Source: Escherichia coli (GTDB lineage: Bacteria > Pseudomonadota > Gammaproteobacteria > Enterobacterales > Enterobacteriaceae). From it: a DNA stretch of 64,000 nt. This document shows positions 1 through 64,000 of this stretch, piece after piece. Within the stretch, counting starts at the first letter, position 1. The number at the start of each line of letters is the position of its first letter. Location of the stretch: the NCBI RefSeq assembly GCF_003991155.1, contig NZ_CP031293.1. One strand, given 5' to 3'. A model generated the notes under the pieces. That model made no database searches. It saw only the letters and a program-made list of their open reading frames with translations, and was not told where the DNA came from. Both the position numbers and the translations under genes were made by a program.

Positions 1-1065
1 CCCGCGTTGATTAGTGGTGGTTTGATCCTCGGTTTTCGCAATGTGATCGGCGATTTGCCCATGAGCAACGGTCAGACGCTGGCGCAAATGTACCCTTCCC
101 TGCAAACGATCTACGATTTTCTATGGTTGATCGGTGAAGCGATCTTCTTCTACCTGCCGGTCGGGATTTGCTGGTCAGCGGTGAAAAAAATGGGCGGCAC
201 GCCGATCCTTGGTATCGTGCTTGGCGTGACACTGGTTTCTCCACAGCTGATGAACGCTTATCTGCTCGGGCAGCAGCTGCCGGAAGTGTGGGACTTTGGC
301 ATGTTCAGCATCGCTAAAGTGGGCTATCAGGCGCAGGTGATCCCGGCACTGTTAGCCGGGTTGGCGCTGGGCGTTATTGAAACTCGCCTTAAACGCATCG
401 TACCGGATTACCTCTATCTGGTGGTGGTGCCCGTCTGTTCGCTGATCCTCGCGGTGTTCCTCGCCCATGCGCTGATTGGTCCGTTTGGTCGCATGATTGG
501 CGATGGCGTTGCCTTTGCGGTACGTCACCTGATGACCGGCAGCTTTGCTCCGATTGGCGCGGCATTGTTTGGCTTCCTGTACGCCCCGCTGGTGATCACC
601 GGGGTACACCAGACCACGCTTGCTATTGATTTGCAGATGATTCAAAGCATGGGTGGTACGCCAGTGTGGCCGCTGATTGCGCTGTCGAATATCGCTCAGG
701 GCTCCGCCGTGATAGGCATTATCATTTCCAGCCGCAAGCACAATGAACGCGAGATCTCCGTGCCTGCGGCGATCTCCGCCTGGCTTGGGGTCACTGAGCC
801 TGCAATGTACGGCATCAACCTGAAATATCGCTTCCCGATGCTGTGCGCGATGATTGGTTCTGGTCTGGCAGGATTGCTATGCGGCCTGAACGGCGTTATG
901 GCGAATGGCATCGGCGTAGGCGGCCTGCCGGGAATTCTCTCGATTCAACCGAGCTACTGGCAGGTGTTTGCGCTGGCAATGGCTATCGCCATCATCATCC
1001 CGATTGTACTCACCTCGTTTATCTATCAGCGGAAATACCGCCTGGGCACGCTGGACATTGTTTAA
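1..1065 (+). CDS. treB: PTS trehalose-specific EIIBC component, C-terminal 352 codons (5' end outside window)
   Basis: ORF 7..1065 translation is a polytopic membrane protein; sits immediately upstream of treC as in K-12 treBC operon; frame open to window edge. Confidence 0.9.
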   Translation, partial: PALISGGLILGFRNVIGDLPMSNGQTLAQMYPSLQTIYDFLWLIGEAIFFYLPVGICWSAVKKMGGTPILGIVLGVTLVSPQLMNAYLLGQQLPEVWDFGMFSIAKVGYQAQVIPALLAGLALGVIETRLKRIVPDYLYLVVVPVCSLILAVFLAHALIGPFGRMIGDGVAFAVRHLMTGSFAPIGAALFGFLYAPLVITGVHQTTLAIDLQMIQSMGGTPVWPLIALSNIAQGSAVIGIIISSRKHNEREISVPAAISAWLGVTEPAMYGINLKYRFPMLCAMIGSGLAGLLCGLNGVMANGIGVGGLPGILSIQPSYWQVFALAMAIAIIIPIVLTSFIYQRKYRLGTLDIV

Positions 1066-1073
1066 TTTTCTTC

Positions 1074-1091
1074 GGGGCGCAATTGCGCCCC
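1074..1091. other. Perfect 18-bp palindrome GGGGCGCAATTGCGCCCC in treB-treC intergenic spacer (potential stem-loop)
   Basis: Read directly from sequence between treB stop (1065) and treC ATG (1115). Confidence 0.5.
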
Positions 1092-1114
1092 CTCGCATTT
1101 GCAGGAATAACGTA

Positions 1115-2770
1115 ATGACTCATCTTCCCCACTGGTGGCAAAACGGCGTTATCTACCAGATTTATCCAAAGAGTTTTCAGGACACCACGGGTAGCGGCAC
1201 CGGCGATTTACGTGGCGTTATCCAGCGCCTGGACTATCTGCATAAACTGGGCGTTGATGCCATCTGGCTAACCCCCTTTTATGTCTCTCCCCAGGTCGAT
1301 AACGGTTACGACGTAGCAAATTATACGGCGATTGATCCCACCTATGGCACGCTGGACGATTTTGACGAACTGGTGACACAGGCAAAATCGCGCGGGATTC
1401 GTATCATTCTCGATATGGTGTTTAACCATACCTCTACCCAACATGCCTGGTTTCGCGAGGCGCTGAACAAAGAAAGCCCTTACCGCCAGTTTTATATCTG
1501 GCGCGATGGCGAACCAGAAACGCCACCGAACAACTGGCGTTCAAAATTTGGCGGTAGTGCGTGGCGCTGGCATGCGGAAAGCGAACAGTACTATTTGCAT
1601 CTCTTTGCACCAGAACAGGCGGATCTCAACTGGGAGAATCCAGCGGTACGCGCAGAGCTGAAAAAAGTCTGTGAGTTCTGGGCCAATCGTGGGGTCGACG
1701 GGTTGCGCCTGGATGTGGTGAATCTGATCTCCAAAGACCCGCGTTTCCCTGATGACCTGGATGGCGACGGGCGTCGCTTCTACACCGACGGGCCACGAGC
1801 ACACGAGTTTTTGCACGAGATGAACCGCGATGTGTTTACGCCACGCGGGTTAATGACCGTAGGTGAAATGTCCTCCACCAGCCTTGAGCATTGCCAGCGA
1901 TACGCGGCTCTGACAGGCAGTGAATTGTCGATGACCTTTAATTTTCATCACCTGAAGGTCGATTATCCCGGTGGTGAAAAATGGACGCTGGCTAAACCTG
2001 ACTTTGTGGCTTTGAAAACATTGTTCCGCCACTGGCAACAAGGAATGCACAACGTGGCATGGAATGCCTTGTTCTGGTGTAACCACGATCAGCCGCGCAT
2101 TGTTTCTCGCTTTGGTGATGAAGGTGAATACCGCGTGCCTGCGGCAAAAATGCTGGCGATGGTGCTGCATGGCATGCAGGGAACGCCGTATATCTACCAG
2201 GGCGAAGAGATTGGCATGACCAACCCGCATTTCACGCGCATTACTGACTATCGCGACGTGGAGAGCCTCAATATGTTTGCCGAGCTGCGCAACGATGGGC
2301 GTGATGCCGACGAATTATTGGCAATCCTCGCCAGTAAATCCCGTGACAACAGTCGCACCCCCATGCAATGGAGCAACGGCGATAATGCCGGGTTTACGGC
2401 TGGCGAACCGTGGATTGGCCTGGGCGATAACTATCAGGAAATCAACGTAGAAGCAGCGCTGGCCGATGAGTCCTCGGTGTTTTACACCTACCAAAAGTTA
2501 ATCGCACTGCGTAAGCAAGAAGCCGTCCTGACATGGGGCGATTACCAGGATCTGCTGCCAAACAGCCCTGTATTGTGGTGCTATCGCCGTGAGTGGAAGG
2601 GGCAAACCTTGCTGGTCATTGCCAACCTTAGCCGTGAGACCCAACCCTGGCAGCCAGGGAAAATGCGCGGCAACTGGCAGCTTGTGATGCATAACTACGA
2701 AGAAGCCTCACCACAACCCTGTGCCATGACTTTACGGCCTTTTGAGGCTGTCTGGTGGTTACAGAAGTAA
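1115..2770 (+). CDS. treC: Trehalose-6-phosphate hydrolase (551 aa)
   Basis: Translation from MTHLPHWWQNGVIYQIYPKSF matches remembered TreC N-terminus; GH13 alpha-amylase-family motifs; ATG at 1115 gives 551 aa. Confidence 0.95.
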   Translation: MTHLPHWWQNGVIYQIYPKSFQDTTGSGTGDLRGVIQRLDYLHKLGVDAIWLTPFYVSPQVDNGYDVANYTAIDPTYGTLDDFDELVTQAKSRGIRIILDMVFNHTSTQHAWFREALNKESPYRQFYIWRDGEPETPPNNWRSKFGGSAWRWHAESEQYYLHLFAPEQADLNWENPAVRAELKKVCEFWANRGVDGLRLDVVNLISKDPRFPDDLDGDGRRFYTDGPRAHEFLHEMNRDVFTPRGLMTVGEMSSTSLEHCQRYAALTGSELSMTFNFHHLKVDYPGGEKWTLAKPDFVALKTLFRHWQQGMHNVAWNALFWCNHDQPRIVSRFGDEGEYRVPAAKMLAMVLHGMQGTPYIYQGEEIGMTNPHFTRITDYRDVESLNMFAELRNDGRDADELLAILASKSRDNSRTPMQWSNGDNAGFTAGEPWIGLGDNYQEINVEAALADESSVFYTYQKLIALRKQEAVLTWGDYQDLLPNSPVLWCYRREWKGQTLLVIANLSRETQPWQPGKMRGNWQLVMHNYEEASPQPCAMTLRPFEAVWWLQK

Positions 2771-2781
2771 ATCTTCGCTAA

Positions 2782-2813
2782 GCCCCGGTAATGCCTGTCA
2801 TTCCGGGGTTTTG
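2782..2813 (+). terminator. Rho-independent terminator candidate after treC (CCCCGG...CCGGGG then TTTTG)
   Basis: GC stem with T-run directly after treC stop. Confidence 0.6.
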
Positions 2814-2914
2814 CCTGTCAGCATGTTGTTTTTGTTGATTTTATAATCAAAAAATTCATTAAAAAATTTACATATCGCTGTAGCGCCCGTCATCCGTACG
2901 CTCTGCTTTTTACT

Positions 2915-2928
2915 TTGAGCTACATCAA
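2915..2928. promoter_or_regulatory. FNR-type site TTGAG-N4-ATCAA upstream of nrdD
   Basis: One mismatch to FNR consensus TTGAT-N4-ATCAA; nrdDG is known to be FNR-activated. Confidence 0.5.
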
Positions 2929-2956
2929 AAAAAGTTCAAACATCCTTGATGCAAAG

Positions 2957-3002
2957 CACTATATATAGACTTTAAAATGCGTCCCAACCCAATATGTTGT
3001 AT
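2957..3002. promoter_or_regulatory. Tandem NrdR-box candidates (CACTATATATAG core and CAATATGTTGTAT), centres about 31 bp apart
   Basis: AT-rich palindromic boxes with about 3-helical-turn spacing typical of NrdR operators in nrd promoters. Confidence 0.5.
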
Positions 3003-3163
3003 TAATCGACTATAATTGCTACTACAGCTCCCCACGAAAAAGGTGCGGCGTTGTGGATAAGCGGATGGCGATTGCGGAAAGCACCGGAAAACGAAACGAA
3101 AAAACCGGAAAACGCCTTTCCCAATTTCTGTGGATAACCTGTTCTTAAAAATATGGAGCGATC

Positions 3164-5302
3164 ATGACACCGCATGTGATGAAACGAGACGGCTGCAAAG
3201 TGCCGTTTAAATCAGAGCGCATCAAAGAAGCGATTCTGCGTGCAGCTAAAGCAGCGGAAGTCGATGATGCCGATTATTGCGCCACTGTTGCTGCGGTTGT
3301 CAGCGAGCAGATGCAGGGCCGCAACCAGGTGGATATCAATGAGATCCAGACCGCAGTTGAAAACCAGCTGATGTCGGGGCCATACAAACAACTGGCTCGT
3401 GCCTACATCGAGTACCGTCACGATCGCGACATTGAACGTGAAAAACGCGGTCGCCTGAACCAGGAGATCCGTGGTCTGGTCGAGCAGACCAACTCCTCGT
3501 TACTCAACGAAAACGCCAACAAAGACAGCAAGGTGATTCCAACCCAGCGCGACCTGCTGGCCGGGATCGTGGCTAAACACTATGCACGCCAGCACCTGCT
3601 GCCGCGTGACGTGGTGCAGGCACATGAGCGTGGCGATATTCACTATCACGATCTCGATTACTCACCGTTCTTCCCGATGTTCAACTGCATGTTGATCGAC
3701 CTGAAAGGCATGCTGACCCAGGGCTTTAAAATGGGGAACGCCGAGATTGAACCGCCGAAGTCGATCTCTACGGCAACCGCGGTAACTGCGCAGATTATTG
3801 CTCAGGTCGCCAGCCATATTTATGGCGGCACCACCATTAACCGTATCGATGAAGTGCTGGCACCGTTTGTCACCGCCAGCTACAACAAACATCGCAAGAC
3901 CGCAGAAGAGTGGAACATCCCGGACGCCGAAGGCTACGCTAACTCTCGTACCATCAAAGAGTGCTACGATGCCTTCCAGTCGCTGGAGTACGAAGTAAAC
4001 ACCCTGCATACCGCCAACGGTCAAACGCCGTTTGTAACCTTTGGTTTTGGTCTGGGCACCAGCTGGGAATCGCGCCTGATTCAGGAATCGATCCTGCGTA
4101 ACCGTATCGCAGGCCTCGGTAAAAACCGTAAAACTGCGGTGTTCCCGAAACTGGTGTTTGCGATTCGCGATGGCCTGAACCATAAAAAAGGCGATCCGAA
4201 CTACGACATCAAACAGCTGGCGCTGGAGTGCGCAAGCAAGCGCATGTATCCGGATATCCTGAACTACGATCAGGTAGTGAAAGTCACCGGTTCGTTTAAA
4301 ACCCCGATGGGCTGCCGCAGCTTCCTCGGCGTGTGGGAAAATGAAAACGGCGAGCAGATCCACGATGGTCGTAACAACCTCGGCGTGATCAGCCTGAACC
4401 TGCCGCGTATTGCTCTGGAGGCAAAAGGCGATGAAGCCACCTTCTGGAAGCTGCTGGATGAACGTCTGGTGCTGGCACGTAAGGCGCTGATGACCCGTAT
4501 CGCTCGTCTCGAAGGCGTGAAAGCGCGCGTAGCCCCGATCCTCTATATGGAAGGTGCTTGTGGCGTGCGTCTGAATGCTGACGATGATGTTTCTGAAATC
4601 TTCAAAAACGGTCGTGCGTCTATTTCGCTGGGTTACATCGGCATCCACGAAACCATTAACGCGCTGTTTGGCGGCGAGCATGTGTATGACAACGAGCAGC
4701 TGCGCGCGAAAGGTATCGCCATTGTTGAACGTCTGCGTCAGGCGGTGGATCAGTGGAAAGAAGAAACGGGTTACGGTTTTAGCCTTTACAGCACGCCAAG
4801 TGAAAACCTGTGCGACCGCTTCTGCCGTCTCGATACCGCTGAGTTTGGCGTGGTGCCGGGCGTGACTGATAAAGGTTACTACACCAACAGTTTCCACCTC
4901 GATGTGGAGAAGAAGGTGAACCCGTACGACAAGATCGACTTTGAAGCGCCTTACCCGCCGCTGGCGAACGGTGGTTTCATTTGCTACGGCGAATATCCAA
5001 ACATTCAGCACAACCTGAAGGCGCTGGAAGATGTCTGGGATTACAGCTATCAGCATGTACCGTATTACGGCACCAATACGCCGATTGATGAGTGTTACGA
5101 GTGTGGTTTTACCGGTGAGTTTGAGTGCACCAGTAAAGGCTTCACCTGCCCGAAATGTGGTAACCATGACGCCTCCCGTGTGTCGGTGACTCGCCGCGTG
5201 TGCGGATATTTAGGTAGCCCGGATGCGCGTCCGTTTAACGCTGGTAAGCAGGAAGAAGTTAAGCGCCGCGTTAAACATTTGGGGAATGGGCAGATAGGTT
5301 AA
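3164..5302 (+). CDS. nrdD: Anaerobic ribonucleoside-triphosphate reductase (class III), 712 aa
   Basis: Translation MTPHVMKRDGCKVPFKSERIKEAI... matches NrdD; C-terminal glycyl-radical region and Cys-rich zinc site present. Confidence 0.97.
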   Translation: MTPHVMKRDGCKVPFKSERIKEAILRAAKAAEVDDADYCATVAAVVSEQMQGRNQVDINEIQTAVENQLMSGPYKQLARAYIEYRHDRDIEREKRGRLNQEIRGLVEQTNSSLLNENANKDSKVIPTQRDLLAGIVAKHYARQHLLPRDVVQAHERGDIHYHDLDYSPFFPMFNCMLIDLKGMLTQGFKMGNAEIEPPKSISTATAVTAQIIAQVASHIYGGTTINRIDEVLAPFVTASYNKHRKTAEEWNIPDAEGYANSRTIKECYDAFQSLEYEVNTLHTANGQTPFVTFGFGLGTSWESRLIQESILRNRIAGLGKNRKTAVFPKLVFAIRDGLNHKKGDPNYDIKQLALECASKRMYPDILNYDQVVKVTGSFKTPMGCRSFLGVWENENGEQIHDGRNNLGVISLNLPRIALEAKGDEATFWKLLDERLVLARKALMTRIARLEGVKARVAPILYMEGACGVRLNADDDVSEIFKNGRASISLGYIGIHETINALFGGEHVYDNEQLRAKGIAIVERLRQAVDQWKEETGYGFSLYSTPSENLCDRFCRLDTAEFGVVPGVTDKGYYTNSFHLDVEKKVNPYDKIDFEAPYPPLANGGFICYGEYPNIQHNLKALEDVWDYSYQHVPYYGTNTPIDECYECGFTGEFECTSKGFTCPKCGNHDASRVSVTRRVCGYLGSPDARPFNAGKQEEVKRRVKHLGNGQIG

Positions 5303-5321
5303 TCCTTCCCCCTCACCCTAA

Positions 5322-5343
5322 CCCTCTCCCTCAAGGGAGAGGG
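5322..5343. other. Perfect hairpin CCCTCTCCC-TCAA-GGGAGAGGG in nrdD-nrdG spacer
   Basis: Read directly; 9-bp stem, 4-nt loop, inside the 184-bp nrdD-nrdG intergenic region. Confidence 0.5.
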
Positions 5344-5486
5344 GACCGTTCCGTGCCCCTTCCTGATTCCCGACATAATGAATTGCCTCTGGCCAGTTTT
5401 TGTCGTCGCAAGGAGGCAAATGCGTAGCATCGGGGGACTTCGCCCGTACGCACCAGAGCATTCATGGCGTCAATTGAGAAGCGAAA

Positions 5487-5951
5487 ATGAACTTTCATCA
5501 GTACTATCCTGTCGACATCGTCAACGGCCCCGGCACTCGCTGCACCCTGTTTGTCTCCGGGTGTGTTCATGAATGCCCCGGTTGCTATAACAAAAGCACA
5601 TGGCGGGTAAATTCCGGTCAGCCATTTACCAAAGCAATGGAAGACCAGATCATTAACGATCTGAATGACACTCGTATCAAACGCCAGGGGATTTCCCTCT
5701 CCGGCGGCGATCCGCTGCATCCGCAAAACGTGCCGGATATTCTGAAACTGGTACAACGCATCCGCGCCGAGTGTCCGGGTAAAGACATCTGGGTGTGGAC
5801 AGGCTATAAACTCGACGAACTCAACGCTGCGCAAATGCAGGTTGTTGATTTGATTAACGTGCTGGTCGACGGCAAATTTATGCAGGATCTAAAAGACCCT
5901 TCCCTGATCTGGCGCGGCAGCAGCAATCAGGTGGTGCATCATTTACGTTAG
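5487..5951 (+). CDS. nrdG: Anaerobic ribonucleotide reductase activating protein (radical SAM), 154 aa
   Basis: Translation MNFHQYYPVDIVNGPGTRCTLFVSGCVHECPGCYN with Cys cluster; follows nrdD. Confidence 0.95.
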   Translation: MNFHQYYPVDIVNGPGTRCTLFVSGCVHECPGCYNKSTWRVNSGQPFTKAMEDQIINDLNDTRIKRQGISLSGGDPLHPQNVPDILKLVQRIRAECPGKDIWVWTGYKLDELNAAQMQVVDLINVLVDGKFMQDLKDPSLIWRGSSNQVVHHLR

Positions 5952-6242
5952 TCACTCATCCAGCCGTTTTGTCGCGTCTTCATAAACGGCTGAGTTTTCT
6001 CTCTTACCAATAGCTATCACCAACACGAGTAACTCTTTATCATTGACGGAATAGACCAGGCGATATCCCAGTGTGCGCAGCTTAATTTTGTAGCAGTCCG
6101 GTAAATCCCGCAGTTTAGCCGATGGATTGCGCGGCCTTTTCAGCACATCCTCAAGCTTTTTTTTAAATTGTTCCCGGACTGTCACGCCCAGTTTTTGCCA
6201 CTCTTTCAGCGCCCGCGGATCAAACGCCAGCTCATAGTTCAT
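5952..6242 (-). CDS. RelE/ParE-family type II toxin (mRNA interferase), about 96 aa
   Basis: Translation from MNYELAFDPRALKEWQKLG...LPDCYKIKLR..GYRLVY...GKRENSAVY closely parallels remembered K-12 RelE; start chosen by alignment to RelE (longer ORF start at 6320 rejected). Confidence 0.8.
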   Translation of the reverse strand: MNYELAFDPRALKEWQKLGVTVREQFKKKLEDVLKRPRNPSAKLRDLPDCYKIKLRTLGYRLVYSVNDKELLVLVIAIGKRENSAVYEDATKRLDE

Positions 6243-6474
6243 CCAGTCGGACCTTAATGGCCTCTTGTGGGTTGGCCAGTCGTTCCCTGACAGTGCGTAA
6301 CAAGGCTTCTTCACTATCACTGACAGTGAGCGTTTTTACCGGCATTCGTCCATTTTCCGCAACGTACTGAAACAGCAGCCGCACTGCTTCAGTAGGCGTA
6401 ATATTTAATTTTTCCAGCACCGCATAAGCCTCATTTTTCAGTTTGTCATCCAGGCGGACGTTAAGTGTGGCCAT
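6232..6474 (-). CDS. RelB/DinJ-family antitoxin (ribbon-helix-helix), 80 aa
   Basis: Translation MATLNVRLDDKLKNEAYAVLEKLNITPTEAVRLL...RLDEL parallels K-12 RelB; 3' end overlaps toxin start by 11 nt (typical coupling). Confidence 0.8.
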   Translation of the reverse strand: MATLNVRLDDKLKNEAYAVLEKLNITPTEAVRLLFQYVAENGRMPVKTLTVSDSEEALLRTVRERLANPQEAIKVRLDEL

Positions 6475-6497
6475 TATGCCTCCGGTAATTATGAAAA

Positions 6498-6533
6498 GTG
6501 TAATGCATTATAGCATTACATATGCATTACATT
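6498..6533. promoter_or_regulatory. Repeated palindromic motifs (TGTAATGCATTA / GCATTACA / TGCATTACATT) upstream of the antitoxin gene; candidate autoregulatory operator
   Basis: Read directly; TAATGCATTA is a perfect palindrome and TGCATTACA-like half-sites repeat three times. Confidence 0.5.
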
Positions 6534-6633
6534 CATTTCTGGAAAACGCCTCGCAAAAATGAGGACGACACGCAGGAATATGCCGTGGTGAAGATAGATA
6601 TTGCGGTGATTTTACGAAGGGAGAAGAAAGCGT

Positions 6634-6660
6634 TGGGCGGTAACGTTTCACCGCCCAATA
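6634..6660 (-). terminator. Stem-loop (GGGCGGT...ACCGCCC) downstream of cybC
   Basis: GC-rich inverted repeat just 3' of cybC stop on minus strand; weak U-tract. Confidence 0.4.
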
Positions 6661-6665
6661 AGGAA

Positions 6666-7055
<390 letters not shown>

Positions 7056-7107
7056 TCACTTCCTTTTTTATTATGAAGATTTGGCGCGGCAGGTCGCGCC
7101 AGTTTTT

Positions 7108-8460
7108 TTACTGCCCGGCGATTTTCATCTCCGACAACAGCACAGAACCACACTGTATATTACTGCGTGTTTCAATATCGTTACCGACGGTGACAATATT
7201 GCGCCACATATCTTTCAAATTACCTGCGATGGTGATTTCGCTCACCGGATACTGAATTTCGCCATTCTCTACCCAGAAGCCCGCCGCACCACGGGAATAA
7301 TCACCGGTAATGGCACTCACGCCCTGGCCCATCAGCTCCGTCACCACCAGCCCGGTGCCCATCTCTTTGAGCATTTGTTCGAAGCTTAGCCCTTGTCCGG
7401 CAATCCGCCAGTTGTGAATACCGCCCGCATGTCCGGTGCTTTTCAGCCCCAGTTTTCGCGCCGAATAGCTGGTCAGCAGCCACTGAGTCAGGATGCCATC
7501 TTTAATAATATCGCGACGCTCGGTGCGCACACCTTCGCTGTCGAATGGCGTCGACGCCAGCCCTTTCAGCAGATGCGGATGCTCTTCAATGGTCAGCCAG
7601 TCCGGCAGAATTTGTTTACCCAGCGAATCCAGCAGGAAGGTGGATTTACGGTAAACCGATCCACCCGCTATCGCCCCCACCAGATGGCCAAAAAGCCCGG
7701 TTGCCACTTCATTGGCAAAAATGACCGGCGCTTTCATGGTGGAGAGTTTACGCGGTGACAGACGCGATAAAGTGCGGCGAGCACAGTCGGCCCCGACCCA
7801 CTCTGGCGTTTGTAGATCGCTCATCGCACGACCAATGGTGTAGGCGTAATCACGCTCCATATCGCCATTTTCTTCGGCAATTACACAGCTGGAGAGCGAA
7901 TGACGCGTTGAGCAGTAACCCTGCAACATGCCGTGGCTGTTGCCAAAAACTTTGACACCGTAGTGGCTGTTAAAGCTGCCACCTTCTGTATTGGTGATGC
8001 GTTTATCCGCCTGCAATGCTGCCTGTTCAGCGCGGGCCGCCAGTTCAATGGCTTCATCCGGGGAAACTTCCGCAGGGTGGAACAAGTCGAGATCCGGTGC
8101 GTCAAAGGCCAGCAGCTCTTTGTCTGCCACGCCGGCACAGGGATCTGGCGAAGTGTAACGGGCAATATCCAGCGCCGCCTGTACGGTGCGGGCAATGGCC
8201 TGCGGGCTTAAATCGGTAGACGATGCGCTACCTTTACGGTTCTGGTGATAAACGGTGATCCCCAGCGCGCCATCGCTATTGAATTCAACATTCTCCACTT
8301 CACCATAACGCGTGCTTACGCTAATGCCGGTGGTCTTGCTGACGGCAACTTCTGCACCGTCCGATTTGCCTGAGGCCAACTCCAGCGCAGTCGAAACTGC
8401 TTCTTCCAGAATCTTGCGCTGCGCTTCAACTTGAGAGATTACTTTCATTGCAAGTGCCAT
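7108..8460 (-). CDS. pmbA: Metalloprotease PmbA/TldE (450 aa)
   Basis: Translation [22 protein letters not shown]... matches PmbA; position between cybC and yjgA. Confidence 0.95.
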
Positions 8461-8552
8461 AATGTAGAGAGTTTCTCTGAAGTCTAACAGAGAACCGTTT
8501 TTCAGTGCGCATCTTAACTGGTAACATTAGCCTCTTTTTTAAGGAGCCTGAG

Positions 8553-9104
8553 ATGACTAAGCAGCCCGAAGACTGGCTCGACGACGTTCCCGGTGATGAC
8601 ATCGAAGACGAAGACGATGAAATTATCTGGGTCAGTAAAAGTGAAATTAAACGTGATGCCGAGGAGCTAAAACGCCTTGGCGCGGAAATTGTTGATCTGG
8701 GGAAAAACGCGCTGGATAAGATCCCGTTAGATGCGGATCTGCGCGCGGCTATTGAGCTCGCCCAGCGTATTAAGATGGAAGGTCGCCGCCGCCAGTTGCA
8801 GCTCATCGGCAAGATGCTGCGCCAGCGCGACGTAGAGCCTATTCGTCAGGCGCTGGATAAGCTGAAAAACCGCCACAACCAGCAGGTGGTGCTGTTCCAT
8901 AAACTGGAAAACCTGCGCGATCGTCTGATCGACCAGGGTGATGATGCCATCGCTGAAGTATTGAATCTGTGGCCCGATGCCGATCGTCAGCAACTGCGAA
9001 CTCTGATCCGCAACGCGAAGAAAGAGAAAGAAGGGAATAAGCCGCCGAAATCCGCACGTCAGATTTTCCAGTATCTGCGCGAGTTAGCGGAAAACGAAGG
9101 GTAA
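8553..9104 (+). CDS. yjgA: Ribosome-associated DUF615 protein YjgA (183 aa)
   Basis: Translation from [16 protein letters not shown]...; AAGGAG RBS 6 nt upstream of ATG at 8553. Confidence 0.9.
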
Positions 9105-9131
9105 TTTTCGTTGTTGATGTGAGTATGGTTT

Positions 9132-9161
9132 GCCGGATACGGTGTAAACGCCTTATCCGGC
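9132..9161. repeat. REP element (GCCGGATACGGTGTAAACGCCTTATCCGGC)
   Basis: Matches canonical E. coli REP palindrome consensus. Confidence 0.8.
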
Positions 9162-9186
9162 AATGCTATATCAGGCTGAGGCCAAA

Positions 9187-10560
9187 TTACTGCGCAGCTT
9201 CCGCCTTCTTCGCCAGCCCATCCAGCAGTTTCTGATGGATCCCACCAAAACCGCCGTTGCTCATCACCAGAATATGGTCGCCAGGCTGAGCGGTTTTCAC
9301 CACCATATCTGCCAGCGTATCCACATCGCCACTCCAGTGTGCAGGCTGAACGCAGGCTTCTGCCACTTCTGCCACCTGCCACGGAATATGCGCCGGTTGC
9401 AGCAGGAAGACTTCATCGGCACGACCTAATGAAGGTGCCAGATCGTCTTTGCAGATCCCCATTTTCATGGTATTCGAGCGCGGTTCCAGCACAGCAATAA
9501 TGCGCGCCGTACCACCAACTTTGCCACGCAGCGCCGCCAGCGTTGCCAGAATCGCCGTCGGGTGATGGGCAAAATCGTCATATACCGTGACGCCATTTGC
9601 TTCACCACGCAATTCCAGACGGCGACGAGCGTTAATAAACGAACCCAGCGCGTTAGCGGCATCTGCCGGCGCTACACCAACATGGCGAGCCGCCGCAATC
9701 GCCATCAGGCCATTGTGCATATTATGTTCGCCTACCAGCGACCATTTCACTTCGCCCACTTTTTCGCCATCCAGCAAGACTTCCCATTCAGAAGCATCGG
9801 TGGTTAGCTTTTTCGCCTGCCAGTGACCCTGCTCGCCCACCAGCTCCTGCTCGCTCCAACAGCCCATCGCCATGGTCTGTTTCAGGTTGATGTCGTTTTC
9901 CGGCCAGATAATACGGCCCTGCCCCGGAACGATACGCACCAGATGGTGGAACTGTTTCTGGATCGCTTTCAGGTCGTCAAAGATATCGGCGTGATCGAAC
10001 TCAAGGTTGTTGAGGATCAGCGTACGCGGGCAGTAATGGACAAATTTAGAGCGTTTGTCGAAGAAGGCGCAGTCGTACTCATCCGCTTCGATAACAAAGA
10101 AGTCGCTTTCGCCCAGACGCGCCGAGACCTCAAAGTTCCCCGGCACACCGCCGATCACAAATCCTGGTTTGTAACCGCACTGTTCCAGAATCCAGGTCGC
10201 CATTCCCGCCGTGGTGGTTTTGCCGTGTGTACCGGCAACGGCCAGCACCCAGCGGTCGCGCAGCACAAAATCGTGCAGCCACTGCGGACCTGACATATAA
10301 GGGATGTTTTTTTCCAGTACCGCTTCCACACACGGATTTCCACGGGTCATGGCGTTGCCAATAATCACCAGATCCGGCTGCGGTTCGAGCTGGCTGGCAT
10401 CGTAACCCTGAATCAGTTCAATGCCTTGCTTCTCAAGTAAGGTGCTCATCGGCGGATACACATTGGCGTCCGAACCCGTTACTTCATGGCCTAACTGGCG
10501 CGCCAGCATCGCCAGACCGCCCATAAACGTGCCACAAATTCCTAAAATATGAATGCGCAT
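9187..10560 (-). CDS. mpl: UDP-N-acetylmuramate:L-alanyl-gamma-D-glutamyl-meso-DAP ligase (457 aa)
   Basis: Translation [31 protein letters not shown]...; Mur ligase motifs. Confidence 0.95.
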
Positions 10561-10735
10561 ACGTCACTATCCTTTTTTAATCTGCCGCTCATTTTACGCA
10601 TATGTCGGGCAAGTGAGAAACGCATTTCAGGATAATCCGCAATTTGCTGGCGCGATTCACCTGAGCGCAACATTGAGATTATTTGTTAAGATTGTTGCGG
10701 TCGCTTTACTCCATAAACATTGCAGGGAAAGTTTT

Positions 10736-11734
10736 ATGAAAACGTTAGGTGAATTTATTGTCGAAAAGCAGCACGAGTTTTCTCATGCTACCGGTGAGCT
10801 CACTGCTTTGCTGTCGGCAATAAAACTGGGCGCCAAGATTATCCATCGCGATATCAACAAAGCAGGACTGGTTGATATCCTGGGTGCCAGCGGTGCTGAG
10901 AACGTGCAGGGCGAGGTTCAGCAGAAACTCGACCTGTTCGCTAATGAGAAACTGAAAGCCGCACTGAAAGCACGCGATATCGTTGCGGGCATTGCCTCTG
11001 AAGAAGAAGATGAGATTGTCGTCTTTGAAGGCTGTGAACACGCAAAATACGTGGTGCTGATGGACCCCCTGGATGGCTCGTCCAACATCGATGTTAACGT
11101 CTCTGTCGGTACCATTTTCTCCATCTACCGCCGCGTTACGCCTGTTGGCACGCCGGTAACGGAAGAAGATTTCCTCCAGCCTGGTAACAAACAGGTTGCG
11201 GCAGGTTACGTGGTATACGGCTCCTCTACTATGCTGGTTTACACCACCGGATGCGGTGTTCACGCCTTTACTTATGATCCTTCGCTGGGTGTTTTCTGCC
11301 TGTGCCAGGAACGGATGCGCTTCCCGGAGAAAGGCAAAACCTACTCCATCAACGAAGGAAACTACATTAAGTTTCCGAACGGGGTGAAGAAGTACATTAA
11401 ATTCTGCCAGGAAGAAGATAAGTCTACCAACCGCCCGTATACCTCACGTTATATCGGTTCACTGGTCGCGGATTTCCACCGTAACCTGCTGAAAGGCGGT
11501 ATTTATCTCTACCCAAGCACCGCCAGCCACCCGGACGGCAAACTGCGTTTACTGTATGAGTGCAACCCGATGGCATTCCTGGCGGAACAAGCGGGCGGTA
11601 AAGCGAGCGATGGCAAAGAGCGTATTCTGGATATTATCCCTGAAACCCTGCACCAGCGCCGTTCGTTCTTTGTCGGCAACGACCATATGGTTGAAGATGT
11701 CGAACGCTTTATCCGTGAGTTCCCGGACGCGTAA
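10736..11734 (+). CDS. fbp: Fructose-1,6-bisphosphatase class I (332 aa)
   Basis: Translation from [15 protein letters not shown]...; ATG at 10736 gives 332 aa (ORF track begins at an upstream in-frame M). Confidence 0.95.
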
Positions 11735-11766
11735 GCTCCTGCGCCTCTCCACACGGAGAGGCGTTT

Positions 11767-12762
11767 TTATCGCTGCGCAATGTTGACTCTTGTCACAGGC
11801 GAACTCTGACGATTCTCCCATAGCACCGTTAATCCACGCTGTAAGGCAATAAAAATGAACAGCAAAATACCGATGGCGATTTTCGTCCACCAGGAACTCA
11901 GCGTGCCATCAAAGTTTATGTAAGTCTGAATCAGTCCCTGAATCGCCACGCCAAAAAGCGTCCCTAATACCGTTCCAACGCCACCACTCAAAAGCGTACC
12001 GCCAATTACCACTGAGGCGATAGCATCCAGTTCCACACCTACGCCCGCCAGTGCATATCCGGCCTGGGTATAAATCGAGAAGACAATCCCCGCCAGCGTT
12101 GCCAGTCCGGTGGAGAGCATATAAATGCGAATAGTGGTGCTGCGAGTGGAAATCCCCATCAGGTTTGCCGACGTTGCGTTGCCGCCAATGGCGTACACCT
12201 GATTACCAAAACGGGTACGATGCGCGAGGAATATGCCGATAACCACCACCGCCAGCATCAGCAGTCCCATCGCACTTAAGCGACCGCCGCCAGGGATTTT
12301 CCACGCAAGGCTTGAGAGCGTGTCATAAACAGGATGATTTATCGGGATCGACTCTTCTGAGATGAGATAGCTGACACCGCGCAAAAAGAACATCCCCGCA
12401 AGGGTAATGATAAACGCCGGGATCTTCAGCGCGTCGATCAGAAGCCCCATAAATGCGCCGAAGGCACAGCCCATCACCAACACCAGCGGAAACTCCAGCA
12501 GCGGCGAGAGGCCGAAATCGCCAATCACTTTTGCCAGAAACACGCCGGTAAAGGCGATCACCGAACCGACGGAGAGATCGATCCCACCGGAGAGGATCAC
12601 AAAGGTAATGCCAACGGCGATGATCCCAAGAAAGGCATTATCGGTCAGGATATTGCAGATCACTCTTGTGGAAGCAAAACCGGGAAACTGCGTCAGACAG
12701 TAGAGATAACCCAGCACAAAGACGCCGATAGTGATCATCAGCGGCAAGTTACGTTTTATCAC
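11767..12762 (-). CDS. yjfF: Galactofuranose ABC transporter permease (331 aa)
   Basis: Polytopic permease translation; ytfQRT-yjfF operon context. Confidence 0.9.
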   Translation of the reverse strand: MIKRNLPLMITIGVFVLGYLYCLTQFPGFASTRVICNILTDNAFLGIIAVGITFVILSGGIDLSVGSVIAFTGVFLAKVIGDFGLSPLLEFPLVLVMGCAFGAFMGLLIDALKIPAFIITLAGMFFLRGVSYLISEESIPINHPVYDTLSSLAWKIPGGGRLSAMGLLMLAVVVIGIFLAHRTRFGNQVYAIGGNATSANLMGISTRSTTIRIYMLSTGLATLAGIVFSIYTQAGYALAGVGVELDAIASVVIGGTLLSGGVGTVLGTLFGVAIQGLIQTYINFDGTLSSWWTKIAIGILLFIFIALQRGLTVLWENRQSSPVTRVNIAQR

Positions 12763-13774
12763 GGCTACGCACTCCTTTAATCAGACTGATAAAGCGTTGC
12801 GACTGAACAATCAGCACGCAAAGCACCACCACCGCTTTTACGACCTGGTTCATCTCCGGCGGAAAGCCAGAAAGCAAAATTCCGGTGTTCATTCCCTGAA
12901 TAATCAGCGCCCCCACCACCGAAAGCAGCAGGTTAAAGCGCCCGCCCATCAGCGATCCACCGCCAATAACCACTGCAAGAATGGCGTCCAGCTCCAGCCA
13001 TAATCCGGCGTTGTTGGCATCGGCACCGCGAATATCCGCCGCCACGATAATGCCCGCAATCGCCGCACACAGCCCGCTCAACACGTAGGTGAGCATGACG
13101 ATGATTCGCGTGTTAACTCCGGCATTTTTTGCCGCCCGAATGTTGATACCAACGGCTTCGATAAACATCCCCAGCGCCGTTTTGCGGGTCAACAGCCAGA
13201 AGAGGAGAAGCGTCAGTACCGCAATAATGACTGGTGTTGGCAGGAACAACAGCGATCCGCTGCCAAACCAGGAGAGATCCGGTGAGTTAAATGTGACGAT
13301 CTGTCCGGAGGTGATCAGTTGCGCCACGCCGCGCCCGGCGACCATCAGGATCAGGGTGGCGACAAACGGCTGAATTTTGAGGATCGCTACCAGTATGCCG
13401 TTCCACAATCCCGCCAGGATGCCAGTGCCCAGGGCGCTTAACAAAACAATCGGCAGGCTGAATCCCGCGACCGTCATCGCAGCCGTTGTGGCTCCGGCGA
13501 TAGCCATCACCGCCCCCACGGAGAGATCAATCCCACCAGTGGCGATCACCAGCGTCATACCAATCGCCAACAGCGCAACGGGGGCGGCGCGATTAAGAAT
13601 GTCGATAGGGCTACCGAACAAACGCCCATCCTGAAGCACAACCTGCCAGAAATGCGGGGCCACCAGACTGTCGACCAGCAGCACCAGCAATAGCGCTACC
13701 AGTTGCGGCATCCCCGTCGGCCAGCGAAAACGCCTTTTCGGCGGCGTAGTGTCCGGGAGAGATTGAGGCATCAC
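12749..13774 (-). CDS. ytfT: Galactofuranose ABC transporter permease (about 341 aa; GTG at 13774 or ATG at 13771)
   Basis: Translation ...MPQSLPDTTPPKRRFRWPTG...; AAGGAG RBS 6 nt upstream of GTG. Confidence 0.88.
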   Translation of the reverse strand: MMPQSLPDTTPPKRRFRWPTGMPQLVALLLVLLVDSLVAPHFWQVVLQDGRLFGSPIDILNRAAPVALLAIGMTLVIATGGIDLSVGAVMAIAGATTAAMTVAGFSLPIVLLSALGTGILAGLWNGILVAILKIQPFVATLILMVAGRGVAQLITSGQIVTFNSPDLSWFGSGSLLFLPTPVIIAVLTLLLFWLLTRKTALGMFIEAVGINIRAAKNAGVNTRIIVMLTYVLSGLCAAIAGIIVAADIRGADANNAGLWLELDAILAVVIGGGSLMGGRFNLLLSVVGALIIQGMNTGILLSGFPPEMNQVVKAVVVLCVLIVQSQRFISLIKGVRSRDKT

Positions 13775-13784
13775 ACTGTTCTCC

Positions 13785-15287
13785 TTACGCCGCAATGGCG
13801 TTCATGATCGCCGGAACGGAAAGCTCTGCCAGCGGGATCTCCGCCACCTGTTTGCGATCGCGCATGATAATCACCCGATCGGCATAGCCCACCAGTTCTT
13901 CCAGTTCGGAGGAGATCACCAGCAGCGCCAGTCCATCGGCGCACAGCGTTTCAATCAGGCGGATGATCTCGGCGTGGGCACCAACATCAATGCCGCGGGT
14001 TGGCTCATCGAGGATCAGAAATTGCGGTCGGGTCAGTAGCCAACGTGAAAGCAACACTTTTTGCTGATTGCCGCCGGAGAGAAATTCAATCGGTTGTTCA
14101 GTTGAAGGTGTGCGAATGCCAAGCTGGCGGATAAAGCGTTCGGCAATTTCTTGCTGTTCTTTGCGGGAAATCGGTCGTAGCCAGCCGCGCTGGGCCTGGA
14201 GAGCGAGGATGATATTTTCCCGCACCGAGGCGGCAGCGATGATGCCATCGGTTTTCCTGTCTTCCGGGCAGAAGCCGATACCCAGTACCGAAGCCTGATG
14301 TGGCGATCGCAGGGTTTGCGGTTTGCCTTTGATCAGCGCCGTGCCGCTGTCAGCAGGTTTGATACCGAAGATCACTTCGGCGGTTTCGGTACGTCCTGAT
14401 CCCAGCAACCCTGCCAGGCCGACGATCTCGCCGGGGCGCACTTCGAGATCAAACGGTGCGATCGTTCCTTTTTTGCCGTAATTTTTGAACGCTGCAACGG
14501 GTTTGTCGCTCAACAATGTTCGCCCGGCACGCTGTAGCGCGTGAGTGTCCAGCTCGCGCCCCAGCATCATTTTTACTAGTTCGATCTGCGGTAGCTCGCG
14601 GGTTTCCCGACAGCCTACGAAACTGCCGTTGCGTAAGACGGTGATCCGATCGCTGACCTGATAGACCTGATCGAGAAAGTGAGTAACGAAGATCAGGCTG
14701 ACGCCGCGATCGCGCAACTGCCGCATCAGGCCAAACAGTAACTCTACTTCCTGAGTGTCGAGACTGGCAGTGGGTTCATCGAGGATCAGCACTTTGGCAG
14801 AGAGATCGATAGCCCGGCAAATGGCGACGATTTGCTGCATCGCCACTGAAAAGCGGTTGAGCGGTTCGCGCACGTCGAGGGAGAAACCGTAAGATGCCAT
14901 CAGTTCGGTGGCGCGCTTTTCCATCTCTTTACGGCGTAGAAGGCCGAAACGTTTGGGTTCGCGACCTATGAATAGATTATCAGCGACCGACATATTGGGT
15001 AGCAGGTTGACTTCCTGATAGACGGTGCCGATGCCGAGTTGTTGTGCGTGGGCGGTATTTTTCGGTGAGATTGCCTGGCCTTCCAGCCAGATGGTGCCGC
15101 GATCGGCGTGGTATACACCGGTTAAGGCTTTGATTAGCGTTGATTTTCCCGCCCCGTTTTCACCGAGCAGCGCCATAATTTCGCCGCGGCGCAGGCTGAA
15201 ATCAACGTTGTCTAACGCTTTGACGCCGGGGAAAAATTTACTTAATCCTTCGGTGCGGAGGATTTCCTGGTGTTGGTTAGTATTCAT
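13785..15287 (-). CDS. ytfR: Galactofuranose ABC transporter ATP-binding protein, duplicated ABC domains (500 aa)
   Basis: Translation from MNTNQHQEILRTEGLSKFF with two Walker A/LSGG motifs; RBS GGGGGAA upstream of ATG at 15287. Confidence 0.92.
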   Translation of the reverse strand: MNTNQHQEILRTEGLSKFFPGVKALDNVDFSLRRGEIMALLGENGAGKSTLIKALTGVYHADRGTIWLEGQAISPKNTAHAQQLGIGTVYQEVNLLPNMSVADNLFIGREPKRFGLLRRKEMEKRATELMASYGFSLDVREPLNRFSVAMQQIVAICRAIDLSAKVLILDEPTASLDTQEVELLFGLMRQLRDRGVSLIFVTHFLDQVYQVSDRITVLRNGSFVGCRETRELPQIELVKMMLGRELDTHALQRAGRTLLSDKPVAAFKNYGKKGTIAPFDLEVRPGEIVGLAGLLGSGRTETAEVIFGIKPADSGTALIKGKPQTLRSPHQASVLGIGFCPEDRKTDGIIAAASVRENIILALQAQRGWLRPISRKEQQEIAERFIRQLGIRTPSTEQPIEFLSGGNQQKVLLSRWLLTRPQFLILDEPTRGIDVGAHAEIIRLIETLCADGLALLVISSELEELVGYADRVIIMRDRKQVAEIPLAELSVPAIMNAIAA

Positions 15288-15329
15288 AGTTTCCCCCGGT
15301 GTAAAGCGTGCGTCAGATAAGACACAACT

Positions 15330-15419
15330 GCGTCGCATCAGGCATCTCGCACAACCGCCGGATGCGGCGTGAATGCCTTATCCGGCGGCCCACAAGTCGG
15401 CATCAGGCATTGATGCCCC
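15330..15419. repeat. REP/BIME-type extragenic palindromes (includes GCCGGATGCGGCGTGAATGCCTTATCCGGC)
   Basis: REP consensus visible between ytfR and ytfQ. Confidence 0.8.
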
Positions 15420-16376
15420 TCAATACCCCATATTTTTCTTCTTCTCTAACTCTTCTTTTGCGGTATCAGGCAGATAAAGGGTGGATTTGGTCAGGGTCAG
15501 CTTTTCAGGCATGGTGCCGTCTTTTTTGTATTTCTCCAGCGCATCAAAAGCGGGGCCTGCCATGTTCGGCGTCAGTTCAACGCTGGCGTTCGCTTCGCCA
15601 TCAATCATCGCTTTGTAGATGTCCGGCACGCCGTCGATAGAGCCTGTCAGGATATCTTTGCCCGGTTTCAGGCCCGCTTCTTTAATTGCCTGAATTGCAC
15701 CAATCACCATGTCATCGTTATGGGCGTAAACCATGCAGATGTTTTTGCCGTTGTTTTCCGCTTTGATAAAGCTCTCCATCACTTCTTTGCCTTTGCTGCG
15801 GGTGAAGTCACCTGACTGCGAGCGGATAATTTTGATATTTGGCGCATTCTTAATGGCTTCGGCAAAGCCTTTCTTACGGTCAATGGCGACGCTGGCCCCA
15901 ACGGTGCCCTGCAGCTCCACCACGTTGCATGGTTTGCCATTCACTTCTTTTACCAGCCAGTCACCAATCAACTTGCCTTCGAGGATGTTGTCGGCGGTGA
16001 CAGTGGTCATATAGAGAGATTTGTCTTTCACATCGATGGAACGATCGAGCAAGAAGACCGGGATTTCGGCATCTTTCGCCTCTTTTAATACCGGCTCCCA
16101 ACCGGTCGCTACCACTGGAGCGATAAAGATCGCATCCACCCCTTGCGCGACGAAGGAACGTACCGCTTTAATCTGGTTTTCCTGCTTTTGCTGACCATCG
16201 GCAATTTTCAACGTAATTCCGCGCTTTTCGGCTTCACTTTTCGCCACATTGGTTTCTGCGGCGCGCCAGCCGGATTCCGATCCGACCTGCGAAAATCCAA
16301 CGGTTAATGGAGCAGCCAACGCCATAGACGACATGGCTGCCGAGACTGCAGAGACTACAAGTAAGCGTTTCCACAT
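15420..16376 (-). CDS. ytfQ: Periplasmic galactofuranose-binding protein (318 aa)
   Basis: Translation MWKRLLVVSAVSAAMSSMALAAPLTVGFSQ... with signal peptide. Confidence 0.93.
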   Translation of the reverse strand: MWKRLLVVSAVSAAMSSMALAAPLTVGFSQVGSESGWRAAETNVAKSEAEKRGITLKIADGQQKQENQIKAVRSFVAQGVDAIFIAPVVATGWEPVLKEAKDAEIPVFLLDRSIDVKDKSLYMTTVTADNILEGKLIGDWLVKEVNGKPCNVVELQGTVGASVAIDRKKGFAEAIKNAPNIKIIRSQSGDFTRSKGKEVMESFIKAENNGKNICMVYAHNDDMVIGAIQAIKEAGLKPGKDILTGSIDGVPDIYKAMIDGEANASVELTPNMAGPAFDALEKYKKDGTMPEKLTLTKSTLYLPDTAKEELEKKKNMGY

Positions 16377-16685
16377 AGGGTTGTCCTCGTCGGGGTAATT
16401 ATTATTGGTGAAAAGATGTTCGCGAAAAAACTATAGACAATTCGTTATGTAACGGATTGCGTTACATCACACTTCAAAAAAGTAAATAAAACGTTAATCA
16501 CAAGTTTGTAATCGCTTTCATCTCACTATGAAAAATGCGGCTACGGTTATGGATTTTCCTGCTCTTTAAACCACCTTAAAACTGGCTAAAAAGGAAAATG
16601 AAGAAGAAAACAAGCGAAGACATTCGGCGCGAGTTGGCTATAATACTCGGCACTTGTTTGCCACATATTTTTAAAGGAAACAGAC

Positions 16686-17216
16686 ATGAGCTTACTCAAC
16701 GTCCCTGCGGGTAAAGATCTGCCGGAAGACATCTACGTTGTTATTGAGATCCCGGCTAACGCAGATCCGATCAAATACGAAATCGACAAAGAGAGCGGCG
16801 CACTGTTCGTTGACCGCTTCATGTCCACCGCGATGTTCTATCCGTGCAACTACGGTTACATCAACCACACCCTGTCTCTGGACGGCGACCCGGTTGACGT
16901 ACTGGTCCCGACTCCGTACCCGCTGCAGCCGGGTTCTGTGATCCGCTGCCGTCCGGTTGGCGTACTGAAAATGACCGACGAAGCCGGTGAAGATGCGAAA
17001 CTGATTGCTGTTCCGCACACCAAGCTGAGCAAAGAATACGATCACATTAAAGACGTTAACGATCTGCCAGAGCTGCTGAAAGCGCAAATCGCTCACTTCT
17101 TCGAGCACTACAAAGACCTCGAAAAAGGCAAGTGGGTGAAAGTTGAAGGCTGGGAAAACGCAGAAGCCGCTAAAGCTGAAATCGTTGCCTCCTTCGAGCG
17201 CGCAAAGAATAAATAA
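16686..17216 (+). CDS. ppa: Inorganic pyrophosphatase (176 aa)
   Basis: Translation [38 protein letters not shown]... matches Ppa. Confidence 0.97.
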
Positions 17217-17294
17217 GTTCTTCTAGCGTAATAACCCTGAACGCCGGGCTTCGGTTAGTAGGGGTTTTTTATGCCCGCGATAAATAAACACACC

Positions 17295-17645
17295 TTATTC
17301 CACCACCGCCTGCAAACGTAATAACGCCTCTTCCACCACCTCACCCGCAGCCAGACCAATACGCTTTGCCAGTCGGGCGCGTAAATCCATCATCCGCACC
17401 TGATTCACCAGCACCACGCCGTGCACATCGCCTTCTTCGCAATGTAAAGGAACGCTAAATCCGGCATAACGGGCAAAATTTCCGCCCTGCGTAATGGGGG
17501 CCACCAGCGTCATTCCCAGTTGATTAAAGGCTTGAACGGAGAGCACAAGCGCAGGTCGACCAGCACCTTGCTGTTCATGGCCGCTTGCTGGATCAAAGCC
17601 AACCAGCACAATGTCTCCCCGTTCAAATTCACTTTTCTTTACCAT
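17295..17645 (-). CDS. chpB: MazF-family toxin endoribonuclease ChpB (116 aa)
   Basis: Translation MVKKSEFERGDIVLVGFDPASGHEQQGAGRPALVLS... Confidence 0.93.
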   Translation of the reverse strand: MVKKSEFERGDIVLVGFDPASGHEQQGAGRPALVLSVQAFNQLGMTLVAPITQGGNFARYAGFSVPLHCEEGDVHGVVLVNQVRMMDLRARLAKRIGLAAGEVVEEALLRLQAVVE

Positions 17646-17890
17646 ATTTCGTCACCCGCAGGGGTGGATTTACCCCAGACATCCTGCTCGCTAAGTTCCG
17701 TGGCGTTCATGTCACACTGTGCCAGCAGTTCATCAAGCGAGTAGCGCCTGGAGATGGGTGTCAGAATCAGTTGATTGTTGCTCACTTGCGCCTCCACGCT
17801 CTGCCCCGGCCGTAAGTTAAGTTCTTTCATCACAACATTAGGAATGACCATACCTGAACTGTTCCCCCATCTTTTTATGGTAATACGCAT
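17639..17890 (-). CDS. chpS: Antitoxin ChpS (83 aa, AbrB/MazE fold)
   Basis: Translation MRITIKRWGNSSGMVIPNVVMKELNL...; overlaps chpB start. Confidence 0.9.
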   Translation of the reverse strand: MRITIKRWGNSSGMVIPNVVMKELNLRPGQSVEAQVSNNQLILTPISRRYSLDELLAQCDMNATELSEQDVWGKSTPAGDEIW

Positions 17891-18101
17891 CTGCACCTCC
17901 TTAAGTTATACAAAGTATAACTCACGGTGCTACAGGAAACGTTTTACCCCTGCGCATTTGTGAACGCCAGCAGAGTTTTTTATGCGTTAACAGATATGGA
18001 AAGCGGCTCGGAGAGAAAAGCAAAAGGTGAGGGAATTACAAAACAGAATGCGAGTCGTCTCGCAAAAAACAACGCCACCCGAAGGTGGCGTATGCGTATG
18101 G

Positions 18102-18443
18102 TTACTTATCCCTGTCTAACCAGTCGCCGCTTTCAATTAGCTTTAATCCATCGACGGGTCGTTGATAAACGTACATCCATGCACTCCCGTACGGCGTCTG
18201 AATCAACTGGCGCGCGTATTCACCGCCCCTGGTGCGCAAGGCATCAAGTTCGGCCAGCGTGGCGTTGTCAATACGATAAACTTCACCGTGTACTGTTCCG
18301 TTCCCCGGAACTGCGCCTGGATAGTGGCCCAGGCTATACAACTGGTAGTTATCGATACTGAAATCGCCCAGTAACTGGGCATTGGTCATCCAGTGACTGT
18401 TGCCTTGTTTGTGGCGTAAACTGCCGTAGACAAATATTCGCAT
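18102..18443 (-). CDS. ytfP: Gamma-glutamylcyclotransferase-family protein (113 aa)
   Basis: Translation MRIFVYGSLRHKQGNSHWM... (AIG2-like YGSL motif). Confidence 0.9.
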   Translation of the reverse strand: MRIFVYGSLRHKQGNSHWMTNAQLLGDFSIDNYQLYSLGHYPGAVPGNGTVHGEVYRIDNATLAELDALRTRGGEYARQLIQTPYGSAWMYVYQRPVDGLKLIESGDWLDRDK

Positions 18444-18445
18444 TG

Positions 18446-23997
<5,552 letters not shown>

Positions 23998-24160
23998 TTA
24001 AACGGCTTAACAAAAATCCAGTAATATGGATTAAAAAGCAGACTAAACCCCAAATATTTCTTATGTTTTACTTTAGACCTATTCACAGCGGTTATTGTGT
24101 GCAAATACGCCTCTTGTTACAACCTTAACCCCAATGACCGATTTTCGGGAGAGCGACACC

Positions 24161-24799
24161 ATGAGTTTATTTGATAAAAAGCATCTGGTTTCCCCCGCCG
24201 ATGCCCTGCCTGGACGTAACACCCCGATGCCCGTAGCCACGCTGCATGCGGTCAACGGTCACTCAATGACCAATGTACCTGACGGAATGGAGATTGCCAT
24301 TTTTGCGATGGGTTGTTTCTGGGGGGTGGAGCGTCTGTTCTGGCAGTTACCCGGCGTTTACAGCACCGCCGCAGGCTATACCGGCGGCTATACGCCAAAT
24401 CCGACTTATCGGGAAGTGTGCTCCGGCGATACTGGCCATGCCGAAGCGGTGCGCATTGTTTACGATCCATCCGTCATCAGCTATGAGCAGTTGCTACAAG
24501 TATTTTGGGAGAATCACGATCCCGCCCAGGGAATGCGTCAGGGCAATGACCACGGTACGCAGTATCGTTCAGCGATTTATCCTCTGACCCCAGAACAGGA
24601 TGCCGCCGCTCGCGCCAGTCTGGAACGTTTTCAGGCGGCGATGCTTGCCGCCGATGACGATCGTCGCATCACCACGGAAATCGCTAACGCCACACCGTTT
24701 TATTATGCCGAAGATGACCACCAGCAATATCTGCATAAAAACCCGTATGGTTACTGTGGAATTGGCGGAATTGGCGTCTGTCTGCCGCCGGAAGCATAG
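24161..24799 (+). CDS. msrA: Peptide methionine sulfoxide reductase A (212 aa)
   Basis: Translation from [22 protein letters not shown]...GCFWG motif; ATG at 24161. Confidence 0.95.
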
Positions 24800-24846
24800 C
24801 GTTACGGGTACAAATGTAGATTGTTGATAAAGTGCTATTTGTCTAT

Positions 24847-24942
24847 GCCGGATGCGGCGTAAACGCCTTGCCAGGCCTACAAAATCGTCCAAAATCAATA
24901 AATTGTGGGGACTGCGTAGGCCTGTTCGGCATAGCGCATCAG
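24847..24942. repeat. REP elements downstream of msrA
   Basis: GCCGGATGCGGCGTAAACGCCTTGCCAGGCCTAC and a second inverted copy. Confidence 0.75.
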
Positions 24943-25121
24943 CCAGTTTTTCATTTTTCAGCTGTCTGAATTTTAACCCTCTGGCGGCTTTACAGTACCT
25001 TACGCTATACTAGCCACTGAAAATGCCGGTTCACTTTCTTCGAATCGGCTTTCAATGTGTATTTCACACAAATTAATCAACTTCCCCTTCCGAGGATCTG
25101 GCCTAAAAGGTCGGATAAGAT

Positions 25122-26465
25122 ATGTTAAACAGTATTTTAGTCATACTCTGTTTGATCGCTGTAAGTGCGTTCTTCTCGATGTCCGAGATCTCGCTTGCCG
25201 CCTCACGCAAAATCAAACTTAAACTGCTGGCTGATGAAGGCAATATAAATGCCCAACGCGTTCTGAATATGCAGGAAAATCCCGGCATGTTCTTTACCGT
25301 GGTCCAAATCGGTCTGAACGCAGTGGCGATTCTCGGCGGTATCGTCGGTGATGCGGCATTTTCTCCAGCTTTTCACAGCCTGTTCTCCCGCTATATGTCG
25401 GCAGAACTCTCTGAGCAACTGAGCTTTATTCTCTCTTTCTCGTTAGTGACTGGCATGTTTATCCTGTTTGCGGATTTAACCCCGAAACGCATCGGTATGA
25501 TTGCGCCAGAAGCTGTGGCTTTGCGTATCATCAACCCGATGCGCTTCTGCCTGTACGTTTGCACCCCGCTGGTGTGGTTCTTCAACGGACTGGCGAACAT
25601 AATCTTCCGTATTTTCAAACTGCCAATGGTACGTAAAGATGACATCACTTCTGATGACATCTACGCGGTAGTGGAAGCCGGTGCGCTGGCAGGCGTGTTA
25701 CGTAAACAGGAACACGAGCTGATTGAAAACGTCTTTGAGCTGGAATCCCGTACCGTTCCGTCTTCAATGACACCGCGTGAAAACGTGATTTGGTTTGATC
25801 TCCACGAAGATGAGCAAAGTCTGAAGAATAAGGTGGCGGAACATCCGCACTCTAAGTTTCTCGTCTGTAATGAAGATATTGACCACATCATCGGATATGT
25901 CGATTCTAAAGACCTGCTGAACCGCGTGCTGGCTAACCAAAGCCTGGCACTGAACAGCGGCGTACAAATTCGCAACACGCTGATTGTGCCGGATACGTTA
26001 ACCCTTTCAGAAGCGTTGGAAAGTTTTAAAACCGCAGGTGAAGACTTCGCGGTGATCATGAACGAGTACGCGCTGGTAGTGGGGATCATCACCCTCAACG
26101 ACGTGATGACCACGCTGATGGGCGATCTGGTCGGTCAGGGGCTGGAAGAGCAGATTGTCGCCCGTGATGAGAACTCATGGCTGATTGACGGCGGCACCCC
26201 GATTGACGACGTCATGCGCGTGCTGGATATTGACGAGTTCCCGCAGTCGGGCAACTACGAAACCATCGGCGGCTTTATGATGTTTATGCTGCGTAAGATC
26301 CCGAAACGCACCGATTCGGTGAAATTCGCCGGCTACAAATTTGAAGTTGTGGATATCGATAACTACCGCATCGACCAGCTGCTGGTGACCCGAATCGACA
26401 GCAAGGCCACCGCCCTTTCGCCAAAACTGCCTGACGCTAAAGATAAAGAAGAAAGCGTCGCGTAA
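25122..26465 (+). CDS. ytfL: CNNM/HlyC-CorC family membrane protein with CBS domains (447 aa)
   Basis: Translation MLNSILVILCLIAVSAFFSMSEISLAASRKIKL... Confidence 0.9.
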   Translation: MLNSILVILCLIAVSAFFSMSEISLAASRKIKLKLLADEGNINAQRVLNMQENPGMFFTVVQIGLNAVAILGGIVGDAAFSPAFHSLFSRYMSAELSEQLSFILSFSLVTGMFILFADLTPKRIGMIAPEAVALRIINPMRFCLYVCTPLVWFFNGLANIIFRIFKLPMVRKDDITSDDIYAVVEAGALAGVLRKQEHELIENVFELESRTVPSSMTPRENVIWFDLHEDEQSLKNKVAEHPHSKFLVCNEDIDHIIGYVDSKDLLNRVLANQSLALNSGVQIRNTLIVPDTLTLSEALESFKTAGEDFAVIMNEYALVVGIITLNDVMTTLMGDLVGQGLEEQIVARDENSWLIDGGTPIDDVMRVLDIDEFPQSGNYETIGGFMMFMLRKIPKRTDSVKFAGYKFEVVDIDNYRIDQLLVTRIDSKATALSPKLPDAKDKEESVA

Positions 26466-26482
26466 CCCCAGAAACATCAACG

Positions 26483-26510
26483 GCTCCCGAATCAGGAGCC
26501 GTCTTATTAC
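26483..26510 (+). terminator. Stem-loop GGCTCC-CGAATCA-GGAGCC followed by T-rich tail after ytfL
   Basis: Read directly after ytfL stop. Confidence 0.55.
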
Positions 26511-26525
26511 TGCATAGCACTTTGG

Positions 26526-26732
26526 TTAAGCCATCTCTGTTTGCAGACGCATAACCTGACGGTTAACTTCGGACATCACTGACAAATGCAGCTTATCCTT
26601 CACTTTTGGGATAAGAATCTTACCCTTATCAAATTCAAAAGCGCCAACGTCCTTGATGTATAACCGTCCACGGAACAGGATCTTTACGTACTTCGCCACC
26701 TGAAGTGGGTTGTACCGTTGGAAAATTTTCAT
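26526..26732 (-). CDS. ytfK: Small DUF1107 protein YtfK (68 aa)
   Basis: Translation [28 protein letters not shown]...; ATG at 26732. Confidence 0.85.
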
Positions 26733-27056
26733 TGTTATCTCCTGCTGAGTATTACGCCTGTGCGGTGCCACAATCGGCCCAACGATTATGAGGCGCAAAT
26801 TTTAATGCCTAGTGACTATAGACTATCCGGGCAATGTTTCCACCGCGTATAACTTTTTTTACCTAAAGGTTACAATTATTCAGAATTATCTTTTTACCGA
26901 AGCGCGGTCTTCAGTATAAGCATTCATTTTTCATATGATTTGTGCGCTTGACCGCAAACTGGCATCACACTTGCGGGAAATTCGATAAATAGCACATATG
27001 ATTAAAACTCAGACCCAAGTGGTCGGATCACCTGCATATCATAAGAAGGAAACACC

Positions 27057-27614
27057 ATGACCCTACGCAAGATTCTGGCACTCACCTGCCTGCTGTTGCC
27101 GATGATGGCTTCCGCACATCAGTTCGAAACCGGTCAGCGAGTGCCGCCGATTGGCATCACCGATCGTGGCGAGTTGGTGCTTGATAAAGATCAGTTTAGC
27201 TACAAAACCTGGAACAGCGCGCAGTTAGTGGGAAAAGTGCGAGTACTGCAACATATTGCTGGTCGCACCTCTGCAAAAGAGAAAAACGCGACGCTGATTG
27301 AAGCGATTAAATCAGCGAAGTTACCGCACGATCGTTACCAGACCACCACCATTGTTAACACCGACGACGCAATTCCGGGTTCCGGCATGTTTGTGCGCAG
27401 CAGTCTGGAGAGTAATAAAAAGCTTTATCCCTGGTCGCAGTTTATTGTTGATAGCAATGGCGTCGCACGCGGTGCCTGGCAGCTGGATGAAAAAAGTTCC
27501 GCTGTAGTGGTGCTGGATAAAGACGGTCGCGTGCAATGGGCCAAAGACGGGGCGCTTACTCAGGAAGAGGTGCAGCAAGTGATGGACCTGCTGCATAAAT
27601 TAATTAATAAATAG
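27057..27614 (+). CDS. ytfJ: Periplasmic protein YtfJ (184 aa)
   Basis: Translation [31 protein letters not shown]... with signal peptide. Confidence 0.88.
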
Positions 27615-28344
27615 ACACTCTGAACCCCGGATTCAGGAACGACTCGCGCGGAGTGTAATCCAGCGGTTTACCCTGCCAGTCGTGAACGTGCGCTCCGGCA
27701 GCCGCAGCCACAGCATGACCAGCGGCGGTATCCCAAATATTCGTTGGCCCGAAACGCGGGTACAGCTGCGCCTGTCCTTCCGCCACCAGGCAGAATTTCA
27801 GCGAAGAGCCGATGGACGTGGTCTGATGTTCGCCAAGCTGTTGCAGATACTCTTTCAGCTCCGCATCTGCATGGGAACGGCTGATCACCACCAGCGGCGG
27901 GCGCGCATCACGGACCTGAATCTGCTTGCGCACGCCGCACTCTTCTTTCCACGCTTTGCCTTCTGCCGCGCTGTACATTACGTTCATTACCGGCGCATAC
28001 ACCACACCTAAAATCGGTTTGCCGTGGTCGATGAGCGCAATGTTAACGGTAAATTCGCCATTACGTTTAATAAACTCTTTAGTACCATCCAGCGGGTCTA
28101 CCAGCCAGTAACGCTGCCAGTGCTGACGGACTTCCCAACCGGGAGGATCTTCTTCAGAAAGGACCGGAATATCCGGTGTCAGCGTACGTAAACCGTCCAT
28201 GATAACGGTGTGTGCGGCAATATCCGCTGCCGTTACCGGAGAATTGTCCGCTTTGCTGACGACGTCCATCGGTTTCGTCCCGTCGTAGACCTGCATAATG
28301 GCATCGCCTGCATTCCGTGCAAGCTGGCATACTTGATCTAACAT
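27604..28344 (-). CDS. cysQ: 3'(2'),5'-bisphosphate nucleotidase (246 aa)
   Basis: Translation [22 protein letters not shown]...; inositol monophosphatase-family motifs. Confidence 0.95.
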
Positions 28345-28533
28345 TTCTCCACCTCGTCTCTGTGAGCGGTGTTAACTTATTGTTTTACTTATACCCTATC
28401 GTTAATGAATGCGCCAACTGTGATAGTGTCATCATTTTCAAAGCGTAAAATTGTGGCATTCTTCACTGTTCTATAAGTAAGACGTTTATTCTCCCTTTTC
28501 TTTCGTATTCCCGATGATAAAAGGATGTCCCTG

Positions 28534-30477
28534 ATGATTAAGTTTAGCGCAACGCTCCTGGCCACGCTGATTGCCGCCAGTGTGAATGCAGCGACGGTCG
28601 ATCTGCGTATCATGGAAACCACTGATCTGCATAGCAACATGATGGATTTCGATTATTACAAAGACACCGCCACGGAAAAATTCGGACTGGTACGTACGGC
28701 AAGCCTGATTAACGATGCCCGCAATGAAGTGAAAAACAGCGTACTGGTCGATAACGGCGATTTGATTCAGGGGAGTCCGCTGGCAGATTACATGTCGGCG
28801 AAAGGATTAAAAGCAGGTGATATTCACCCAGTGTATAAGGCATTAAATACGCTGGACTATACCGTCGGCACGCTTGGCAACCATGAGTTTAACTACGGTC
28901 TGGATTACCTGAAAAATGCGCTGGCGGGAGCGAAATTCCCTTATGTAAATGCCAACGTCATTGACGCCAGAACCAAACAGCCAATGTTTACGCCGTATTT
29001 AATTAAAGACACCGAAGTGGTCGATAAAGACGGAAAAAAACAGACGCTGAAGATTGGCTATATTGGCGTCGTACCGCCGCAAATCATGGGCTGGGATAAA
29101 GCTAATTTATCCGGGAAAGTGACGGTGAATGATATTACCGAAACCGTGCGCAAATACGTGCCTGAAATGCGCGAGAAAGGTGCCGATGTCGTTGTCGTTC
29201 TGGCGCATTCCGGGCTGTCTGCCGATCCGTATAAAGTGATGGCGGAAAACTCAGTTTATTACCTCAGTGAAATTCCGGGCGTTAACGCCATTATGTTTGG
29301 CCATGCTCACGCCGTTTTCCCAGGTAAAGATTTTGCTGATATCGAAGGAGCTGATATCGCGAAAGGCACGCTGAATGGTGTTCCGGCGGTAATGCCAGGC
29401 ATGTGGGGCGATCATCTTGGTGTGGTCGACTTACAACTCAGTAATGACAGCGGTAAATGGCAGGTAACACAGGCGAAAGCGGAAGCACGACCGATTTACG
29501 ACATCGCTAATAAAAAATCCCTCGCGGCGGAAGACAGCAAGCTGGTAGAAACACTCAAAGCCGATCACGATGCCACACGCCAGTTCGTCAGCAAGCCAAT
29601 CGGTAAATCTGCCGACAATATGTATAGCTATCTGGCACTGGTGCAGGACGATCCGACCGTGCAGGTGGTGAACAACGCGCAAAAAGCGTATGTCGAGCAT
29701 TACATTCAGGGCGATCCGGATCTGGCAAAACTGCCAGTGCTTTCAGCTGCCGCACCGTTTAAAGTTGGTGGTCGCAAAAATGACCCGGCAAGCTATGTGG
29801 AGGTGGAAAAAGGCCAGTTGACCTTCCGTAATGCCGCCGATCTTTATCTCTATCCCAATACGCTGATTGTGGTGAAAGCCAGCGGTAAAGAGGTGAAAGA
29901 GTGGCTGGAATGCTCTGCCGGACAGTTTAACCAGATTGATCCTAACAGCACGAAACCACAGTCACTCATCAACTGGGATGGTTTCCGCACCTATAACTTT
30001 GATGTTATTGATGGTGTGAATTATCAGATTGATGTTACCCAGCCTGCCCGTTATGACGGCGAGTGCCAGATGGTTAATGCCAATGCGGAAAGGATTAAGA
30101 ACCTGACCTTTAATGGCAAGCCGATTGATCCGAACGCCATGTTCCTCGTTGCCACCAATAACTATCGCGCTTACGGTGGCAAATTTGCCGGTACGGGCGA
30201 CAGCCATATCGCTTTTGCTTCACCGGATGAGAACCGCTCGGTGCTGGCAGCGTGGATTGCTGAAGAGTCGAAACGTGCGGGGGAAATTCACCCGGCGGCA
30301 GATAACAACTGGCGTTTAGCACCGATAGCTGGCGATAAGAAACTGGATATCCGTTTCGAAACCTCTCCGTCAGATAAAGCCGCAGCGTTTATTAAAGAGA
30401 AAGGGCAATATCCGATGAATAAAGTCGCGACCGATGATATCGGGTTTGCAATTTATCAGGTGGATTTGAGTAAGTAA
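28534..30477 (+). CDS. cpdB: Periplasmic 2',3'-cyclic-nucleotide 2'-phosphodiesterase / 3'-nucleotidase (647 aa)
   Basis: Translation [35 protein letters not shown]...; AAAGGA RBS before ATG at 28534. Confidence 0.93.
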
Positions 30478-30479
30478 TA

Positions 30480-30604
30480 CACTTCTTTTTCGGCCTATAA
30501 ATCATCAACCGCATCCGGCACTTTTGTCGGATGCGATGCTGACGCATCTTATCCGCCCTACAAGCCATGAACCGTAGTCCGGATAAGCGCAGCGCATCCG
30601 GCAG
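30480..30604. repeat. BIME-like cluster of REP palindromes between cpdB and ytfH
   Basis: Multiple GCATCCGGCA / TGCCGGATGCG-type REP copies in alternating orientation. Confidence 0.8.
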
Positions 30605-30985
30605 TTATGCCGCACGTTCATCCCGCACCGCTAACACCTTGGGCAAATTCAACTCAATCCAGTCCGCCAGTGCAGCAACCTTTTCGCTCACCTGCTCGCC
30701 CAGCGGCGTGAGGCTATATTCCACATGCGGCGGCACCACCGGATACGCGATACGGTTAAGAAAACCATCCTGTTCTAATGCCTGTAACGACTGCGCAAGC
30801 ATCTTTTCACTCACCCCGCCCATTTTGCGCCGCAGGTCGCTAAAGCGATGAGTACCTTCGCGTAGCGCCACCAGAATCAACACCCCCCAACGGCTGGTGA
30901 CGTGTTTCAACACCTCGCGCGACGGGCACTGTTCCGCAAAGAGATTTCCCTCTTTCAGTTGTTGCGACAGGCTAACCTGACTCAT
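30605..30985 (-). CDS. ytfH: HxlR-family transcriptional regulator (126 aa)
   Basis: Translation from MSQVSLSQQLKEGNLFAEQCPSREVLKHVTSRWGVLIL...; ATG at 30985. Confidence 0.88.
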   Translation of the reverse strand: MSQVSLSQQLKEGNLFAEQCPSREVLKHVTSRWGVLILVALREGTHRFSDLRRKMGGVSEKMLAQSLQALEQDGFLNRIAYPVVPPHVEYSLTPLGEQVSEKVAALADWIELNLPKVLAVRDERAA

Positions 30986-31073
30986 TTCATACTTACCTTT
31001 TTGTGCGTACTTACTAAAAGTAAGTTTAAGTGTTAGCGTATTTAAACACAAGACAAAACGATGGAGACTTCCC

Positions 31074-31934
31074 ATGATCGCTATTACTGGTGCCACTGGC
31101 CAACTTGGTCACTATGTTATTGAATCCTTGATGAAAACGGTTCCTGCCAGCCAAATAGTGGCTATCGTTCGTAATCCGGCAAAAGCCCAGGCCCTGGCAG
31201 CACAAGGCATTACCGTGCGTCAGGCTGACTACAGCTATGAAGCCGCACTGACATCTGCACTTCAGGGAGTGGAAAAACTACTGCTGATCTCTTCCAGCGA
31301 AGTGGGTCAACGTGCCCCGCAGCATCGTAATGTTATTAATGCCGCAAAGGCGGCTGGCGTGAAATTTATCGCTTATACCAGCCTGCTACATGCAGATACC
31401 TCCCCGCTCGGCCTCGCCGATGAGCACATCGAGACGGAGAAAATGCTGGCTGATTCTGGCATCGTTTACACCCTGCTGCGCAACGGCTGGTACAGCGAAA
31501 ACTACCTCGCCAGCGCCCCGGCAGCACTGGAACACGGCGTATTTATCGGTGCGGCGGGCGATGGCAAAATCGCCTCAGCAACGCGGGCAGATTATGCGGC
31601 AGCTGCGGCACGCGTGATTAGCGAAGCCGGTCACGAAGGCAAGGTTTACGAACTGGCGGGCGATAGTGCCTGGACGTTGACACAGTTAGCGGCAGAGCTG
31701 ACCAAACAGAGCGGAAAATCCGTTACCTATCAAAATCTGAGCGAAGCCGATTTCGCCGCGGCACTGAAAAGCGTCGGACTGCCCGACGGACTGGCGGATA
31801 TGCTGGCGAATTCTGACGTTGGCGCATCGAAAGGCGGTCTGTTTGATAACAGCAAAACGCTTAGCAAACTGATTGGCCGCCCAACGACAACGTTAGCCGA
31901 AAGCGTAAGCCATCTTTTTAATGTTAATAACTAG
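31074..31934 (+). CDS. qorB: NAD(P)H:quinone oxidoreductase (286 aa)
   Basis: Translation MIAITGATGQLGHYVIESL... (NmrA-like Rossmann motif); K-12 ytfG. Confidence 0.92.
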   Translation: MIAITGATGQLGHYVIESLMKTVPASQIVAIVRNPAKAQALAAQGITVRQADYSYEAALTSALQGVEKLLLISSSEVGQRAPQHRNVINAAKAAGVKFIAYTSLLHADTSPLGLADEHIETEKMLADSGIVYTLLRNGWYSENYLASAPAALEHGVFIGAAGDGKIASATRADYAAAAARVISEAGHEGKVYELAGDSAWTLTQLAAELTKQSGKSVTYQNLSEADFAAALKSVGLPDGLADMLANSDVGASKGGLFDNSKTLSKLIGRPTTTLAESVSHLFNVNN

Positions 31935-32041
31935 TTAATTAAAGTGGCATCCTCCCGCATCCTCTCTGATAATGACGGGATGCCGGGAGCAATCATGTCT
32001 GCTTCCTGAACTTTCTTCTGACAGATCAATGGATGCCAGTA

Positions 32042-33007
32042 ATGATTAGCGGCGTGTTGTACGCCCTGTTAGCAGGGTTGATGTGGGGGCTTATTTTTGT
32101 CGGGCCGTTGATCGTACCGGAATACCCGGCGATGTTGCAGTCGATGGGGCGTTATCTGGCGTTAGGGTTAATTGCGCTGCCCATTGCCTGGCTGGGACGC
32201 GTGCGTCTGCGTCAGTTGGCGCGTCGCGACTGGCTTACCGCCTTGATGCTCACCATGATGGGCAACCTTATCTATTACTTCTGCCTTGCAAGTGCCATTC
32301 AACGTACTGGCGCGCCTGTTTCCACGATGATTATCGGCACCCTGCCGGTGGTGATTCCCGTTTTTGCCAATCTGCTTTATAGCCAGCGCGACGGCAAACT
32401 CGCATGGGGAAAACTCGCCCCGGCACTGGTTTGTATTGGCATCGGCCTGGCGTGTGTGAATATTGCTGAGTTAAACCACGGACTCCCCGATTTTGACTTG
32501 GCACGTTATACCTCTGGCATCGTGCTGGCGTTAGTTTCCGTGGTCTGCTGGGCATGGTATGCCCTGCGCAACGCCCGCTGGCTGCGGGAAAATCCCGACA
32601 AACATCCGATGATGTGGGCGACGGCGCAGGCGCTGGTCACGCTGCCGGTTTCTCTCATCGGCTATCTCGTCGCCTGTTACTGGCTGAATATGCAAACGCC
32701 GGACTTCTCCTTACCCTTTGGCCCCCGTCCGCTGGTGTTTATTAGTCTGATGGTTGCGATAGCCGTGCTTTGCTCATGGGTTGGCGCACTCTGCTGGAAC
32801 GTCGCCAGCCAGCGATTACCGACAGTGATTCTCGGGCCGCTGATTGTTTTCGAAACGCTGGCAGGTTTGCTGTACACCTTTTTACTCCGCCAGCAAATGC
32901 CGCCGCTAATGACGCTGAGCGGTATCGCGCTGTTAGTGATTGGCGTGGTCATCGCGGTCAGAGCAAAACCAGAAAAACCTTTAACTGAATCTGTCTCAGA
33001 AAGTTGA
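32042..33007 (+). CDS. ytfF: DMT-superfamily inner membrane transporter (about 321 aa; alternative ATG at 32033)
   Basis: Polytopic translation MISGVLYALLAGLMWGLIFVGPLIV... Confidence 0.85.
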   Translation: MISGVLYALLAGLMWGLIFVGPLIVPEYPAMLQSMGRYLALGLIALPIAWLGRVRLRQLARRDWLTALMLTMMGNLIYYFCLASAIQRTGAPVSTMIIGTLPVVIPVFANLLYSQRDGKLAWGKLAPALVCIGIGLACVNIAELNHGLPDFDLARYTSGIVLALVSVVCWAWYALRNARWLRENPDKHPMMWATAQALVTLPVSLIGYLVACYWLNMQTPDFSLPFGPRPLVFISLMVAIAVLCSWVGALCWNVASQRLPTVILGPLIVFETLAGLLYTFLLRQQMPPLMTLSGIALLVIGVVIAVRAKPEKPLTESVSES

Positions 33008-33065
33008 CACGCTGGCAGTGAGTTAAATAAGCCTCTGCTACGTAAGGGTTATAGCTTTTGCCTTA

Positions 33066-33088
33066 AAGATGCATTTAAAATGCATCTT
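33066..33088. promoter_or_regulatory. NsrR operator AAGATGCATTTAAAATGCATCTT upstream of ytfE
   Basis: Near-perfect 23-bp inverted repeat matching the NsrR consensus; ytfE is a classical NsrR target. Confidence 0.8.
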
Positions 33089-33114
33089 ATCTTATTAAGA
33101 ATGAGGTATCAGCT

Positions 33115-33777
33115 ATGGCTTATCGCGACCAACCTTTAGGTGAACTGGCGCTCTCTATTCCTCGCGCTTCGGCTCTGTTTCGTAAATATGATATGGATTA
33201 CTGCTGTGGCGGTAAGCAGACGCTGGCGCGCGCGGCGGCACGTAAAGAACTGGATGTTGAGGTCATTGAAGCCGAACTGGCAAAGCTTGCTGAACAACCG
33301 ATTGAGAAAGACTGGCGTAGCGCCCCGCTGGCGGAAATCATCGACCACATTATTGTGCGCTATCACGATCGCCATCGCGAGCAGCTGCCGGAGCTGATTC
33401 TGCAAGCGACTAAAGTCGAGCGCGTTCACGCCGACAAACCGAGCGTGCCAAAAGGGCTGACAAAATACCTGACTATGCTGCATGAAGAGCTTTCCAGCCA
33501 CATGATGAAAGAAGAGCAGATCCTCTTCCCGATGATCAAACAAGGCATGGGCAGCCAGGCAATGGGGCCAATCAGCGTAATGGAAAGCGAGCACGATGAA
33601 GCGGGTGAACTGCTGGAAGTAATCAAACACACTACCAATAACGTCACACCGCCGCCGGAAGCCTGCACCACCTGGAAAGCGATGTATAACGGCATTAATG
33701 AACTGATTGATGACCTGATGGAGCACATCAGCCTGGAAAATAATGTGCTGTTCCCGCGCGCACTGGCGGGTGAGTGA
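33115..33777 (+). CDS. ytfE: Iron-sulfur cluster repair di-iron protein RIC (220 aa)
   Basis: Translation [37 protein letters not shown]... Confidence 0.95.
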
Positions 33778-33821
33778 TCTAAAAGCTGGATGGCATTGCG
33801 CCATCCAGCATGATAATGCGG

Positions 33822-35234
33822 TTATTTCCGCAGTTCAGCAGCCCGCTTCTTACCAATAAACAACCAGCCCAACCCCAGCGCGATAAACCACAGCGGGGTA
33901 ACCAGCAGCGCCTGGCGAGTGTCATCTTCCAGTGTCAGCAACACGACCACGAACACAAAGAACGCCATACATACCCAGCACATCAGCTTGCCGAGCGGCA
34001 TCTTATAGATCGACTTCTCATGCAGATGAGGACGCTGTTTGCGGTACACCAGGTACGAGCAAAGGATAATCGTCCAGACGAACATAAACAGAATCGCGGA
34101 AACGGTCGTGATCATCGTGAACGCGCCAATCACGCTGGGATTCACATACAGCATCACCACGCCGCCGAGCAGACAGATGCAGGAGAAGGTCAGCCCTTTC
34201 GCGGGTACTGCGCGCTTAGAGAGTTTAGCGAACGCTTTCGGTGCCACACCTTCCTGGGCCAGACCAAACAGCATACGGCTGGTAGAGAAGACACCGCTGT
34301 TAGCGGAAGAAGCGGCAGAGGTCAGCACCACAAAGTTAATCACGCTGGCGGCAGCAGGCAGACCCACCAACACGAACAGTTCAACAAACGGGCTTTTCTC
34401 CGGGACTACCGAACTCCACGGCGTCACGGACATAATCACAATCAGCGCGAAGACGTAGAACATAATGATACGGATCGGAATGGAGTTAATCGCGCGTGGC
34501 AGTGATTTCTCTGGATCTTTGGTTTCCGCAGCGGTGGTACCTACCAGCTCAATCCCTACGAAAGCGAAAACCGCTATCTGGAATCCGGCAAAGAAGCCAC
34601 TTAAACCTTTCGGGAACCAGCCGCCATCATTCCACAAATGCGCGAATGACGCTTCCACACCGGTCGGTGACTGAAAGTGCATCGCCACCATGACCAGGCC
34701 GACGACTATCAGCGACACAATGGCGACGATTTTGATCATCGCAAACCAGAACTCCATCTCACCGAACATTTTCACGGTGGCGAGGTTAAGCGTCAGCAGC
34801 AGCACTATCACCGCCAGCGAGGCGACCCAGTCGGAGAGATCGGGGAACCAGAACTGAGCATAAGCCGTGATCGCCACCACGTCTGCCATACCGGTTACAA
34901 CCCAGCAGAACCAGTAAGTCCAGCCGGTGAAATATCCTGCCCACGGCCCGAGTAAATCGGAAGCGAAGTCACTAAAAGATTTGTATTCCAGATTCGAAAG
35001 CAGCAATTCCCCCATTGCCCGCATCACGAAAAAGAGCATAAAACCGATGATCATATAAACGAAAATGATCGACGGCCCGGCAAGGCTAATCGTTTTGCCG
35101 GACCCCATAAACAACCCTGTACCAATGGCACCGCCAATGGCAATAAGCTGAATATGTCGGTTTGTGAGATTGCGCCGTAGCGACTGTTCAGCCGGAGCCT
35201 GATCATCGGCAACGACTTTTACCTGATCTACCAT
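33822..35234 (-). CDS. cycA: D-serine/D-alanine/glycine:H+ symporter (470 aa)
   Basis: Translation MVDQVKVVADDQAPAEQSLRRNLTNRHIQLIAIGGAIGTGLFMG... APC-family permease. Confidence 0.95.
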   Translation of the reverse strand: MVDQVKVVADDQAPAEQSLRRNLTNRHIQLIAIGGAIGTGLFMGSGKTISLAGPSIIFVYMIIGFMLFFVMRAMGELLLSNLEYKSFSDFASDLLGPWAGYFTGWTYWFCWVVTGMADVVAITAYAQFWFPDLSDWVASLAVIVLLLTLNLATVKMFGEMEFWFAMIKIVAIVSLIVVGLVMVAMHFQSPTGVEASFAHLWNDGGWFPKGLSGFFAGFQIAVFAFVGIELVGTTAAETKDPEKSLPRAINSIPIRIIMFYVFALIVIMSVTPWSSVVPEKSPFVELFVLVGLPAAASVINFVVLTSAASSANSGVFSTSRMLFGLAQEGVAPKAFAKLSKRAVPAKGLTFSCICLLGGVVMLYVNPSVIGAFTMITTVSAILFMFVWTIILCSYLVYRKQRPHLHEKSIYKMPLGKLMCWVCMAFFVFVVVLLTLEDDTRQALLVTPLWFIALGLGWLFIGKKRAAELRK

Positions 35235-35542
35235 GTTTTTTTCTTCCTGTACCTGTCTGTGTTGTTCAGGCTCTACGGCCTTTAGTCAGTCTATGATACG
35301 ACGAATCTGTATCGGGACTCATCGATATTAGGTAACAATACGCGGGATGAATACTAAGATTTAGATCTAATGTTAATTTTATGTTTAAAGTAAGTGTCAT
35401 ATCACGGTGATAACGCGAAACAGCTCACAAAAATACACGCTTACAGGGTCTTTGCAACATAAAATAGCGCCGTTTGGCAAACTGAAGGAGTTATTGCTGA
35501 ATGCCTGCTCCCCTCTGGTTCGAAGGGAACAGAATGCGCTGC

Positions 35543-36163
35543 TTAGAGGATTTCCAGCAGTTCGACTTCAAACACCAGGGTGCTGAACGGAGGGATGGAC
35601 GCGCCAGCGCCGCGCTCGCCATATGCCAGTTCCTGCGGGATAGTCAGTTCCCATTTAGAACCTACCGGCATCAGAGTCAGTGCTTCAATCCAGCCAGGGA
35701 TCACACCATTAACCGGGAATTCAGCTGGCTCGCCGCGAGCAACGGAGCTGTCAAACACGGTGCCGTCGATCAGTTTTCCGGTGTAATGAACACGAACGCG
35801 GTCGGTACGTGCCGGAATTGCGCCTTCGCCCTGGTTGATCACGCGGAATTGCAGGCCAGATTCGGTGCTATTTACACCTTCTTTTTTGGCGTTTTCTTCC
35901 AGGTATTTCACACCTTCAGCAGCCATCGCCTGGAAACGCTGACGACGAACGGCATCGGCGCGTTCGTGGATTTCACGCAGCGCGCGGTGCACCACATCAA
36001 CCGGAACAGCCGGATGTTTGCCTTCCAGCGCATCGGCAATGCCTGCAACCAGTGCTTCTGGCAGCAGCCCTTCCAGGCCAGATTCACTCAGTTGTTGCCC
36101 TACCTGCAAACCAATGCCGTAGCTTGCTTGCGCTTCGATGGTGTCAAAAGTTGGGGTGGTCAT
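35543..36163 (-). CDS. fklB: FKBP-type peptidyl-prolyl cis-trans isomerase (206 aa)
   Basis: Translation from [25 protein letters not shown]...; ATG at 36163 with AAAGGA RBS. Confidence 0.93.
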
Positions 36164-36380
36164 CGTATTTCCTTTCTTAGGGTATAAAGTAGCGGGCAGC
36201 ATATCAGCCACACTTCTTTGGGTAAAACTTTGTCGCGGGAATGATGACAAATCCCGGGGAAAAAGAAACAATAGCAATATCCCGTATGAATATAATAAAG
36301 GCGGGTTTACCACGGACATCATAGCGTTAGCTTATTCATAGGCTATGATTGAGGAACAAGACGCGGAGCAGGAGGAAACC

Positions 36381-37019
36381 ATGCCCGGGCGCTTTGAACT
36401 AAAACCAACCCTGGAGAAAGTCTGGCACGCGCCGGACAATTTTCGCTTCATGGACCCGCTGCCGCCGATGCATCGTCGGGGGATCATTATTGCCGCCATT
36501 GTATTGGTAGTCGGATTTCTGCTTCCATCTGATGATACGCCCAACGCGCCAGTGGTGACGCGTGAAGCGCAGTTAGATATTCAGTCGCAATCACAACCAC
36601 CGACAGAAGAACAGCTGCGGGCGCAATTAGTCACGCCACAAAATGATCCTGATCAGGTGGCTCCGGTCGCTCCAGAACCAATACAGGAAGGCCAGCCAGA
36701 AGAGCAGCCGCAAACCACCCATACGCAACCATTCCAGCCAGATAGCGGAATTGATAATCAATGGCGCTCCTATCGTGTCGAACCCGGTAAAACGATGGCG
36801 CAGCTGTTCCGCGACCACGGACTGCCCGCTACCGATGTCTATGCCATGGCGCAGGTAGAAGGCGCGGGTAAGCCGCTGAGTAATTTGCAAAACGGGCAGA
36901 TGGTGAAAATCCGCCAGAACGCCAGCGGCGTGGTGACGGGCTTAACCATTGATACGGGGAATAATCAACAGGTCCTGTTTACCCGCCAGCCGGATGGCAG
37001 TTTTATTCGTGCGCGGTAG
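36381..37019 (+). CDS. ytfB: OapA/LysM-domain cell-division protein YtfB (212 aa)
   Basis: Translation from [29 protein letters not shown]...; GGAGG RBS before ATG at 36381. Confidence 0.9.
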
Positions 37020-37650
37020 ATGAAGGGTCAACCAAAAGCCAGCTAAGGATTGTCTCTTTGATGACCTTACGTCTGGCTTCCAGTGCCTGGGGTGAAACCA
37101 TACTGATGTGATAAACCAGGCCAAGCGTATGCTGGTTGATCAAATAATATCCCCCAAGCGCAGCAATATTAATATTCACCTGCAATGGGTCGATATCTGG
37201 CTTAAAAATATTGTGTTTCTTCCCTTCATCCAATAAGGATTCCATTAACTGCAAGTGCGCATGGTTAATTTCTAAAAGACGCTGTGACTTTGCATAATGC
37301 ACACCCTTACTTTGATTTTCACTATGCACAATTTTTAAAAACCAGGGATTAGAAATATAATAATCCCATGTAAAATCGATTATTTTCTCAATGGCTTTCT
37401 GTGGCGGAAGATCTGAGAAATCAAGGGCCTTTTCTTTTTGTCGAATATCGTTCCAGGTATATTCCAGTACTTCGATAAATAAATTTTCTTTATTACCAAA
37501 GTGGTGATAAACCGTCTGTTTACTGCACCCTGCTGCCTTGACAATATTATCGACTCTGGCCCCTTCGTAACCATATTCGGCAAATTCATTAACCGCGCAT
37601 AACAGCAGCTTTTCTTTCAGGCTCTGTACGTTGCTGGTATCAAGATACAT
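37003..37650 (-). CDS. TetR-family transcriptional regulator (215 aa), divergent from accessory operon
   Basis: N-terminal HTH signature ...[34 protein letters not shown]...; 3' end overlaps ytfB 3' end by 17 bp; AT-rich codon usage by eye. Confidence 0.85.
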
Positions 37651-37684
37651 AACGCTTCCCCACGACCTCTTCGTGGTGACTATC

Positions 37685-37746
37685 ATAACCTGATTTGATT
37701 TCAGCTTCAGAAAAAAGGGCAAAAACTTGTACTTTCATCAGGTTAT
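37685..37746. promoter_or_regulatory. Inverted repeat ATAACCTGAT ... ATCAGGTTAT in divergent TetR/operon intergenic region
   Basis: Read directly; 10-bp arms about 42 bp apart. Confidence 0.4.
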
Positions 37747-37773
37747 CAAATGTCCTGTGATCGCCATCGCATA

Positions 37774-37793
37774 TCAACCAACTAGATGGTTGA
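37774..37793. promoter_or_regulatory. Perfect palindrome TCAACCA-ACTAGA-TGGTTGA; candidate TetR operator about 70 bp upstream of first operon gene
   Basis: Read directly; 7-bp arms, 6-bp spacer, located in promoter region. Confidence 0.5.
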
Positions 37794-37862
37794 TCTTTTT
37801 ATCATCCAGTCGCAAGCTAATCATCACCAAGGAAACAAAATTCAAAAAAAGAGAGCTATTGT

Positions 37863-38654
37863 ATGAAATCCACTCGTCCTGTTGCCGTGATTACCGGAGC
37901 CGCTCGTGGTATTGGAAAGGGCTGTGCGCTGGAGCTTGCGCGTGGCGGATTTAATCTGCTGATTAATGATCGTCCGGATGCGGATAGCGTAGAAAAATTA
38001 CATGCCACACAACAAGAATGTCTGGCGGAAGGCGTGGAAGTGATTTGCTTCCCTGCTGATGTGGGCGATCTCTCCCTTCATGAAGAGATGCTCGACGCGG
38101 CGCAAAACCAGTGGGGACGTCTGGACTGTCTACTCAACAACGCAGGCATTTCAGTGAAAAAACGCGGTGACCTCCTCGACCTCGAACCAGACAGCTTCGA
38201 TCAAAACATTGCCATTAACACCCGCGCGCCGTTCTTCCTTGCTCAGGCATTCAGTAAGCGCTTACTGGCACAGCCGAAACCGGAAGCAGAACTGCCGCAC
38301 CGCTCGATTATTTTTGTCAGTTCCATCAACGCCATCATGCTGGCGATGAATCGCGGCGAATATACCATTGCCAAAACTGCCGTCTCCGCCGCAGCTCGTC
38401 TGTTTGCCGCTCGCCTTTGCAATGAACAAATTGGCGTTTATGAAGTGCGCCCTGGTCTCATCAAAACTGATATGACTATTCCGGCAACGGCTTATTACGA
38501 CGAACTGATTGCCAAAGGTCTGGTGCCGTGGGGACGTTGGGGTTATCCGGCTGATATTGCTTCCACTGTCCGCGCGATGGCGGAAGGTAAACTGATTTAC
38601 ACCTGCGGTCAGGCGGTTGCCATCGACGGCGGCTTAAGTATGCCGCGCTTCTGA
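37863..38654 (+). CDS. Short-chain dehydrogenase/reductase (SDR), 263 aa
   Basis: TGAARGIG Rossmann motif, NNAG, catalytic YxxxK (YTIAK) in translation. Confidence 0.85.
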   Translation: MKSTRPVAVITGAARGIGKGCALELARGGFNLLINDRPDADSVEKLHATQQECLAEGVEVICFPADVGDLSLHEEMLDAAQNQWGRLDCLLNNAGISVKKRGDLLDLEPDSFDQNIAINTRAPFFLAQAFSKRLLAQPKPEAELPHRSIIFVSSINAIMLAMNRGEYTIAKTAVSAAARLFAARLCNEQIGVYEVRPGLIKTDMTIPATAYYDELIAKGLVPWGRWGYPADIASTVRAMAEGKLIYTCGQAVAIDGGLSMPRF

Positions 38655-38663
38655 GGCTGAATC

Positions 38664-39506
38664 ATGAGAGATCTGTTACAACGCCCGGATTTATTCAGTA
38701 TCAATACCGCAACACTGGGCTATAAAACGCCGCTACCCGCCATTATTGATGCCTGCGCCGCACGCGGTATTGGCGCAATTGCCCCCTGGCGCAGGGAGTT
38801 GCAGGGTGAAGATCTCCAGCAAATCGCCCGCCAGCTTGCTGCCAGTAACATAAACGTTTCCGGTTTGTGCCGTAGCACCTACTACACCGCACCGACGCTG
38901 GCGGAGCGCAAACTGGCGATTGACGATAACCGCCGGGCGCTGGACGACGCCGCTGTACTGAACGCTGCCTGTTATATGCAGGTGGTTGGCGGTCTGCCAA
39001 TGGGAACAAAAGATCTGTACGAAGCGCGGGAACAGGTGAAACAAGGGATTCGCCAGTTGCTGCCACATTCGAAAGATGTCGGTGTGCCAATTGCACTGGA
39101 GCCACTGCACCCGATGACTGCTGCCGATCGTTCTTGTCTGTGCACGTTACGTCAGGCGCTGGACTGGTGTGATGAACTCGATCCCGATGGCGAATTTGGC
39201 CTCGGCGTGGCGGTAGATGTCTACCATGTCTGGTGGGATCCGGATCTCGCCAGTCAGATCCTGCGTGCCGGAAAACGCATCCTCGCGTTTCATGTTTCCG
39301 ACTGGTTAGTGCCGACCACCGATCTGGTCAATGACCGTGGAATGCCGGGAGATGGTGTCATCAATATTCCGTCAATTCGTCGGCTGGTTGAAAACGCCGG
39401 ATTTAATGGCGCTATTGAACTGGAAATATTCTCACCGTATTGGTGGCAGCAAGATATTGACAGCACACTGGATATTAGCGTCGATCGCATCGCGCATTAT
39501 TGCTAA
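38664..39506 (+). CDS. Xylose-isomerase-like TIM-barrel protein (sugar-phosphate isomerase/epimerase or dehydratase family), 280 aa
   Basis: Family-level resemblance of the translation to IolE/hydroxypyruvate-isomerase-type TIM barrels; 10-nt gap from SDR with GAGG RBS. Confidence 0.65.
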   Translation: MRDLLQRPDLFSINTATLGYKTPLPAIIDACAARGIGAIAPWRRELQGEDLQQIARQLAASNINVSGLCRSTYYTAPTLAERKLAIDDNRRALDDAAVLNAACYMQVVGGLPMGTKDLYEAREQVKQGIRQLLPHSKDVGVPIALEPLHPMTAADRSCLCTLRQALDWCDELDPDGEFGLGVAVDVYHVWWDPDLASQILRAGKRILAFHVSDWLVPTTDLVNDRGMPGDGVINIPSIRRLVENAGFNGAIELEIFSPYWWQQDIDSTLDISVDRIAHYC

Positions 39507-39515
39507 GGAATAATC

Positions 39516-40292
39516 ATGAGTGACCAACCCGTTCTGTTCAGCAGAGCGGCGGCTTCTTGCCGCCTGACATTGAACCGTGAAGATAAATGTCATGCTATTA
39601 ATGAAGAAATGATCGAATCTCTCGACCATTATTTAAATGAAATTGAAAATGACACGGCATTACGCTTAGTCGAATTAACGGCAACCGGCGATAAATTCTT
39701 TTGTGCGGGCGGCGATATTAAATCGTGGTCGGCCTATTCGCCATTAGATATGGGCAGAAAATGGATTAAACGCGGTAACGAGGTTTTTAATCGCCTGCGC
39801 AATTTACCCCAATTAACGGTTGCAAATCTCAACGGTCATACCATTGGCGGTGGGATTGAACTCGCCTTGTGCTGCGATATTCGTATTGCCCGCCCCGGCG
39901 CGAAATTCTCTAACCCGGAAGTGATGCTCGGCATGGTGCCTGGCTGGATGGGCATTGAACGCGTGCTTAATCAGGTTGGCCCGGTGGTCGGTCGCCAGAT
40001 GCTGATGCTGGGTAAACGCCTGACGGCGCAGGAAGCTCAGGCGGCGAATTTAATTGATGAAGTGGTAGAAAAAGAACAGGTGGAAAGCTGGATGGCGAAT
40101 CAGTTAGCGCAGCTGGAAAAATGCGGTCCGGTGGCGCTCGCACATATCAAGCAACTGATTCTGGCACTGGAAAATAAACATGCTGATTACCCGCACCAGT
40201 TACTGGCTGGATTAATGTCCGCCACTCAGGATTGCCAGCAGGCGACGCGCGCCTTTGCCGAAAAAAGTAGCGTGAGCTTCCAAAATCAATAA
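39516..40292 (+). CDS. Crotonase-fold enzyme (enoyl-CoA hydratase/isomerase family), 258 aa
   Basis: FCAGGDIK and GHTIGGGIELALCCDIRIA oxyanion-hole motifs in translation. Confidence 0.85.
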   Translation: MSDQPVLFSRAAASCRLTLNREDKCHAINEEMIESLDHYLNEIENDTALRLVELTATGDKFFCAGGDIKSWSAYSPLDMGRKWIKRGNEVFNRLRNLPQLTVANLNGHTIGGGIELALCCDIRIARPGAKFSNPEVMLGMVPGWMGIERVLNQVGPVVGRQMLMLGKRLTAQEAQAANLIDEVVEKEQVESWMANQLAQLEKCGPVALAHIKQLILALENKHADYPHQLLAGLMSATQDCQQATRAFAEKSSVSFQNQ

Positions 40293-40301
40293 GGAAATTG
40301 T

Positions 40302-41843
40302 ATGCGTAAGATAACAACCACCGAGACACTGGCGGCGCAAATTCAGGACGGCGCAACCATTGCCATTAGCGGTAATGGCGGCGGAATGGTGGAAGCGGAC
40401 CATATTCTGGCTGCTATTGAAGCGCGTTTCCTGCAAACCGGACACCCGCGCGATCTGACATTAATCCACTCGCTGGGCATTGGCGATCGCGACTGCAAAG
40501 GCACTAACCGCTTCGCTCATGCAGATATGCTCAAACGCATCATTGCCGGGCACTTTACCTGGTCGCCCAAAATGCAGGCGCTGGTAAAAAATAACACGAT
40601 TGAAGCCTACTGCTTTCCTGGTGGCGTGATTCAGGCACTGCTACGGGAGATCGGCGCCGGACGTCCGGGGCTTTTTACCCACGTTGGGCTGGGATCGTTT
40701 GTTGATCCACGCAATGGCGGCGGTAAGTCGAATGAATGCACGACCGACGACCTGGTAGAACTGATTGAAATCGATGGTGAAACCAAACTTCGTTATCGCC
40801 CTTTCAAAGTGGATTACGCGATTTTGCGTGGCACTTATGCCGATCCACGAGGCAACGTCAGCCTCGAAGAAGAGGCGATTGATATGGATAGCTATTCGAT
40901 GGCGCTGGCAGCACACAACAGCGGCGGCAAAGTGTTCGTACAGGTACGCGATGTGCTGGAAGCTGGCGCGATTGAACCACGCCGGGTCAAATTACCGGGC
41001 ATTCTGGTTGATGGCATCGTTGAACACCGCGAACAACCGCAAACCTATCTTGGCGGTTACGACCTGACCATTAGCGGTCAACATCGCCGTCTGAGTTCTA
41101 ACGACGCTATTGAACTGGTTAGTCATCCAGTACGCCGCCTGATTGCCCGTCGGGCAGCACGCGAACTGGTGGCTGGCGCTTCAACCAACTTTGGCTTTGG
41201 TATTCCTGGCGGTATTCCAGGCGTAGCGCTGCGCGAAGGCGTTCCTTACCAAAGTTTATGGCTGAGCGTCGAGCAAGGTGTACATAACGGCATGATGCTG
41301 GATGATGCGTTCTTCGGCTGCGCCCGCAACGCCGACGCCATTATTCCATCACTCGATCAATTTGAGTTCTACAGTGGCGGAGGGATCGATATCACCTTCC
41401 TCGGCATGGGAGAGATGGATCAGTACGGTAACGTCAACGTCTCCCATCTCAATGGCAATCTGATTGGCCCCGGCGGATTTCTCGAAATTGCGCAAAACGC
41501 CCGTAAAGTGGTGTTCTGCGGCACGTTCGACGCCAAAGGTAGCAAGATCGATGTAACGCCAGATGGCTTGCATATCGCCCAGTCAGGTCAAATCCCTAAA
41601 CTGGTTACCCAGGTGGAAAAAATCACTTTTAGCGCCGCCTACGCACAGCAAAGCGGTCAGGAAGTGTTGTATATCACTGAACGTGCAGTATTCCAGTTAA
41701 CGGCAGAAGGCGTTGAATTAATTGAAATCGCACCGGGTGTGGAGATTGAGCGCGACATTCTGCCGTATATGGCTTTCCGTCCAATTATCAAGCACCCACG
41801 CCTGATGGAAAGTAGCCTGTTTACGCCGATGGAGGATGCATGA
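40302..41843 (+). CDS. Fused alpha/beta family I CoA-transferase (acyl-CoA:acetate/3-ketoacid CoA-transferase, YdiF-like), 513 aa
   Basis: Translation parallels remembered E. coli YdiF along its length (e.g. ITERAVF.L...G..LIEIAPGV..E.DIL near C-terminus). Confidence 0.8.
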   Translation: MRKITTTETLAAQIQDGATIAISGNGGGMVEADHILAAIEARFLQTGHPRDLTLIHSLGIGDRDCKGTNRFAHADMLKRIIAGHFTWSPKMQALVKNNTIEAYCFPGGVIQALLREIGAGRPGLFTHVGLGSFVDPRNGGGKSNECTTDDLVELIEIDGETKLRYRPFKVDYAILRGTYADPRGNVSLEEEAIDMDSYSMALAAHNSGGKVFVQVRDVLEAGAIEPRRVKLPGILVDGIVEHREQPQTYLGGYDLTISGQHRRLSSNDAIELVSHPVRRLIARRAARELVAGASTNFGFGIPGGIPGVALREGVPYQSLWLSVEQGVHNGMMLDDAFFGCARNADAIIPSLDQFEFYSGGGIDITFLGMGEMDQYGNVNVSHLNGNLIGPGGFLEIAQNARKVVFCGTFDAKGSKIDVTPDGLHIAQSGQIPKLVTQVEKITFSAAYAQQSGQEVLYITERAVFQLTAEGVELIEIAPGVEIERDILPYMAFRPIIKHPRLMESSLFTPMEDA

Positions 41844-43921
41844 GCCAGCTTGATGACACCCTCCTTGATGCGCTGACACACGTCACTTTCCCAAAGGGTT
41901 TTGTGTCAGCAGAGCCAGCGTCAATTGTCACGGTTGAAGATGTCGATTACCCGATCTGGCAAGTTGATGCGCTAGTCGTTGGTAGCGGCGCAGCAGGATT
42001 ACGTGCGGCAGTTGAACTTAAACGCCGCCAGCAAAATGTGCTGATCGCCACCGCCGGGTTATATATGGGGACATCGGCATGTTCTGGCTCTGATAAACAG
42101 ACGCTGTTTACCGCCGCTACCGCGGGCAACGGCGATAACTTCGCCAAACTGGCGGAAGCACTGGCGAGCGGTGGGGCGATGGATCATGACACCGCTTATG
42201 TCGAAGCGGTAGGTTCTCTGCACACTCTTGGCGGGTTGCAATATCTTGGTCTGGAATTACCGGAAGATCGCTATGGCGCGATTCTTCGTTATCAAACCGA
42301 CCATGACGAAGCCGGGCGTGCAACCTCGTGTGGGCCGCGTACCTCAAGGTTAATGGTGAAAGTGCTGTTGGAAGAAGTACAGCGCCTCGCCATTCCAGTG
42401 TTGACCAGTGCAACAGTGATTAAACTGCTGCATCAGCGTGACGAAAACGGCGAAGACCGTGTGGCGGGGGCAATCCTCGCGACCGGTCATCGCGCCCTTA
42501 ACCCATGGGGGCTGGCAATTGTGACTGCGCCCAATGTGGTACTGGCAACAGGAGGGCCTGGCGAGCTTTATCGCGACAGTGTGTACCCACACAAATGTTT
42601 TGGCTCGCTGGGGCTGGCGCTGGAGGAAGGCCTGACACTAACTAATCTGACCGAAAGCCAGTTTGGTATAGGCACGCCGCGCAGCACGTTTCCGTGGAAT
42701 TTGTCCGGCACCTATGTGCAGGTGATCCCATATATCTATTCCGTGGATGCTGAGGGTAACGAGTATAACTTCCTCGCGGATTACTATCGCACCACCCAGG
42801 AGCTGGCTTCAAACATCTTCCGTAAAGGCTATCAGTGGCCGTTCCACGCCACGCGGGTAATGGATTTTGGCTCCAGCTTGTTAGATATGGCGGTGGCGCA
42901 AGAGCAGCAATCAGGGCGTCAGGTATTTATGGATTTCAATCGTAATCCTGTAGCGGTGCCTGGTGATTTGCCCTTCTCATTAGATCGACTGGACGACGAC
43001 GTTCGCGCGTATCTGGAAAATAACGACGCTCTGGCACCATCGCCCATCGAACGACTGCAACGAATGAATCCGCTGTCTATCTCGCTGTATAAGATGCACG
43101 GTTACGATCTCACCACGCAGCCATTGCAGTTTGCCATGAATAATCAGCACATGAATGGCGGCATTGAAGTCGATATCTGGGGACAAACATCTCTGCCCGG
43201 TTGTTTTGCAGTGGGGGAAGTTGCTGGCACACACGGCGTCACCCGACCTGGCGGCGCGGCGTTGAATGCCGGGCAGGTTTTTGCTGTTCGTCTGGCGCGC
43301 TTTATTGGTTGCACGCAAAAGCGGAATATTGATGGAGATATTGCACAGCTGGCAGCTCCGGCACTGGCTTCTATAAGAGAGATCATTACTCAGGCGCACG
43401 ATAACGGGACCGGGATGCCGTTGTCGATTGTGAGAGAAAAAATTCAGGCACGAATGTCTGACTATGCGGGATTTATTTGCCATGCCGATAAAGTTCGACG
43501 TGCCACTCGTGATGCCCTGCTATTGAGTGAATTTGTCCAACAGCATGGATTGGCAATCAAACATGTGGGCGAAGTTGCCGAGCTGTTTATGTGGCGGCAT
43601 ATGGCACTGACTTCTGCCGCCGTATTAACGCAATTGACGCATTATATTGACGCAGGTGGTGGTAGCCGGGGAGCACGTATTATTCTCGACAGTGATGGAA
43701 ATTCTATTCCGCAAACACGAAATGGTTTTTGTGATGCCTGGCGCTTTCGTTCAGAGCGTACTGAGGATAAAAAAGATAAACTACTTATTCATTATTGCAA
43801 CGGTATCTTTCACGTCAGAGAAACACCTGTTCGTGAGTTTCCTATTATCCGAGGTATTTGGTTTGAAAAAAACTGGCCTGGTTTTCTTAATGGGACAATT
43901 TACCAGCCACAGGATGAATGA
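41840..43921 (+). CDS. FAD-dependent oxidoreductase of the fumarate reductase/succinate dehydrogenase/L-aspartate oxidase flavoprotein family with long C-terminal extension, 693 aa
   Basis: N-terminal DALVVGSGAAGLRAAVE dinucleotide fold, TGGPGELY, and C-terminal GGIEVD...GCFAVGEVAGT-HG..R.GG.AL motif; ATGA overlap with upstream gene and GGAGG RBS. Confidence 0.75.
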   Translation: MSQLDDTLLDALTHVTFPKGFVSAEPASIVTVEDVDYPIWQVDALVVGSGAAGLRAAVELKRRQQNVLIATAGLYMGTSACSGSDKQTLFTAATAGNGDNFAKLAEALASGGAMDHDTAYVEAVGSLHTLGGLQYLGLELPEDRYGAILRYQTDHDEAGRATSCGPRTSRLMVKVLLEEVQRLAIPVLTSATVIKLLHQRDENGEDRVAGAILATGHRALNPWGLAIVTAPNVVLATGGPGELYRDSVYPHKCFGSLGLALEEGLTLTNLTESQFGIGTPRSTFPWNLSGTYVQVIPYIYSVDAEGNEYNFLADYYRTTQELASNIFRKGYQWPFHATRVMDFGSSLLDMAVAQEQQSGRQVFMDFNRNPVAVPGDLPFSLDRLDDDVRAYLENNDALAPSPIERLQRMNPLSISLYKMHGYDLTTQPLQFAMNNQHMNGGIEVDIWGQTSLPGCFAVGEVAGTHGVTRPGGAALNAGQVFAVRLARFIGCTQKRNIDGDIAQLAAPALASIREIITQAHDNGTGMPLSIVREKIQARMSDYAGFICHADKVRRATRDALLLSEFVQQHGLAIKHVGEVAELFMWRHMALTSAAVLTQLTHYIDAGGGSRGARIILDSDGNSIPQTRNGFCDAWRFRSERTEDKKDKLLIHYCNGIFHVRETPVREFPIIRGIWFEKNWPGFLNGTIYQPQDE

Positions 43922-43941
43922 TATTGCAAAGGTTAATCACT

Positions 43942-44418
43942 ATGCGAAATATAATTAGATCTATTAATGCTCTACTTGCAGCATTGAACATTACCATTTT
44001 GGCGATCATCGTGGCATGTGTGACGTGGCAGGTGGCTGCACGATTTATATTTACTAGTCCCAGTATTTTTACAGATGAACTCAGCCGTTTGCTCTTTATT
44101 TGTCTTGGACTTTTTGGTGGGGCATACACCGCAGGGCAAAACCGGCATCTGGCGATTGACCTGATACCTATGATGCTGAAAGGAAAAGCCCGACGTCATT
44201 TATTTTTGTGTATTCAGATTATCGTTATTATCTTCGCTACCATCATTATGGTATATGGTGGTGGGCTATTAACGATGGATACATTCGATTCAGGTCAGAC
44301 CTCGCCCGCTTTAGGCTGGCAAATGGGATATATCTATATGAGCATCCCGATGAGTGGTGTACTTATTATTATATACACCATAGATATGGTTTTAACCGAA
44401 CTTAAACAACCACTCTAA
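43942..44418 (+). CDS. TRAP transporter small permease (DctQ family); alternative start 43918 overlapping upstream stop
   Basis: Short hydrophobic 4-TM-type translation MRNIIRSINALLAALNITILAIIVACVTWQ...; gene order Q-M-P. Confidence 0.8.
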   Translation: MRNIIRSINALLAALNITILAIIVACVTWQVAARFIFTSPSIFTDELSRLLFICLGLFGGAYTAGQNRHLAIDLIPMMLKGKARRHLFLCIQIIVIIFATIIMVYGGGLLTMDTFDSGQTSPALGWQMGYIYMSIPMSGVLIIIYTIDMVLTELKQPL

Positions 44419-44460
44419 AGATAACAAACAACAACCAACCATAGTAGGAATGGAGAAATT

Positions 44461-45762
44461 ATGGATTACTGGTTACCGATTATTGTGTTATTTGGTGCCT
44501 TCTTTTTTATGTTGGCATTAGGTGTACCTATTGTTTATGCCATTGGTTTATCGACACTGGCATCAATTTCCACACAACTCGATTTCAACTCAGCATTGAG
44601 TGTGGTTTCCCAAAAGTTAGCCTCCGGGTTAGATAGTTTTACGTTGTTGGCAATCCCATTTTTTATCTTGTCTGGCAACATTATGAATCATGGAGGAATA
44701 GCGCGACGATTAATCAACTTTGCCCGTATTCTCGGCGGTCGTCTGCCAGGCTCACTTGCCCACTGTAATATTCTCGCCAATATGCTGTTCGGGGCAATTT
44801 CTGGTTCAGCCGTGGCTTCGGCGGCTGCGATGGGCGGCGTCATGCATCCGCAACAGGTTAAAGAGGGCTACGACCCGGCATTCAGTACTGCGGTTAACGT
44901 TGCCTCTGCCCCGACGGGTTTGCTTATTCCACCAAGTAATACGTTAATCGTCTATTCACTGGTCAGTGGTGGTACTTCTATTGCCGCACTGTTTCTGGCG
45001 GGTTATGTTCCGGGAATTTTGCTGGGTCTGGCACTGATGGTAATAGCCGGTATTATCGCGGTACGTCGCGGTTATCCAAAGCCAGAACGCCCGACTTTAC
45101 GCCAGGCTGGCGTTGCGATATGGATGGCTATCCCCAGTATTTTCCTGATTATTTTAATTATGGGGGGTGTATTAAGTGGTATTTTTACCCCGACAGAGGC
45201 CTCCGCAATTGCAGTAATTTATACCCTTTTCCTTGCACTGGTTCTTTATCGTGAAATCTCAGTTAAAGATTTACCTAAAATATTTCTGGAATCCGTTATT
45301 ACCACTGCAATTGTCTTGTTATTAATTGGTTCTTCGATGGGAATGTCATGGGCGATGTCAAACGCTGACGTTCCCTTCCTGATTCTCGATTTGCTTAACA
45401 CTATTTCTGACAACCCAATAATAATCCTGCTTATTATCAATATTATCCTGTTGATTATCGGCACTTTTATGGATATGACACCGGCGGTACTGATTTTTAC
45501 GCCGATATTTTTACCGGTTGTCACCGAACTGGGCATGGACCCGATTCACTTTGGTATTGTCATGGTACTGAACATGTGTATCGGTATTTGTACTCCGCCT
45601 GTAGGCAGTGTGTTATTTGTCGGTTGTAGTGTATCTAAATTACCGATTAATAAAATTATCAAACCTATGCTGCCATTTTATGCCGTGATGGTATTGGTGC
45701 TGGCAATGGTGACCTATATTCCGCAAATCAGTATGGCATTGCCAAGAGCACTGGGTTACTGA
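44461..45762 (+). CDS. TRAP transporter large permease (DctM family), 433 aa
   Basis: Polytopic translation MDYWLPIIVLFGAFFFMLALGVPIVYAIGL... typical of DctM. Confidence 0.85.
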   Translation: MDYWLPIIVLFGAFFFMLALGVPIVYAIGLSTLASISTQLDFNSALSVVSQKLASGLDSFTLLAIPFFILSGNIMNHGGIARRLINFARILGGRLPGSLAHCNILANMLFGAISGSAVASAAAMGGVMHPQQVKEGYDPAFSTAVNVASAPTGLLIPPSNTLIVYSLVSGGTSIAALFLAGYVPGILLGLALMVIAGIIAVRRGYPKPERPTLRQAGVAIWMAIPSIFLIILIMGGVLSGIFTPTEASAIAVIYTLFLALVLYREISVKDLPKIFLESVITTAIVLLLIGSSMGMSWAMSNADVPFLILDLLNTISDNPIIILLIINIILLIIGTFMDMTPAVLIFTPIFLPVVTELGMDPIHFGIVMVLNMCIGICTPPVGSVLFVGCSVSKLPINKIIKPMLPFYAVMVLVLAMVTYIPQISMALPRALGY

Positions 45763-45814
45763 TGCGCATTCACTGGCGGCACCTGCCGCCATATTTATTA
45801 GAAAAGGAACATCT

Positions 45815-46786
45815 ATGAAAATAAAAGTATCCGCTGGCATTATCGGTGCTGTTCTTATGTTATCCGCAAGCCAGTCCTGGGCAGTGACATTAAAACTGAG
45901 TCATAATCAGGATAAGTCTCATCCTGTTCATAAAGCGATGGAGTTCTTTGCGAAAAAGAGCAAAGAGTACTCTAACGGTGATATTACTATTCGTATTTAT
46001 CCAAATGGAACATTGGGTACTCAACGAGAAACAATGGAGCTGATTCGTTCTGGCGCTATTCCACTGGTAAAAACCAACGCGGCAGAAATGGAAGCATTTG
46101 AAAATTCCTATAAATTATTTAGCCTGCCTTATTTGTTCCGCGATCGTGATCATTATTATCAGGTCATGCAGGGCGATATCGGGAGAAAAATCCTCGACTC
46201 AACGAAAAGCAAAGGTTATTTCGGGCTGACTTTTTATGATGGAGGCGCCCGCAGTTTCTACGGCAATAAACCAGTACTGAAACCAGACGATCTCAAAGGC
46301 ATGAAAGTCCGTGTCCAGCCAAGTCCTGGCGCAGTTGAAATGATCAAAGTCATGGGCGGTAACCCGACGCCACTGGATTACGGCGAGTTGTATACAGCCT
46401 TACAGCAGGGTGTGGTCGATATGGCAGAAAACAGCGTGATGGCGCTGACCACCATGCGTCACGGTGAAGTGGCAAAATCCTTCAGCCTTGACGAACACAC
46501 TATGGTTCCCGATGTGGTTCTGATGAGCAATGCTGCGTTTGATAAACTTAGCCCGGAAAATCAGGCAGTTATATTAAAAGCAGCTAAAGAATCAATGAGC
46601 TACATGAAAGACTTGTGGAGCGAGGAAGAGAAACAAGAATTTGCAAAACTGGATAAAATGGGCGTGAAAGTCTACCAGGTAGATAAAGCTCCGTTTATCG
46701 AGAAAGTACAGCCAATGTACGCAAACTTCGCTAAGGACAACCCAGCCCTTGCCCCAATGCTGGCTGATATTCAGGCAGCTAAGTAA
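45815..46786 (+). CDS. TRAP transporter periplasmic substrate-binding protein (DctP family), 323 aa
   Basis: Signal peptide MKIKVSAGIIGAVLMLSASQSWA then DctP-like SBP translation; AAAGGA RBS. Confidence 0.85.
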   Translation: MKIKVSAGIIGAVLMLSASQSWAVTLKLSHNQDKSHPVHKAMEFFAKKSKEYSNGDITIRIYPNGTLGTQRETMELIRSGAIPLVKTNAAEMEAFENSYKLFSLPYLFRDRDHYYQVMQGDIGRKILDSTKSKGYFGLTFYDGGARSFYGNKPVLKPDDLKGMKVRVQPSPGAVEMIKVMGGNPTPLDYGELYTALQQGVVDMAENSVMALTTMRHGEVAKSFSLDEHTMVPDVVLMSNAAFDKLSPENQAVILKAAKESMSYMKDLWSEEEKQEFAKLDKMGVKVYQVDKAPFIEKVQPMYANFAKDNPALAPMLADIQAAK

Positions 46787-46849
46787 TTATCTTCGTAGGG
46801 CTGCTTATTGTGGCCCTTATCGATATCTGCAAGTGCTCGCTACAAAAGC

Positions 46850-46877
46850 AAAACGCCGACCAATGGTCGGCGTTTTT
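46850..46877. terminator. Bidirectional rho-independent terminator (ACGCCGACC-AATG-GTCGGCGT flanked by A-run and T-run) between dctP-like gene and rplI
   Basis: Perfect 9-bp stem with flanking A/T tracts on both sides. Confidence 0.8.
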
Positions 46878-46897
46878 ACGTCTCGTTGAATAACGAA

Positions 46898-47359
<462 letters not shown>

Positions 47360-47388
47360 TCAAAGTCGTATTAATGGACCGTGACCGA

Positions 47389-47935
<547 letters not shown>

Positions 47936-47941
47936 CAGAAA

Positions 47942-48355
<414 letters not shown>

Positions 48356-48663
48356 TTATTCAGCCTCCTGTCTGGGTCAGCCGAATCCCGGGGAGGCAAG
48401 GAACGTGTTAAAGGTCGGCTGAAAAATGACGCGTTATAGTACTGACATACCCCGCTAAACTCAAGGGCAGAGCCGAAATAAATCTCCCCTTTCGCAAATA
48501 ACCTCTAAACCGCTGATTTGGAGTTCATCACACTTCATCATGGTGTTTTTTTGAACAACTGCATCAGAAATGGTCACCATCAACTTCTTTATCATTGATT
48601 AAAATTAAATCAGAAGATCATCACAGAGGAGAGCACACAAAGTCAGCCGTCGAGGAGGTATCT

Positions 48664-48939
48664 ATGTTCAGTCGTGTTTTAGCCCTTCTGGCTGTGCTTT
48701 TGCTAAGTGCAAATACATGGGCAGCCATTGAAATTAATAACCACCAGGCCAGAAATATGGACGATGTGCAAAGCTTAGGCGTGATTTATATCAACCATAA
48801 CTTCGCCACTGAAAGTGAAGCACGTCAGGCATTAAATGAAGAGACAGATGCGCAGGGCGCAACGTACTACCACGTGATTCTGATGCGGGAACCGGGAAGT
48901 AACGGCAATATGCACGCCAGCGCGGATATTTATCGCTAG
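48664..48939 (+). CDS. yjfY: DUF1471 (YdgH/BhsA/McbA-like) small periplasmic protein (91 aa)
   Basis: Translation from MFSRVLALLAVLLLSANTWAAIEINN...; GAGGAGG RBS before ATG at 48664. Confidence 0.85.
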   Translation: MFSRVLALLAVLLLSANTWAAIEINNHQARNMDDVQSLGVIYINHNFATESEARQALNEETDAQGATYYHVILMREPGSNGNMHASADIYR

Positions 48940-48978
48940 CACCAGGTATAACCAACGAAACATTGCCATAGTTTGCTT

Positions 48979-49004
48979 TGCCCCCTTCGCAGGGGGCTTT
49001 TTTT
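48979..49004. terminator. Rho-independent terminator (GCCCCC-TTCGCA-GGGGGC-TTTTTTT)
   Basis: Read directly after yjfY; A-run on far side suggests it may also serve convergent ulaF. Confidence 0.8.
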
Positions 49005-49067
49005 GAAAAACGGCTGCGGAATTAGACCAGTTATCTCCCGAAGAAGGAAATTTCCGCAGCGCGTGTT

Positions 49068-49754
49068 TTACTTCTGCCCGTAATAAGCGTTGGGACCATG
49101 CTTACGCATGAAGTGTTTATTCATAAGATAGCTGTCGATGTGATTCAGTTGCGGGTTTATACTGCGCGCAATCCACGCCATTTTCGCCACTTCTTCCATC
49201 ACCACCGCGTTATGCACCGCATCGTGGGCATCTTTCCCCCAGGCAAACGGCCCGTGCTGATACACCACAATTCCCGGCGTATGCAGCGGTTCAGCGCCAC
49301 CCAGCGTTTCGATAATCACTTTGCCGGTGTTCAGTTCATACTCGCCCTGCACCTCTTCTTCGCTTAACCCACGCGTACACGGGATGTCGCCAAAGAAGTA
49401 GTCGGCGTGCGTGGTGCCTAACGCCGGGATCGCCAGCCCCGCCTGCGCCCATGCGGTGGCATGAGTGGAGTGGGTATGGACAATGCCGCCAAGCGACGGG
49501 TAACGACGGTAGAGTTCGAGATGCGTCGCAGTATCGGAAGACGGGCGATACGCCCCTTCCACCACCTTGCCGCTCATATCAACCACCACCATATCGTCTG
49601 CTTTCATGGTTTCGTAGGCGACGCCGCTGGGCTTGATCACCACCAGCCCGCGTTCGCGGTCAATGGCGCTGACGTTGCCCCAGGTAAAGGTCACCAGCCC
49701 GTAGCGCGGCAGATCCATGTTGGCTTCAAACACCTGCTGTTTTAGCTTTTGCAT
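49068..49754 (-). CDS. ulaF: L-ribulose-5-phosphate 4-epimerase (228 aa)
   Basis: Translation from [29 protein letters not shown]...; class II aldolase fold. Confidence 0.93.
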
Positions 49755-50608
49755 TATGCCGCCTCCACCATGCCTGCTTTGGCCATGCGCGCTTTCACCC
49801 AATCACGCGCTTTCGCCACTTCTGCCGCCGGGTCTTCCGCCGTTTCGCTCCACATCTCAATCAGGTACGGCCCGCAATAGCCACTCTGCTTGAGCGTTTC
49901 AAAGCAACGTTCGAAATCCACTACGCCTTCGCCAAACGGCACATTTTTGAAGACGCCTGGTTTGGTGTCTTTCACATGCACCGCGACGATATGCCCAATT
50001 CCGGCCTGCAATTCCATCTGCACGTCGTTGTCCCACGCCGACAGGTTGCCGATATCCGGGTAGAGCTGGAACCACGGGTTGTTGAGATAGTGCGCGTAGC
50101 CCAGCGCCTTGCTGATGGAGTTCATCAACGGATAATCCATGATCTCCATCGCCAGCGTCACCTGCGCACGGCTTGCCATCTCAACGCTCTCTTTCAGGCC
50201 GTCACGGAAACGACGACGCGTTTCGTTATTGGCTTCCTGATAATAAACGTCATAGCCCGCCAGCTGGATCACGCGAATACCAACGTCCTGGGCGAACTGG
50301 ATAGCTTTATGCATAATCTCCAGCCCCTGCGCCCGTACCGCGTCATCTTCGCTGCCCAGCGGGAAACGACGATGAGCAGAAAGGCACATGGAGGGCACGC
50401 GCACGCCGGTTTCAACAATCGCATTCACCAGCGCCAGACGCTGCTCGCGGCTCCAGTCGAGGCGCGACAGGCGATCGTCCGTTTCATCTACCGACATCTC
50501 GACAAAATCGAAGCCTAACGTTTTTGCCAGTTGCAGCCGTTCCAGCCAGCACTCCCCGGCGGGGAGCGCTTTTTCATAGATGCCAAGCGGGATTTGTTTG
50601 GACAACAT
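49754..50608 (-). CDS. ulaE: L-ribulose-5-phosphate 3-epimerase (284 aa)
   Basis: Translation [42 protein letters not shown]... Confidence 0.93.
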
Positions 50609-50617
50609 ATCCGCTCC

Positions 50618-51268
50618 TTAACCCCACAGTTCGGCGATGGAACGTTTGAACTGACGTGCGGCTTCCACCGGAGAAGCGGCATCACGGATACTACGGCCCG
50701 CGATAAAGACGTGAATCGGAATGCCTTTGAACAGCGGCAGATCTTCCAGCGCCAGGCCACCAGTGACGGTCACTTTGAAGCCCATATCGGAAAGACGTTT
50801 GATCGCGGTAATGTCCGCTTCGCCCCACGCTACGCCTGCGGCCTGTGCGTCACGGCTGCGGTGATAAACCACCTGCTGAATGCCTGCGTCGCGCCACTGC
50901 TGCGCCTGTTCCCAGGTCCAGTAACCGGTCAGTTCGATCTGCACGTCGCCGTTAAACTCTTTTGCCACGTCCAGCGCACCTTTGGCGGTGTTGATATCCG
51001 CACAGCAAATCACGGTCACCCAGTCAGCGTTGGCTTCGAAGCACATACGAGAAAGGATTTTGCCCGCATCGGCAATTTTGGCGTCTGCCAGTACGATTTT
51101 GTGCGGGTAAAGCGCTTTCAGGTCACGAACCGCACGCACGCCTTCGCCCACGCACAGAATGGTGCCCACTTCAATAATGTCGACTTCTTCGGCAATCAGG
51201 CGAGTGGTTTCGTAGGCGCTATCCATAGTCTGGTTGTCCAGCGCGACTTGCAACATCGGTAATGACAT
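50618..51268 (-). CDS. ulaD: 3-keto-L-gulonate-6-phosphate decarboxylase (216 aa)
   Basis: Translation from [36 protein letters not shown]...; ATG at 51268. Confidence 0.93.
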
Positions 51269-51281
51269 CTTCAATTCCTTC

Positions 51282-51746
51282 TTAAGCTGCCGCGTTGGTG
51301 CGGTCAATGAGATCCAGTACTTCCTGCTCGGTACGGCAGGCACGTAAACGGTCGAAATTCTCTTCATCTTCAAACAGGTTGACGATCTGCATGATGCCCA
51401 CTTCCTGGTGGGTGTTGGCATCAACCGCCGCCATAGTGATGAGGATATCCACCGGGTCGTTATCTTCGTGGTTGAACTCCAGCGGCTTTTTCAGCGTCAC
51501 CAGCGCAAAACCGGTTTTCTTAACACCCTCTTCCGGGCGACCGTGCGGCATTGCCAGGCCTGGTGCGAGCACAAAGTACGGACCGTGCTGTTCAACCGCA
51601 TCCAGAATCGCCTGGTAGTAACGCGGCTCGACAACATCCGCCGCCACCAGCAGGTCAACGCCGATTTTCACTGCGTCCTGCCATGTCTCAGCTTCAGCCT
51701 GCAGACGGATAGATTTATTCTCCGCCAGCGAATCACGTAATTTCAT
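51282..51746 (-). CDS. ulaC: Ascorbate-specific PTS EIIA (154 aa)
   Basis: Translation [29 protein letters not shown]... Confidence 0.93.
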
Positions 51747-51755
51747 AGCGCGCCC

Positions 51756-52061
51756 TTACTTCACGTCCTGCGGGAAATGCGCTTTGATCACTTCCAGCAG
51801 TTTCGGGCCAAAGTCAGCAGGAGAGAGCATGTTGCGCACGCCAACCACATATTTGTTGCCGGTCACGGTGATTTCGCCCGCAATGTGCGTAGAAGCGATG
51901 ATGATATCCGCGCCGCTCAACTCGCTTTTGTATTCGCCAACCGCGCAGCTGTTTACCGTGTGGTCAATGTTCGACTGGGTTAAAAACTGGTCCACTTTCA
52001 TCTTCATGATCATGGAACTGCCTTGTCCGTTGCCACACACAGCCAGAATACGTACGGTCAT
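51756..52061 (-). CDS. ulaB: Ascorbate-specific PTS EIIB (101 aa)
   Basis: Translation [27 protein letters not shown]... Confidence 0.93.
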
Positions 52062-52076
52062 AATCAAAACTCCTTA

Positions 52077-53828
<1,752 letters not shown>

Positions 53829-54893
53829 ATGAGTAAAGTGAAAAGTATCACCCGAGAATCCTGGATCCTGAGCACTTTCCCGGAGTGGGGTAGCTGGCTG
53901 AATGAAGAAATTGAACAAGAGCAGGTCGCCCCTGGCACATTTGCGATGTGGTGGCTAGGCTGCACCGGGATCTGGCTAAAATCAGAAGGTGGCACCAACG
54001 TTTGCGTTGATTTCTGGTGCGGCACTGGCAAACAAAGTCACGGTAACCCGTTAATGAAACAGGGTCACCAGATGCAGCGCATGGCTGGCGTGAAAAAACT
54101 GCAGCCAAACCTGCGCACCACCCCGTTTGTTCTTGATCCGTTTGCGATTCGCCAGATCGACGCGGTACTGGCGACTCACGATCACAACGATCATATCGAC
54201 GTTAACGTCGCTGCTGCCGTGATGCAGAACTGTGCTGATGACGTACCGTTCATTGGACCGAAAACCTGCGTTGATTTGTGGATTGGCTGGGGTGTGCCGA
54301 AAGAACGTTGCATCGTGGTCAAACCAGGCGATGTCGTTAAAGTGAAAGACATTGAAATTCATGCGCTTGACGCTTTCGACCGTACTGCACTGATCACCCT
54401 ACCTGCCGATCAAAAAGCGGCTGGCGTACTGCCAGATGGCATGGACGATCGCGCAGTAAACTACCTGTTCAAAACCCCTGGCGGTTCCCTGTATCACAGT
54501 GGCGATTCCCACTACTCTAACTATTATGCGAAGCACGGTAACGAACATCAGATCGATGTGGCGTTAGGATCGTACGGTGAGAACCCACGCGGTATTACCG
54601 ACAAAATGACCAGCGCCGATATGCTGCGTATGGGTGAAGCCCTGAATGCGAAAGTGGTTATCCCGTTCCACCACGACATCTGGTCAAACTTCCAGGCCGA
54701 TCCGCAAGAAATCCGCGTGCTGTGGGAGATGAAAAAAGATCGTCTGAAGTATGGCTTCAAGCCGTTTATCTGGCAGGTGGGCGGCAAATTTACCTGGCCG
54801 CTGGATAAAGACAACTTCGAGTACCACTATCCGCGTGGTTTCGATGATTGCTTCACTATTGAACCGGATCTGCCGTTCAAGTCGTTCCTGTAA
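53829..54893 (+). CDS. ulaG: L-ascorbate-6-phosphate lactonase (metallo-beta-lactamase fold), 354 aa
   Basis: Translation [30 protein letters not shown]... with HxHxDH motif (ATHDHNDH). Confidence 0.93.
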
Positions 54894-54906
54894 TCTGTCG
54901 TTTATA

Positions 54907-54938
54907 CCGGATAGCGTGGAGTAGTTCGCGCTATCCGG
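54907..54938. repeat. REP-like palindrome (CCGGATAGCG...CGCTATCCGG) after ulaG
   Basis: Read directly. Confidence 0.6.
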
Positions 54939-55000
54939 CGTAGTATTTCCTGGCTATTTCAAATATCATCTAAAAAAATCAAATTTTATCGGAATAGCTC

Positions 55001-55756
55001 ATGACTGAAGCACAAAGACATCAAATCCTCCTGGAAATGCTCGCACAATTGGGCTTTGTGACCGTTGAGAAAGTCGTTGAGCGTCTGGGAATTTCGCCTG
55101 CCACTGCACGACGCGATATCAATAAACTTGACGAAAGCGGCAAACTGAAAAAAGTGCGCAATGGCGCAGAAGCTATTACCCAGCAGCGCCCACGCTGGAC
55201 GCCGATGAATCTGCATCAGGCGCAGAATCACGATGAAAAAGTACGTATTGCTAAAGCGGCCTCGCAGCTGGTTAATCCGGGCGAAAGCGTAGTCATCAAC
55301 TGCGGCTCCACCGCGTTTCTGCTTGGGCGGGAAATGTGTGGCAAGCCAGTGCAAATCATCACTAATTATCTACCGCTGGCAAATTACCTGATCGATCAGG
55401 AGCATGACAGCGTGATCATTATGGGCGGACAGTACAACAAAAGTCAGTCCATCACTTTAAGCCCGCAGGGCAGCGAAAACAGTCTCTATGCCGGGCACTG
55501 GATGTTTACCAGCGGCAAAGGGCTGACAGCAGAAGGGTTGTATAAAACCGATATGTTGACGGCAATGGCAGAGCAGAAGATGCTGAGCGTGGTAGGGAAA
55601 CTGGTGGTACTGGTTGATAGCAGTAAGATTGGCGAACGCGCGGGAATGCTTTTTAGCCGTGCCGATCAAATCGATATGCTGATCACCGGCAAAAATGCTA
55701 ACCCGGAAATCCTGCAACAGCTGGAAGCGCAAGGGGTCAGCATTCTGCGTGTTTAA
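55001..55756 (+). CDS. ulaR: DeoR-family repressor of the ula regulon (251 aa)
   Basis: Translation [43 protein letters not shown]... Confidence 0.95.
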
Positions 55757-56502
55757 AGATGCTGGCGGAAAAATGTCACGGCAGCATCTAATGCCTCAGG
55801 CGTAATGCGGTGACGCACGCCAGGCTGCCATGAACAGGTTAGCAGTTTATCCCGTCCCGTCTCGCTTAAGGCCTGCTGCAAACGTAGTGATTCGTCGGCA
55901 GGCACGACGTCGTCGTCAAGGCCATGCCACAGCAGTAGAGGTCTGTCAGCAAGTTGTTCCTGGTGGTTTGTCGCTTCCCACTCTGCCAGCGGCGCGACAA
56001 TGTTATTGAATTCATTCTGCTGTGCTGCCGTTTCAGGTATCAGCGGTGGAAACAGTGAACGGGCGAGCGATGTAAAATAGCCCGATCCCATCATGCTGGC
56101 GGTACATTTCACCGTGGGGTGGCGAGCGGTAATTCCCAGTGCCGTCATCGCGCCCATCGACGCGCCACCGACTGCCAGACGGTCATCACGCAGCCAGTTT
56201 TCTTCGGCTATTGCCGCACGTAAGGTAGTGAATTCCTGCATACTTTGTAGCAAGATTTGCCAGAATTGATTTAACCGCCGCGCTGCGTCGCCACTAAAAC
56301 GGCTACCGTGATCGGGCGCATCCGGCATGATCACCCGCAAACCAGCCTGCGCCAGCGCAACGGCAAAATAGCTATACACCAGACTGGACGAAGTAAAGCC
56401 GTGATAAAAAATCACACACGGTAACGGGGTATCTTTTTGCCCGACAGGATAAGCATGAAGAACGGGAGTATCTGCCAGCTCGCGTGATTCTATTTCAATC
56501 AT
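55753..56502 (-). CDS. yjfP: Alpha/beta-hydrolase esterase (249 aa)
   Basis: Translation [36 protein letters not shown]...GASMG nucleophile elbow. Confidence 0.9.
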
Positions 56503-56683
56503 CTGTCTCTCCTTTTTGTCTGGTATGACATGAAGAAATCCTTAGCACAAGTTTCTGCTGGCGGTATTAGTTCATAATGTTGAGATGTGGGTTACGCTTT
56601 CGTCACGTTTTCATTCGAAAATCGCGTACCAGGTAACAATTCGGGAACATTCCCCCAAAGTTAAATTAATAAGGCACTACACT

Positions 56684-57013
56684 ATGGTTAGCAGGAAACG
56701 TAATAGCGTTATTTACCGGTTTGCCAGTTTATTATTGGTGTTGATGTTAAGTGCCTGTAGCGCACTGCAAGGTACGCCACAGCCAGCACCGCCAGTAACC
56801 GACCATCCGCAAGAGATTCGCCGCGACCAGACGCAAGGGTTACAGCGAATAGGTAGCGTAAGCACGATGGTTCGGGGTTCTCCGGATGACGCATTAGCAG
56901 AAATCAGAGCGAAAGCTGTCGCTGCAAAAGCTGATTATTACGTTGTCGTCATGGTGGACGAAACCATCGTGACAGGACAGTGGTATTCACAAGCCATTTT
57001 GTACCGTAAATAA
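56684..57013 (+). CDS. bsmA: Biofilm/stress lipoprotein BsmA (109 aa)
   Basis: Translation from MVSRKRNSVIYRFASLLLVLMLSACSALQG... (lipobox LSAC). Confidence 0.85.
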   Translation: MVSRKRNSVIYRFASLLLVLMLSACSALQGTPQPAPPVTDHPQEIRRDQTQGLQRIGSVSTMVRGSPDDALAEIRAKAVAAKADYYVVVMVDETIVTGQWYSQAILYRK

Positions 57014-57161
57014 ATCAGACAACTTACATAGTCAGCTTTACATTGCTTTGCGTCCCTATGCGTTTACCTGTGCACAATAAATTACCGGCTGGAAGCTCGG
57101 GCGTTTATTACCGCGATGGAATGCCCTGCAACATGTGGGGAAACGAAAAATGGAGCTGACG

Positions 57162-57437
57162 ATGAAACAATTACTTGCCTCACCCTCGCTGCAATTAGTG
57201 ACTTATCCTGCGAGCGCCACGGCACAGTCTGCAGAATTCGCCAGTGCTGACTGCGTGACGGGCCTGAATGAAATAGGTCAGATCTCAGTTAGCAATATTT
57301 CAGGGGATCCGCAGGACGTGGAACGTATCGTGGCGTTAAAGGCCGATGAACAAGGTGCGTCATGGTACCGCATTATTACCATGTACGAAGACCAGCAGCC
57401 TGATAACTGGCGCGTACAGGCGATACTGTATGCGTGA
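57162..57437 (+). CDS. yjfN: DUF1471 small periplasmic protein YjfN (91 aa)
   Basis: Translation from MKQLLASPSLQLVTYPASATAQSAEF...; GGAG RBS. Confidence 0.85.
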   Translation: MKQLLASPSLQLVTYPASATAQSAEFASADCVTGLNEIGQISVSNISGDPQDVERIVALKADEQGASWYRIITMYEDQQPDNWRVQAILYA

Positions 57438-57462
57438 GTATCATCTACTGCAAATGAACAAT

Positions 57463-57495
57463 GCCGGATGCGGCGCGAGCGCCTTGTCCGGCCTA
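57463..57495. repeat. REP element (GCCGGATGCGGCGCGAGCGCCTTGTCCGGCCTAC)
   Basis: Matches REP consensus. Confidence 0.8.
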
Positions 57496-57553
57496 CAATT
57501 TTAAAATATTTCATTTAGTTAATCGAAACCAGCGTCGCATCAGTCGTATACGC

Positions 57554-59179
57554 TTACAAACACACTCCTCCCGTCGCCCGCAGCAATAAATCATTCTGGA
57601 TCTGCTCTGACAACCGTACGCCGCCGCGCGTATCTAACATCACCTGACACCACGCCTGCGCCATTGGCGGAGAGGCATATTTCAACATTTGCGCACCACA
57701 GCCCAGCAGGAATAGCTGATGAGTAATCTCTCGCCCCAGTTCTTCAGCAGGCTTACGCAGCTGCTGCTGTAAACGACGAACCGCGCGATCAAAATAGCGA
57801 TCCTGTCCTTTCACTTCCACAAATGCTTCCGACAATAAGTCGTATACGCCCGCTTGCTTATTGAGCACGCGCAGCACATCCAGGCACATAATGTTGCCGG
57901 AACCTTCCCAGATACTATTTACCGGCATCTCCCGGTAAAGCCGCGGCAGCTCGCTCTCCTCGCAATAACCAATGCCGCCCAGCACCTCCATCGCTTCGGC
58001 CATAAACGGCATACCTCGTTTGCAGATCACAAATTTCGCCGCAGGCGTAAATAAACGCGCCCACAGGGCTTCTTTGGCATCAGCACGCCGGTCCCACGCT
58101 CGCGCAAGACGAAACAGCAACGCCGTTTGACCTTCAAGCTGAAGCGCCATGCGACTTAAGACATGACGCATAAGGGGCTGTTGGATCAATGGATTACCAA
58201 AAACATGGCGTTGATGTGCATGATAAATCGCCAGCGAAAATGCACGGCGCATCATGGCATGGCTACCCAGGGCGCAATCAAAACGCGTCATCCCTCCCAT
58301 TTTCAGGATCAGACGAGTTCCTTCCCCTTCCTGCCCTAACAACCAGCCAATGGCATCCTGAAACTCCACTTCGCAACTGGCGTTAGAGCGATTACCCAGC
58401 TTATCTTTCAGCCGCTCGAGGCGAATCGCGTTGCGTTGCCCGTCAGGCAAAAAGCGCGGCACAAAAAAGCAGGACAAACCGCCCGTAGTCTGCGCCAGCA
58501 CCAGATGCGCATCGCTTTGCGGCACCGAGAAAAACCATTTATGCCCCACCAGCCGATAAGAGCCATCTTCCAGGCGCTCTGCGCGGGTGGTGTTGCTCAT
58601 GACATCGGAACCGCCCTGCTTTTCCGTCATTCCCATGCCAATCAACAAACCGCGTTTTTGCCCACCTGGCAATAAGTGAGAATCGTAGCGATCGCTCAAC
58701 AGCGGCGTGGTCCAGTCCTGAAACGGCGCGGGTAACATCTGTAACAGCAATGGCGTGGCGGCAAAGGTCATGGTTATCGGACATAACGACCCAGCCTCAA
58801 CCTGCGCATGTAACATAAAACGCGCCGCGCGCGCCACAAATGCGCCGGAGCGAGCGTCTTCTTCCCAGGCAAGATTGTGCACCCGATTGGTACATAGCGC
58901 CTGCATCAGCAGGTGCCAGGCGGGGTGAAAACGCACATCGTCCAGACGGCGTCCTTGCGCATCGTAGCGCAATAATTCAGGCGGATTCACATTCGCCAGC
59001 CGCCCCAGTTCAAGGGATTCAGCCGTCCCTAACTGCTGACCAATACTGGCTAGAAAATCGCTATCCCAGCCAGCACCTTCACGCGTTACCGCTTCGCAGA
59101 GCGCGCCATCAGACAGGTATAAATTGCTGTTATTTAATGGTATAGGTTGATTAAAAACGGTGTGAGTTTGCCAGTGCAC
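57554..59179 (-). CDS. aidB: Acyl-CoA dehydrogenase-family alkylation response protein AidB (about 541 aa, apparent GTG start)
   Basis: Translation ...HWQTHTVFNQPIPLNNSNLYLSDGALCEAVTREGAGWDSDFL... matches AidB; in-frame GTG at 59179. Confidence 0.92.
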   Translation of the reverse strand: MHWQTHTVFNQPIPLNNSNLYLSDGALCEAVTREGAGWDSDFLASIGQQLGTAESLELGRLANVNPPELLRYDAQGRRLDDVRFHPAWHLLMQALCTNRVHNLAWEEDARSGAFVARAARFMLHAQVEAGSLCPITMTFAATPLLLQMLPAPFQDWTTPLLSDRYDSHLLPGGQKRGLLIGMGMTEKQGGSDVMSNTTRAERLEDGSYRLVGHKWFFSVPQSDAHLVLAQTTGGLSCFFVPRFLPDGQRNAIRLERLKDKLGNRSNASCEVEFQDAIGWLLGQEGEGTRLILKMGGMTRFDCALGSHAMMRRAFSLAIYHAHQRHVFGNPLIQQPLMRHVLSRMALQLEGQTALLFRLARAWDRRADAKEALWARLFTPAAKFVICKRGMPFMAEAMEVLGGIGYCEESELPRLYREMPVNSIWEGSGNIMCLDVLRVLNKQAGVYDLLSEAFVEVKGQDRYFDRAVRRLQQQLRKPAEELGREITHQLFLLGCGAQMLKYASPPMAQAWCQVMLDTRGGVRLSEQIQNDLLLRATGGVCL

Positions 59180-59262
59180 TGTGTCTCCCTCCATCAATGG
59201 CAGTCACCATTAGTATGGTCACTGCCATGGATTCATGACAGAAAGAGATTGCTAAAACATTC

Positions 59263-60426
59263 TTATCCAGCAATGTAATGCGGAACGAAACGTGAGGTGT
59301 CTTTGGTGATCAGCGTGTTATCTTCACGGATCCCCATTCCGCACGCTTCATCATCGACAATCCAGCTACCGATGAGTGTGTAGCTATCGCCAAATCGCGG
59401 CAGAGGTTGAAACGCCTGGTAGATCATCGGTTCATCGGCGTAATCACCATCAGCGTGGTCAACGACGTTATTCTGACCGTCGAAAATGGTGACGTTGCCG
59501 CCTTCGCGCGAGTAGATCGGTTTACGCACATAGCTTTCGCCAGCGGCAATCTGCGATTTTTCACCCTCAAACCAGGATGCAAGAAGGTTAGGATGACCAG
59601 GGAAGAAGCGCCAAAGCAGCGGCATTAGCCCTTTATTACTCAAGATACTTTTCCATAACGGCTCCACCCATTGCTCGCGACGCTTGCGCAGCAGCGGACC
59701 GTTATCGTCACGCATCATCCACTCCAGCGGATACAGCTTAAATGCACGCTGGATGACATTATCATCAAGATCGGTCAGTACGCCGCCGACGCCCAAACCG
59801 AGATCTTCAATGTAGATAAACCGCGACTCCTGCCCTGCCTGCTGGGCGCAGTCCTGCAAGTACAGCACGGTACTCCTGTCTTCATCGGTGTCCTGACAGC
59901 AGCAAAAATAAAACGGTTCCCGACTGTAAAGCTCACTAAAGCGCGAAATCAGGCGTTCCTGAATGGCATTGTACTGATCGGCATCACGCGGAACAATGCC
60001 GCTGCGCCGGGCATCTTCCAGCCACAGCCACTGGAAATAAGCCGACTCGTACAATGAAGTTGGCGTATCGGCGTTGTACTCCAGCAGCTTCACCGGCGCA
60101 TTACCACACCAGGCAAAATCCATCCGGCCATACAACGAAGGATCGCGTGCGCGCCAGCTTTCGGCGATCACATCCCAGTACAACGGCGGGATCGCCAGTT
60201 GCGTCAGGATCTCTTCATCTTTAACCGCGCGATCCACCACCTCAAGGCACATCTGATGCAGTTCCGCAGTCGGTTTTTCGATCTGCTCTTCAATCTGGCG
60301 CAGAGTAAAACGGTAAGCCCGACTCTCGTCCCAATAGATTTCATTGTCGATGATATGAAAGTCAAATCCGTTATCGGCGGCAATCCGGTCCAGATCCCGC
60401 CGCACAGGAACATTGTGTCTCAGCAT
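59263..60426 (-). CDS. yjfC: Glutathionylspermidine synthase-like ATP-grasp protein YjfC (about 387 aa)
   Basis: Translation from MLRHNVPVRRDLDRIAADNGFDFHIIDNEIYWDE... Confidence 0.88.
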   Translation of the reverse strand: MLRHNVPVRRDLDRIAADNGFDFHIIDNEIYWDESRAYRFTLRQIEEQIEKPTAELHQMCLEVVDRAVKDEEILTQLAIPPLYWDVIAESWRARDPSLYGRMDFAWCGNAPVKLLEYNADTPTSLYESAYFQWLWLEDARRSGIVPRDADQYNAIQERLISRFSELYSREPFYFCCCQDTDEDRSTVLYLQDCAQQAGQESRFIYIEDLGLGVGGVLTDLDDNVIQRAFKLYPLEWMMRDDNGPLLRKRREQWVEPLWKSILSNKGLMPLLWRFFPGHPNLLASWFEGEKSQIAAGESYVRKPIYSREGGNVTIFDGQNNVVDHADGDYADEPMIYQAFQPLPRFGDSYTLIGSWIVDDEACGMGIREDNTLITKDTSRFVPHYIAG

Positions 60427-60428
60427 GA

Positions 60429-61067
60429 TTAGCCTCCCCAATGCCCACGGGCGCTGGAAGAACGACCATAGCCGCCGCGAGAAACGGTTGACGCTTTTTT
60501 GGTGGTAAAGCCGCCCGAAGAGTAAGACTCTTTTTTGCCAGAACCGGAGCGCCAGGAGTAATCACCGGAAGTGTTGCGCCAGACGGGGCGGGAAGCAAAT
60601 GAGGATCCGCCGCTGTTATAGACGAACGGCTCATCGCGATCTTTACGAATAACCCGGCTTAACAAAAATCCAGAAACGACCGGGATCCAACTCTGTTCAA
60701 CATTGTCGTAGTAACAATTTTCATACTTAGACTGACAATTCTGCTGAGTCATATTCTTCGGAACATCGGCATAAAACGCCGCTTTGGCGTTGTTCCAGCC
60801 ATGAGCACAGATATCTGAATTATTACCGTCATCAATACAATCCTGCACAGTCGAGTAAAACGTTCCGTCGCCGTCGTTATCGACATCGCCACTATCGCCA
60901 CAACCTTTCAATACGAAAAAAGCGGCACCGCCCATTAGCGCCAACGTTAAGTATTTTTGTGCGTAGCGATTGCGACGCGGTTCAAAAGGATTATTCGGTC
61001 TGCCAATGCGACTGATCGCTCCGTGACCAATTTTACTGTTATTTCTTGATTTGCGTTTTCTGGCCAT
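60429..61067 (-). CDS. yjfM: DUF1190 lipoprotein-like protein YjfM (212 aa)
   Basis: Translation MARKRKSRNNSKIGHGAISRIGRPNNPFEP... Gly/Ser-rich C-terminus. Confidence 0.85.
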   Translation of the reverse strand: MARKRKSRNNSKIGHGAISRIGRPNNPFEPRRNRYAQKYLTLALMGGAAFFVLKGCGDSGDVDNDGDGTFYSTVQDCIDDGNNSDICAHGWNNAKAAFYADVPKNMTQQNCQSKYENCYYDNVEQSWIPVVSGFLLSRVIRKDRDEPFVYNSGGSSFASRPVWRNTSGDYSWRSGSGKKESYSSGGFTTKKASTVSRGGYGRSSSARGHWGG

Positions 61068-61076
61068 GATCGTCCA

Positions 61077-61475
61077 TTACCATGTCATACAAGCTGCGTT
61101 AAAAATACCACCAGCCAGTGCGGCGGTTCCCATAAACATTCCTGCTGCGGTATTGTGATTAATAATTTTTTCGCTTAATGCGGGCATATAAAGTCTGACG
61201 CCAGCAAAAACGAGTAACTGAATCACCAGTGCAATCCCGCCCCAGGCGAAATAATCCGGAATACTCACCGCATTGATTGCCGCACTGGATAAGGGGATCA
61301 CGTAACCCAACAATGTACCGCTGAATGCCAGTGACGCCGCGGTATTATTGTTTTTGATTAATTGCCATTCGTTGTGCGGTGTAATTTTGGAGTAGATAAA
61401 CAGAAAAATAATCACCATAGCCACGCCAATAAAAAAATAGGCGCTAAAGGCAAGAAGTGAATCCAGTATATGCAT
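61077..61475 (-). CDS. yjfL: DUF350 inner-membrane protein YjfL (132 aa)
   Basis: Translation from MHILDSLLAFSAYFFIGVAMVIIFLFIYSKI...; ATG at 61475. Confidence 0.85.
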   Translation of the reverse strand: MHILDSLLAFSAYFFIGVAMVIIFLFIYSKITPHNEWQLIKNNNTAASLAFSGTLLGYVIPLSSAAINAVSIPDYFAWGGIALVIQLLVFAGVRLYMPALSEKIINHNTAAGMFMGTAALAGGIFNAACMTW

Positions 61476-61492
61476 CGTAAACGTCCTTGTAA

Positions 61493-62152
61493 TTAACCAA
61501 TAATATGAAGTGATGTCAGCGGGATATCGACACCCAGCGCGCGCGAAAATAACCACTCTGGCTCGCCGAGATCGTTAAAAGATTCCTCACCATTTAGCAG
61601 CAAATATTCGTAAGTATCTTCGGTTACTTGCCGTTGGTAGCCCATGGTAAAATTATGCACTTCCCATTTGGCATGGTTTTGATTTTCTACTTTTTCCAGC
61701 ATGTAGACGGGTTCGATATTTCCCGGTTCTTCGCTGTTAAAAAATCGCTGCCAGCGTTTTTCCTGCCAGTTTAAGGTCATTGCCCCCATCGCTTTGGCAT
61801 TGATCGTCTCGCGCCAGTGACTCTCTTTACTGATACCGTAGCTCTCTTCATAGACAAAGAGCTTGATATCATCAATGTCATCAATATTTTCGCCGCCGGT
61901 GGTATTGATTTGCAGAAACTCATCGCCTGAAGTGTAGTAGCGGAAAATCTGGCTACCGCCGCCCAGATCGATGCGGCTGACGGCGGCTACCGTAAATTCC
62001 TCACCCGGCAGCGCAATCAGCAATTCATCTTCCAGCAAACGAAACGCTAACGTGTCGAGCGTAAAGCCACTATTGAGATGAAGTCCCAGCGGACCACGAG
62101 CGATAGCAGGCTTATTATCCTTGCCAAACAGACGCTGGAAAAAACCAGACAT
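61493..62152 (-). CDS. yjfK: DUF2491 protein YjfK (219 aa)
   Basis: Translation MSGFFQRLFGKDNKPAIARGPLGLHLNSGF... Confidence 0.85.
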   Translation of the reverse strand: MSGFFQRLFGKDNKPAIARGPLGLHLNSGFTLDTLAFRLLEDELLIALPGEEFTVAAVSRIDLGGGSQIFRYYTSGDEFLQINTTGGENIDDIDDIKLFVYEESYGISKESHWRETINAKAMGAMTLNWQEKRWQRFFNSEEPGNIEPVYMLEKVENQNHAKWEVHNFTMGYQRQVTEDTYEYLLLNGEESFNDLGEPEWLFSRALGVDIPLTSLHIIG

Positions 62153-62201
62153 ATTTTATCCTTATAATAGTTGCCAGCCTTGCAGTGAGGCTGGCAAAAA
62201 A

Positions 62202-62900
62202 TTACTCGCCCTGTTGGCGTTGCAGTCTTGCTAATACATCCTGGGCGCTACTTTTATTGCTACCGCCAATTCCGGCTTCCGCCAGCTTTTCATCGAGATC
62301 GCGACCGTCTGCGACTTTTTCCAACTGTGCGGCAGCATCCAGGCGAGCCTGACGTTCGGCCTGACGCGTTTGCAGGCGTTTTAAGGATTCTGCCGCTGTC
62401 GAAACGCTGGAAGATGCGCCAACGGTAGAGGTCGTTACAGCCTGTTGTGCACGCTGCATGGCTTCAGTGGCTTTAACGACTTCCATTTGCTGCTCAAACT
62501 GAGCGATACGCTGCGCTGTCGCTGTAACTGCTTTTTCCACGCCATCACGAGAGACTTCCAGATTCGACAACACTTGCTCTTCAGCGGTAATGAGATTCTC
62601 AAGGCGCGCGATTTCTTCAGCAACTTCGTTAATCAACGACGGATTCACGTTCTTGCTTAACGCTTCCAGCGCACGAGCTTCCAGACTGGCTTTGCGCTCA
62701 CGTAAATCTTTCAGCTTATCGTGACTTAATTTCACTCGCGCCAGCAGATCAACGCGAGATTTTCCGGCTTTATCGAGTTCAGCTTTAGCGTCACGAATAT
62801 GCTGTTCCAGCATGCGCACGCCCTGGGTTTCTTCAATGGACTCTTCCGCCTGGGAGATAAACGATTTCCCCAGCGTAAATAAACTTTTTAAAATCCCCAT
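62202..62900 (-). CDS. yjfJ: PspA/IM30-family coiled-coil protein YjfJ (232 aa)
   Basis: Translation MGILKSLFTLGKSFISQAEESIEETQGVRMLEQHIRDAKAEL... heptad-rich. Confidence 0.88.
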   Translation of the reverse strand: MGILKSLFTLGKSFISQAEESIEETQGVRMLEQHIRDAKAELDKAGKSRVDLLARVKLSHDKLKDLRERKASLEARALEALSKNVNPSLINEVAEEIARLENLITAEEQVLSNLEVSRDGVEKAVTATAQRIAQFEQQMEVVKATEAMQRAQQAVTTSTVGASSSVSTAAESLKRLQTRQAERQARLDAAAQLEKVADGRDLDEKLAEAGIGGSNKSSAQDVLARLQRQQGE

Positions 62901-62918
62901 AAATACCCGTCCTTGTAA

Positions 62919-63320
62919 TTAGTGTGAATATTCTTCTGTAATTTCAGCCAGATCCAATGCGTTATCTACCAGCGAGGTTATCTCAAGCAGAATATCTTCA
63001 AGAGAAGATTTAAGCGATAACGCACCGAAAACAATGTAATACTCTTCCTGTTGCACGCTGGAGATCCCTACCGATGACAACGGCATCATCTTCTGATTTC
63101 TTAATAAGAAGGTATTAAATTCATCTGGATTGCTGATACTACTTACCGGACAAATAAAGGTTTCGATAATCATTTGGCGGGAAGTAAATAGAATATTGAT
63201 TTGCAAATCGCCATAATCATTCATTTTAATAATTAATGCGTTCTCGCTATTTGTTACATCAATATTTTGTTCAGGTACAGTTTGCAGCGCCGTCGCCAGC
63301 GCCAACGGATTCCATGTCAT
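62919..63320 (-). CDS. yjfI: DUF2170 protein YjfI (133 aa)
   Basis: Translation MTWNPLALATALQTVPEQNIDVTNSENALIIKMNDYGDLQ... Confidence 0.85.
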   Translation of the reverse strand: MTWNPLALATALQTVPEQNIDVTNSENALIIKMNDYGDLQINILFTSRQMIIETFICPVSSISNPDEFNTFLLRNQKMMPLSSVGISSVQQEEYYIVFGALSLKSSLEDILLEITSLVDNALDLAEITEEYSH

Positions 63321-63399
63321 ATATTATTCCATATAAATTAAGTTTAAATATTAATAAAATGAATATTTGCAGTACGTAATTATCTTACCAGCTATAGAC

Positions 63400-63432
63400 A
63401 AAAAAAAACCATCCAAATCTGGATGGCTTTTC
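63400..63432 (-). terminator. Rho-independent terminator downstream of rlmB (stem CCATCCA-AATC-TGGATGG with U-run on minus strand)
   Basis: Read directly; A9 run on plus strand equals U-run for minus-strand transcript. Confidence 0.75.
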
Positions 63433-63446
63433 ATAATTCCGAGAAA

Positions 63447-64000
63447 TTAGCTACGCTGGCGTACCGCTTCAAATAAGCAAATGCCTGTCGCCACAGAAAC
63501 GTTCAGCGAAGAAACACTTCCTGCCATGGGGATGCTGATCAACTCATCGCAATGTTCACGGGTCAGGCGACGCATGCCTTCACCTTCTGCGCCCATCACC
63601 AGTGCCAGCCGTCCGGTCATTTTGCTCTGATAGAGTGTATGATCCGCCTCGCCTGCCGTACCGACGATCCAGATATTCTCTTCCTGCAACATACGCATGG
63701 TGCGCGCCAGATTAGTCACCCGAATCAGCGGAACGCTTTCTGCCGCACCACAGGCCACTTTTTTCGCCGTGGCGTTGAGCTGTGCGGAGCGATCTTTCGG
63801 CACAATCACCGCATGAACACCAGCGGCGTCCGCGCTACGCAGGCACGCGCCGAGGTTGTGCGGATCGGTTACGCCGTCGAGGATCAGCAGGAACGGTTGA
63901 TCGAGCGAAGCGATCAGATCCGGCAGATCGTTTTCCTGATACTGCCGTCCTGGCTTCACACGAGCGATAATGCCCTGATGCACGGCACCGTCGCTTTTCT
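63447..64000 (-). CDS. rlmB: 23S rRNA (guanosine2251-2'-O)-methyltransferase, C-terminal part (5' end outside window)
   Basis: Translation ...[50 protein letters not shown]... SpoU/TrmH motifs; frame open to window edge. Confidence 0.92.

Follow-up and report, generated by a model that had tools for sequence, protein, structure and literature searches.

The six adjacent genes yjfIJKLMC of Escherichia coli raise two linked questions, namely whether such different products belong to one functional unit, and what the amide ligase encoded by the last gene acts on. The cluster itself is already known, its operon type was catalogued by comparative genomics in 2024, and it is still poorly understood. 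In the window, the whole 64,000-nucleotide stretch of contig NZ_CP031293.1 that was analysed, positions 59263-63320 of the minus strand carry six co-directional, tightly packed open reading frames corresponding to yjfI-J-K-L-M-C, the product of each matching its Pfam family above the gathering score:

yjfI, 63320-62919, minus strand, 133 aa: DUF2170 (Pfam, 1.5e-44)
yjfJ, 62900-62202, minus strand, 232 aa: PspA_IM30 (PF04012, 5.3e-58), end-to-end match
yjfK, 62152-61493, minus strand, 219 aa: DUF2491 (Pfam, 5.6e-71)
yjfL, 61475-61077, minus strand, 132 aa: DUF350 (PF03994, 1.3e-33)
yjfM, 61067-60429, minus strand, 212 aa: DUF1190 (PF06693, 1.3e-17)
yjfC, 60426-59263, minus strand, 387 aa: GSP_synth (PF03738, 3.3e-149)

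The reading frames lie exactly where the initial annotation had placed them, and the Pfam matches agree with its domain calls (PspA/IM30, DUF350, DUF2170, DUF2491, DUF1190 and GspS-like ATP-grasp). Its gene names are also correct, the stretch being 100% identical to several E. coli chromosomes in which RefSeq names the genes yjfI, yjfJ, yjfK, yjfL, yjfM and yjfC. A longer GTG-initiated frame for yjfL (to 61556) is a mechanical artefact, and the RefSeq annotation has the 132-aa form. From yjfI to yjfC the intergenic gaps are 18, 49, 17, 9 and 2 nt, the last separating the yjfM stop from the yjfC start codon. No internal terminator within the operon is significant, the sole candidate hairpin having a z of -0.74. 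On the same strand, the operon is flanked by rlmB upstream and aidB downstream. The cluster is matched in 5425 of 5426 complete E. coli genomes, with a single place of at least 80% query coverage in 5326 of them.

We read yjfIJKLMC as a single conserved operon of reusable modules acting at the inner membrane, with a probability of roughly 55%. YjfI and YjfJ would form a first module, and YjfL, YjfM and YjfC a second. YjfK would accompany the full system, as would a K+ channel in many species.

As judged from its sequence, YjfJ is a member of the PspA/IM30 (bacterial ESCRT-III) family and shares 39% identity with the PspA encoded in a seven-gene cluster of another species. Its N-terminal stretch 2-19 (GILKSLFTLGKSFISQAE) is amphipathic (hydrophobic moment 0.45, mean hydrophobicity +0.26), and through this stretch YjfJ may bind and stabilise the stressed inner membrane. 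YjfI is an acidic, cytoplasmic DUF2170 protein with neither a hydrophobic segment nor a signal peptide. Its closest solved relative is BacA of Pseudomonas aeruginosa (8Q8O), related over YjfI residues 3-128 at E 1.1e-16, whose crystal structure has a CesT/Tir-like chaperone fold (PMC10948618). YjfI scores 93.7 against a cut-off of 300 for the NCBIfam BacA equivalog and is therefore a relative of BacA, not an ortholog. Deletion of bacA raises the other Bac proteins 6-13-fold (PMC10948618), consistent with the DUF2170 partner being a regulator or chaperone. In related loci the DUF2170 gene always precedes the yjfJ-type gene. YjfI is thus a candidate CesT/Tir-like chaperone or regulator, which would be dedicated to YjfJ. 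In contrast to classical PspA, YjfJ reportedly does not form large oligomers (PMC5333519), an observation that counts against a PspA-type membrane model.

YjfC is an acidic, cytoplasmic ATP-grasp amide ligase, kin of the synthetase domain in glutathionylspermidine synthetase and devoid of a signal peptide. It is identical to the chain in PDB 7UK6/7UK7 ('putative acid-amine ligase YjfC'), and its paralog YgiC (7UK8) matches it at E 6.4e-129. According to citing papers, both enzymes have peptide-spermidine ligase activity in vitro on free peptides, and the physiological substrate is called unknown there (PMC11762307, PMC12506659). The peptide or polyamine conjugation foreseen from the ATP-grasp domain holds good. 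The accompanying view that the genes all lack a defined function is partly overtaken by the YjfC structures and activity, the solved BacA relative, the heat effect of yjfIJKL described below and the 2024 catalogue. It stands for the cluster as a whole, no published function covering all of yjfIJKLMC having been found in the literature searched.

In the second module, YjfC would join spermidine to a peptide carboxylate in the cytoplasm, spending ATP, and would always be co-made with the membrane-anchored YjfM and usually also with YjfL. YjfL is a polytopic inner-membrane DUF350 protein (hydrophobic stretches 3-34 and 72-101), while YjfK is a soluble, beta-rich DUF2491 protein for which no clear relative of solved structure was found. 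YjfM comprises a basic N-tail, a single hydrophobic anchor (LTLALMGGAAFFVL), an acidic domain that contains a DNDGDG motif together with four Cys conserved in the ortholog alignment, a short hydrophobic stretch and a basic disordered tail. This second stretch (residues 126-140) is conserved in a family-wide charge and hydropathy analysis and, at about 13-15 residues in DUF1190 proteins, is too short for a reliable transmembrane helix. A canonical lipobox is present in 104 of 124 DUF1190 family members; YjfM has a non-canonical L-K-G-C. In a minimal DUF1190-like form from Bradyrhizobium, the basic N-tail is followed by only one membrane segment. Given the lipoprotein signals, the acidic four-Cys domain after the anchor and the single-segment form, the tail is most simply, and probably, periplasmic.

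The best-conserved part of YjfM is its extreme C-terminus:

60432..60488, minus strand: coding sequence of the YjfM C-terminal motif (TVSRGGYGRSSSARGHWGG-COOH), proposed YjfC acceptor

The terminal GG is invariant in the alignment of 14/14 YjfM orthologs. DUF1190 proteins almost always end in a small residue, usually as [W/F/M]-Gly-Gly-COOH, and among 124 representatives at 50% identity, 105 end in GG and 13 in GS. Within the species loci described below, 65 of 71 DUF1190 genes encode a GG end, using 12 different codon pairs (penultimate Gly codon GGC in 34, GGT in 14, GGA in 12 and GGG in 5). Because the Gly codons vary freely, the GG end is not merely a ribosome-binding site. It is also retained with downstream gaps of 22-151 nt, and in three loci (L030, L034 and L037) where DUF1190 is the last gene of the cluster and no downstream Shine-Dalgarno sequence is needed. 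Tails ending in SSS, SGS, WGS and ASS still have a neighbouring ligase gene, and Gly-Gly is therefore not strictly required.

The archetypal enzyme, glutathionylspermidine synthetase, amidates glutathione with spermidine at the C-terminal Gly carboxylate, and the ATP-grasp enzyme RimK modifies ribosomal protein S6 at its C-terminus. GspSA and RimK share with YjfC the ATP-grasp chemistry leading from carboxylate through acyl-phosphate to amide, although for YjfC, unlike RimK, a protein acceptor is something we infer. YjfC would add spermidine to the [W/F/M]-Gly-Gly C-terminus of YjfM, YgiB would likewise be the acceptor for YgiC, and the product would be a flexible, membrane-tethered tail capped by polycationic spermidine. 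Taken alone, the proposal that the YjfM C-terminus is the natural YjfC acceptor is tentative and rather improbable. As the tail is probably exported, its modification would need to precede Sec export. The main obstacle is this probably periplasmic location set against a ligase that has no signal peptide and requires ATP. In AlphaFold predictions of a YjfC-linker-tail fusion with 24 paired rows, the tail has a pLDDT of 26-28 and no docking is predicted.

These last points also fit a possible, though less than even, alternative in which the substrate of YjfC and YgiC is a small soluble peptide or metabolite, giving peptidyl-spermidine conjugates to be stored, exported or used in detoxification. 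In that case YjfM and YgiB would act in the periplasm as sensors or scaffolds, with the C-terminal motif binding, for example, the DUF350 protein, lipid, peptidoglycan or metal, and YjfL could export the product. The in-vitro activity on free peptides, the Ser-ending tails that keep their ligase, and the DNDGDG motif with four Cys, suggestive of a metal-binding or redox-sensing periplasmic domain, are in line with it, as is the description of DUF1190 as a metal-chelating lipoprotein by Ravi et al. (PMC11237479). However, it leaves unexplained why the last residues, whose distance from the RGGFG motif varies, are the most conserved of a fast-evolving protein, and why the ligase gene nearly always lies within a few nt of the DUF1190 gene. 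The stop-to-start distance is mostly -1 to 12 nt, and the ligase gene is directly downstream in 9 of 10 sampled DUF1190 representatives.

Turning to the operon reading itself, the suggested co-occurrence analysis was carried out on 80 species loci, each anchored by its ATP-grasp gene, and the gene set recurs as modules: [DUF2170-PspA], with or without a K+ channel, plus DUF2491 and [DUF350-DUF1190-ATP-grasp]. The exact order DUF2170>PspA>(Kch)>DUF2491>DUF350>DUF1190>GSPsyn is found in 26 of the 80 loci, 10 of them without the channel, like E. coli. These loci span Enterobacterales, Alteromonadales, Vibrionales, Oceanospirillales, Pseudomonas, Xanthomonas, Chromatiales, Methylococcaceae and one Desulfurivibrionaceae genome. 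The triad DUF350>DUF1190>GSPsyn accounts for 9/80 loci and the dyad DUF1190>GSPsyn alone, tolC-ygiB-ygiC included, for 28/80. In 43 of the 80 loci the DUF350 gene immediately precedes DUF1190, a count limited to loci with DUF350 next to a detected DUF1190 gene on the same strand. In four Bradyrhizobium loci where DUF350 and the ligase seem to abut, they are separated by a short DUF1190-like gene that has the same C-terminal motif and lies directly downstream of DUF350. The same short gene stands beside the ligase on a fifth contig from Bradyrhizobium, which is truncated upstream.

This architecture reproduces the 'third group' of CesT/Tir-PspA operons of Ravi et al. (mSystems 2024; PMC11237479), which has the same gene set of DUF2170-PspA pair, GspS-related ATP-grasp ligase, DUF350, DUF1190 and DUF2491, whereas E. 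coli yjf lacks the K+ channel gene. In its available text, that study makes a general proposal of polyamine-level or aminopropylation monitoring, and we found no conserved DUF1190 C-terminus or acceptor named there. The modular build over 80 species and the conserved DUF1190 C-terminus as proposed acceptor are new.

The occurrence of the dyad on its own, also as tolC-ygiBC, and of ligase-free operons with DUF2170-PspA pairs (P. aeruginosa bac; Ravi groups 1 and 2) might mean that the PspA module yjfIJKL and the ligase dyad yjfMC are independent units, merely adjacent in E. coli. In the same direction, the PRECISE-1K expression module contains yjfIJKL only, without yjfMC (PMC12492005), which hints that the two halves of the operon can be expressed separately. 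We consider independence unlikely in view of the identical full gene order in 26/80 loci from many lineages, the Pseudovibrio and Vibrio ruber loci, where the order is rearranged yet all genes are still together, and the 9-nt yjfL-yjfM gap with no significant terminator.

A link to heat stress also speaks for the inner-membrane model. The yjfIJKL genes are strongly up-regulated in heat-evolved strains, their higher expression aids growth at 42 °C and above, and from a plasmid they increase the growth rate 1.21-fold at 42 °C (PMC12492005, PMC11472167). Upstream of yjfI lie two features:

63400..63432, minus strand: rlmB intrinsic terminator, a 13-bp hairpin then a nine-T run, directly upstream of yjfI (terminator scan)
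63321..63399, minus strand: AT-rich region upstream of yjfI, GC 0.36-0.40

The terminator has a fold of -18 kcal/mol (z -5.45), and its T-run is the site of the yjfIJKL-activating (T)9->8 mutation, listed in a supplementary table as '(T)9->8 rlmB, yjfI intergenic (+47/-80)' (PMC12492005). In 63321..63399, promoter and motif scans detected no consensus-like sigma-70 or sigma-54 promoter and no TGGCAC-N5-TTGC-like site.

From predicted structures, Rychel et al. 2025 (PMC12492005) proposed instead that the products form envelope pores, with YjfK as a primitive outer-membrane beta-barrel porin, YjfI as a lipoprotein of the periplasm and channels formed by YjfJ and YjfL, the benefit at high temperature arising from membrane crowding or the export of protein aggregates. 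YjfK is indeed beta-rich and YjfL a membrane protein, and we regard these pores as very unlikely. Least credible of all, and already contradicted in the literature, is a second glutathionylspermidine synthetase with which the cluster would buffer thiols and polyamines under stress, a name taken from family annotation: YjfC has the Pfam GSP_synth domain and resembles GspSA and trypanothione synthetase in sequence, but it scores 164.8 against a cut-off of 882 for the GspSA equivalog, lacks the CHAP amidase domain and, like YgiC, reportedly makes no glutathionylspermidine, a result that citing papers state for YgiC, from a study that compared GspSA with YgiC and YjfC (Sui et al. 2012, as cited in PMC11762307 and PMC12506659).

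Among better-known systems, pspF-pspABCDE and Bacillus subtilis liaIH resemble yjf in placing a PspA/IM30 effector beside small membrane proteins and in their link to heat and membrane stress. The envelope-stress likeness drawn in the initial annotation is right in general and for PspA itself. It does not extend to the partners, which are unrelated: PspB, PspC and PspF are all missing from yjf, and yjfI is not preceded by a sigma-54 site. In P. aeruginosa, the bac cluster (bacA-F, from PA3732) likewise opens with DUF2170 and PspA genes, in that order, but a sigma-54 promoter has been proposed for it (PMC10948618). It would belong to the group of CesT/Tir-PspA operons with band-7/flotillin and AAA+ genes described by Ravi et al. 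(PMC11237479), a placement left open by the authors of PMC10948618.

The closest parallel to yjfMC is tolC-ygiB-ygiC, with the same DUF1190/ATP-grasp unit, tightly coupled stop and start, and, reportedly, the same in-vitro activity for YgiC (PMC11762307). YgiB orthologs end in ...TRGGFG...RSMGG-COOH and are encoded beside an OEP/TolC gene. Unlike yjf, this locus has no PspA, DUF2170, DUF2491 or DUF350 genes, and YgiB has a canonical lipobox (LAGC) where YjfM has its long basic N-tail and non-canonical motif. YgiB is described as Cpx-regulated in Citrobacter. According to a citing paper, a tolC mutant, which already grows poorly in minimal glucose medium, does worse when ygiBC and yjfMC are both lost (Dhamdhere and Zgurskaya 2010).

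Open reading frames for all six co-directional genes were confirmed on the minus strand, exactly at the coordinates proposed in the initial annotation, and Pfam confirmed every domain that it had named, namely DUF2170 (YjfI), PspA_IM30 (YjfJ), DUF2491 (YjfK), DUF350 (YjfL), DUF1190 (YjfM) and GSP_synth (YjfC). The features of the region are as follows.

63400-63432, minus strand: intrinsic terminator of rlmB (13-bp hairpin with -18 kcal/mol and z -5.45, then nine T), directly upstream of yjfI
63320-62919, minus strand: yjfI, open reading frame
62900-62202, minus strand: yjfJ, open reading frame
62152-61493, minus strand: yjfK, open reading frame
61475-61077, minus strand: yjfL, open reading frame
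61067-60429, minus strand: yjfM, open reading frame
60426-59263, minus strand: yjfC, open reading frame

From yjfI to yjfC the intergenic gaps measure 18, 49, 17, 9 and 2 nt. Most of the genes are preceded by a recognisable purine-rich ribosome-binding stretch. Several E. coli chromosomes are 100% identical over this stretch, where RefSeq uses the names yjfI, yjfJ, yjfK, yjfL, yjfM and yjfC, and the stretch is found in 5425 of 5426 complete E. coli genomes. yjfIJKLMC is a core E. coli operon, with rlmB on one side and aidB on the other. The cluster is real and already known. A published function for the whole of it, which the initial annotation regarded as the finding that would overturn its view, was not found in the literature searched. 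The accompanying statement that none of the genes has a defined function is outdated in several respects: structures and peptide-spermidine ligation are on record for YjfC and its paralog YgiC, the YjfI relative BacA has been solved (8Q8O), yjfIJKL has an effect in heat, and the operon type has been catalogued. These core genes nevertheless remain largely uncharacterised, and they include the second PspA/ESCRT-III homolog of the best-studied bacterium together with one of its two orphan ATP-grasp polyamine ligases. A role in anti-phage defence was rejected, as no PADLOC model matches: YjfJ gave only weak coiled-coil noise (E 5e-4 or weaker) and the other five proteins nothing. No Rfam family of structured RNA was detected within 56000-64000.

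Ravi et al. 2024 (PMC11237479) describe an operon type in which a CesT/Tir-PspA pair occurs with ATP-grasp, DUF350, DUF1190 and DUF2491 proteins and a K+ channel, and propose a PspA-based system that monitors polyamines. The window holds all six genes of group 3 of that study in the canonical order and lacks the K+ channel gene; the cluster is a channel-less member of this operon class. To survey its composition, one genome per species was scanned, anchored on the ATP-grasp protein, and 80 loci were kept, from Gamma- and Alphaproteobacteria and one Desulfurivibrionaceae genome, which were annotated with HMMs built for this analysis. The full order DUF2170, PspA, (K+ channel), DUF2491, DUF350, DUF1190, ligase is present in 26 of the 80 loci, a DUF350-DUF1190-ligase order in 9, and DUF1190-ligase alone in 28, including the tolC-ygiB-ygiC loci of Citrobacter, Enterobacter and Shimwellia. 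Two Pseudovibrio genomes and Vibrio ruber have a rearranged order with all genes still together. Four Bradyrhizobium loci that seemed to have DUF350 directly before the ligase carry a short DUF1190-like gene (139 aa) in between, and on a fifth contig from this genus, truncated on the upstream side, the same short gene adjoins the ligase. The system is modular.

The channel gene lies between the PspA and DUF2491 genes in 16 of the 26 full loci (L008, L012 and L016-L019 among them), and the other 10 lack it, like E. coli. In L008, one of these loci from other species, Ion_trans_2 was confirmed in the channel gene (5891-6916), along with a weak TrkA_N match. Since the largest intergenic gap in E. 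coli (49 nt between yjfJ and yjfK, 62153-62201) falls where the channel gene sits elsewhere, the E. coli operon looks like a channel-less derivative, or else the channel was inserted in other lineages. Seen from the DUF1190 side, the ligase gene is directly downstream in 9 of 10 sampled family representatives. The distance from DUF1190 stop to ligase start is mostly -1 to 12 nt, and both proteins are therefore probably made together. The only sampled DUF350-DUF1190 pair with no ligase gene downstream (locus L005, 1435-2771) has a gene with a beta/gamma-crystallin domain and a CHASE2 sensor gene in that place; its DUF1190 tail still ends in ...SWGGSRGG.

YjfI, YjfJ, YjfK and YjfC have neither a hydrophobic segment nor a signal peptide, and YjfI, YjfK and YjfC are acidic; the four proteins are most simply cytoplasmic. 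YjfJ scores 196.7 bits against PF04012 (cut-off 33.9) over profile positions 1-220 of 220 and is a member of the PspA/IM30 (bacterial ESCRT-III) family. Over residues 2-19 of YjfJ the hydrophobic moment is 0.45 and the mean hydrophobicity +0.26; the N-terminus is predicted to be amphipathic, as in other PspA proteins, and is a candidate membrane-binding helix. According to PMC5333519, YjfJ is reported not to form the large PspA-type oligomers (rings or rods), and a comparison of YjfJ with PDB sequences at E 0.01 returned no match. YjfI matches PF09938 (DUF2170, 1.5e-44) and aligns over 126 residues with the solved structure of P. aeruginosa BacA (8Q8O, E 1.1e-16), which has been called CesT/Tir-like and whose deletion raises the other Bac proteins 6-13-fold (PMC10948618). 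With 93.7 bits against a cut-off of 300 for the NCBIfam BacA equivalog, YjfI is not an ortholog of this biofilm regulator. YjfL is a small polytopic membrane protein. The DUF350 proteins adjoining DUF1190 that were read (window 61077-61100 and loci L068, L073, L023 and L058) share a near-invariant end, ...NAA[CS]M[TVI][YW]-COOH, which in E. coli YjfL (61077-61100) reads ...FNAACMTW; with it, the DUF350-DUF1190-ligase module has a second protein terminus that is conserved.

YjfC (387 aa) scores 497.5 bits against the synthetase profile PF03738 (pre-ATP-grasp/ATP-grasp). Against the GspSA equivalog NF007801 it reaches 164.8 bits, with a cut-off of 882, and it aligns only to the synthetase part of the 619-residue GspSA (profile positions 487-613; GspSA chain residues 253-444), the N-terminal CHAP amidase domain being absent. 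YjfC belongs to the GSP_synth fold family and is most probably not a glutathionylspermidine synthetase (EC 6.3.1.8): its score stays under the equivalog cut-off, an amidase domain is missing, and the literature reports no such activity. Crystal structures exist for both YjfC (7UK6/7UK7) and YgiC (7UK8/7UKA). As cited in PMC11762307 and PMC12506659, YgiC made no glutathionylspermidine when GspSA was compared with it and with YjfC (Sui 2012), and both YjfC and YgiC ligate spermidine to peptides (Pederick 2023). Their physiological substrate is still called unknown in a 2025 review. Combined loss of ygiBC and yjfMC is cited as aggravating the impaired growth of a tolC mutant in minimal glucose medium (Dhamdhere and Zgurskaya 2010).

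YjfM, encoded 2 nt upstream of yjfC, consists of a 38-residue basic N-tail, a hydrophobic anchor with an invariant LTL..MGG, and an acidic domain with DNDGDG and four invariant Cys, followed by a short hydrophobic stretch that is conserved and by a basic, disordered tail. The basic N-tail is followed by L-K-G-C; the canonical lipobox ([LVI][ASTVI][GAS]C in our test) occurs in 104 of 124 DUF1190 representatives and is absent from the YjfM-like subgroup. These representatives are the full-length sequences at 50% identity from the 619 members collected by an exhaustive profile search. The best-conserved part of YjfM is its extreme end, TVSRGGYGRSSSARGHWGG-COOH. Of the 124 representatives, 105 have Gly-Gly and 13 have Gly-Ser as their last residues, and 115 carry an RGGFG-like motif. 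As the distance from this motif to the terminus varies, what is conserved is the terminus as such. Of the 71 DUF1190 proteins in the species loci, 65 end in GG, mostly after W, M, F or Y. A minimal DUF1190-like protein of Bradyrhizobium (139-143 aa; locus L085, 42-458, and locus L073, 8215-8643) has a basic N-tail and a single membrane segment, and a long linker of Ser and Gly then leads to RGGFGSFGHA.GF.GG-COOH; anchor and C-terminal motif therefore appear to be the irreducible parts of the family.

The last codons of E. coli yjfM, TGGGGAGGC (TGG GGA GGC), contain a GGAGG that serves yjfC, and the terminal Gly-Gly could on this account be no more than the ligase gene's Shine-Dalgarno sequence. 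This was rejected as the main cause, because the 65 genes use 12 codon pairs for GG, only 12 of the 65 have GGA-GGN, and GG is kept where 22-151 nt separate DUF1190 from the following gene or where the cluster ends with DUF1190. Non-GG tails failed as ligase-free controls, since the tails SSS, SGS and WGS still have a ligase next door.

GspS, the archetype of the YjfC enzyme family, uses spermidine to amidate glutathione at its C-terminal glycine carboxylate; RimK, another ATP-grasp enzyme, extends a protein C-terminus. We therefore propose the C-terminus of YjfM as the natural acceptor of YjfC, and that of YgiB for YgiC: the two enzymes would be protein C-terminal spermidine ligases that amidate the [W/F/M]-Gly-Gly-COOH of the DUF1190 protein encoded upstream, probably before export. 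We give this tentative reading a probability of roughly 20-25%. In the yjf operon such C-terminal polyamination would be wired to a PspA/ESCRT-III membrane-repair module.

The topology of YjfM bears directly on this proposal. The lipoprotein signal in 104/124 representatives, the acidic, Cys-rich domain behind the anchor and the single membrane segment behind the basic N-tail of the minimal Bradyrhizobium form make the tail most simply periplasmic, and there it would be out of reach of the cytoplasmic, ATP-dependent YjfC unless modified before export. Under the acceptor proposal the tail would be modified by YjfC in the cytoplasm ahead of export; the Sec substrates AIDA-I and HMW1, which are glycosylated in the cytoplasm, provide a precedent. 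A second transmembrane helix could instead place the tail in the cytoplasm, and the charge pattern (-6 for the middle domain, +7.6 for the tail) and a conserved [W/F]xP..AGF stretch fit such a second pass; it is unlikely, given that the segment has only 13-15 residues and is missing from the minimal Bradyrhizobium form. In an AlphaFold prediction of a YjfC-(G4S)8 linker-tail fusion, run with 24 paired rows, the enzyme was well modelled, and docking of the tail, with its pLDDT of 26-28, received no support. The FKLYPWE motif is invariant in 65 of 65 ligases paired with GG tails, and the Pseudomonas ligases paired with SSS tails (loci L060, L081, L082, L087 and L089) carry Y232H and P233A in this motif. 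Such a correlated change is anecdotal, as it is confined to this one lineage and W84 of the ligase does not track tail type.

C-terminal polyamination of an envelope protein, if true, would be a previously undescribed post-translational modification, and the invariant C-terminus of the neighbour as acceptor would give a biochemical handle on the way in which polyamines connect with envelope maintenance, and also on the phenotype of tolC-ygiBC. If the proposal is false, the cluster is an ordinary, already catalogued operon. The interest that remains in this known cluster lies in the neighbour's conserved C-terminus, which offers a direct experiment on the ligase substrate.

Compared to the classical Psp system (pspF-pspABCDE), YjfJ shares the PspA/IM30 family, whereas the yjf cluster has no PspB, PspC, PspF or sigma-54 promoter; in Pfam searches none of the six proteins matched PspB or PspC, and each matched its own family only. 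The yjf cluster is not the classical Psp system. The psp promoter and the proposed bac promoter are of the sigma-54 type. In contrast, no sigma-54 site (TGGCAC-N5-TTGC-like) was found upstream of yjfI, and such a promoter was rejected; the whole window has 28 matches, fewer than expected by chance. A consensus-like sigma-70 promoter was not found upstream of yjfI either, promoter-like matches across the whole region being rarer than in shuffled sequence. yjfI and its upstream region (62750-63500) have a GC content of 0.36-0.40 versus ~0.51 nearby, and silencing of this AT-rich region by nucleoid proteins is a possibility.

Rychel et al. 2025 (PMC12492005) found yjfIJKL strongly upregulated in heat-evolved strains, and plasmid expression of this module gave 1.21-fold faster growth at 42 °C (PMC12492005, PMC11472167). 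Better growth at lethal-range temperatures once the operon is switched on argues for a real physiological capacity. In the published data, activity of the operon is confined to the heat-evolved strains and a single strain evolved at 42 °C, each of which has the T-run mutation, and the operon is silent in the PRECISE-1K compendium except in strains with that mutation. The supplementary table of Rychel et al. 2025 (PMC12492005) lists this activating mutation as (T)9->8, rlmB/yjfI +47/-80, and it was read there as a promoter change. The site is the nine-T run that forms the U-tract of the rlmB terminator. Because the mutation falls exactly in this run, a promoter effect has an alternative, namely read-through of the terminator from rnr-rlmB. 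The published expression module stops at yjfL (PMC12492005); an internal terminator was rejected as the cause of this boundary, the only candidate hairpin there (61127-61107) being at chance level (z -0.74).

Two further elements lie at the aidB side of the operon. In the interval from the stop of yjfC to the start of aidB, 59193-59232 contains an 18-nt inverted repeat (89% complementary, 4-nt loop) that as RNA would fold with -23.7 kcal/mol (z -4.2) and is not followed by a T-run; it could be an aidB operator, a stabiliser of the mRNA 3' end or an element of the aidB 5' region. On the opposite strand, upstream of aidB, 56585-57437 carries bsmA (biofilm peroxide-resistance protein in RefSeq) and yjfN (DUF1471 family protease activator), a further pair of small envelope-stress genes near the yjf cluster.
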